DNA of 32,000 nt. It comes from Vibrio alginolyticus NBRC 15630 = ATCC 17749. Lineage in GTDB: Bacteria; Pseudomonadota; Gammaproteobacteria; Enterobacterales; Vibrionaceae. Below, piece after piece: positions 1 to 32,000 of this stretch. The translations under genes were made by a program, and so were the position numbers. The notes below the pieces were generated by a model. The model was not told the DNA's origin. It did no database searches and saw nothing but the letters and a program-made list of their open reading frames with translations. Position 1 is the stretch's first letter; each line of letters starts with the position of its first letter. The stretch spans positions 1,500,001-1,532,000 of the forward strand of contig NC_022349.1 of assembly GCF_000354175.2 (NCBI RefSeq). Reading direction: 5' to 3'.

Positions 1-600
1 ACTCTTGCGGTGTTCACTGATCACTCCGTGTTGCTCAATCGCTTCAAAGTGCGCTTTAGTTGGGTAACCTTTGTGCTTCGCGAAGCCAAATTGTGGATGA
101 AGTTTATCCAACTCTTCCATCTCTTGGTCACGCACGACTTTGGCAATAATTGAAGCCGCACTGATTTCGGCAACACGTAGATCGCCTTTTACTACAGCTT
201 GAGCATCCATTGGCAGCTCCGGACAACGGTTACCATCAATCAACACCAAATCAGGTTGAACCTGTAACCCCGCCACTGCACGCTGCATCGCAACCATAGT
301 CGCCTGTAAAATATTCAGTTGATCAATTTCTTCAGGAGAACAACGCCCGACCGCCCACGCCAATGCTTTTTCTTTGATTTCAGGAAGCAACGCCATGCGT
401 TTCTTTTCGGTCAATTTTTTCGAATCGTTCAACCCTTCAATAGGATTGTTAGGATCAAGGATAACCGCAGCGGTGACGACGTCTCCTACCAAAGGGCCAC
501 GTCCTACCTCGTCGACTCCGGCCACAAGCTGATAACCTTGCGGATATTCAAACGGAGGGAGTTCAACTTTGGTTTTGGTCACTTTTGGTTTAACAGCCAT
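1..600 (-). CDS. rnhB: Ribonuclease HII (partial; the last ~10 codons lie beyond the window start)
   Basis: Absent from the ORF track because it is open at the window edge. My minus-strand translation from the ATG at 598-600 gives [63 protein letters not shown]... with the RNase [11 protein letters not shown] motif. No stop codon down to base 1. Conserved lpxB-rnhB synteny. Confidence 0.9.
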
Positions 601-609
601 GATAAATCT

Positions 610-1749
610 CTATTTCTCAATCAGTTTTAGAACCGCGTTTGCGGCTTGTTGGTCCGCATCTTTACGAATCCAATGATGCATTTCCGTAAACTTATCTAAC
701 ATCGGTTTATTGTCGCTTTCCAATAAGCGAGAAACCTCAGTAAACAAATTGTCTGGTGTGCACTCATCTTGTAGATATTCTTTGACGAGCTCATCATCCG
801 CCAAGATATTCGGCAATGACACATACTTCGTTTTCAATAGACGTTTAGCTAAAAAAGCAGTAAATGCATTCACACGATAACCCACCACCATTGGACGCTT
901 GAGAAGCATACACTCCAACGCTACGGTACCGGAGGCCAACATCACGGCATCGGATGCGGTGATGACGTTGCGTGCGGTGTCATCAACTAACTTGAAGTCC
1001 AACTCTGGCGCTAGCTCTTTCCATGCTTGTTCAAACTGCTCACGGCGTTTTTGATTAACAAGCGCGACAACAAACCCCAGTTCTGGAAATTTTTTATGGA
1101 GTAACTTGCAGGTTTCAATAAATGGCTCTGAGAGCATTTTTAACTCGCTACCACGACTGCCTGGCAGGACAGCAAGCCACTTTTTATCTTGTTCTAAACC
1201 AAGCAACTCACGTGCAGGCGCTTGTTCTGATTCTAGTGGGATGGCATCAGCCAAGGTATGACCAATGAACTCGCAAGGTACATTAAATTTGTCGTAGAAC
1301 GCTTTCTCAAACGGAAGAAATGCTAGTACCAAGTTCGTTGCCGCTTCTATTTTAAAGATGCGCTTCTGACGCCAAGCCCAAACAGACGGACTCACGTAAT
1401 GAACGGTTTTAATGCCCGCTTGCTTGAGGTCAAGCTCCAAGCGTAAGTTGAAGTCAGGAGCGTCGATCCCTATGAAAACATCAGGCGGATTCTGAGTAAA
1501 ATACTGAACGAGCTCAGCTTTCACTTTAAGAAGTCTCGGTAAGCGGCCTAAAACCTCGACTAATCCCATCACCGCAAGCTCTTCCATATCAAACAGAGAC
1601 TCGCAACCTTGGGCTATCATTTTCGGACCGCCAATGCCTACGAACTCTGCGTCTGGATATTGCTGCTTTACTGCTTTGATAAAGCCTTCACCTAGCGTAT
1701 CGCCAGACAATTCTCCGGCAATGATGCCAATACGTAATGGTCTTTCCAT
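610..1749 (-). CDS. lpxB: Lipid-A-disaccharide synthase
   Basis: 379-aa ORF with an LpxB-type N-terminus ([15 protein letters not shown]). Located between lpxA and rnhB as in E. coli and Vibrio. Confidence 0.95.
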
Positions 1750-1809
1750 ATCTACTTCGCTATTTTTCCTGTGCGCTATGGATAACGGTTTGCCTTATCC
1801 ATAAAACAC

Positions 1810-1847
1810 AAAAAGATCGTAACCTCAAATTCGGTCACGATCTTTTT
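1810..1847 (-). terminator. Hairpin flanked by A5 and T5 tracts in the lpxA-lpxB spacer (possible internal attenuator or bidirectional terminator)
   Basis: GATCGTAACC (1815-1824) pairs with GGTCACGATC (1833-1842) with one mismatch. It is flanked by AAAAA (1810-1814) and TTTTT (1843-1847). A second hairpin, TATGGATAA/TTATCCATA, lies at 1777-1803. Confidence 0.4.
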
Positions 1848-1868
1848 ATTTATTGGTTCATTCGCCAA

Positions 1869-2657
1869 TTAACGAATAATGCCACGTTCCGTCGTTTCCA
1901 GAATATCTGAGAAACGCTTCACTGCTGGCCACTCTTGAGCCATTTCAGCTAGAATAGGCTTCACTTCTTCTAGCGTCTTACCTGAACGGTAGATTTCTTT
2001 ATACGCTTTTTGTAGCGCACGAATCTCTGGTTTCTCAAAGCCATTACGCTTCAAGCCAACAAGGTTCAAGCCGAAAGGTGTGGCGTGGTTACCTTGCGCG
2101 AGTACGTAAGCTGGGACATCTTGCACCACTGCTGAGCAGCCGCCAATGTACGCGTAAGCGCCCACTGTACAAAACGGGTGAATCGCAGACAGTGCCATCA
2201 CACCAGCATAATCATCAACAGTAACGTGACCACCAAGAATCGAGTTATTACCGATATGAGTGTGGTTACCAATAACAACATCATGCGCAACGTGTGCATT
2301 CACACACAATAAGTTGTCATCACCAATGATCGTGGTTGCTTTGTCCTGCACTGTGCCGCGGTGAACTTGGACCGCTTCACGAATGACGTTACGGTCACCG
2401 ATAACCACAGTTGTGTCTTCACCACCGTATTTTTTGTCTTGGTTTTCTTCGCCGATGACAGCATGTGGGAAAATACGGTTATCTTTGCCAATAGTCGTGT
2501 GACCTTTGATCACAACGTGAGACATCACTTCTGTGCCTTCACCAATTTCAACCGTAGAGGTGATGTACGTAAAAGGACCTACTGTTACGTTAGCACCAAT
2601 TTTGGCGCCCTCTTCTACCACCGCTGCCGGGTGGATTTTAGCGGTTTCATGAATCAT
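1869..2657 (-). CDS. lpxA: UDP-N-acetylglucosamine O-acyltransferase
   Basis: ORF-track start 2678 trimmed to the ATG at 2655-2657 ([21 protein letters not shown]...). This gives 262 aa, the E. coli LpxA length. Hexapeptide-repeat beta-helix sequence. The start lies 1 nt after the fabZ stop. Confidence 0.95.
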
Positions 2658-2658
2658 A

Positions 2659-3111
2659 TTAAAACTCTCGACGAGCACACTTCAGTTCTGCAGAACATAC
2701 CACTTCGCCGTCAACTTTTGCTACACCGCTAAATGCAGCAATGCCGCGACGTTCTTTCAGAAATTCTACCTCAATAACCAATTGGTCGCCCGGAACCACT
2801 GGTTTACGGAATTTCGCGCCGTCTACGCTTGCAAAGTAGTACAGTTCATTTTCTGTTGGTGCACCAAATGATTTAAATGCAAGTAAGCCTGTTGCCTGAG
2901 CCATTGCTTCTAAAATCAAAACACCTGGGAATACTGGTAGTTGAGGAAAGTGACCTGTGAACTGAGGTTCGTTAACCGACACGTTTTTAATCGCGTGAAG
3001 GTACTTCTCTTCTTGGAAGTCTATCACTCGGTCGATCAATAAGAATGGGTAGCGATGAGGTAGTAGCTCTTGAATTTCAGAGATGTTCATCGTTTTCTTT
3101 TCAGTAGTCAA
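2659..3111 (-). CDS. fabZ: 3-hydroxyacyl-ACP dehydratase
   Basis: 150 aa with FabZ hallmarks [13 protein letters not shown] and [19 protein letters not shown]. Conserved lpxD-fabZ-lpxA order. Confidence 0.96.
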
Positions 3112-3241
3112 AGTCGTCTTCCTATATCAATTTTTTGCCGCCAAGATGGCAAACGTGGCAACAGGTCGTAAAGCCGAATCGCTTTGCAATATATTAGCAA
3201 AATACGCACCATCTTGGAGTTAAATCTACTTAGAGCGCGTC

Positions 3242-3247
3242 ATTATA
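3242..3247 (-). promoter_or_regulatory. Consensus -10 hexamer TATAAT (minus strand), candidate fabZ-lpxA-lpxB promoter
   Basis: Plus-strand attata at 3242-3247 reads TATAAT on the minus strand, directly after the lpxD terminator T-tract. The -35 region is poor (aatgcg). Confidence 0.35.
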
Positions 3248-3250
3248 GAA

Positions 3251-3275
3251 GAAAAAGACCCGCATTTCGCGAGTC
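3251..3275 (-). terminator. Rho-independent terminator downstream of lpxD
   Basis: The minus strand reads GACTCGC-gaaat-GCGGGTC followed by TTTTTCTTC, a 7-bp stem with one G-U pair. Confidence 0.5.
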
Positions 3276-3343
3276 TTCGTACAGAATATGGAACTAGAGC
3301 CTGTTAGCTTTCACGTTAAATACAGAGCGAAAGATAACTTGTT

Positions 3344-4375
3344 CTAAATTTCTTCTTTCTGTTCCAGCTGTTTTTCAACCGCTTTCAGGCGCTTATTCAT
3401 CTCATCAATACGGTGAACTCGAGTTGCAGTTTTACGCCACTCTCTGTTCGTTTGTAGCGGAATACCTGATGAGTAAAGGCCTTTTTCTTCGATACTGCGC
3501 ATTACCATGCCCATACCTGTAATCGCCACACCATCTGCGATAGTGATATGGCCATTCAGAACAGACGCGCCGCCAATCTGGCAGTACTTACCAATTTTTG
3601 TACTGCCCGCGACAATAGTACCACCAGGCATCACGGTACCATATCCGATCTGCACGTTGTGCGCGATTTGAAGTTGGTTATCCAGAATGACATTGTCTTC
3701 AATGATAGTATCTTCGAGTGCACCGCGGTCAATCGTAGTACAAGCACCAATCTCAACGCGGTTACCGATACGCACTGAACCAAGCTGAGGAATTTTGATC
3801 CACTCGCCTTTGTCATTCGCATAACCGAAGCCATCAGAGCCAATGACGGTACCCGATTGAACGAGACAGTCATCACCCAATGACACTTCATGATAGATAG
3901 TGACATTAGCCCAAAGCTTGGTGTTATTCCCTAGCTTGGCGTTCTTACCGATAAAACAACCAGCGCCAACGCTTACGTTATCGCCGAGTTCTACGCCCGT
4001 TTCAATCACAGCGTTAGCGCCGATTGTAACGTTCTCACCCATCTTAACGTCAGCGGCAATCACAGCACTTGGTGCAATATCGTCTGCCGGTTTTGGTGTG
4101 GTATCCATCGCTTGGACCACACGAGCAAATGCGACATAAGGGTCTGAAACCACTAGCGCATTTCCAACGCATTGATCTTTATGCTCAGCCTTTACCATAA
4201 CGACGGTAGCTTGGCACTCAGAAAGGTGTTTTGCGTATTTTGGGTTAGACAAGAAGGTTACGTCACCTTCTTGTGCTTTATCCATTGGAGCAACACGGCT
4301 TACAACGAGAGACTCGTCACCAAACAGCTCACCCCCGGTAATTGTCGCCAATTCGGCTAATGTTAATGTCTTCAT
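3344..4375 (-). CDS. lpxD: UDP-3-O-(3-hydroxyacyl)glucosamine N-acyltransferase
   Basis: 343 aa (E. coli LpxD ~341 aa) with extended hexapeptide repeats and a C-terminal coiled-coil tail. Conserved skp-lpxD synteny. Confidence 0.95.
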
Positions 4376-4381
4376 AACTTC

Positions 4382-4882
4382 TTATTTTAGAGCTTTAATT
4401 ACGTCTTCAGAAATATTGTATTCTGGCTTGCCGTACTGCAAAGCAGAGATATCAATCACAAGATCGTAACCATTTTTGTCTGCGACTTTCTTAACTGCAT
4501 CTTGAATCGTTTTGAAAAGCTTCGCTTTTTCTTCAGCTTCACGACGCGCACTTGCTTTTTCAAGTGCTTGTGCTTTCACTTTGTACTCGCTGTCTAGCTT
4601 CGCGATATCGATACGTAGCTTTTCTACTTCGTCTTGACCCAAAAGCTCACCGTCACGTTGTAGCTTTTCGATCTTTGTTTTAGCTTGCGCTTGGATTGAC
4701 TTCAGTTCATCAGCTTTGCTTTTGAAGTCTTTCTGCATTTTTTGTAGTACAACTTCACGTTGAGGAAGAGCTTGGAAAACTTGAGCTGTATTTACGTAAG
4801 CAATTTTCTGTGCAGCTTCTGCCGCATTTGCAAACATTGAAGAGCTCAGTACAAGAAGGCCAATCCCAGCCGCTTTGATCAT
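4382..4882 (-). CDS. skp: Periplasmic chaperone Skp (OmpH)
   Basis: ORF-track start 4957 overlaps bamA, so I trimmed it to the ATG at 4880-4882 (MIKAAGIGLLVLSSSMFANA/AEAAQKIAYV). This has a signal peptide and an upstream AGAGGA Shine-Dalgarno sequence. 166 aa, lysine-rich and coiled. Confidence 0.92.
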   Translation of the reverse strand: MIKAAGIGLLVLSSSMFANAAEAAQKIAYVNTAQVFQALPQREVVLQKMQKDFKSKADELKSIQAQAKTKIEKLQRDGELLGQDEVEKLRIDIAKLDSEYKVKAQALEKASARREAEEKAKLFKTIQDAVKKVADKNGYDLVIDISALQYGKPEYNISEDVIKALK

Positions 4883-4904
4883 TTTATTCAAAATATTTTC
4901 CTCT

Positions 4905-7319
4905 TTAGAAAGTTCTACCGATAGTGAATGTGAAGAACTCTTCATCATCGCCATCAAATTTCTTAATTGGTTTCGCTAGTGAGAAGACTAGTGGCCCCAT
5001 TGGAGACATCCACTGCAACGCCGCACCGTAAGAAGAGCGGTAGTTGGTTGGATCTGAGTAATCGTAGTAGTAACGGTCACCATATTCCGCACCTGAATCG
5101 CGGTAGTCAAACTCCGTATCCCAAACACTTGCCATATCAAAGAAGATACTGGTACGAATTTGGTTTTGTACTTCTTCTGATGCAAATGGTGTTGGGACAA
5201 TCAACTCAACACTTGCTAGCGCTACGGCGTTACCACCAACAGAGTCATCTGTTGCTGTATCTGCGCCATTGTTTGAACCAGATGTATCACGGTAAACCGC
5301 TTTAGGACCAACAGAGTTTGAGCCAAAGCCACGAAGCGATGTAAAGCCACCTGCGTAGTAGTTTTCGTAGAATGGGAACAAGTTATCGTTACCATCCGTT
5401 TGACCGTAACCATTACCGTAACCTAAGCGGCCACGGAACAAGAGGGTAAACTCGTGCTTTTTAGTCAATGGCACATACTGGCGAACATCGTACTGCATTT
5501 TGAAGTATTGAACGTCAGAGCCAGGTACGGTCATTTTATAGAATGCACGTTGATGGTTACCTGCTGTTGGGAAATAGCCACGGTTTAAGTTATTACGTGT
5601 CCAAGAGATATTGAAGTCGAAGTCGTTTGTGTTCAACGCTCCACTAGAATCAATGTTGTCTGCTTGTGCTCGTAAGAACTGCTCTACCTGCAAGTAAGGC
5701 GATAAGTTACCGATCTTGTTGTGCGTATAACCGACACCGAATTCAAAACGGTTCAACTCATCGAATGGGAAGCCCCACGTTAAGCTCGCGCCATAGCTTT
5801 CGTTGGTATAGTCAACGATATTGGCTTCTTTAGCTTCAAATTCGTTATAGAAAACCTTACCACCTAAGCTTACACCGTCTAAGTTCCAGTACGGATCACG
5901 GTAATCTAGACTGATGTTTTTCTGGTAGTCATTCATCATCGCGTTGATACCAACACGGTTACCGCTACCAATAAAGTTATCTTGTTGCAGGCCAACCTGG
6001 AAGCTCACACCCGATTCTGTACCGTAGCCAACACCGAAGTTAACGCTACCAGAGTTCGCTTCTTTGACAGAGTAAACTAGGTCAACTTGATCATCACTAC
6101 CAGGAACTCGAACCGTCTGTACTTCAACATTTTCAAAGTAGCCCAAACGATTTAGACGAGTTTTACCCGTTTCAATCGATTTCGAGTTCAACCAACTGCC
6201 TTCCATCTGACGCATTTCACGACGAAGGACTTCATCTTTGGTTGAGTTATTACCCGTGAAGCGAATATCACGAACATAAATTCGGTTACCCGGGTCTACG
6301 TTAACGACCAAAGAAACTTCTTGATTCTCGTCGTCAAACTCTGGAATGGTATTCACTTGAGGATAAGCATAACCGGACTCACCAAGCACACGCTTAATCC
6401 CTTCTTCCATTGAAGTAACCGACGAGCCGTTGTATGTCTCATTGTCTTCAAATGGCACAAGTCTTTCGAACGTCGCTTCCTCGCCAATCAAATCACCACG
6501 GAACTTCACGTCCTTAACGGTGTAAACCTCGCCCTCTTCTAGACCAAGAGTAATGTATACCCCTTTCTTGTCAGGAGAGATTGCAACTTGTGTCGAATCA
6601 ACGTTAAATTTTAAGTAACCACGATCCAGGTAGAATGATTTGAGTGCTTCAATATCGCCTGCAAGAACTTGCTTTTGATACTTTTCATCAGAAAGGAAAT
6701 TCCACCACGGCACATCAACATTTAAGTTAAAGCGCGAAAGCAGTTCTTCATCACTGAACACTTCATTACCGATAAAGTTGATTTGCTGAATTTTTGCTGA
6801 CACACCTTCAGTAAAGACAAACTTAAGATCAGAACGATTACGTGGTAGTGGAGTCACCACCGCTTTTACTGTTGCGTTGTATTTACCTACGCTGTAGTAA
6901 AAGTCTTCTAAGCCTTTTTCAATGTTGCTTAGCGTGGTGCGGTCAAGCGCTTCACCTTCACGAACGCCAGACGCGTTCAGGTTTTCTTGTAGCTGCTCGT
7001 CCTTGATTGCTTTGTTACCTGAAAAAGAGATGCTTGCAATGGTAGGACGTTCTTTGACTTGAACCATCAGAACACCACCGTCACGCAACACTTTCACATC
7101 TTCAAAGTTACCAGATGCATACAGGGCGCGGATAATTTCTGCAACATCGCCTTGGCCAATGGTATCACCGACACGTACAGGCATTTTCAACAATGCAGCA
7201 CCCAGTGCTACACGCTGCAATCCATCGATTTCAATATCTTGAACTACGAAGTTCTCTGCTCCATTTGCAGATACACTGGTCGCCAGTAAACTTGCAAATA
7301 GAATTCGCTTAATCGCCAT
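4905..7319 (-). CDS. bamA: Outer membrane protein assembly factor BamA
   Basis: 804 aa with a signal peptide ([20 protein letters not shown]), POTRA-type repeats and a C-terminal beta-barrel ending ...FTFTIGRTF. Confidence 0.97.
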
Positions 7320-7363
7320 ACTTGTTCTAATTATTCCTTGCTACTGCTTTTGTCTCTGAACTA

Positions 7364-8722
7364 TCACAGACGAGTAAAATCATTAAATAGCGCTAACGCC
7401 ATGAGCGAGAAGATGATCGCACCACCAATTCTAAAGCCCATTTCCTGCACTTTCTCAGGAACAGGACGTCGAATGACTGCTTCAATTGCAAAAAACAACA
7501 AATGACCGCCATCCAACATTGGTAAAGGAACGAGATTAATAATACCTAGGTTAACACTAATTAGAGCGAGAAAACCTAAAAAGTAGACCAAACCATAATC
7601 TGCTGTCGCGCCTGCGCCTTTGGCTATTGATATTGGTCCACTCAGATTATTCAGACCAACGTCTCCAACAATCAGCTTCTTAAGCATGCTGATTGTCAAA
7701 CCAATGACTTGGCCAGTTTTGTCTACTGCTTTACCTATTGACTCGAATACACCAAACTGAAGATCGAAGCGATAACTTTCTGGCCATTCTGCGACTTTAG
7801 GTGCAATACCTGCAAAACCAACGACTTCTTTGTTAGCTAGCTCACGGCTACCGGGCGTCAGCGTCAATGTTTGCTCATAACCCTGACGTAACACCGTCAA
7901 TTCAAGCGGTGTATCAGGATTAGAACGAACCGCTTCAACCACTTGCTTCCATTCGGTTACGCGTTGTTGACCAATTGCGACAACCTCATCACCTGGAAGC
8001 ACACCAGCTTTTTCCGCCGCTCCACCTTGCGAGACCTGCTCGATAACTCGATACACCTCCGGTGTATACGGAGTAAAACCTAACGACTGCATCGCTGACT
8101 GAGTTTCTGGGTCGAACTTCCACTCACGTAAATCGAGCGTTTTCGTTACTTCTGAACCAACTTCATTCGCTGACGTTAGTGTTACCGTCATCAAATCATC
8201 GCCAATATGAGAAATCAATCCCATATTTACTGATTCCCAATCCGGAGTTTTGATACCAGATATCGATTTAAGTTCCATTCCAGATTCAATTCCAGCTTCC
8301 GCAACAATCGAATTGGGCGTAACTTCACCAATTACAGGCTTAACAGCCGGGATACCAATTAGAAATACCAGCCAATAGGCAAAAATTGCGAAAAGAAAAT
8401 TAAAGATGGGGCCAGCCGCAACAATAGAGGTTCGCTTCCATAACGGCTTCTTATCAAACGCTAGGTGCTTCTCATGTTCTGGCACCTCATCGACACGGCT
8501 ATCAACCATTTTCACATAGCCGCCGAGAGGGATCATTGAGATGCTGTACTCCGTTCCGTCTTTGCCTACTTTACTCCAAATAGACTTGCCGAAACCGATT
8601 GAAAACTTTTCAACTTTAACGCCGCAACGGCGAGCAACCCAAAAATGCCCAAATTCGTGCACGGCAACAAGAATGCCCAGTGCGACGATAAAAGAAATGA
8701 GATTCCACAATATACCAGTCAT
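7364..8722 (-). CDS. rseP: Sigma-E site-2 protease RseP (zinc metalloprotease)
   Basis: 452 aa with an HEFGH zinc motif near the N-terminus, PDZ-like middle region and a C-terminal LDGG motif. Confidence 0.96.
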   Translation of the reverse strand: MTGILWNLISFIVALGILVAVHEFGHFWVARRCGVKVEKFSIGFGKSIWSKVGKDGTEYSISMIPLGGYVKMVDSRVDEVPEHEKHLAFDKKPLWKRTSIVAAGPIFNFLFAIFAYWLVFLIGIPAVKPVIGEVTPNSIVAEAGIESGMELKSISGIKTPDWESVNMGLISHIGDDLMTVTLTSANEVGSEVTKTLDLREWKFDPETQSAMQSLGFTPYTPEVYRVIEQVSQGGAAEKAGVLPGDEVVAIGQQRVTEWKQVVEAVRSNPDTPLELTVLRQGYEQTLTLTPGSRELANKEVVGFAGIAPKVAEWPESYRFDLQFGVFESIGKAVDKTGQVIGLTISMLKKLIVGDVGLNNLSGPISIAKGAGATADYGLVYFLGFLALISVNLGIINLVPLPMLDGGHLLFFAIEAVIRRPVPEKVQEMGFRIGGAIIFSLMALALFNDFTRL

Positions 8723-9927
8723 CAGCTACGCTCGCGTATGGTTTCTAGGGCAATAGTTCGTGCCATTCTATCTAGCTCGAGCAAGCTTTCCAAGCTATTC
8801 GCATTCTCAGCTTTGCAGCTTGCGTTGATTTTATTCAACACAGACTCATTGATGCGAGCAATATCGGTAAAACCTAGTCTGTTATTTAAAAATGCATCAA
8901 CAGCGACTTCATTAGCTGCATTCAATGCCGTTGTTGCGTGTTGACCTTCATAACAAGCATCAATTGCGAGTTTTAGACATGGGTAACGAGCAAAGTCAGG
9001 CTGCAAAAACGTCAGCTCACCAACTTTCGTGAAGTCTAGCGGCTTAACCCCAGCTTCTACTCTTGACGGGTATGACATGGTGAGCGCAATTGGCGTCGCC
9101 ATATCCGCTTCTCCCATTTGTGCCAAGACCGAACCATCACGATACTGAACCATAGAATGAATCACAGATTGAGGATGAATAACCACCTTCAGTTGTTCGC
9201 GAGCAGCATTAAATAGCCACTTAGCTTCTATATACTCAAGGCCTTTATTCATCATCGTGGCAGAATCAACAGAAATTTTTGGCCCCATCGACCAGTTTGG
9301 ATGAGCGATCGCCTGAGCGGGTGTCACCTGCTCCAGTTCTGCGATGTCAGTGTAACGGAAAGGACCACCAGATCCAGTCAACAAAATATGAGAAATGCCA
9401 TGTTCTTGTAAATTGCAACGACCTAGATTGGTTTGTACTTGCTGTGGTAAACATTGGAAAATGGCGTTGTGTTCACTGTCGACGGGAAGTAGCTCTGCGC
9501 TAAATTCTTCTACAGCATCAATAAATAGCTGGCCTGACATTACAAGTGCTTCTTTATTTGCCAACAAGACTCGCTTACCTGCTTTCACGGCAGCCATGGT
9601 AGGCAATAAGCCAGCGGCTCCTACAATAGCAGCCATTACACTGTCGACCTCGTCCAGCGAAGCTATATGACATAGCGCATCAGTACCACCTAGCACTTCG
9701 GTACCTGGCGAAACCGAGTGTAGCTCAGCTTGAAGTTGAGACGCCGCAGCTTTATCTGCCATGACCGCATATTTAGGTTGCCACTGACGACATAGACCGA
9801 TCATCTTTTCAACGTTAGTGCTTGCCGCTAAGGCAACGACAGAAAACAGATCTGGGTTTTGTTCGACCACTTTAAGCGTGCTTGCACCAATTGATCCAGT
9901 AGCACCAAGAATCGTTAACTTTTGCAT
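8722..9927 (-). CDS. dxr: 1-deoxy-D-xylulose 5-phosphate reductoisomerase
   Basis: 401 aa. N-terminus [18 protein letters not shown] is a typical Dxr NADPH-binding motif. Its stop overlaps the rseP start in an ATGA. Confidence 0.96.
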
Positions 9928-9977
9928 GTTGTAAGACCGTTAGAAAGCTCAGGAGCGACGACGCCGCTCCTGATAAA

Positions 9978-10820
9978 TTAGAATACGTAGTAAAGAAGAG
10001 CAAAAACTGGGAATGCTGCGGTTAGGCTGTCGATACGATCTAGCACACCACCGTGCCCTGGGATAATGTTACTGCTGTCTTTAATGCCTGAGATACGTTT
10101 GAACATACTTTCAACCAGATCACCAAGCACTGAAATAACGACAGTAACCAGCGTAATCAGCACCATATGGACAGGGCTAGTGAACTGGATATCGAACCAA
10201 TCAGCAAATGCCCACGCTACGATTAATGCCGTGATAATGCCACCAATTAGCCCTTCAATGGTTTTATTGGGGCTTACATGAGGAGCCATCTTACGTTTGC
10301 CTAAGCTTTTGCCTGCAAAGTAGGCGCCGCTATCTGCAGCCCATACCAAGAAACAAACGTACAACACAAGCTTTGCGCCGTGGTATGGATCTACAGTGAT
10401 GTCATACGCTCTGAGAATAATCACACTCCAAAGGAATGGGATTAATGTCAGAAAACCAAATACATGACGTAAAACAAAATTACTTTGCCAAGATTTCGTC
10501 GTTTTGGGGTAAGTAATCGCCATTAAGCTAGCAATAATCCACCAAACAAAACCAATACCCAAGACGACATAATGAGGTGTCGTTAAGTGATTGAGGCTAT
10601 ATGCATCAGGCGAGATGTATAGAAAACTAAGTCCGGTCATAATGATTGCCGGCACAAGGGCAGCAATGCGAGAGTTGCTTCCTGTAAACTGAGTCCACTC
10701 CCAAAAACCTAATAGCGTTATTGCAGTTAAAGCGGCAATAAAGCCCATTAGCGGTAATTTAAAAATGCCTAAAATAACCAGGGGAGCTAAAATTAGTGCT
10801 GTTATTATTCTCTGTTTCAA
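9978..10820 (-). CDS. cdsA: Phosphatidate cytidylyltransferase
   Basis: 280-aa polytopic membrane protein with the CdsA signature SMFKRISGIKDSSNIIPGHGGVLDRIDS. Confidence 0.95.
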   Translation of the reverse strand: MKQRIITALILAPLVILGIFKLPLMGFIAALTAITLLGFWEWTQFTGSNSRIAALVPAIIMTGLSFLYISPDAYSLNHLTTPHYVVLGIGFVWWIIASLMAITYPKTTKSWQSNFVLRHVFGFLTLIPFLWSVIILRAYDITVDPYHGAKLVLYVCFLVWAADSGAYFAGKSLGKRKMAPHVSPNKTIEGLIGGIITALIVAWAFADWFDIQFTSPVHMVLITLVTVVISVLGDLVESMFKRISGIKDSSNIIPGHGGVLDRIDSLTAAFPVFALLYYVF

Positions 10821-10832
10821 ACTAACTAGTCC

Positions 10833-11588
10833 TTATTGAGCTGCCATCAATGCCTTTATTTGTTCACCTGTACAGCCAAAACGACGTTCTCGGTTGATAA
10901 ACCAAGTTACAGCTTCTACCAAACTGTCTTCATCGAATTCTGGCCAGTACTCTGGTGTAAAGTACATTTCTGCATAAGCCATTTGCCACAACATAAAGTT
11001 GCTGATGCGGCACTCTCCACTGGTGCGAATTAAAAGATCCACTTCCGGTAGGTCTGCCATGGTCAAATGCTCAGTGATTAGCTGCTCATTGATATCCTCT
11101 ACACGAATTTCACCGTTACGTGCTTTTAGCGCTAACGTTTTAGCAGCTTCTGTGATGTCCCATTTACCGCCATAGTTGGCTGCAATGTTGATCACCATAC
11201 CCGTGTTATCTGCCGTTAGGTTTTCTGCTTCTACAATTTTCTTTTGTAGACGCTCACTAAATCGACTGGTATCACCGATCACGCGCAACCGTAAGTTATT
11301 TTTGTGTAGTTTTTTTACTTCACTAGACAGGACCGTGATAAACAGTTCCATCAAAAGACCCACTTCTTCCTCCGGACGACGCCAGTTTTCACTACTAAAA
11401 GCAAACAGCGTCATGGCTCTAATGCCTAGTTTTGAAGCAGCAGCCACGGTCTTACGAACGGCACTAACGCCTTTTTTATGACCAAATACGCGAGGTTTTC
11501 CTTTGGACTTAGCCCAACGGCCATTACCGTCCATAATGATGGCAATATGCTTAGGAAGGGAATCAGAGAAGGCTTGAGAATTTTGCAT
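10833..11588 (-). CDS. uppS: Ditrans,polycis-undecaprenyl-diphosphate synthase
   Basis: 251 aa with the cis-prenyltransferase motif [13 protein letters not shown] and RTSGE.RISNF. Confidence 0.96.
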
Positions 11589-11626
11589 AGGGAGTTAATT
11601 GAGTTCCATCAGTTGGATAGACTAAC

Positions 11627-11658
11627 ATAAAAAAACGCTGAGCTGTGAGCACAGCGTT
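11627..11658 (-). terminator. Rho-independent terminator downstream of frr
   Basis: The minus strand reads AACGCTGTGCT-cac-AGCTCAGCGTT followed by TTTTTTTAT. The stem has one mismatch. Confidence 0.7.
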
Positions 11659-11684
11659 TTCCAACAGTGATGTGTGTGGGAGTA

Positions 11685-12242
11685 TTAAACTTCCATCAAC
11701 TCTTTTTCTTTTGCAGCAAGAACTTCATCGATCTTCTTAACTGCAACGTCAGTTAGCTTTTGAATTTCGTCTTGTGCTTTACGGTCTTCATCTTCAGAGA
11801 TTTCTTTATCTTTTAGAAGCGCTTTAAGATCGTTGTTTGCGTCACGACGGATGTTACGAACAGCAACACGACCACCTTCAGCTTCACCACGGACGATCTT
11901 AACTAGGTCTTTACGACGTTCTTCCGTTAGCGGTGGAAGTGGAACGCGGATGATAGTGCCAGCTGACATAGGGTTTAGACCAAGGTCAGACGTCATGATC
12001 GCTTTTTCTACTTTCGGCGTCAGCTCTTTATCAAAAACCGTGATTGCAAGTGTACGCGCATCTTCAGCAATAACGTTTGCTACTTGGTTTAGAGGTGTTG
12101 CTGCACCGTAGTATTCTACAGAAATACCAGATAGTAGGCTTGGGTGTGCACGACCTGTACGAATTTTAGAAAGGTTGTTCTTAAGCGCTTCAACGCTTTT
12201 ATCCATGCGCTCTTGCGCGTCTTTTTTGATTTCGTTAATCAC
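11685..12242 (-). CDS. frr: Ribosome recycling factor
   Basis: 185 aa, collinear with E. coli Frr ([21 protein letters not shown]...). Confidence 0.98.
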
Positions 12243-12342
12243 AGTTTCACCTTAAAAATGTCATCTTTCCTGAAGAAAGCCTAAAACGGTTGAGCAAAGC
12301 AAGCACCACCCTAACGCTTTGGAGTGGCACCTTAAGCCAAGC

Positions 12343-13068
12343 TTATTCGTTGATGAGCGTGCCTTCTGCTTCGCCCATAACCACGCGACGTAGTGCGCCT
12401 GGCTTGTTCATATTAAATACGCGGATTGGCATTTTGTGGTCACGAGCTAGCGTAAACGCCGCCAAGTCCATAACTTTCAGCTCTTTATCCAGAACTTCTG
12501 CATAAGATAGCTTATCATACAGCTCTGCGTCTGGGTTTGCTACAGGGTCAGCAGTAAATACACCATCAACTTTCGTCGCTTTTAGTACAACATCCGCTTC
12601 AATTTCGATACCACGTAAACAAGCAGCAGAATCCGTTGTAAAGAACGGGTTACCAGTACCAGCAGAGAAGATGACAACTCGGCCTTGGCGAAGCTCACGG
12701 ATCGCATCAGCCCAATTATAGTCGTCACATACGCCTTTTAGAGGGATTGCAGACATAACGCGCGCATTTACGTATGCACGGTGAAGAGCATCACGCATCG
12801 CTAGGCCATTCATTACTGTAGCAAGCATACCCATGTGGTCACCAACTACGCGGTTCATACCAGCTTCAGCTAGGCCTGCACCACGGAACAAGTTACCGCC
12901 ACCGATAACTACACCAACCTGAACACCCAGTTCAACCAGTTCTTTAACTTCTTGTGCCATACGATCAAGGACCGCAGGATCAATACCAAAACCGTCTTCA
13001 CCTTGAAGAGCTTCACCACTCAGTTTTAATAGAATACGTTGATACGCTGGTTTAGGGTTCGTAGTCAT
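12343..13068 (-). CDS. pyrH: UMP kinase
   Basis: 241 aa with [10 protein letters not shown] and GGGNLFRG motifs. Conserved tsf-pyrH-frr order. Confidence 0.98.
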
Positions 13069-13163
13069 GGAGTTTACCTTCCAAAGAGAGTTGTTGATTA
13101 ACAGTCATGAATAGACACAACTTCAGTTATGGCTATTCATCACGGCTAATCGTTCACTGCTCA

Positions 13164-13191
13164 TAAAAAGACCGCAGCCTTGGCTACGGTC
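13164..13191 (-). terminator. Rho-independent terminator downstream of tsf
   Basis: The minus strand reads GACCGTAGCC..GGCTGCGGTC followed by TTTTTAT. Confidence 0.7.
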
Positions 13192-13215
13192 TAATCTTTA
13201 TACAGTCTCTAAGGA

Positions 13216-14061
13216 TTAACCTTTTTGAGCTGCTGCAACTTCTTCAGCGAAGCTCATTTCTTCTTTCTTCTCGATACCTTCACCTACTTCTAGGCGAACG
13301 AACGTAGAAACTGAAGCGCCTTTTTCTTTCAGCATTTCGCCTACAGTTTTCTTAGGCTCCATGATGAAAGCTTGACCTGTTAGAGAGATCTCGCCAGTGA
13401 ATTTCTTCATGCGGCCAACAACCATCTTCTCAGCGATTTCAGCAGGCTTGCCTTCGTTCATTGCGATTTCAACTTGAACCGCTTTCTCTTTTTCTACTAC
13501 GTCAGCTGGTACGTCTTCTGGGTTAACGAACTCTGGCTTAGAAGCAGCAACGTGCATTGCAACGTGCTTAAGAGTTTCTGCGTCGCCTTCACCAGCAACA
13601 ACAACACCGATTTTCTCACCGTGACGGTAAGAAGCGATTGCAGTGCCTTGAACGTATTCTACGCGACGGATAGTGATGTTTTCACCGATTTTAGCTACTA
13701 GAGCTACACGTGCGTCTTCGAATTGTGCTTGTAGTTCTTCAACAGAAGCTTTTGAAGCTAGAGCTGCAGCTGCAACTTCTTCTGCGAATGCAGTGAAGTT
13801 ACCGTCTTTAGCAACGAAGTCAGTTTGGCAGTTAACTTCAAGAAGAACAGCAACGCCGTTTTCTTCTTTGATGATGATTGCGCCTTCAGCTGCAACGTTA
13901 CCAGCTTTCTTAGCTGCTTTCGCTGCGCCAGATTTACGCATGTTTTCAATTGCTAGTTCGATGTCAGCGTTTGCTTCTACAAGCGCTTTCTTACATTCCA
14001 TCATGCCAGCGCCAGTACGCTCGCGAAGTTCTTTAACTAGAGCAGCAGTTACAGTTGCCAT
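13216..14061 (-). CDS. tsf: Elongation factor Ts
   Basis: ORF-track start 14112 trimmed to the ATG at 14059-14061 ([27 protein letters not shown]). This gives 281 aa (E. coli 283) and has a GAGGAAG Shine-Dalgarno sequence upstream. Confidence 0.97.
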
Positions 14062-14092
14062 TCTGTCTTCCTCGTTTGATTCGAAATAAGGT

Positions 14093-14122
14093 AAAAAACA
14101 GGGGCCTAACATTGTCGGCCCC
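14093..14122 (-). terminator. rpsB-tsf intergenic hairpin plus T-tract (attenuator-type partial terminator)
   Basis: The minus strand reads GGGGCC-gacaatgtta-GGCCCC followed by TGTTTTTTAC. It lies between the rpsB stop (14194) and the tsf start (14061). Confidence 0.55.
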
Positions 14123-14193
14123 CATTGCTAACTATAACTTAGTTTATGCTACACAAAGGTTTCACATAGACCAAGTGTGACACAGAGCCGCTA

Positions 14194-14922
14194 TTATTCA
14201 GCTTCTACGAAACCGTCTTTTTCAGCAACTGCAGCTACGTCTTTGTTACGACCTTCAGATACTGCTGAAGCAGCAGCGTTCAGGTATAGCTGTACAGCGC
14301 GGATCGCGTCGTCGTTACCTGGGATTACGTAGTCAACGCCGTCTGGGTTAGAGTTAGTATCTACCACAGCGTATACTGGAATACCTAGGTTGTTAGCTTC
14401 TTTAATTGCAATGTGTTCGTGATCAGCGTCGATTACGAATAGAGCGTCTGGTAGGCCGCCCATGTCTTTGATACCACCAAGAGATTTCTCTAGCTTCTCC
14501 ATTTCGCGAGTACGCATTAGAGCTTCTTTCTTAGTTAGTTTGTCAAAAGTACCGTCTTGAGATTGAGTCTCTAGTTCTTTTAGACGCTTGATAGACTGAC
14601 GAACTGTTTTGTAGTTTGTAAGCATACCGCCTAACCAGCGGTTGTTCACGTAAAACTGGTTGCTTGCGATTGCAGCTTCTTTAACAGCTTCAGATGCAGC
14701 GCGCTTAGTACCTACGAATAGAACCTTACCTTTCTTCTCGCCAACTTTAGCTAGTTCAGCTAGAGCATCGTTGAACATTGGTACAGTTTTTTCTAGGTTG
14801 ATGATATGAACTTTGTTACGAGCGCCAAAGATGAATGGCTTCATTTTTGGGTTCCAGTAACGAGTCTGGTGACCGAAGTGAACACCAGCTTTTAGCATAT
14901 CGCGCATTGATACAGTTGCCAT
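14194..14922 (-). CDS. rpsB: 30S ribosomal protein S2
   Basis: ORF-track start 14955 trimmed to the ATG at 14920-14922 ([27 protein letters not shown]). This gives 242 aa (E. coli 241). Confidence 0.98.
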
Positions 14923-15112
14923 TTTAAAATCCTCTATGGGGTTAGGCCTCCACATTCCCCATAACTCCGACCAAGCTTCTGCTCAGCACCCCGGAATATG
15001 TGACGGAATGTGTGTGATTTAAAGATAAAAGGTTATTCGGATGAAGCTTGCTTCGCCGCTTAACTTTGCTAAACGAAGAGAACAGTCCTCTATTCCGGCG
15101 CGCTTTATACCA
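14923..15112 (-). promoter_or_regulatory. rpsB promoter (extended -10 TGGTATAAA) plus a ~170-nt structured leader (candidate S2 autoregulatory leader)
   Basis: Plus-strand tttatacca at 15104-15112 reads TGGTATAAA on the minus strand. The long untranslated leader is comparable in length to the E. coli rpsB 5'UTR, which is known to mediate S2 feedback. Confidence 0.45.
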
Positions 15113-15229
15113 TATTTTAGCTCACTGTGGCTAGTAAAAATTATTTCTTCACCGAGCCACTTTCTCCTATTTATAAGCAAAACTTTAAACATATGATCGA
15201 ATTAAGAATGATGCATATTCCTATCTAAC

Positions 15230-15259
15230 TTGGGTTAACGCCCCGATGTCTGATAGAAT
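15230..15259 (+). promoter_or_regulatory. Candidate map promoter
   Basis: -35 TTGGGT (15230-15235), an 18-nt spacer and -10 TAGAAT (15254-15259), with TG two nt upstream of the -10. Confidence 0.4.
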
Positions 15260-15306
15260 GCGGCCATTCGCACGTTTACGTGCTTAGGAATAAGTAGAGA
15301 AAGCCA

Positions 15307-16185
15307 ATGTCAATCAAGATTAAAACTGCTGAAGAAATAGAACGCATGCGCATTGCGGGCAAGCTAGCCGCAGAGATTCTAGAAATGATCGAACCACACA
15401 TCAAAGTTGGTGTGACGACAGAAGAGTTAAACAAAATCTGTCATGAGTACGCTCTAGAAAAAGGCGCATACTCTGCTCCGCTTGATTACCATGGTTTCCC
15501 TAAGTCGATCTGTACTTCAATCAACCATATCGTATGCCACGGTATTCCAGCGGAAAAAGACGAAATCGGTAGCAACGGCCAAATGAAGCCGGCGGTACTA
15601 AAAGATGGTGACATCTTAAACGTTGATATTACCGTAATCGTTCCAAATGATGAGAATGCCGATCTGAGCGTGCGTCCTCAGGGTTACCATGGTGACACTT
15701 CTAAGATGTTCCTAGTCGGTGATGTTTCGCCTGCAAACAAACGTCTGTGCATGGTAGCTCAAGAAGCACTGTACGTTGGTATGCGTACCGTTAAGCCAGG
15801 TTCAACGGTTGGTGACATCGGTACAGCTATCGAGAAGTACATCAAAGAGAATAACAAGAACAATCCTCGCAACAAGTTTTCTATTGTGAAAGACTTCTGT
15901 GGCCACGGTATCGGCGATGAGTTCCATGAAGAACCACAAGTGGTTCATTACAAGAACAAAGACCGCCGCGTATTAAAAGAAGGCATGTGCTTTACTATTG
16001 AGCCGATGATTAACGCAGGTAAATTTGGTTGCTCTGTTGATGCACAAGATGACTGGACTGTTTACACGGGCGACGGCAAGAACTCTGCGCAATGGGAACA
16101 TACCATTGTTGTAACAAAAGAAGGTTGTGAAGTACTGACGCTTCGTAGCGACGATACGATTCCTCGCCTAATGAAAAACGCGTAA
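15307..16185 (+). CDS. map: Type I methionine aminopeptidase
   Basis: 292 aa, collinear with E. coli Map (MSIKIKTAEEIERMRIAGKLAAEILEMIEP...; metal-ligand context FCGHGIG, FTIEP, EHT). Carries three short insertions relative to E. coli. Confidence 0.97.
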   Translation: MSIKIKTAEEIERMRIAGKLAAEILEMIEPHIKVGVTTEELNKICHEYALEKGAYSAPLDYHGFPKSICTSINHIVCHGIPAEKDEIGSNGQMKPAVLKDGDILNVDITVIVPNDENADLSVRPQGYHGDTSKMFLVGDVSPANKRLCMVAQEALYVGMRTVKPGSTVGDIGTAIEKYIKENNKNNPRNKFSIVKDFCGHGIGDEFHEEPQVVHYKNKDRRVLKEGMCFTIEPMINAGKFGCSVDAQDDWTVYTGDGKNSAQWEHTIVVTKEGCEVLTLRSDDTIPRLMKNA

Positions 16186-16210
16186 AGCTGACGACCACTC
16201 GTTGTTTACT

Positions 16211-16240
16211 ATATCCCTGCTTCGGCGGGGATATTTTTTA
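16211..16240 (+). terminator. Rho-independent terminator downstream of map
   Basis: ATATCCCTGC-TTCG-GCGGGGATAT, a 10-bp stem with a TTCG tetraloop, followed by TTTTTTA. Confidence 0.85.
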
Positions 16241-16284
16241 TCTGCCGCAAATTTGTTAGATTGTTATTAGATTAGCTTGCACGG

Positions 16285-18918
16285 ATGGCAAATATGACAC
16301 TTCAGTCCCCTCTTACCTTTTCCGATGAACAAATCAATATCGGTGAACTCAAACAAGAATTAGAGAAGTTTAGCTCTAATCAAAACCAAGAGTTTCTCAA
16401 TCATCATCCGGTAACAAGCTTGGTTTTAGCCAGAGCTGAATATATGGATCTGCTTCTCAATCGTTTGTGGCAACATTTTGGTTTCAAGGATATTTACAAC
16501 ATTTCCCTAGTTGCCGTTGGTGGCTACGGACGAGGCGAGCTGCATCCGCTCTCCGATATCGATATTTTGATTCTGTCGAACAATAAACTGCCAACCGCGT
16601 TAGAAGCAAAAATCAGCGAATTCATTACGCTGTTGTGGGATTTAAAACTCGAGGTCGGACACGCTGTTCGCACCGTTACTGAATGTGCTGAAATTGGTAA
16701 AGCCGATCTAACGGTCGCGACAAACCTGCAAGAAGCGCGACTGCTGTGTGGAAGCGAGGACACCTTTCAGGCACTGAAGAAAGTCGTGTTATCAGACTCC
16801 TTCTGGCCAAGTGAGACGTTTTACCGCGCTAAAATTCAAGAGCAGCGCGAACGCCATGCACGTTACCACGACACGACCTACAACTTAGAACCGGACATTA
16901 AATCAACCCCTGGCGGGCTGCGCGATATTCATACATTAAGCTGGGTCGCTCGACGTCACTTTGGTGCTACTTCATTGTTGGAAATGAGCCGATACGGATT
17001 TTTAACTGACGCAGAATACCGAGAATTGGTTGAATGTCAGGACTTCCTTTGGCGAGTACGTTTCGCTCTGCACATGGAGCTTCGCCGCTATGACAACCGC
17101 TTGACCTTTGCTCATCAAGCACAAGTTGCGGAAAATCTAGGCTACGTCGGAGAAGGCAACCGAGGCGTAGAAATGATGATGAAAGAGTTCTACCGCACGC
17201 TTCGTCGTGTGGCAGAGCTCAATAAAATGCTACTCAAACTCTTTGACCAAGCGATCATTAATGGTGGGGCGACAGAAAGTGCCGAGATTATCGATACGGA
17301 CTTTCAACGTCGCGGTTCTTTAATTGAAGCGCGGAAACCCGCATTGTTCCAAGCTCGCCCAGAAACTATTCTGGATATGTTCTTACATATTGCTAACGAC
17401 TCAACTATTGAAGGGGTGAGCCCACCAACGCTGCGTCAACTGCGCACCGCTCGGCGTCGGCTCAACAAGTTTTTGCACACCATTCCTGCTGCGCGTGAAA
17501 AGTTCATGGCGTTATGTCGTCACCCTAATGCTCTTCACAAAGCATTCAGCCTCATGCACCGATTAGGGGTTATGGCGGCCTATTTACCGCAATGGAGTCA
17601 GATTGTTGGTCAAATGCAGTTTGACTTATTCCATGCCTACACCGTTGATGAACACAGTATTCGCTTACTTAAACACATCAATACTTTTAGTGACCCAGAA
17701 AATCATGCGAAGCACCCTATTTGCTGTGACGTCTACCCTCGGATGCAAAAGAAAGAGCTGCTGATTATTGCCGCTATTTTCCACGATATCGGGAAAGGTC
17801 GTGGCGGCGATCACTCGATTATCGGTGAAGGAGAAGCGTACGACTTCTGCATTGAGCATGGTTTATCGAAGCCCGAAGCGAAACTTGTCGCTTGGTTGGT
17901 AAGACATCATCTATTAATGTCTGTCACCGCACAGCGCCGAGATATTTATGATCCTGATGTCATTACCGAGTTTGCCAAAAAAGTCAGAGACGAAGAATCT
18001 CTCGATTATCTTGTATGCCTGACAGTTGCAGATATTTGTGCAACCAACCCAGAACTTTGGAATGCTTGGAAACGAACTTTACTTGCGGAGCTGTATTACT
18101 CCACACAACGTGCTTTACGTAGAGGCCTAGAGAACCCTGTCGATGTGCGTGAGCGAATTCGCCACAATCAACAAATGGCCTCCGCAATGCTGCGCAAAGA
18201 GGGGTTTGCCGCGCGCGAAATTGAAGTATTGTGGCAACGCTTCAAAGCTGACTACTTCCTTCGTCATACCCATACGCAAATCGCGTGGCACTGCGAACAC
18301 TTACTTCGCATGGAAGATCCGACTAAGCCTTTGGTGTTGATCAGTAAAAAAGCCACTCGTGGCGGCACTGAGGTGTTTGTATATACGAAAGACCAGCCTG
18401 CTTTATTTGCGACAGTCGTGGCGGAGTTAGATAGGCGTAATTTTAATGTACACGACGCGCAAATCATGACCAGCAAAGATGGGCACGTGATTGATACCTT
18501 TATGGTACTCGATCAACATGGCGAAGCGATCGATGAGTCTCGTCACGCCGCGGTGATTAAACACCTCACTCATGTACTGGAGGCAGGCCGACCAACCAAG
18601 ATTAAAACGCGCCGTACTCCGAACAAACTTCAGCACTTTAACGTGAAAACCAAAGTCGACTTCTTACCAACCAAAGGTAAAAAACACACTTTAATGGAGT
18701 TTGTCGCGCTAGACACACCAGGGCTGTTGGCCAAAGTAGGCCGTACGTTTGCTGATTTAAATATCAACCTTCATGGTGCAAAAATCACCACCATTGGTGA
18801 GCGAGCAGAAGACTTGTTTATTTTAACCAGTGATGCAGGGGGAAGATTAAGTGAAGAACAACAGGATGAGCTAAGAGAGAGATTGATCGAAAAGTTATCT
18901 GATGAGGTCGCAGCTTAG
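16285..18918 (+). CDS. glnD: Bifunctional PII uridylyltransferase/uridylyl-removing enzyme
   Basis: 877 aa with a nucleotidyltransferase motif (GGYGRGELHPLSDIDIL), an HD domain (FHDIGKG) and two C-terminal ACT-like regions. map-glnD synteny. The start could instead be the ATG at 16294. Confidence 0.96.
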   Translation: MANMTLQSPLTFSDEQINIGELKQELEKFSSNQNQEFLNHHPVTSLVLARAEYMDLLLNRLWQHFGFKDIYNISLVAVGGYGRGELHPLSDIDILILSNNKLPTALEAKISEFITLLWDLKLEVGHAVRTVTECAEIGKADLTVATNLQEARLLCGSEDTFQALKKVVLSDSFWPSETFYRAKIQEQRERHARYHDTTYNLEPDIKSTPGGLRDIHTLSWVARRHFGATSLLEMSRYGFLTDAEYRELVECQDFLWRVRFALHMELRRYDNRLTFAHQAQVAENLGYVGEGNRGVEMMMKEFYRTLRRVAELNKMLLKLFDQAIINGGATESAEIIDTDFQRRGSLIEARKPALFQARPETILDMFLHIANDSTIEGVSPPTLRQLRTARRRLNKFLHTIPAAREKFMALCRHPNALHKAFSLMHRLGVMAAYLPQWSQIVGQMQFDLFHAYTVDEHSIRLLKHINTFSDPENHAKHPICCDVYPRMQKKELLIIAAIFHDIGKGRGGDHSIIGEGEAYDFCIEHGLSKPEAKLVAWLVRHHLLMSVTAQRRDIYDPDVITEFAKKVRDEESLDYLVCLTVADICATNPELWNAWKRTLLAELYYSTQRALRRGLENPVDVRERIRHNQQMASAMLRKEGFAAREIEVLWQRFKADYFLRHTHTQIAWHCEHLLRMEDPTKPLVLISKKATRGGTEVFVYTKDQPALFATVVAELDRRNFNVHDAQIMTSKDGHVIDTFMVLDQHGEAIDESRHAAVIKHLTHVLEAGRPTKIKTRRTPNKLQHFNVKTKVDFLPTKGKKHTLMEFVALDTPGLLAKVGRTFADLNINLHGAKITTIGERAEDLFILTSDAGGRLSEEQQDELRERLIEKLSDEVAA

Positions 18919-19060
18919 ATCAAACCTGCCAATCTTTTCGGTTCAGGGCGAGAGCGATCTTGCCCACAAGTTAAGCATTTTGGCTAAATATCAGCTATCT
19001 AGCTCATACATAGGCTGCTACAGTTATATCAATATCAATTCGATGTAATAGAGGTAGCCT

Positions 19061-19444
19061 ATGTATCCCCACCTCACTGGTTTGGGTATTCACGACCCTA
19101 AGCAGATTGAACGTTATTCCCTACGCCAAGAAGCACACAAAGACGTACTCAAGATCTATTTCCACAAGCAAAAAGGCGAACTGTTCGCTAAAAGCGTTAA
19201 ATTCAAATACCCGCGCCAAATCAAAAATGTTCTTGTGGACAGTGGCAGTCACAAATATAAAGAAGTAACGGAAATCAACCGTAACCTCACATTAGTCATT
19301 GATGAACTGAATAAAATCACTAAGCCAACGAAACAACCTGAGGTTGATGTAAAAGAGAAAATTCTTTCAGACCTTCGTCATTTAGAAAAAGTCGTTTCGA
19401 GCAAGATCGCAGAGATCGAAGCGGATCTTGAAAAACTAAAGTAA
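19061..19444 (+). CDS. Conserved hypothetical protein (I recall it as DUF3461-like)
   Basis: 127-aa ORF with a GAGG Shine-Dalgarno sequence upstream and a strong terminator downstream. The family assignment is from memory only. Confidence 0.75.
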
Positions 19445-19464
19445 AACGTTAAGTCTTAAATATT

Positions 19465-19496
19465 AAAAAGGGTTAGCATTGATGCTAACCCTTTTT
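19465..19496. terminator. Bidirectional rho-independent terminator (DUF3461-like gene / truC)
   Basis: AAAAA-GGGTTAGCA-ttga-TGCTAACCC-TTTTT. The 9-bp stem is perfect, with A and T tracts on both sides, and sits between convergent genes. Confidence 0.85.
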
Positions 19497-19511
19497 ATTT
19501 GTACTCAATCA

Positions 19512-20294
19512 TTATCTAGATCTAACTGCGCCGATTATCGGTTCATCCCACTCAAATCGAGTAAACAATTGCTGCCAAGTTTCATCAAGATTGGCCGTCA
19601 TGACAATCTCTTGATCGGTAAATGGATGGACAAACCGTAACTCTGAAGCATGCAGTAGCAAACGATGAGAATCAAACTCTGTGCGATACAGCTTGTTGTG
19701 CTTTCCATCCCCGTGCGTTGTATCACCCACGATCGGATGGCGTAGATGTGCCATATGACGACGAAGTTGGTGCTTACGCCCCGTTTTAGGTTTCATCTCA
19801 ACTAAGCAATAACGCGTTGTAGGAAATTTACCCGTCGAATAGGGAACCTCCACTTTAGCCAACGGCTTATATTCCGTCACCGCTTCTTGCGCTTCTTTTT
19901 CTTGTGAAGCGAACTTATCAGCAATCTTGTCTAACTCCACTTTGAGTGCGTAATCCAAGACGCCCTCTTCCTCAATCCAACCGCGTACTATCGCGTGGTA
20001 TGTCTTTTCCATTTTATGTTCAGCAAACATCGGCATGACTTGTGATGCGACTTCACTCGACAAAGCAAACACGAGCACACCAGATGTTGGACGATCCAGA
20101 CGATGCAATGGGAACACATGCTGACCAATTTGGTCGCGCAAAGTTTGCATGACAAATTGAGTTTCGTGTTTATCTAACCAACTGCGATGCACTAACATGC
20201 CGGCAGGCTTGTTGACCGCTACAAAATATTCATCCTGATAAACGATCTCCAACTCAACTGGTTCTGAAGATCGCGCTATTTCTTGTTCTAGCAT
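19512..20294 (-). CDS. truC: tRNA pseudouridine(65) synthase TruC
   Basis: Trimmed from 20336 to the ATG at 20292-20294 (MLEQEI...), giving 260 aa as in E. coli TruC. Near-identical blocks are HRLDRPTSGVLVFALS, KTYHAIVRGW and KTGRKHQLRRHMAHLRHPIVGD. Confidence 0.93.
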   Translation of the reverse strand: MLEQEIARSSEPVELEIVYQDEYFVAVNKPAGMLVHRSWLDKHETQFVMQTLRDQIGQHVFPLHRLDRPTSGVLVFALSSEVASQVMPMFAEHKMEKTYHAIVRGWIEEEGVLDYALKVELDKIADKFASQEKEAQEAVTEYKPLAKVEVPYSTGKFPTTRYCLVEMKPKTGRKHQLRRHMAHLRHPIVGDTTHGDGKHNKLYRTEFDSHRLLLHASELRFVHPFTDQEIVMTANLDETWQQLFTRFEWDEPIIGAVRSR

Positions 20295-20298
20295 GCGT

Positions 20299-20613
20299 TT
20301 ACTTACACAGTTCGTCAATGGTTCGGATTGTAACAAGCAGCTCTGCGAACTGCGGTTCCTGCTTCCACGCTTCTGAAAAATAGGGCTCGAGAGAAAACCC
20401 TCTTGGCAATGGTTGGTTGTTTTCCACTAGCACGTGCATTCTGTCTATAAAGATCCACTGCAACCACTCATGAGGATGCAATGTATCAATCGCAAATGGC
20501 TCCACGCTTTGTAAGGCTTGCTCTGAAGGCCTAGTGTGTTGCCACAACTTATGTTCTTTAAGCTGCGTTTCAAGTTGGTGAAGTAAGTCGACCAATTGAG
20601 TATTTGTTACCAT
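20299..20613 (-). CDS. yqcC: YqcC family protein (DUF446)
   Basis: Trimmed from 20700 to the ATG at 20611-20613 (MVTNTQLVDLLHQLETQL...), giving 104 aa versus 109 in E. coli YqcC. Shared blocks are EWLQW, DRMH and QPLP. Lies upstream of truC as in E. coli. Confidence 0.85.
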   Translation of the reverse strand: MVTNTQLVDLLHQLETQLKEHKLWQHTRPSEQALQSVEPFAIDTLHPHEWLQWIFIDRMHVLVENNQPLPRGFSLEPYFSEAWKQEPQFAELLVTIRTIDELCK

Positions 20614-20689
20614 TAATTCTATCTCGAACCTTGAATTAGCCGAGAATGATACCATTTCTTGTGAAAAGAACGTTAGGACGTCGTATTTA

Positions 20690-21727
20690 ATGGAAAACAT
20701 TCAAACCCTCACTCAACTGTTGAACAACAGCCACTGTGATTATCAAATCTTCGATCTTGGTCGCCGTATCAAAACCATCGCTAAGAAAGAGTTTACCGAT
20801 GTAGAAAAAGGTCAAGCACCTTACCCATTTCCAATGCAGCGTAAAGCACACCTTGCCATCGCTTATTGGAATGAACAAAAGCAACCTTGGATTTGGTTTC
20901 TAAAGTTTGAATTGGACGAGCGCGGTTTGTTAAAGCAAGCGGATATCGGCAATTTCATTAAATACGTAGTGGAAGCCATGGGAACACGCCTCAATGGTGA
21001 TATCTCTGAAGAGCAACAGCAAAAGCTGTCTAATAACCCATATACGTTCAAACCTTCCGAAGACAAAATGGCCGTGTTTCATAGCCAGGTCCGCGCGAAC
21101 CTCGATCTTCCTACCAGCCAATATTATGAGCACACTCAGCATTACTTTTCAGGTGGTTTAGGCTGGGATAATTGGCAAACCGTAGGTCTGCAAGGGATCA
21201 CCGACATGGCCGCTCGTTTGGACAAAGAGCAAAACGGGGTAATGATACGCAAAGCGTTGAACCACCTACCAAATGAGCCACTTTATGCCCTATTAGGTGC
21301 GCTTGAGCATGTAGAGCTTCAAGAGCGTTTAGCAGAACGTATTGCGGAAAAGGCACAGCAAGAAATCGCAAGTAGCGAACCTGATCTCTTCCTACTTTCA
21401 GCACTTATCCGAGCCCTTGCTGGTGCACCAACAGAAGTCGCCTCTCCAGTATTAGATGCGATATTGCATAGCCCTCGTTTAAGCCACCAGGAGGTTTTGA
21501 TTGGTGTGGCGGGTCGCGCTTGGCACTTACTCGCCAATGAAAAGGTAGCAGAACAGTTTTTGCTGCGTTTAGCTCAAACCGGTAATCAAGCCCTATTTAA
21601 TCAGTTATTTGCCGATTTAGTGATGCTGCCAGAGTTAAGAATGGTGTTATTGCCTTTGCTGCATTCAAACCCATCAGAGGAACTAGCAAATGCGCTAGTA
21701 AGCTTACAACAAGCAACAAAAAGCTAA
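20690..21727 (+). CDS. Conserved hypothetical protein (I recall it as DUF3549-like)
   Basis: 345-aa ORF divergent from yqcC, with no enzymatic motif recognisable by eye. Family name from memory. Confidence 0.8.
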   Translation: MENIQTLTQLLNNSHCDYQIFDLGRRIKTIAKKEFTDVEKGQAPYPFPMQRKAHLAIAYWNEQKQPWIWFLKFELDERGLLKQADIGNFIKYVVEAMGTRLNGDISEEQQQKLSNNPYTFKPSEDKMAVFHSQVRANLDLPTSQYYEHTQHYFSGGLGWDNWQTVGLQGITDMAARLDKEQNGVMIRKALNHLPNEPLYALLGALEHVELQERLAERIAEKAQQEIASSEPDLFLLSALIRALAGAPTEVASPVLDAILHSPRLSHQEVLIGVAGRAWHLLANEKVAEQFLLRLAQTGNQALFNQLFADLVMLPELRMVLLPLLHSNPSEELANALVSLQQATKS

Positions 21728-21740
21728 GAAAGGTTCAGGA

Positions 21741-22040
21741 ATGATTGGTGATCTTTTAGCAATTTTAGGGCTCTGCTTTTTCTGTTACCTGTTTTGGCAA
21801 CAGCGTCGCCAAGCCGAACTCGCAAAAGCGGCCATCACGCGTAAATGTGAGCAATTGGATCTCCAATTAATCAGCATCGCCTTTGGTGCCCATAAACTAA
21901 AAACGCCAGACGGAGTCTGGCGTTGGCATACGGTGTATCAATTTGAGTTTTCATCTCTTGGTGACGATTGCTACCAAGGAGAGTTAACCATGGTCGGTTT
22001 CAGGCCGCAGAACTTTCACCTACCACCGCATCGCTTGTAA
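21741..22040 (+). CDS. Small membrane-anchored protein (I recall it as DUF3301-like)
   Basis: 99 aa with an N-terminal hydrophobic helix (LLAILGLCFFCYLFW). Starts 13 nt after the previous gene, so probably co-transcribed. Confidence 0.75.
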   Translation: MIGDLLAILGLCFFCYLFWQQRRQAELAKAAITRKCEQLDLQLISIAFGAHKLKTPDGVWRWHTVYQFEFSSLGDDCYQGELTMVGFRPQNFHLPPHRL

Positions 22041-22506
22041 ATTCCATTTCAAAGTAAGGACCATATATATCCTTACTTTCTTTTGTTTTAACAAATCCCA
22101 GCTTTTTCAGTACCGCCATAGAAGCTTGATGATTGCTATTCACGTTAGCTTTCACCTTATTCAAGCCCAACTCACGGCACGCTTTGGGGAAAAATGCTTT
22201 TAGTGCTTCTGTTGCTAACCCTTTACCCCAATATGATTTATCAAAAATAAACCCTAATTCAGGTTCGGAATCGAGATTAGCAATAAACACGTGCCCCATA
22301 TAGTCACGACTGGTGCTCTCTAGCACTGCCATACTATAAATGTTCTCATCATCCAGTATTTTCTCAAACATCTGTTTGGCAGACGCAACTGTATACGGAC
22401 CATTCAATTCAGCACGGTTTTTCGCACAGCAATTCAGCATGACGAATTCTAGTTGCAACGACTCATTGTAGGGTAGAAGAAGCATTCTTCTGGTTACTAT
22501 GGCCAC
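22000..22506 (-). CDS. GNAT family N-acetyltransferase (RimJ/RimL-like)
   Basis: 168 aa with the acetyl-CoA binding motif A context YWGKGLATEALKAF. The 3' end overlaps the convergent upstream gene by 41 nt. Confidence 0.85.
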   Translation of the reverse strand: MAIVTRRMLLLPYNESLQLEFVMLNCCAKNRAELNGPYTVASAKQMFEKILDDENIYSMAVLESTSRDYMGHVFIANLDSEPELGFIFDKSYWGKGLATEALKAFFPKACRELGLNKVKANVNSNHQASMAVLKKLGFVKTKESKDIYGPYFEMEFTSDAVVGESSAA

Positions 22507-22754
22507 ATCTGTTCCTTGATTACAACAAACTTAATCTATCCGCAGATCACAAACTCGATGAGCTGAACATGCTCAATGATTGCGGGCATAACACCTTGTA
22601 GAGAAGCCGAAAGTTAAACCAACTGGTTGGAAAGGATATTGATCTGAGTTGTTTTTTATTAAGTGTTATTAGGAATTTATATATTTTGTGATATTGATAT
22701 CCCCAAGCAACATCGAGATGCTTAATTCAATGAGAACACTGGATATCGTTTTTA

Positions 22755-22789
22755 TATAAGAAAGACCCCGACACATAAGTATCGGGGTC
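22755..22789 (-). terminator. Rho-independent terminator of the CsrB-like sRNA
   Basis: The minus strand reads GACCCCGA-tacttatgtg-TCGGGGTC (plus 22764-22789) followed by TTTCTTAT. Confidence 0.8.
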
Positions 22790-23162
22790 ATGGTCTTACT
22801 CGCAGCAGTCCGGCTACTAAAAGTGCTCCATGCATCATCCATAATAGTGGCTGATTCCGTCAGCTTATTCCTTACGTCGCCGTCCTAGCGGTGTCCTTAT
22901 CATCCTGACTGCTAACATTCCTCGTTAGCACACGTCACTTGTTCCTTGAGCGGTGTCCCTTGCATCTTCCTGATGCTGTCCATAACCTCAATCCTAGAGG
23001 GTCCATTGTCTATCCTTAGTCATCAACATCCTATTGATGATCGTATCCTTACAATGTCCTACGCTCCATGCTTGATTAATCATCCTGACCAACCAAATCG
23101 TCTTCCTGACGATAACCAAATCCTTGGTGCTTTCCTGTTCCATGTCTGCTTCCTGCTGACAA
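22758..23162 (-). ncRNA. csrB: CsrB-family CsrA-sequestering sRNA (~400 nt; 5' end approximate)
   Basis: By manual count, 26 GGA motifs (17 of them AGGA) lie on the minus strand between 22,790 and 23,161, and none on the plus strand. Many sit in short hairpin loops, e.g. CGTC-AGGAA-GACG, GCATC-AGGAA-GATGC, GCTAAC-GAGGAAT-GTTAGC and CATCAA-TAGGAT-GTTGATG. The RNA has a terminator at its 3' end and a promoter and GacA box upstream. The only ORF here is an antisense low-complexity 81-aa artefact. Confidence 0.88.
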
Positions 23163-23167
23163 CTCTC

Positions 23168-23195
23168 AATTTACGCCTTTTCCAAAAATAGACAA
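23168..23195 (-). promoter_or_regulatory. Candidate sigma70 promoter of csrB
   Basis: On the minus strand, -35 TTGTCT (plus 23190-23195), a 16-nt spacer and -10 TAAATT (plus 23168-23173). Predicted TSS near 23,161. Confidence 0.4.
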
Positions 23196-23319
23196 TCTAT
23201 CCAAGATAAATATTTGGCTCTCACATTGGTTAACAAGTTGTTAAATCATTATTTATCATAAACTTAAGCTCTTTATCTTCTCTTTTCCCGCTTACGAAAT
23301 CGTTTTCTCTCACAACCTA

Positions 23320-23337
23320 TGTAAGAGATCTCTCACA
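23320..23337. promoter_or_regulatory. GacA/UvrY/VarA-box upstream activating palindrome
   Basis: TGTAAGAGATCTCTCACA reads TGTGAGAGATCTCTTACA on the minus strand. It matches the TGTAAG-N6-CTTACA consensus with one mismatch and lies ~165 nt upstream of the predicted csrB TSS. Confidence 0.75.
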
Positions 23338-23416
23338 CTACACTCTCCAAAATGCCATTCGCCAAATTAGCGCACTCAACGTATGATGATAGATATATCG
23401 TTGTTAAGGATTAAAA

Positions 23417-23710
23417 ATGTTAACTCAAGACGTTACTAAAGAATTAGAAGCGGTAATGGAACAACTGCAACAACAAGGAAAAGAACCAACCGTAGCGTTA
23501 GTGAAAGCACGCTTGAAAACGCCCGTCCCAATGCCTGCATTAATCACCGCAATAAAAAGTTGGAAAAGTGCTCAGCGTGTTCCCAAGGTTGAAGTCGCAG
23601 CACAAGCGCACACCGATAATGATCGTCTTGCAGCGCTAGAAAGCACGGTGAAAAAATTAGTGGCTCGTATTGAAGAGCTAGAAGCCAAGCTAAGTGAGAA
23701 ATCATCATGA
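23417..23710 (+). CDS. Small KfrA_N-like DNA-binding protein with a C-terminal coiled coil
   Basis: 97 aa. [34 protein letters not shown] fits the KfrA N-terminal pattern G..PT...V+..L......I...I..WK. The C-terminal part is a heptad-like helix ([22 protein letters not shown]). AAGGA Shine-Dalgarno sequence upstream. Confidence 0.7.
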
Positions 23711-24156
23711 AGTTATGGGTAGATGCAGACGCGTGTCCAAAAGTTATTCGCGAAACCATTGTGCGTGCCGCCGAGCGTACGGGGATTGAATGTACGTTTG
23801 TCGCTAACCACGTTGTCCCTGTGCCGAAAAGAGACAACATCCATTCGCTACAAGTCCCTGCGGGATTTGACATCGCAGACAACGAAATCGTCAAGCGTGT
23901 AGAAGCCAACGATTTGGTGATCACGTCAGATATTCCGCTTGCAGATGAGGTTATCTCTAAAGGCGCTCAAGCCCTCAGTTCTCGTGGCGAGCTCTATACA
24001 AAAGACACCATCAAAGCTCGCCTAAATATCCGCGACTTTATGGAAACCATGCGTTCAAGCGGAATTCAGACAGGTGGGCCCGCCGCGCTTTCTCAAACCG
24101 ATCGACGCGAATTTGCAAACCATTTGGATCGTATTTTGGCGAAATTTAAGAAGTAA
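23707..24156 (+). CDS. yaiI: YaiI/YqxD family protein (UPF0178, DUF188)
   Basis: 149 aa with the family N-terminus [14 protein letters not shown] and the VITSDIPLA block. ATGA start/stop overlap with the preceding gene. Confidence 0.85.
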
Positions 24157-24174
24157 CCCTCACTCTATTCAAAT

Positions 24175-24201
24175 TGAGCCAGCAAATAAAAGCCTGGCTC
24201 A
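24175..24201 (+). terminator. Weak hairpin after yaiI (poor T-tract)
   Basis: TGAGCCAG-11 nt loop-CTGGCTCA followed by TTCCTGAAAATT. Probably a leaky terminator at best. Confidence 0.3.
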
Positions 24202-24350
24202 TTCCTGAAAATTCATTCTCAGCATTGCACCCAAAGCGTGCTCTTACTCCCATTTGTTTTGTTCTGTTTATTTTTCATCTCGCTCACCATAGCTTCAATA
24301 TGCAACGTGGTTTATTTTGAACGACGTTTTTAATAAGTGTATAGAGAATA

Positions 24351-25340
24351 ATGGGCTTTAACATCGTTTCCAGTGGAAGCTACCTGCCAACGAATCAATG
24401 GTCTGATCGAGAGATGGATCACTTCCTAAAATTAGCGCCAGGGACCTGCCGAAATAAATTCGACGTTGAATATCGTCATGTAGCCAATACAAAAGAGACC
24501 GCTATTTACATGGCGGTGCAGGCAATAGAGCAGTGTTTAGGAAACACACATACCTTAAGCTCCGTTGATCTCCTTATCTACGCTAGCGGTACACACCACC
24601 AGTCTCTACCCTACGACGCTTCAGCGGTTCTCGCCGCGTTAGACGCTCCAACATGGCTAGAAAGCTTTGATTTGAACAGCACCTGTTTATCCTTTCTCTC
24701 TGCGCTTGATCTTGCTCAGAGTCTATTCTTAGCAAAACGGTACCGTCGGATTCTTATTGTCACCAGCGAACTCGCCACTGGCATCACACTGAATCGAAAT
24801 TTTACGCTCAAACCAGAAGTTGCAACCTTATTCGCGGACGGTGCCGCCGCATTTTTGCTCGAAGAACACAACGATGATGGATTGCTCACCAGTCACTTTG
24901 AAACGCATCATACCGGGTATTCATTTTGTCAAATTAAGGGCGGAGGTAGTCATATCAATCCGCATACCTCCGAGCATCAAGCCTATTTAAAAAGTTGCCA
25001 GTTTGAGATGGAGGGCAAAGCACTCTTTAAACATGTGCGTAAAGCCTTACCAGCGTTTCTAAAAAAAGGGTTTGACGCCTCTCCGGTAACACTCGGCGAT
25101 ATTGATTATTTTCTTCCTCATCAAGCCAGCGCGCATGGATTAAAAAAACTGCCTTCACTCACCGGGCTACCAACAGAGAAAACCGTTAATCACTTTTCGA
25201 CTTTGGGAAACCAAGTCGCCGCCTCACTCCCAATTAACTTACACTGGCTGCGTAATCAGCCAGAAACCGCAGGAAAACATGTGTTATTAGCTGGCACCGC
25301 CGCAGGGTTGTCACTAGGGATGGGAGTGCTAAAACTATGA
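24351..25340 (+). CDS. FabH-like 3-oxoacyl-ACP synthase III (KAS III) family condensing enzyme
   Basis: 329 aa, collinear with FabH. N-terminus IVSSGSYLP, catalytic Cys context DLNSTCLSFLSAL, LFADGAAAFLL, His in YFLPHQAS, Asn in LGNQVAASLP. The Cys-His-Asn triad is intact. Confidence 0.9.
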   Translation: MGFNIVSSGSYLPTNQWSDREMDHFLKLAPGTCRNKFDVEYRHVANTKETAIYMAVQAIEQCLGNTHTLSSVDLLIYASGTHHQSLPYDASAVLAALDAPTWLESFDLNSTCLSFLSALDLAQSLFLAKRYRRILIVTSELATGITLNRNFTLKPEVATLFADGAAAFLLEEHNDDGLLTSHFETHHTGYSFCQIKGGGSHINPHTSEHQAYLKSCQFEMEGKALFKHVRKALPAFLKKGFDASPVTLGDIDYFLPHQASAHGLKKLPSLTGLPTEKTVNHFSTLGNQVAASLPINLHWLRNQPETAGKHVLLAGTAAGLSLGMGVLKL

Positions 25341-26323
25341 AGATATTGGTCACTGGTGGCAGCGGGATGTTGGGTAGCGCAATTCTGAGAATGTTTCACC
25401 AGCAGCATGAACTGCATTTTACAGCACGAAATACAGTCATCGCTAAACAACTCGCCGAGCAATTCGATGTTATCCCACATATAGTCGATTTAAGAGACCA
25501 CTCAGCAGTTCATGCGGTATGCCAAGGTATGGATGCAATCATCCATTGTGCCGCTCTCTCAAGCCCATGGGGAAAATGGCAGGCGTTTTATCAAGCCAAT
25601 GTAGATGCCACCAAAAACCTCGTCAATGCGGCTAATACCCATCAAATCTCGCGTTTTATCCATATTTCCTCCACCAGCGTCTACTTTGACCATCAAGACC
25701 GTTGGAATATTCGAGAAACCGGCGCCATAGCTTCATACTGGTGTAATGATTATGCACACACAAAATACCTATCGGAAATTGAAGCCGTAAAAGGCCAAAG
25801 CAAAGCGATCATTTTAAGACCGCGTGGCATTTTTGGACCCAATGATCGCGCGATTGTCCCAAGAGTGCTTAAGGCGATAAAAAACAACACTCTGCTTCTG
25901 CCATCGGGTAGAAATCCTGTGGTTGATCTGACTTATGTCGATAACGTTGCCCATGCAGCGATGCTCGCTTGCACTCAGGCAGACCGACTTCAGCATGGTG
26001 ATGTGTTCAACATTTCCAACAACGAACCAATGCCAATTGAGACTGTTCTGCAAGCTTTATGTGAGGGGTTAAACCTAAAAGTAACGTTACAATCATTACC
26101 ATATGGCGTTGTATCACCATTATTAAAGCTCAGTGAGCAAATACGAAGGCACCTACCACATCAGCCAGAACCAAGGCTCACCTCATACAGCGCAGGATTA
26201 TTTAACTATCATCAAACTCTGGATATCAGCAAGGCTAAACAAACACTGAATTATCAACCGCTTTTTTCAATTCAAGAAGGAATACAGCAGTATGCAAACT
26301 GGTCTAAAAATAAAAATCTTTGA
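25337..26323 (+). CDS. Extended-SDR NAD(P)-dependent oxidoreductase (epimerase/dehydratase, 3beta-HSD-like)
   Basis: 328 aa with Rossmann motif ILVTGGSGMLGS, DAIIHCAAL, catalytic YAHTKYLSE (YxxxK) and ILRPRGIFGP. ATGA overlap with the upstream gene. Confidence 0.9.
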   Translation: MKILVTGGSGMLGSAILRMFHQQHELHFTARNTVIAKQLAEQFDVIPHIVDLRDHSAVHAVCQGMDAIIHCAALSSPWGKWQAFYQANVDATKNLVNAANTHQISRFIHISSTSVYFDHQDRWNIRETGAIASYWCNDYAHTKYLSEIEAVKGQSKAIILRPRGIFGPNDRAIVPRVLKAIKNNTLLLPSGRNPVVDLTYVDNVAHAAMLACTQADRLQHGDVFNISNNEPMPIETVLQALCEGLNLKVTLQSLPYGVVSPLLKLSEQIRRHLPHQPEPRLTSYSAGLFNYHQTLDISKAKQTLNYQPLFSIQEGIQQYANWSKNKNL

Positions 26324-27155
26324 GGCTGGACACTGCGTACACCCAGGCTTTGTTGTCAAACCAGGTTCTGGTATCAAGCCTAGAGCATTTCCGGCAGCCG
26401 TTGCGTTAATTCAGCACCCAACACAAGGCAACATCCTGTTTGACACGGGATATCACGAGCATTTTTTTAGCGCGACTCGTCCCTTCCCTGAACGTTTTTA
26501 TGCTTGGACAACACCTTGTCGCTATAAAAAAGAACACGGAATTGTTGCGCAGTTAGCAAAAGAAAGTCTCAAACCTCATGATATTGAACACTTAGTGCTC
26601 TCCCACTTCCATGCTGATCACATTGCGGCCGTGTCTGAGTTTTCCCACTCTCAATTGCATTGCCAACAAAAAGGGGTGGATGCAATTACTAAAAGTGGTC
26701 GAATTGGAGGCGTAAGAAAAGGATACCTAAAAGCTCTACTTCCTCCACAACTTGAATCTAACTTATTCATTCATAGTGATTTTTCTGTATCAATCAGCCA
26801 AATTCTTCCTCAGTGCCAAGGTGTTAATTTGCTCTGTAAAGACATGTTCGACGATGGATTTATTTATATGGTTAGCTTGCCAGGCCATGCAGCTGGCCAA
26901 GTGGGCTTGCTGGTTAAAAGAGACCAAGGTTGGCTGTTCTTACTCGCCGATGCATGCTGGTTAATCGAGAGCTTGAGTGAAAATATCGATCAACATTGGC
27001 TGGCGAACATGCTTTGCGATGATACAAAAGCCTACAAAAACACCCTCTCCGAGTTGAGAAGTTGCTACCAACAAACCCACCACTTTGTTCGCTTCGTGCC
27101 TTCACATTGTCAGGAAACTATCCAGCAGCTAATCAAAGAAGGATGGATGAAGTGA
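26292..27155 (+). CDS. MBL-fold metallo-hydrolase (lactonase or thioesterase-like)
   Basis: 287 aa with HxHxDH (LSHFHADHIAA), a later His in LPGHAAGQ, Asp in LLADACW and a distal His in VPSHCQE. The only ATG start gives a 32-nt overlap with the SDR gene. Confidence 0.88.
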   Translation: MQTGLKIKIFEAGHCVHPGFVVKPGSGIKPRAFPAAVALIQHPTQGNILFDTGYHEHFFSATRPFPERFYAWTTPCRYKKEHGIVAQLAKESLKPHDIEHLVLSHFHADHIAAVSEFSHSQLHCQQKGVDAITKSGRIGGVRKGYLKALLPPQLESNLFIHSDFSVSISQILPQCQGVNLLCKDMFDDGFIYMVSLPGHAAGQVGLLVKRDQGWLFLLADACWLIESLSENIDQHWLANMLCDDTKAYKNTLSELRSCYQQTHHFVRFVPSHCQETIQQLIKEGWMK

Positions 27156-28411
27156 GAACGCTTATCTCAGAATTCTGGCGAACCCGCTACCGCCCCTTCG
27201 GCTCAAGGGAACAAGTCGAAACATGGCAGCAACAACACTTAACGCAACACTTGGATTGGGTATGCCGCCATTCACCGTATTACCGCTCACTTCAAGGTGC
27301 ACCACTCAGTGATTTCCCTATCATGAATAAGCAAACCATGATGGAGAACCTTTCAGAGTTGAATACGAAGGGCTTAGATGCTGAACAGTTAATGCAGCAG
27401 GCACTCAAAGCAGAGCAGTCACGCAACTTTGCCGCTTCGAAAGTTGGCGATGTTACGGTTGGGCTTTCTTCGGGCACATCAGGCATGCGCGGGCTGTTTC
27501 TTGCTGACAAACAGGAAACGCAACTGTGGGCTGGCAATATATTGGCTCGCCTGTTGCCCAACCTATGGCAAAAGCACCGAATTGCGCTAGCCTTGCGCGC
27601 CAACAGCCCACTGTATAAATCCGTCGCGAAAGGCCCTGTCACATTCTTTTATGCGGATTTAACTAAACCTTACCAAGAATGGATAAAAGAATTGGATGAG
27701 TTCCAACCCACGCTTTTGGTTGGTAGTGCGCAAGCTCTTCAGCTCTGCGCCCAGTTCAGCGGTCAATTTGGTCAACCCGCAATTCAACCACAGCGGATCA
27801 TTTCTGGTGCAGAAGTCCTAACTGAGAGTGACCGTCACTTTATTTCTCAACGGTTCGACAGCGAACTCCATGAAGTCTATCAATGTACCGAAGGTTTTCT
27901 TGCATGTACTGAACAGCATGGACAAATGCGCTGGAATCAAGATGTTGTTTACATCGAAAAACATTGGCTGAATACCGAACGTACTCATTACAGCCCAATT
28001 ATCACCGATTTTCGTCGTAAAACTCAGCCCATTATTCGTTATCAGCTCGACGATATTATTGAGAATAAACAGGATAATGGCGTATTTGAACCTCTTGGCG
28101 CGATTGCCGGACGATGTGGTGATCGCCTCACGCTAAACGCAAACCACGTCCCAGTGACGGTGTTACCAGATCTCATCTACCGCGCTATAACACTATCCGC
28201 CCAAAGTCGCGTGGATTACCGAATCACCCAAACAGGGTCACAAGCCATTCAAATTGAAGCGGATGTTCACCACCATCGGGTTATACATCAAGCCTTGATA
28301 AAGTTGTTTGACCAATTGCGGCTTGATCCTGTCAGATTTAGTTACCGCCCTGCGCCTATTTGGACGCCAATGAATAAACAACGACGTGTGGTGAACATAT
28401 GCGGGTCTTAA
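27143..28411 (+). CDS. F390 synthetase-related / PaaK-like adenylate-forming enzyme
   Basis: ORF-track start 27062 trimmed to the ATG at 27143 (MDEVRTLISEFWRTRY...). An alternative is GTG 27152, which forms a GTGA overlap with the upstream stop. ANL motifs are GLSSGTSGMRGLF (P-loop-like) and YQCTEG. Confidence 0.85.
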   Translation: MDEVRTLISEFWRTRYRPFGSREQVETWQQQHLTQHLDWVCRHSPYYRSLQGAPLSDFPIMNKQTMMENLSELNTKGLDAEQLMQQALKAEQSRNFAASKVGDVTVGLSSGTSGMRGLFLADKQETQLWAGNILARLLPNLWQKHRIALALRANSPLYKSVAKGPVTFFYADLTKPYQEWIKELDEFQPTLLVGSAQALQLCAQFSGQFGQPAIQPQRIISGAEVLTESDRHFISQRFDSELHEVYQCTEGFLACTEQHGQMRWNQDVVYIEKHWLNTERTHYSPIITDFRRKTQPIIRYQLDDIIENKQDNGVFEPLGAIAGRCGDRLTLNANHVPVTVLPDLIYRAITLSAQSRVDYRITQTGSQAIQIEADVHHHRVIHQALIKLFDQLRLDPVRFSYRPAPIWTPMNKQRRVVNICGS

Positions 28412-29511
28412 TCACCGGAGCCCGAGCACCAGTTGCACTAGAGTGGGCAACCATGTGTATGCATCATGGGCATGAAGTAATTCTCACCGATTCGCTAAAA
28501 AAGCCTCTGGGATCATTTTTGCGAGGTATCGAGTCTTATATACCCACCGCTTCACCTCGATTTACGTTTCCCACCTATCAACAGCAGATCCTAAAAATCA
28601 TTACTCAGATGCGTATTGATATAGTGATACCCACTTGTGAAGAAGTTTATTACTTGGCTCATGTTGCCAAACAATGCCCAGAAGTAGATTTTTTTCTGCC
28701 CAATGTGGGACTACTCAATGCCCTGCACAACAAGTTGACCGTCTTTGAACAGCTTCAAGGTTTGCCAGAAATCACACTTCCAAAAACTCGTTTGGTCGCT
28801 GATAAAAGTGAGATTGAAATTAATAAGAGAACCGTTCTAAAACCCGTTTACTCTCGGTTTGGCGGGCAAGTCATAAGAGATGTGACGACTCAGTCTATTT
28901 CTGCCGCCACGATATCGCCCCTTTTCCCTTGGGTTCAGCAACAAAAAATCCATGGGACTCCGGTGTGTAACTATGCCATTTTTGAACATGGTGACCTTAA
29001 AGCACACCAAGCTTATGTGCCGAAATACTGTGTAAACGGCTCGGCCGCCAGTGCTTTTCAGCCGATCTCGTGCGAACGACTAGATACATTTATCGCAGCT
29101 TTTGGTAAACGTCATACTTATCATGGGCAAGTGTCGTTTGACTTCATCAAATCACAAGATGAACTCTACGTGATTGAATGTAACCCAAGAGCCACCAGTG
29201 GTTTGCACCTACTCTCGTCTCGATGCAACCAACTGCTTCCTAATATGGAGTTTACCAGTCCTTCCGAGCAGCGATTGCATCATTTAGGTCCAATAACACT
29301 CATCGCTGAAGGCGGGTTATCCCTGTTCAAGGCTCGAACTTGGCTAGATTGGTGGTCTGGAGTGAATGTGATGCAACAGCATAACTTACCGGTCGGGAGC
29401 CAAATCCGGAGTATGTTTGAATTACTCCGGTTAGCTAGGCAGAACAAGACGAAGTGGAGCGACGCTTCTACCGTTGATATTGAGTGGAATGGAGAGGCAT
29501 TGAACTCATGA
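28399..29511 (+). CDS. ATP-grasp family ligase
   Basis: 370 aa with an N-terminal pre-ATP-grasp Rossmann-like segment (MRVLITGARAPVALE), ATP-binding Lys context VLKPVYSRFG and a Mg/ATP site in LYVIECNPRATSG. 13-nt overlap with the upstream gene. Confidence 0.85.
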   Translation: MRVLITGARAPVALEWATMCMHHGHEVILTDSLKKPLGSFLRGIESYIPTASPRFTFPTYQQQILKIITQMRIDIVIPTCEEVYYLAHVAKQCPEVDFFLPNVGLLNALHNKLTVFEQLQGLPEITLPKTRLVADKSEIEINKRTVLKPVYSRFGGQVIRDVTTQSISAATISPLFPWVQQQKIHGTPVCNYAIFEHGDLKAHQAYVPKYCVNGSAASAFQPISCERLDTFIAAFGKRHTYHGQVSFDFIKSQDELYVIECNPRATSGLHLLSSRCNQLLPNMEFTSPSEQRLHHLGPITLIAEGGLSLFKARTWLDWWSGVNVMQQHNLPVGSQIRSMFELLRLARQNKTKWSDASTVDIEWNGEALNS

Positions 29512-30581
29512 CACTTTCCTCTCAAGAATGGCATCAAACCTTTATCACTCTCATGCAGTCAAATCCTATTGATGAATGCACAGCAAGCTTTGGTTGCTAC
29601 TATATCGATGACGTTGCCATTCCTTACTCCGTAACACCAAAAATACCAAACAACTGTTATGCAGTCTCCCCTATGACACTGCTTAGTGGCTACGCCGAAG
29701 AAGAGCTTCACAAAGTCAAAAATGTGGCTGTTCGATGGGTATGTAAGTTACTTATTAATATGACTAAACCAATCTTATCACTGGCTGGATTGGATCAAGT
29801 CCAAACGCTCAACAATCAGTGCTTGTCCACCAATATGTATAGCGAACAATGGGCAGCCTTAAATCTCGATGAACTGCGTCGCGTCGCACGCGATCAATAC
29901 CCCACCTTTCCCTTGGTGCTTCGCTCCCTCAACCAGCGTCAGCATTTACACTTAATTCAGCGATTGAAGCAGCCAAAATGGCAAAGCTTGGTAACACGAC
30001 AAGTGTATTTACTTGATGATTGGCAAGCGTTCAGCTTCAACCGAGATTTAACGAAAGACTTCAAACTGCTTAATGATAAAGATTGGCAGTTTAGGCCACT
30101 GACCACTGATGAAGAGTTTCAGCGTGCCAAAGAGTTATATGACATGCTTTACCTTGATAAATACAGCCTCAATAACATACAGTTTTCAACCCAATATTTA
30201 AAACAGGCGAGCCAGAACAAATTAGTACAGTTAGTGGGACTGTTTTATCAAGAAGAGATGCTGGCTACGTTAGGCATTGTAGAAATTGATAATGATATGA
30301 CTTGCCCAATTTTTGGCTACGATACCAATAAGCCACAACGCCTCGCATTGTATCGTCGAATATCGGCCTATACCATCCGCCACGCAATGATATTCCAGCG
30401 TCGCTTTAATATGAGCTCAGGTGCTCCGGCTTTTAAACGCAACAGAAAAGCCCGGCCAGAAATTGAATTTAGCTATGTTTATATTGCGCACTTACCTTGG
30501 TACAAACGCATAATTTGGAAAAGCTTATGCTGGCTCACTCAGCACTTTTATCGCCCTTTGTTGATGCGTTTTCAGCTATAA
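29508..30581 (+). CDS. Uncharacterised protein with a C-terminal FemAB/CelD-like (GNAT-fold) acyltransferase-like region
   Basis: ORF-track start 29484 trimmed to ATG 29508 (MTLSSQEWH...), an ATGA overlap with the ATP-grasp stop. The C-terminal segment GYDTNKPQRLALYRRISAYTIRHAMIFQRRFNMSSGAPAFKRNRKARP resembles the G..D....LY...i..A...g...f.mg.Ga..fK..RGa.P pattern of FemAB/CelD-like acyltransferases. I see no motif in the N-terminal ~200 aa. Confidence 0.7.
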   Translation: MTLSSQEWHQTFITLMQSNPIDECTASFGCYYIDDVAIPYSVTPKIPNNCYAVSPMTLLSGYAEEELHKVKNVAVRWVCKLLINMTKPILSLAGLDQVQTLNNQCLSTNMYSEQWAALNLDELRRVARDQYPTFPLVLRSLNQRQHLHLIQRLKQPKWQSLVTRQVYLLDDWQAFSFNRDLTKDFKLLNDKDWQFRPLTTDEEFQRAKELYDMLYLDKYSLNNIQFSTQYLKQASQNKLVQLVGLFYQEEMLATLGIVEIDNDMTCPIFGYDTNKPQRLALYRRISAYTIRHAMIFQRRFNMSSGAPAFKRNRKARPEIEFSYVYIAHLPWYKRIIWKSLCWLTQHFYRPLLMRFQL

Positions 30582-30628
30582 ACCGACATCTATAATCAGG
30601 TAAGCCTGCGTACACAGTCTCAATCGAT

Positions 30629-30658
30629 AAAAAAGCCTGCGACGTTCGCAGGCTTTTT
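30629..30658. terminator. Bidirectional rho-independent terminator (end of six-gene operon / AbgT gene)
   Basis: AAAAA-GCCTGCGA-cgt-TCGCAGGC-TTTTT between convergent genes. Confidence 0.85.
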
Positions 30659-30687
30659 ATAATGGAGCTGTGTGAGGTAACCGTTTT

Positions 30688-32000
30688 CTACGGTGTGTAG
30701 TATGTTGCTGCGCCAGGGCCTACTGGTAAACCAAATACGAATACCCATAGGTAGAACAGCACACTCCAACCTACAATGAAGCAGATTGAGTAAGGTAGCA
30801 TGGTCGCGATCAGCGTACCGATACCTAAGTTCTTCATGTAACGAGTCGCTACGGCAAGAATCAAACCAAAGTAGCTCATCATTGGAGTAATGATGTTTGT
30901 CGTCGAGTCACCAATTCGGTAAGCAGCCTGAATCGTTTCCGGTGCATAACCAACAAGCATCAACATAGGAACAAAAATCGGAGCCGTTACTGCCCACTGT
31001 GCCGATGCCGAACCAATCATTAGGTTGATAAATCCACACATCAGGATGAAGGCAAAGAACAACATTGGGCCAGTTAAGCCAATTTCTTGCAGGAAGCTAG
31101 CGCCAGCAACCGCGAATACCTGACCGAAGTTAGTCCATTTAAAGAAAGCAACGAACTGAGCCGCAAAGAAAACTAATACAATGTACATGCCCATAGAAGA
31201 CATAGATTTCGCCATTGCATCAATTACATCGCGATCCGTCTTCATCGTGCCAACAACTTTACCAAACACAAAGCCTGGAATAGCAAAGAACACAAAGATG
31301 AATGCCACGATACTTTTCAGGAATGGTGAACCTGCAATTGTACCTGCATCAGAACGTAGAATGCCGTCTTCTGGAACAACCGTCCAAGCAAGCAGCGCTG
31401 AAACAACCAGTACAGCAACACCTGCTAGTTTTAGGCCTTTCTTCTCAATGTCTGTTAAGCCACCCATTTTGTCGTTCGACAAATCTTCTGAGGCTTCTTC
31501 TTCACTGTATTTGCCAAGCTTTGGCTCAACAATTTTTTCAGTAACAAACGCACCTGTGATTGCAATGAAGAATGTCGACACAAACATGAAGTACCAGTTA
31601 ACTTCTGGACCAACAGTGTAAGTTGGGTCGATCATTTGCGCCGCCGTTTCAGTAATGCCTGACAACAGCGGGTCAACCGTACCAATAAGTAGGTTTGCTG
31701 AGTAACCACCAGATACACCAGCGAACGCCGCAGCAAGACCGGCAAGTGGGTGACGACCTAAAGAATGGAACAGCATTGCAGCCAGTGGAATAAGTACCAC
31801 ATAGCCAAGCTCTGATGCCGTATTTGAAATGATACCCGCGAAAACGACCGTCACTGTTACCATGCGTTGAGATGCACCCATGACTAAGCCACGCATTGCT
31901 GCAGATAGCAAGCCTGAGTATTCAGCAATAGCAACACCCAACATAGCAACCAATACCGTACCCAAAGGTGCAAAGCCGACAAAGTTTTTCACTAGATTGG
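30688..32000 (-). CDS. AbgT family (p-aminobenzoyl-glutamate / antimetabolite) transporter, partial (N-terminus beyond window end)
   Basis: The reading frame is open to base 32000. It is a polytopic membrane protein with AbgT-like sequence (FVGFAPLGTVLVAMLGVAIAEYSGL..., ...IGDSTTNIITPMMSYFGL...). The ORF-track Met at 31992 is internal. Confidence 0.88.
   Translation of the reverse strand, partial: NLVKNFVGFAPLGTVLVAMLGVAIAEYSGLLSAAMRGLVMGASQRMVTVTVVFAGIISNTASELGYVVLIPLAAMLFHSLGRHPLAGLAAAFAGVSGGYSANLLIGTVDPLLSGITETAAQMIDPTYTVGPEVNWYFMFVSTFFIAITGAFVTEKIVEPKLGKYSEEEASEDLSNDKMGGLTDIEKKGLKLAGVAVLVVSALLAWTVVPEDGILRSDAGTIAGSPFLKSIVAFIFVFFAIPGFVFGKVVGTMKTDRDVIDAMAKSMSSMGMYIVLVFFAAQFVAFFKWTNFGQVFAVAGASFLQEIGLTGPMLFFAFILMCGFINLMIGSASAQWAVTAPIFVPMLMLVGYAPETIQAAYRIGDSTTNIITPMMSYFGLILAVATRYMKNLGIGTLIATMLPYSICFIVGWSVLFYLWVFVFGLPVGPGAATYYTP

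Follow-up and report, generated by a model that had tools for sequence, protein, structure and literature searches.

What compound could be made by six overlapping genes that combine a condensing enzyme, a reductase, a hydrolase, two ATP-dependent ligases, and a transferase? Such a set lies on the forward strand of the 32,000-nucleotide window of Vibrio alginolyticus DNA analyzed here. An earlier note on this DNA had described it as one compact, translationally coupled "orphan" operon of six enzymes, distinct from the housekeeping fabH context and without a carrier protein, PKS/NRPS, regulator, or exporter. The open reading frames, their overlaps, and the intact active sites bear out the operon, and its gene content bears out both the departure from the fabH context and the absences within it. 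Nor was any characterization of the cassette, or of a pathway with such a composition, found by full-text literature searches, as the note had anticipated.

Results

The six genes occupy positions 24351-30581 of the window (Table 1), between yaiI/DUF188 upstream and a convergent gene for an AbgT-family transporter downstream. Every junction overlaps: an ATGA is shared at 25337-25340 (genes 1/2) and at 29508-29511 (genes 5/6), 32 nt are shared at 26292-26323 (genes 2/3), and 13 nt each at 27143-27155 (genes 3/4) and 28399-28411 (genes 4/5). A TTG at 27062 would lengthen gene 4; the ATG at 27143 was taken as the start because the 422-aa homologs fit it. The weak upstream hairpin noticed earlier is real, and its stem is kept, with an altered loop, in an alignment with V. 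harveyi and V. floridensis; it is probably a weak terminator of the upstream gene that marks the 5' boundary of the operon. In the leader, no known riboswitch was found (no Rfam match at E<=1), and no sigma-70 consensus site was called by the pattern scanner. The strong bidirectional terminator proposed downstream folds on both strands (-19.4 kcal/mol and z = -6.4 on the plus strand, -18.9 kcal/mol and z = -5.7 on the minus strand) and is common to the operon and the transporter gene; it was missed by the pattern scanner because the stem absorbs the T-run.

Table 1. Features of the six-gene locus (positions in the window)
Feature	Coordinates	Strand	Basis
Hairpin after yaiI	24175..24201	+	8-bp stem, 11-nt loop, no T-run; -15.3 kcal/mol, z = -3.7
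Leader and promoter region of operon	24202..24350	+	Blocks CAATATGCAAC and TTATTTTGAACGnCGTTTTTAAT conserved in Harveyi-clade vibrios (alignment)
Gene 1, KAS III-like condensing enzyme, 329 aa	24351..25340	+	Pfam ACP_syn_III and ACP_syn_III_C
Gene 2, extended SDR of 3-beta-HSD type, 328 aa	25337..26323	+	Pfam match; TGxxGxxG, YxxxK
Gene 3, metallo-beta-lactamase (MBL)-fold hydrolase, 287 aa	26292..27155	+	Pfam match; complete HxHxDH/H/D/H metal site
Gene 4, PaaK-like adenylate-forming enzyme, 422 aa	27143..28411	+	TIGR02304 "F390 synthetase-related protein", 369.6 bits (cut-off 251.9)
Gene 5, ATP-grasp carboxylate-amine-type ligase, 370 aa	28399..29511	+	NCBIfam PRK06849 ("hypothetical protein"), 445 bits (cut-off 406)
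Gene 6, tandem (duplicated) GNAT-fold transferase, 357 aa	29508..30581	+	AF2 model and Foldseek
Bidirectional intrinsic terminator	30630..30658	.	13-bp stem; A-run before, T-run after

The genes are real and under purifying selection, with dN/dS values against V. harveyi of 0.04-0.10 for genes 1-5; clustering at 90% identity gave 768, 570, and 535 member sequences for genes 4, 5, and 6, respectively. Pfam and NCBIfam profile matches show that the five family assignments made earlier (genes 1-5) were right, and the catalytic motifs reported intact in these enzymes are kept in 50-82 homologs from several phyla. All six Vibrio proteins are predicted to be soluble, with no clear transmembrane segments.

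Gene 1 carries a Cys112-His257-Asn287 triad and scores below the cut-offs of the NCBIfam models PRK07204 (230 bits, cut-off 402) and fabH (135 bits, cut-off 292). Its nearest solved relatives are MxnB (9e-34) and CorB (1e-30), with FabH at about 1e-23; judged by these matches, it is closer to the chain-joining ketosynthases than to FabH. MxnB and CorB, the alpha-pyrone-forming ketosynthases of myxopyronin and corallopyronin, align with gene 1 over the full length and have the same triad, and at the position of the catalytic Glu of OleA they carry a hydrophobic Val94 as gene 1 carries Leu86. They act, however, on carrier-bound beta-keto-acyl chains inside trans-AT PKS/NRPS assembly lines, whereas the Vibrio operon includes neither an assembly line nor a carrier protein.

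In gene 2, the motif residues are G7xxG10xxG13 and Y139xxxK143. The best NCBIfam matches are OleD models (1.5e-51 and 2.9e-52), below cut-off (177 vs 580), and the NSDHL structure 6jkg was matched at 9e-20; the nearest families, OleD and NSDHL, act on beta-keto or beta-hydroxy free acids. Gene 3 has the metal-site residues H105xH107xD109H110, H199, D220, and H272, and its best NCBIfam match is AttM (1.7e-18, below cut-off); by sequence it belongs to the lactonase branch (AttM, GcL, 4-pyridoxolactonase), and PqsE was not detected among its relatives. Gene 4, 98% identical to a V. alginolyticus protein, shows an SSGTSG P-loop (S109-G-T-S113), a YQCTEG motif (Y246QxTEG251), and a C-terminal Lys412; its nearest relatives are PaaK and CoA ligases (profile match to PaaK at 2.4e-13), and the Pfam search gave no AMP-binding (PF00501) match. 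Gene 5 conserves K148 and E260-x-N262, and the structural neighbors of its AF2 model (pLDDT 92), namely PurK, L-amino-acid ligases, and PylC (TM 0.55-0.61), are generic ATP-grasp enzymes.

For gene 6, which had been called FemAB-like, profile searches found no Pfam or NCBIfam family, so the expected Pfam match is absent; one distant homolog carries PF13480 (FemAB-type Acetyltransf_6). At the level of fold the likeness stands. The AF2 model (pLDDT 94, pTM 0.90) matched 5vrv, 4v35, 4v36, 1ne9, and 7z6a in Foldseek (prob 1.0, TM 0.51-0.54), and the confidently modeled, duplicated GNAT fold resembles FemX and the aminoacyl-phosphatidylglycerol synthase domain of MprF, which are aminoacyl-tRNA-dependent. 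Identity to these proteins is only 7-13%; unlike them, gene 6 has no family match and no membrane domain, and an ATP-grasp ligase is its fused or coupled partner. At E<=1e-30, its relatives amount to 891 representatives.

Strong co-conservation of the genes is revealed by the neighborhood check foreseen in the earlier note. Of the 70 loci whose flanking DNA was long enough, 65 retain the core of genes 1-4 (KAS III, SDR, MBL, ligase) on one strand; gene 5 is added in 56 of these 65, and all six genes are present in 39. The SDR, MBL, and ligase genes are always contiguous, and the KAS gene changes position. MBL and ligase are fused in one locus (L041) and also occur as a stand-alone pair, while ATP-grasp and tandem GNAT are fused in three proteins (P0280, P0417, and P0276). 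These natural fusions indicate two functional modules. The six-gene unit is not indivisible: it consists of a four-gene core and a separable module of genes 5 and 6, and the close relative V. harveyi lacks gene 6.

"Orphan" is apt in that the operon is uncharacterized, but it is not rare. Relatives of gene 4 occur in at least 591 species, and the cassette, which is also plasmid-borne, in at least seven phyla (Pseudomonadota, Campylobacterota, Bacillota, Bacteroidota, Cyanobacteriota/Vampirovibrionia, Patescibacteria, and Elusimicrobiota). NCBI family models above threshold exist for two proteins of the window, TIGR02304 (gene 4) and PRK06849 (gene 5); for a third, PRK07204, the Bacillus ortholog of gene 1 scores high enough, but gene 1 of the window does not. 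Bacillus cereus-group orthologs score 704, 546, and 639 bits for TIGR02304, PRK06849, and PRK07204, and therefore the three models effectively describe the cassette. As "equivalog" families they carry no function, being named "F390 synthetase-related protein", "hypothetical protein", and the generic "beta-ketoacyl-ACP synthase III".

In other lineages, the ATP-grasp/GNAT module is swapped for enzymes that decorate lipids or hydroxyls. A variant with PAP2_3, FA_hydroxylase, and FA_desaturase membrane proteins is found in 674 of 5426 complete E. coli genomes (12%, about 1 in 8). The core is joined to PAP2 in a Granulosicoccaceae MAG, to a BtaA-like DUF3419 protein, sometimes accompanied by a Rieske oxygenase, in Psychromonas and a metagenome contig, to GT21, GT28, and GT4 glycosyltransferases in Enterococcus and Saccharibacteria, and to a sulfotransferase on Rhodobacterales plasmids. 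In Motilimonas, a metagenome contig, Shewanella, Rhizobium, and Rhodobacterales, the cassette lies beside genes for TetR regulators and for MFS or HlyD efflux.

Discussion

We give about even chances to a pathway in which the conserved core turns acyl thioesters into a beta-hydroxy-acyl scaffold, probably of fatty or lipid-like nature, which the second module then decorates. The PaaK-like ligase would activate a carboxylic acid with ATP, and the KAS III-like enzyme would form the C-C bond of a beta-keto-acyl product. This product may then be freed or processed by the MBL hydrolase, through either thioester cleavage (as PqsE) or lactone chemistry, and the OleD/NSDHL-like reductase would convert the beta-keto group to a beta-hydroxyl. 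The ATP-grasp enzyme may form an amide at a carboxylate, and the FemX/MprF-like protein may transfer an acyl group or an aminoacyl group, possibly from aminoacyl-tRNA; the best reading for Vibrio is that the scaffold would be amidated and/or aminoacylated. This reading draws on the co-conserved core, the fusions, the chemistry of the nearest relatives, the purifying selection, and the accessory genes of other lineages. Among the product classes offered earlier, the acyl or envelope type is favored and the aryl type disfavored by PAP2, the fatty-acid hydroxylase and desaturase, the BtaA-like protein, the glycosyltransferases, and the sulfotransferase, which suggest a fatty-acyl/envelope-lipid scaffold.

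Several observations weigh on the other side. The sequence of gene 3 resembles lactonases, not known MBL thioesterases, and the tight pairing of MBL and ligase fits consecutive steps better than the first and third steps proposed here. The Vibrio proteins look soluble and the operon has no carrier protein. The TetR, MFS, and HlyD neighbors in several lineages fit an exported small molecule equally well. What accompanies the core in other lineages tells us about the Vibrio product only indirectly.

Unlikely, yet deserving some weight, is a small metabolite secreted as a signal or antimicrobial in place of a lipid product; this is essentially what the earlier note preferred. After activation, a short acyl or aryl acid would gain one ketide unit, undergo reduction, and be joined to amino acids, yielding a diffusible amide or ester. 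The soluble proteins and the adjoining regulator and efflux genes are consistent with this, and the usual substrates of PaaK-type ligases are aryl-acetic or small acids. The PQS precursor pathway of Pseudomonas aeruginosa is a precedent, since it builds a signal with the same three enzyme types, a ligase that activates an acid with ATP (PqsA), a FabH-like condensing enzyme (PqsD), and an MBL-fold hydrolase (PqsE), likewise without a carrier protein or PKS/NRPS; both PqsD and PqsC are among the solved relatives matched by gene 1. However, PqsD was matched only at about 1e-13, versus 1e-34 for MxnB, PqsA is a classical ANL ligase whereas gene 4 is PaaK-like, and gene 3 is nearest to lactonases. 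The operon also adds an OleD-like reductase and lacks PqsBC and PqsH. Elsewhere, the replacements of genes 5 and 6 are mostly of membrane-lipid types (PAP2_3, FA_hydroxylase, FA_desaturase, BtaA-like, GT21), and the Vibrio operon itself encodes neither an exporter nor a regulator.

More doubtful is a route resembling the OleABCD olefin/beta-lactone pathway, in which genes 1 and 2 would yield a beta-hydroxy acid in the manner of OleA and OleD, gene 4 would adenylate it and close a beta- or other lactone (as OleC), and gene 3 would open, decarboxylate, or transfer the lactone (as OleB). Both systems pair a thiolase-superfamily condensing enzyme with a 3-beta-HSD-type beta-keto acid reductase, and both add an adenylate-forming enzyme as well as a hydrolase that acts on the product. 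The contiguous SDR-MBL-ligase genes and the MBL-ligase fusion parallel the known OleBCD complex and OleB-OleC fusions, OleD is the best family match of gene 2, gene 3 falls in the lactonase branch, and the nearest solved relatives of gene 1 join two chains head to head. Against this route, gene 2 lies far under the OleD cut-off, gene 4 has no PF00501 match, unlike OleC, which is of the classical AMP-binding type, and no alpha/beta-hydrolase OleB is present, gene 3 being MBL-fold. The Glu base essential in OleA, PpyS, and NocG is replaced by Leu86 in gene 1 (PMC4578411; PMC9486936). A decarboxylated olefin would, moreover, leave no substrate for the additional ATP-grasp and tandem-GNAT module.

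It is very improbable that the core is catabolic, with gene 3 opening a lactone, gene 4 making the CoA ester of the hydroxy acid, gene 2 oxidizing the beta-hydroxyl, and gene 1 cleaving the beta-keto-acyl-CoA: this order matches the MBL-ligase pairing and fusion, AttM comes from a lactone-catabolic operon, and PaaK itself is catabolic, but gene 1 has the condensing Cys-His-Asn triad instead of the thiolase Cys-His-Cys, the decorating enzymes associated with the cassette are anabolic (ATP-grasp, tandem GNAT, glycosyltransferases, BtaA-like, sulfotransferase, desaturase, and hydroxylase), and neither an uptake system nor a catabolic regulator is encoded in the Vibrio operon.

In sum, the Vibrio operon is best seen as the V. 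alginolyticus-type version of a biosynthetic cassette that is modular and horizontally mobile. Most likely, it would make a hydroxylated fatty-acyl compound to which amino acids are then attached.

Results

Organization of the operon

The six plus-strand genes g1 (KAS III-like), g2 (extended SDR), g3 (MBL-fold hydrolase), g4 (PaaK-like ligase), g5 (ATP-grasp) and g6 (tandem GNAT) form what we class as a carrier-free, KAS III-based acyl biosynthetic operon. An earlier note, made from the sequence alone, had listed six ORFs and five overlapping junctions. The ORFs were recovered at exactly the coordinates it gave, and the overlaps (ATGA, 32 nt, 13 nt, 13 nt and ATGA) were confirmed. Translation of g4 from its ATG yields a 422-aa protein that matches its homologues end to end and shares 98% identity with a protein of V. 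alginolyticus; the upstream TTG at 27062 is merely a longest-ORF artefact, since the 422-aa homologues fit the ATG. The downstream hairpin has folding energies of -19.4 and -18.9 kcal/mol on the two strands, neither equalled by any shuffle; a pattern scanner missed it because the T-run is swallowed by the stem. The upstream hairpin claimed by the earlier note is real, though it has no T-run.

No consensus sigma-70 site was called upstream of g1 by the promoter scan, and no riboswitch or leader RNA naming a ligand was found in the operon leader. The leader block just 5' of g1 is near-invariant across three Harveyi-clade species; it may be a promoter or operator. The remaining window is ordinary Vibrio chromosome, map and glnD included. 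Two Rfam matches lie in it, CsrB/RsmB (89.5 bits, gathering score 71) and t44 (79.4 bits, gathering score 44). A 97-aa ORF upstream of the operon keeps its position in V. harveyi and V. floridensis.

Features of the window and of fetched homologous loci (L-numbers; positions are those of the respective sequence)
Feature	Position	Strand	Remark
t44 RNA	14941-15034	-	
CsrB/RsmB sRNA	22754-23056	-	~1.3 kb upstream of operon, between a GNAT gene and the small ORF preceding yaiI
97-aa ORF	23417-23710	+	no Pfam match; 4-nt overlap with yaiI start
yaiI (DUF188)			upstream flank
Upstream hairpin	24175-24201		
Leader block	24295-24335		TTATTTTGAACGnCGTTTTTAAT
Operon g1-g6	24351-30581	+	
g4 start codon (ATG)	27143	+	
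Downstream hairpin	30630-30658	both	13-bp stem, A-run before, T-run after
AbgT-family transporter			downstream flank, convergent to operon
97-aa ORF, V. harveyi and V. floridensis	L006 5273-5566; L010 5274-5567		
Region lacking g6 (g1-g5 present), V. harveyi and V. floridensis	L006 10257-12259; L010		same chromosomal site
Six-gene cassette, Bacillus mycoides plasmid p237	L087 3035-10508		adjoins IS6 transposase
Seven-gene island, E. coli	L086 5188-12069; L088 4001-10882		
Cluster with three g6 paralogues, uncultured Shewanella sp.	L083 11399-17193		
LD-carboxypeptidase / MccF-type (Peptidase_S66) genes	L038 10342-11292; L052 12917-13831		adjoin cassette

The core enzymes

All the catalytic residues named in the earlier note are present, with conservation of 97% or more in sets of 50-82 homologues drawn from several phyla. 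The dN/dS values against V. harveyi are 0.04-0.10 for g1-g5, and all six Vibrio proteins look soluble. Among the PADLOC defence models, g3 gave only a marginal MBL-type match (LmuA, E = 1.9e-4) and the other five proteins none; an anti-phage defence reading was rejected.

The g1 protein is a KAS III by its ACP_syn_III and ACP_syn_III_C domains. It scores 134.9 bits against a cut-off of 292.1 with the FabH model TIGR00747, and 157.1 against 249 with PRK09352. A housekeeping FabH was rejected on these scores and on the absence of a plsX-fabHDG-acpP context, which bears out the earlier note's view that this is not the housekeeping fabH setting: g1 lies below every curated FabH cut-off, in a cassette and not in a fab cluster. 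The closest solved structures are MxnB (9e-34) and CorB (1e-30), ketosynthases that join two chains to form an alpha-pyrone, followed by FabHs at about 1e-23. In the printed alignment, Leu86 of g1 aligns with Val94 of MxnB, which is the position of PpyS E105. OleA (E117), PpyS (E105) and NocG (E100) carry an essential Glu base at this position, ~25 residues ahead of the active-site Cys (PMC4578411; PMC9486936). With Leu86 in place of this Glu, g1 is not a head-to-head (non-decarboxylative) condensing enzyme of the OleA type.

For g2, an extended SDR, two models of OleD (2-alkyl-3-oxoalkanoate reductase) are the best matches by a wide margin (~1e-52). The match is full length, with 175.7 and 177.8 bits (NF042422 and NF042423) against a cut-off of 580; g2 was therefore rejected as an OleD family member, though OleD scores highest of all families. 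Its nearest solved relative is NSDHL (9e-20), the sterol-4-alpha-carboxylate 3-dehydrogenase, which like OleD interconverts a beta-hydroxy and a beta-keto acid. The MBL-fold hydrolase g3 has the HxHxDH/H/D/H metal site and is nearest to AttM, AhlS, AiiA and 4-pyridoxolactonase. By these relatives it looks like a lactonase, yet membership among the quorum-quenching, AttM-type lactonases was rejected at 67.1 bits against the AttM cut-off of 390; other lactonase models scored lower still.

The ligase g4 matches TIGR02304, 'F390 synthetase-related protein', with 369.6 bits (cut-off 251.9) over model positions 5-405 of 430. Its adenylation motifs, the P-loop S109-G-T-S113, Y246QxTEG251 and the C-terminal catalytic Lys (K412), show conservation of 97% or more among 82 homologues, and the family profile matches PaaK phenylacetate-CoA ligases (2.4e-13) and PaaK-like ligases, AjiA1 among them. 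A genuine coenzyme F390 synthetase (TIGR03335) was rejected at 16.7 bits against a cut-off of 458.7; the 'F390' in the family name is purely historical.

The decorating pair

The g5 protein matches PRK06849, an ATP-grasp family labelled 'hypothetical protein', with 445.4 bits (cut-off 406). The ATP-grasp Lys (K148) and the E-x-N metal site (E260/N262) are conserved, and a structural model confirmed the fold (pLDDT 92). Fold comparison was uninformative about the substrate, since all the neighbours were generic ATP-grasp proteins, namely PurK, biotin carboxylase, PylC and two L-amino-acid ligases, BL00235 and RizA (TM 0.55-0.61). As far as sequence assigns them, g4 and g5 belong to function-less families only (TIGR02304 and PRK06849), and sequence searches with g4, g5 and g6 against solved structures gave no close match.

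The g6 protein has no Pfam match even at E<=10 and no NCBIfam match, and it belongs to none of PF02388 (FemAB), PF13480 (Acetyltransf_6) and PF09924 (LPG_synthase_C); PF13480 appears in a single distant homologue only (P0025). Its AF2 model (pLDDT 94, pTM 0.90) shows a duplicated GNAT fold. The best full-length Foldseek matches (prob 1.0, TM 0.51-0.54) are the aminoacyl-phosphatidylglycerol synthase domains of MprF (5vrv, 4v35, 4v36) and FemX (1ne9, 7z6a, 4ii9), with the tRNA-dependent peptide synthases Sba18 and Sbb17 also matching. Because of these matches, the 'FemAB-like' guess of the earlier note holds at the fold level, whereas the Pfam match it expected is absent. A stretch G305-x-x-x-F309-K310 is conserved in the homologues and is reminiscent of the Phe/Lys motif of FemX. 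Aminoacyl-tRNA is a possible donor.

Distribution, modularity and mobility

The g4 family comprises more than 4189 clusters at 90% identity, and at least 591 of the scanned species genomes contain a relative; neighbourhoods were examined for the best 80 of these at least 591 loci. For g5 the family amounts to 2791 clusters at E<=0.001, and for g6 to 891 representatives (50% identity, E<=1e-30) from 1.84 billion proteins. Co-occurrence, which the earlier note had proposed as a check, was assessed by tblastn of the six proteins against 85 fetched loci, 70 of which had enough flank. The four-gene core (g1-g4) held together in 65 of the 70; the full set of six was conserved less widely, with all six genes on one strand in 39, g1-g5 in 17 and g1-g4 in 9.

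At least seven phyla are represented among the loci. They include Gamma- and Alphaproteobacteria (Vibrio, Motilimonas, Hahella, Zooshikella, Shewanella, Legionellales, Pararhizobium), Campylobacterota (Sulfuricurvum, Sulfurovum, Arcobacter), Bacillota (Bacillus cereus group, Paenibacillus, Brevibacillus, Enterococcus, Clostridia), Bacteroidota, Cyanobacteria and Gastranaerophilales, Saccharibacteria, and Elusimicrobiota. Bacillus cereus-group proteins score 639 (PRK07204), 546 (PRK06849) and 704 bits (TIGR02304), so these three models, none of which carries a function, effectively describe the cassette.

SDR, MBL and ligase genes are invariably contiguous, in that order. The position of the KAS gene varies: it leads the series in Gammaproteobacteria and Bacilli and closes it in Clostridia, Saccharibacteria and Bacteroidota. 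MBL and ligase form a single 723-aa ORF with no internal stop in one locus (L041) and stand on their own as a pair on a Pseudomonas plasmid, and ATP-grasp and tandem GNAT are fused in the homologues P0280 (756 aa), P0417 (783 aa) and P0276. This contiguity, pairing and fusion indicate two modules, the core g1-g4 and the decorating pair g5-g6. Since g6 is absent at the same site in V. harveyi and V. floridensis, it was gained or lost inside the Harveyi clade; in V. harveyi, the g5 stop is immediately followed by a gene for a MipA-family outer-membrane protein. The cassette also occurs on plasmids (31 records). On the conjugative B. mycoides plasmid p237 it is complete, in the Firmicute order g1-g5-g2-g3-g4-g6, and its place beside an IS6 transposase is direct evidence of mobility.

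Partners of the core in other lineages

Elsewhere, nearly all partners of the core modify lipids or place a polar group on a hydroxyl. The E. coli island is the most telling case. Of 5426 complete genomes, 674 carry it, with narI on one side and the tyrTV tRNA genes on the other; E. coli K-12 lacks it. Its KAS, SDR, MBL and ligase genes, whose products share 32-37% full-length identity with g1-g4, are followed by PAP2_3, FA_hydroxylase and FA_desaturase genes encoding multi-pass membrane proteins. No literature was found on this island.

Genes accompanying the core in other lineages
Source	Genes
Psychromonas	core, Rieske/VanA_C oxygenase, DUF3419 (BtaA-like, betaine-lipid synthase family)
Metagenome contig	core, two DUF3419 genes, Rieske gene, g6 homologue
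Enterococcus sp.	core, GT21 (ceramide-glucosyltransferase-type) and GT28 glycosyltransferases
Saccharibacteria	core, GT4 glycosyltransferase
Granulosicoccaceae MAG	core, PAP2, GNAT
Ketogulonicigenium and Paracoccus plasmids	core, divergent TetR, sulfotransferase
Rhizobium plasmid	TetR, core, g6-like GNAT, Rieske, ATP-grasp, glycosyltransferase, HlyD

Among flanking genes, a classical SDR recurs near the cassette in 15-17 loci and a Rieske/VanA_C oxygenase in 8-10; the other recurrent neighbours were generic (two-component systems, GGDEF proteins, ABC ATPases) and gave no hint of function. The TetR partners in other species suggest that expression may respond to a ligand. The Shewanella cluster with three g6 paralogues also encodes an MFS transporter and a PF00144 protein resembling serine beta-lactamases. 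The Peptidase_S66 genes lie in two unrelated Firmicute loci.

Discussion

The cassette most resembles a cross of the PqsA/PqsD/PqsE logic (ligase, KAS III, MBL hydrolase) and the OleA/OleD logic (condensation, then reduction of a beta-keto acid), with a FemX/MprF-like transferase and an ATP-grasp enzyme added. In each membership test run, it fell outside the FabH, OleA, OleD, AHL lactonase and F390 synthetase systems. The earlier note knew of no characterised pathway of this composition, and our search of the full-text literature, with subscription-only papers outside its scope, likewise yielded no cassette paper.

In the proposed pathway, an acid would be activated by g4 and condensed by g1 to a beta-keto-acyl product, which would be released or processed by g3 and reduced by g2 to a beta-hydroxy compound; g5 would amidate a carboxylate, and g6 would transfer an aminoacyl or acyl group. 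We infer this five-step order from the nearest relatives, and it would use every core enzyme in the way those relatives work. The lineage-specific partners suggest a fatty or lipid-like scaffold, with the hydroxyl as the usual site of decoration. We consider this general picture, route and usually hydroxyl-decorated scaffold together, to be evenly poised between right and wrong. Against it stand the resemblance of g3 to a lactonase, the MBL-ligase coupling, which suggests consecutive steps, and the predicted solubility of all six Vibrio proteins. The TetR and efflux neighbours are also compatible with a secreted small molecule; a secreted signal or antimicrobial, close to the reading preferred in the earlier note, is a product that we regard as unlikely. 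An Ole-like route to a beta-lactone would need the Glu that g1 lacks and would leave g5 and g6 in need of a substrate, and is improbable. A catabolic reading, in which a lactone would be turned into a CoA ester and then thiolysed, is very improbable in view of the condensing triad of g1 and the anabolic partners of the cassette.

A more far-reaching reading, which we regard as unlikely, is that the cassette family encodes a previously unrecognised, widespread class of bacterial polar lipids, with the head group swapped by lineage. The anchor would be a beta-hydroxy-acyl unit, possibly a two-tailed 2-alkyl-3-hydroxy-acyl, without glycerol or sphingoid base. In Vibrio, Bacillus and Campylobacterota the ATP-grasp ligase, together with a possibly tRNA-dependent tandem GNAT, would attach an amino acid as the head group. 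A homoserine ether head group would arise via BtaA-like enzymes. Other lineages would carry a sugar, sulfate or phospho-head group, and the variant found in ~12% of complete E. coli genomes would be among them.

In sum, if the proposed reading is true, a compact cassette without carrier protein, NRPS or PKS makes an amino-acid-decorated hydroxy-acyl compound; the cassette occurs in hundreds of species, among them V. alginolyticus, V. harveyi, Bacillus cereus-group strains and Legionellales. At least three of the six protein families carry placeholder annotation ('F390 synthetase-related', 'hypothetical protein' or no family), and identification of the product would give function to thousands of genes at once. 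It would also define the role that a soluble tandem GNAT of the FemX/MprF-like kind plays when an ATP-grasp ligase is coupled to it, and might uncover a novel envelope lipid or signal of relevance to pathogens. For experiments, the swapping of the decorating module offers a ready comparative handle. The interest of the cassette lies in its breadth, which includes E. coli, and in the testable possibility of a new lipid class.

Follow-up and report, generated by a model that had tools for sequence, protein, structure and literature searches.

A six-gene operon of Vibrio alginolyticus represents a widespread biosynthetic cassette that appears to be undescribed

Positions 24351-30581 on the plus strand of the window (the whole stretch of 32,000 nt analysed here) form a single operon of six overlapping ORFs, which appears to be one instance of a cassette for small-molecule biosynthesis that is widespread and as yet uncharacterised; we found no published description of it. 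ORF finding revealed that neighbouring ORFs overlap by 4-32 nt throughout the six-gene set and, because each ORF overlaps its neighbour, they constitute one translationally coupled operon. The original prediction had placed a KAS III-like enzyme, an extended SDR and an adenylate-forming enzyme here; all three ORFs lie exactly where it put them, and Pfam, NCBIfam and the recurrence of the cassette confirmed that these classes occur together in a conserved operon. The best reading of the operon, which we hold tentatively and at slightly less than even confidence, is condensation, reduction, acid release, adenylation and amino-acid decoration. No dedicated carrier protein, regulator or exporter is encoded within the Vibrio operon, and the family-level similarities described below all fell under their cutoffs except those to TIGR02304 and PRK06849, both of which are uncharacterised families.

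The KAS III-SDR-MBL-adenylase core occurs in Gammaproteobacteria, Campylobacterota, Cyanobacteria, Bacillota and metagenomes, and was found in Hahella, a Pseudomonas plasmid, Thermoflavimicrobium, Sulfurovum, Limnothrix, Ureibacillus and three metagenomic lineages. The SDR, MBL and adenylase genes are contiguous in every cassette, and since members of distant phyla have these genes side by side, their grouping is not due to chance. In P0264 the MBL is fused to the adenylase; this fusion was found on 9 contigs, all of one lineage, within a TetR-KAS-SDR-fusion-GT4 cluster. The fusion shows that the two enzymes are coupled but leaves their step order unfixed, because OleB-OleC fusions exist although OleB acts after OleC (PMC7064751). 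A PAP2-adenylase fusion also exists, and in other lineages the ATP-grasp ligase and GNAT that follow the core in V. alginolyticus give way to a Rieske oxygenase, an alpha/beta hydrolase, a glycosyltransferase or a PAP2 domain. Such a fixed core with variable tailoring genes is typical of a biosynthetic gene-cluster family. Near the Sulfurovum cassette lies a PagP-like gene.

The first gene (24351-25340) encodes a KAS III-type thiolase of 329 aa with Pfam ACP_syn_III and ACP_syn_III_C domains, whose Cys112/His257/Asn287 triad is invariant across the cassette members aligned. Its top NCBIfam match, PRK07204, scored 230 bits, below the cutoff of 402 bits. Against PDB sequences, the Vibrio protein scored 120.5 bits with MxnB and 110.2 with CorB, compared with 87 or fewer for FabHs, 54.8 for PqsD and 25.7 for OleA; the family profile gave 342.6 bits for MxnB, 335.5 for CorB, 260.8 for the best FabH, 158.8 for PqsD and about 104 for OleA. 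MxnB and CorB, the pyrone-forming enzymes of myxopyronin and corallopyronin, are head-to-head condensing ketosynthases. Among solved structures they stand closest to the family (the Vibrio protein is 31% identical to MxnB, and Bacillota members reach 41%) and share with it an active-site motif, N-x-(S/T)-C-L-S-F, together with a GGGS/T insertion that E. coli FabH lacks. In addition, position 86 is Leu or Ile in all nine cassette proteins compared, a hydrophobic residue as in MxnB and CorB, whereas OleA has Glu117 and PpyS has Glu105 at this site (PMC4578411). These sequence comparisons indicate that the family is not a plain FabH, as had been anticipated, and is nearest to MxnB/CorB, whereas the proposed likeness to OleA was not borne out and an OleA-type catalytic Glu is absent. 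MxnB and CorB differ in belonging to large PKS/NRPS clusters and using carrier-protein-bound chains, while the cassette enzyme heads a compact, carrier-less operon with an SDR, an MBL and an adenylase.

The second gene (25337-26323) encodes an extended SDR of 328 aa of the 3beta-HSD type (Pfam Epimerase, 124 bits; 3Beta_HSD, 115 bits), in which the glycine-rich motif and Y139/K143 are invariant and for which NSDHL 6jkg is the nearest PDB sequence. The predicted likeness to OleD was upheld: among all named families OleD is the nearest, and OleD (2-alkyl-3-oxoalkanoate reductase) models were the best NCBIfam match for each of the nine cassette SDRs tested (best E-value 4e-81), although all nine remained under the equivalog cutoff. 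For the Vibrio protein, two OleD models scored 177.8 and 175.7 bits against a cutoff of 580, followed by HpnA with 106. OleD reduces 2-alkyl-3-keto acids and acts on free acids.

The third gene (26292-27155) encodes an MBL-fold hydrolase of 287 aa (Pfam Lactamase_B) with an intact HFHADH motif. Its top NCBIfam and PDB matches were all lactonases, namely AttM, 4-pyridoxolactonase, AiiB (2r2d) and GcL, with AiiA also in this group, and the dinuclear metal ligand set (SHFHADH, GHA, SHC) is conserved and complete. It differs from these lactonases in scoring 67 bits against a cutoff of 390 in the equivalog models, in carrying 'DAxW' in place of 'DAxY' in all seven orthologues, so that Trp replaces the catalytic Tyr, and in sitting among biosynthetic genes. 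No similarity to known MBL thioesterases, and no PqsE- or glyoxalase-II-type match, was found at E <= 0.1.

The fourth gene (27143-28411) encodes a PaaK-fold adenylate-forming enzyme of 422 aa, which belongs to the family TIGR02304 'F390 synthetase-related' (369.6 bits, above the cutoff of 251.9). Its start at ATG 27143 fits the lengths of homologues; the ORF finder's TTG 27062 does not and was rejected. The AlphaFold model (pLDDT 91.4) matched PaaK1/2, BT_0428, NatL2, AjiA1, ClxA and HCL best in Foldseek, and hhalign gave a probability of 98.1% with E. coli PaaK, whereas sequence similarity to solved members is marginal (best phmmer E = 0.045). The adenylation motifs agree with those of the PaaK family, and the P-loop (G107 S109 G111 T112), YQxTEG, D289, R299-Y300-D304 and K412 are invariant. 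There was no Pfam AMP-binding match and no match to an OleC-type family. The assignment to the PaaK/F390 rather than the OleC clade was thus correct, and within the fold TIGR02304 forms a large, separate, uncharacterised clade (944 representatives at 50% identity, E <= 1e-30). Solved relatives yield CoA thioesters or intermolecular esters or amides, and CoA ligases (PaaK, HCL and probably BT_0428) are the majority of characterised members. The family spans CoA ligases and enzymes that form esters and amides directly from the adenylate (PMC7204872, PMC12519233). One homologue, L014, stands alone.

As had been predicted, an ATP-grasp ligase and an acyltransferase-like protein follow the core. 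The ligase (28399-29511, 370 aa) scored 445.4 bits with NF005315/PRK06849, above the cutoff of 406, and carries Pfam ATP-grasp_3; it has no close solved relative, the best match of its profile being AMdnB (E 0.0019). Hahella, Sulfurovum, Limnothrix, Ureibacillus, Thermoflavimicrobium and L013 also carry this ligase in their cassettes. The sixth protein (29508-30581, 357 aa) gave no Pfam or NCBIfam match, and some of its homologues carry PF13480 or are named GNAT. Its gene more likely starts at ATG 29508 than at GTG 29484, because homologues are 357 aa long. The AlphaFold model (pLDDT 93.5) aligned in Foldseek with the C-terminal domains of MprF (A-PGS, L-PGS), FemX, the aa-tRNA-dependent transferases Sba18/Sbb17, and VipF (TM about 0.5, probability 1.0), with only 8-13% identity. 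The protein is therefore predicted to be a tandem GNAT with a Fem/MprF-like fold, a likeness at the level of structure. This gene is variable, being absent from V. harveyi and V. floridensis; a gene for a MipA-family outer-membrane protein occupies its slot in V. harveyi.

From these families and their intact motifs, we infer the following substrates, step order and product, beginning with the chemistry of the four core enzymes, which are invariably found together. First, the Cys-His-Asn triad of the KAS III would join two thioester-activated acyl units to give a beta-keto product; primary metabolism probably supplies these units, because no carrier protein is encoded, and the nucleophile is likely already acidic (malonyl or beta-ketoacyl), because there is no catalytic Glu. 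Second, the OleD-like SDR would convert the beta-keto group to a beta-hydroxyl. Third, the lactonase-like MBL, partnered with the adenylase, would most simply cleave a thioester or lactone to release a free carboxylate. Fourth, the TIGR02304 enzyme would adenylate this carboxylate and transfer the acyl moiety to an O or N nucleophile, giving an ester, an amide or a lactone or, less economically, a CoA thioester. Finally, in V. alginolyticus, the ATP-grasp ligase and the Fem/MprF-like tandem GNAT would add one or more amino-acid units. Closure of a lactone ring is compatible with this scheme, although a beta-lactone product is a guess.

The order could also be different, with the adenylase acting first as the CoA ligase of a starter unit. 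In such a route, which we consider unlikely though the most probable of the alternatives, the adenylase would convert an (aryl)acetic or hydroxy acid starter to its CoA thioester, the KAS III would extend it with malonyl-CoA or malonyl-ACP, the SDR would reduce the product, an MBL thioesterase would free the beta-hydroxy acid and the ATP-grasp ligase would couple an amino acid to it. The prevalence of CoA ligases in the fold argues for this, as does the need of a KAS III for a thioester donor in an operon that has neither another activating enzyme nor an ACP; moreover, this route would supply the ATP-grasp ligase with a free acid. There is also a precedent in alkylquinolone synthesis, which combines a CoA ligase, a KAS III and an MBL thioesterase; PqsA, PqsD and PqsE represent the same three superfamilies, and PqsD is a detectable relative of the cassette KAS III. 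However, PqsA is a class I ANL enzyme, the Pqs module lacks an SDR, the KAS III is far nearer to MxnB/CorB than to PqsD, and the MBL is nearest to lactonases, PqsE-type enzymes being undetected among its relatives at E <= 0.1. In addition, OleD uses free acids, the MBL-adenylase fusion would unite the last and first steps, and the adenylase comes last in the conserved core gene order.

The original prediction drew an analogy with the beta-lactone pathways: the beta-keto acid made by the KAS III would be reduced by the SDR to a beta-hydroxy acid, and the adenylase would close a beta-lactone as the acyl-adenylate is attacked intramolecularly. The MBL would then work on the lactone, either in the role of OleB or through ring-opening or transfer, and the ATP-grasp ligase and GNAT would decorate the product. 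As in OleABCD, NltABCD and LstABCD, a thiolase-fold condensing enzyme, a 3beta-HSD-type SDR and an adenylate-forming enzyme share one cluster, here in the conserved order KAS-SDR-MBL-adenylase, and the nearness of the SDR to OleD, the head-to-head condensing relatives of the KAS III and the lactonase relatives of the MBL point the same way. A hydrolase adjoining or fused with the adenylase parallels OleB-OleC (PMC7064751), and PaaK-fold relatives perform O-acylation from adenylates (PMC7204872, PMC12519233). On the other hand, the proven beta-lactone synthetases OleC, NltC and LstC are all class I ANL enzymes of about 60 kDa (bioRxiv 10.1101/856955), CysF, an ANL enzyme of a beta-lactone pathway, ranks only 38th in the adenylase fold search, and nothing links TIGR02304 to lactone closure. 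The KAS III is remote from OleA, and OleB has an alpha/beta instead of an MBL fold. A lactonase beside a lactone synthetase would create a futile cycle unless its chemistry had changed, and a lactone would remove the free carboxylate that the ATP-grasp ligase requires. Thus, the analogy in logic is reasonable and in part supported, by the SDR, the grouping of enzyme classes and the head-to-head KAS relatives, whereas the KAS III is not OleA-like and the adenylase not OleC-like, and beta-lactone formation itself seems improbable.

Slightly less probable still is a route in which each enzyme keeps the chemistry of its nearest homologue: the KAS III would combine an acyl with a beta-ketoacyl thioester into a 2-pyrone-type lactone, which the SDR would reduce and the MBL open before the adenylase and the ATP-grasp ligase couple the acid. 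These steps agree with the gene order and with the lactonase relatives of the MBL, and the KAS III has, like MxnB and CorB, the GGGS insertion as well as a hydrophobic residue where V94 stands (PMC4578411); against this stand the low MxnB identity of the Vibrio protein, the lack of an encoded carrier like those that hold the PKS chains of MxnB/CorB, the Trp in place of the lactonase Tyr, and the fact that no pyrone has been tied to cassette genes. Least probable of all is a modification of envelope lipids instead of a secreted metabolite, in which an unusual beta-hydroxy acyl unit from the core would be attached to a membrane lipid and subsequently aminoacylated or glycosylated. The MprF-like GNAT, the PAP2-adenylase fusion, the GT4 glycosyltransferase after the fusion cluster and the MipA-family and PagP-like genes fit this, but the core enzymes are all of soluble types, the lipid-related neighbours vary by lineage and may be coincidental, and FemX and Sba18-type enzymes, with soluble substrates, fit the GNAT model about as well as MprF.

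Upstream of the operon, yaiI ends at 24156, leaving a 194-nt gap before the first gene. This leader (24157-24350, plus strand) putatively contains the promoter; no consensus sigma-70 site was found there, and the Rfam search of the gap returned no riboswitch or leader. Downstream, a bidirectional intrinsic terminator at 30629-30660, composed of an A-tract, the stem GCCUGCGA/UCGCAGGC and a U-tract, closes both the operon and the convergent abgT gene, and the fold of 30575-30695 has an MFE of -42.7 kcal/mol (z = -5.1). Weak Rfam leader-type matches coincide with the position of this terminator.

Six + strand open reading frames (ORFs) encode, in order, a KAS III enzyme (24351-25340, 329 aa), an SDR (25337-26323, 328 aa), an MBL hydrolase (26292-27155, 287 aa), an adenylase (27143-28411, 422 aa), an ATP-grasp ligase (28399-29511, 370 aa) and a tandem GNAT protein (29508-30581, 357 aa). 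The coordinates given for the first four genes in the original prediction agreed exactly with our ORF calls. Because neighbouring ORFs share their ends with overlaps of 4-32 nt, a 194-nt gap separates yaiI from the first gene, and a bidirectional intrinsic terminator (A-tract, 8-bp GC-rich stem and U-tract; approximately 30629-30660) lies between the last gene and a convergent abgT-family transporter gene, the six ORFs form one operon. The terminator also matches attenuator-leader Rfam models, weakly. No sigma-70 promoter consensus was found in the gap (24157-24350), and no riboswitch or leader naming a ligand was found upstream of the operon. For the adenylase, the TTG start at 27062 proposed by the ORF finder was rejected as too early, the homologues being 416-422 aa long; judged by its homologues, which are also of 357 aa, the last gene more likely starts at ATG 29508 than at GTG 29484. 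The window, from V. alginolyticus or a close relative, shows 98% identity to the protein P0001 and 97% to V. diabolicus. The surroundings are those of an ordinary chromosome (bamA, rpsB, map, glnD and others). In GC content (0.43-0.48) the operon resembles its flanks, and V. diabolicus, V. harveyi and V. floridensis have the locus in synteny, so nothing obvious marks it as a recently acquired island.

Cassette genes adjoin the adenylase gene in 11 of 12 independent adenylase contexts examined, and the cassette-bearing contexts come from Vibrio, Hahella, Pseudomonas, Sulfurovum, cyanobacteria, Bacillota and metagenomes. The grouping of these genes was thus observed correctly in the original prediction, as the ORFs, the enzyme families and the conservation of the cassette all confirm. 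Hahella chejuensis possesses all six genes and a Rieske oxygenase, Limnothrix carries the cassette together with a Rieske oxygenase and an ABC exporter, a Pseudomonas plasmid has the four-gene core (KAS III-SDR-MBL-adenylase) only, and clustered cassette genes were found in Sulfurovum, Ureibacillus and metagenomic lineages. In Thermoflavimicrobium, and there only, an alpha/beta-hydrolase gene lies 3' of the adenylase gene, where the GNAT gene would be. A tblastn search bore out the gene assignments in these lineages. The genes are co-inherited, and SDR, MBL and adenylase are contiguous in all cassettes. In one lineage, represented by 9 metagenomic contigs, the MBL and adenylase are physically coupled as a fusion within a TetR-KAS-SDR-fusion-GT4 (glycosyltransferase) cluster; the fusion protein P0264 (metagenomic loci L016, 8001-10118, and L017, 3042-5159) retains SHFHPDH and ADACW motifs in its MBL part. 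The tandem-GNAT gene is optional even within Vibrio: its slot in V. alginolyticus and V. diabolicus is occupied in V. harveyi by a gene for a MipA-family outer-membrane protein (L002, 12369-13259), and V. floridensis has neither gene there. The lineage survey, the fusions and the optional GNAT therefore indicate that the real unit is the four-gene core with lineage-specific tailoring. A fixed core with variable tailoring is what a biosynthetic gene-cluster family usually looks like.

Several observations concern the genes around the cassettes. The accessory Rieske/VanA_C oxygenases of Hahella (L004, 13469-14476), Sulfurovum (L008, 6409-7386) and Limnothrix (L009, 3432-4517) are mutually homologous across three phyla; their best named match, the sterol C4-methyl oxidase SdmA, scored 47-58 bits against a cutoff of 600 and was too weak to give a substrate. 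The cassette SDR also matches SdmB, the partner of SdmA, weakly. Just 3' of the Sulfurovum cassette (L008, 8012-10003) lie PagP-like, ACP, KS, Ketoacyl-synt_2 and O-methyltransferase genes. These may extend the cassette, or form an aryl-polyene-like cluster of their own. The other unannotated ORFs of the Hahella and Pseudomonas loci were not common between the loci and had no Pfam matches. Among the homologues examined, the only standalone adenylase was P0067 (L014, 9001-10260), a close homologue, which is surrounded mostly by unannotated small genes with no cassette partners nearby.

The KAS III protein carries both ACP_syn_III domains (Pfam) and a Cys112/His257/Asn287 triad that is invariant in the cassette KAS IIIs (9/9); this triad is common to all KAS III enzymes and has no discriminating value for OleA. 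The protein was compared with solved relatives twice, as a single sequence and as a profile of nine sequences. The highest scores were those of MxnB (4v2p; 120.5 and 342.6 bits, respectively) and CorB (4yuc; 110.2 and 335.5 bits), followed by the best FabH (86.6 and 260.8 bits), E. coli FabH (55 and 204.8 bits), PqsD (54.8 and 158.8 bits) and OleA (3row; 25.7 and approximately 104 bits). A plain FabH was ruled out, as the protein does not reach any FabH cutoff (the general FabH model, whose cutoff is 249 bits, gave 157), is nearer to MxnB/CorB and is fixed in a conserved non-FAS operon. The original prediction had suggested looking for the catalytic Glu of OleA, which is Glu117 in X. campestris OleA, reaches in from the partner subunit, and corresponds, like E105 of PpyS, to V94 in MxnB/CorB (Kresovic et al., PMC4578411). 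This Glu is absent: the window protein has Leu86 at the aligned position, where each of the nine cassette orthologues has Leu or Ile. The low OleA scores and the lack of a Glu at this position rule out membership in OleA. A GGGS/T-containing insertion, which E. coli FabH lacks, is common to this KAS III family and MxnB/CorB, so that the nearest clade by sequence, the hydrophobic residue at the V94 position and the insertion are all of the MxnB/CorB type. Enzymes of the MxnB/CorB type make a 2-pyrone from two beta-ketoacyl chains bound to carriers; none of the six ORFs encodes a carrier protein.

The SDR matches the Pfam Epimerase and 3Beta_HSD models and possesses the glycine-rich motif and the Y139/K143 catalytic pair. 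Its best NCBIfam matches are two models of OleD (2-alkyl-3-oxoalkanoate reductase), at 177.8 and 175.7 bits, with HpnA next at 106, and the OleD models ranked top for each of the nine cassette SDRs (best E-value, 4e-81). All the same, the scores are well under the OleD equivalog cutoff of 580 bits, which places these proteins as a sister group of OleD and not as members.

The nearest relatives of the MBL hydrolase are lactonases (AttM, 4-pyridoxolactonase, AiiB and GcL). Its set of metal ligands is complete, with SHFHADH, GHA, D220 and SHC kept in all seven aligned orthologues. However, the Tyr of the lactonase DAxY motif, after the bridging Asp, is replaced to give DAxW (7/7), and the top equivalog score was 67 bits against an AttM cutoff of 390; the ligands fit an AHL/gamma-lactone lactonase, whereas the Tyr and the equivalog score do not.

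The adenylase belongs to TIGR02304, 'F390 synthetase-related' (369.6 bits against a curated cutoff of 251.9), a family with 944 representatives at 50% identity (E <= 1e-30). The P-loop, YQxTEG, D289, RYxxxD and C-terminal K412 adenylation motifs are invariant across 47 sequences. Although phmmer related it to solved PaaK-type chains at E = 0.045 only, hhalign matched it to E. coli PaaK with 98.1% probability, and Foldseek matched its AlphaFold model (pLDDT 91.4) to PaaK1 at E = 2.8e-19; PaaK1/2, BT_0428, NatL2, AjiA1, ClxA and 2-hydroxyisobutyryl-CoA ligase were all matched, while CysF and the classical ANL enzymes ranked far lower. No Pfam AMP-binding (PF00501) match and, at E <= 0.01, no OleC-type NCBIfam match were found. 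The enzyme had been predicted to belong to the PaaK/F390 clade and not to the OleC clade, and these results bear this out; its length of 422 aa also speaks against OleC membership, which was ruled out. No paa genes are near the adenylase gene in the window, which, with the weak phmmer similarity, does not point to a phenylacetate-CoA ligase of a paa operon. The PaaK-fold enzymes NatL2 (PMC7204872) and ClxA (PMC12519233) form esters straight from adenylates. The repertoire of the fold therefore includes O-acylation. We know of no PaaK-fold member that forms a lactone.

The ATP-grasp ligase is a member of PRK06849 (445.4 bits against a curated cutoff of 406), a family without an assigned function. 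Searches for a solved close relative returned none with the single sequence and only AMdnB with the profile (E = 0.0019), too weak for use. The sixth protein, which had been called acyltransferase-like, had no family match in Pfam or NCBIfam. Its model (pLDDT 93.5) is a tandem GNAT resembling the MprF aminoacyl-lipid synthase domains, FemX and the aa-tRNA-dependent Sba18/Sbb17, with Foldseek probabilities of 1.0 and TM values of approximately 0.5 against A-PGS/L-PGS, FemX and Sba18; VipF-type acetyl-CoA-dependent tandem GNATs fit the model equally well.

We read the cassette as a small-molecule pathway of the thiolase-reductase-adenylase type built from non-orthologous parts. The Ole, Nlt and Lst pathways start with a thiolase that joins two acyl-CoAs to give a 2-alkyl-3-keto acid; OleD/NltD reduces this acid with NADPH, and an ANL enzyme of approximately 60 kDa, such as the 60-kDa NltC (bioRxiv 10.1101/856955), closes the lactone (bioRxiv 10.1101/856955; PMC7064751). 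The original prediction drew an analogy with these pathways, and this interpretation is partly supported. The link of the SDR to the Ole pathways is real because OleD is its nearest named family. The thiolase is not OleA-like: its nearest relatives also carry out head-to-head condensation, but belong to another clade and use another mechanism, which makes the link to OleA an indirect one. The adenylase is not OleC-like, and is related to OleC/NltC/LstC at the level of the superfamily only. An alpha/beta-hydrolase gene, the OleB feature, is lacking in the Vibrio operon, and membership in OleA, OleB, OleC or OleD was ruled out in each case on the features tested. The MBL-adenylase fusion recalls known OleB-OleC fusions (PMC7064751). 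OleB acts after OleC, however, so a fusion of this kind does not settle which step comes first.

We tentatively propose a scheme running from the thiolase through the SDR and the MBL/adenylase pair to the ATP-grasp and GNAT proteins, which as a whole has somewhat less than an even chance of being right. The thiolase would make a beta-keto product. Its nearest relatives condense head to head without decarboxylation, using a beta-ketoacyl nucleophile that is acidic from the outset, and this fits the missing Glu; a decarboxylative FabH-like reaction is also conceivable. The OleD-like SDR would then reduce the beta-keto group. The MBL and adenylase would act on the carboxyl end in one of two orders. 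In the first, hydrolytic release is followed by adenylation, with an O or N nucleophile as the final acceptor; in the second, adenylation comes before processing by the MBL. In the Vibrio version, the ATP-grasp ligase and the Fem/MprF-like GNAT would add amino-acid units. An order like that of PqsA/D/E, with the adenylase providing a starter CoA ester, is unlikely: a CoA ligase among the structural matches of the adenylase speaks for it, whereas the thiolase scores lower against PqsD than against MxnB/CorB, and no PqsE or glyoxalase-II-type match to the MBL was found at E <= 0.1. Closure of a beta-lactone, as originally predicted, is improbable: the OleD-like SDR and the ester-forming relatives of the adenylase speak for it, and the distance of the thiolase from OleA and of the adenylase from OleC against it. 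Formation of a pyrone followed by ring opening is slightly more doubtful still; the nearness of the MBL to lactonases is in its favour, and the loss of their Tyr is not. A role in envelope lipids is the least probable. In one lineage, however, the adenylase is fused to a membrane PAP2_3 domain (P0161; L018, 8001-9929) and lies convergent with the MBL and SDR genes of the cassette, a hint of a connection with membranes or lipids there.

The links of the cassette to lactone chemistry are suggestive but unproven. A bolder reading, which we consider improbable, makes the PaaK-fold TIGR02304 enzymes a second class of ATP-dependent synthetases of lactones, possibly beta-lactones, that evolved independently and whose partners would be a head-to-head thiolase like MxnB, a reductase like OleD and a protein of lactonase fold put to a new use. 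If this were true, lactone-warhead or lactone-derived metabolites would be widespread and unrecognised in at least four phyla, including common marine Vibrio; an adenylase that closes a lactone would be of a class new to the making of reactive lactone warheads. Even if it closes none, the cassette marks an as yet undescribed product of abundant marine bacteria, be it an acyl-amino acid, a glycoside or a lipid. Neither the cassette nor 'F390 synthetase-related' or TIGR02304 proteins in this role were found described in the open-access literature, a search in which a paper in a subscription journal could be missed. The mixture of nearest relatives (MxnB/CorB, OleD, lactonases and PaaK) points to chemistry outside current cluster-detection rules. 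The pathway is widespread, compact and experimentally tractable, and heterologous expression should be easy because the core comprises only four genes.

Three further features were noted in the neighbourhood. Approximately 1.3 kb upstream of the operon, a GNAT gene and a pair formed by a 97-aa ORF and yaiI flank a full-length CsrB/RsmB-family sRNA (22754-23056, -; RF00018, 89.5 bits with a gathering score of 71). This coiled-coil ORF (23417-23710, +), which shares 4 nt with the start of yaiI, is kept in three other Vibrio species and has only weak matches to families, namely to the KfrA_N and PspB-like models. A t44 RNA (14941-15034, -; RF00127, 79.4 bits) is located upstream of rpsB (14194-14955, -), the usual arrangement in gammaproteobacteria.
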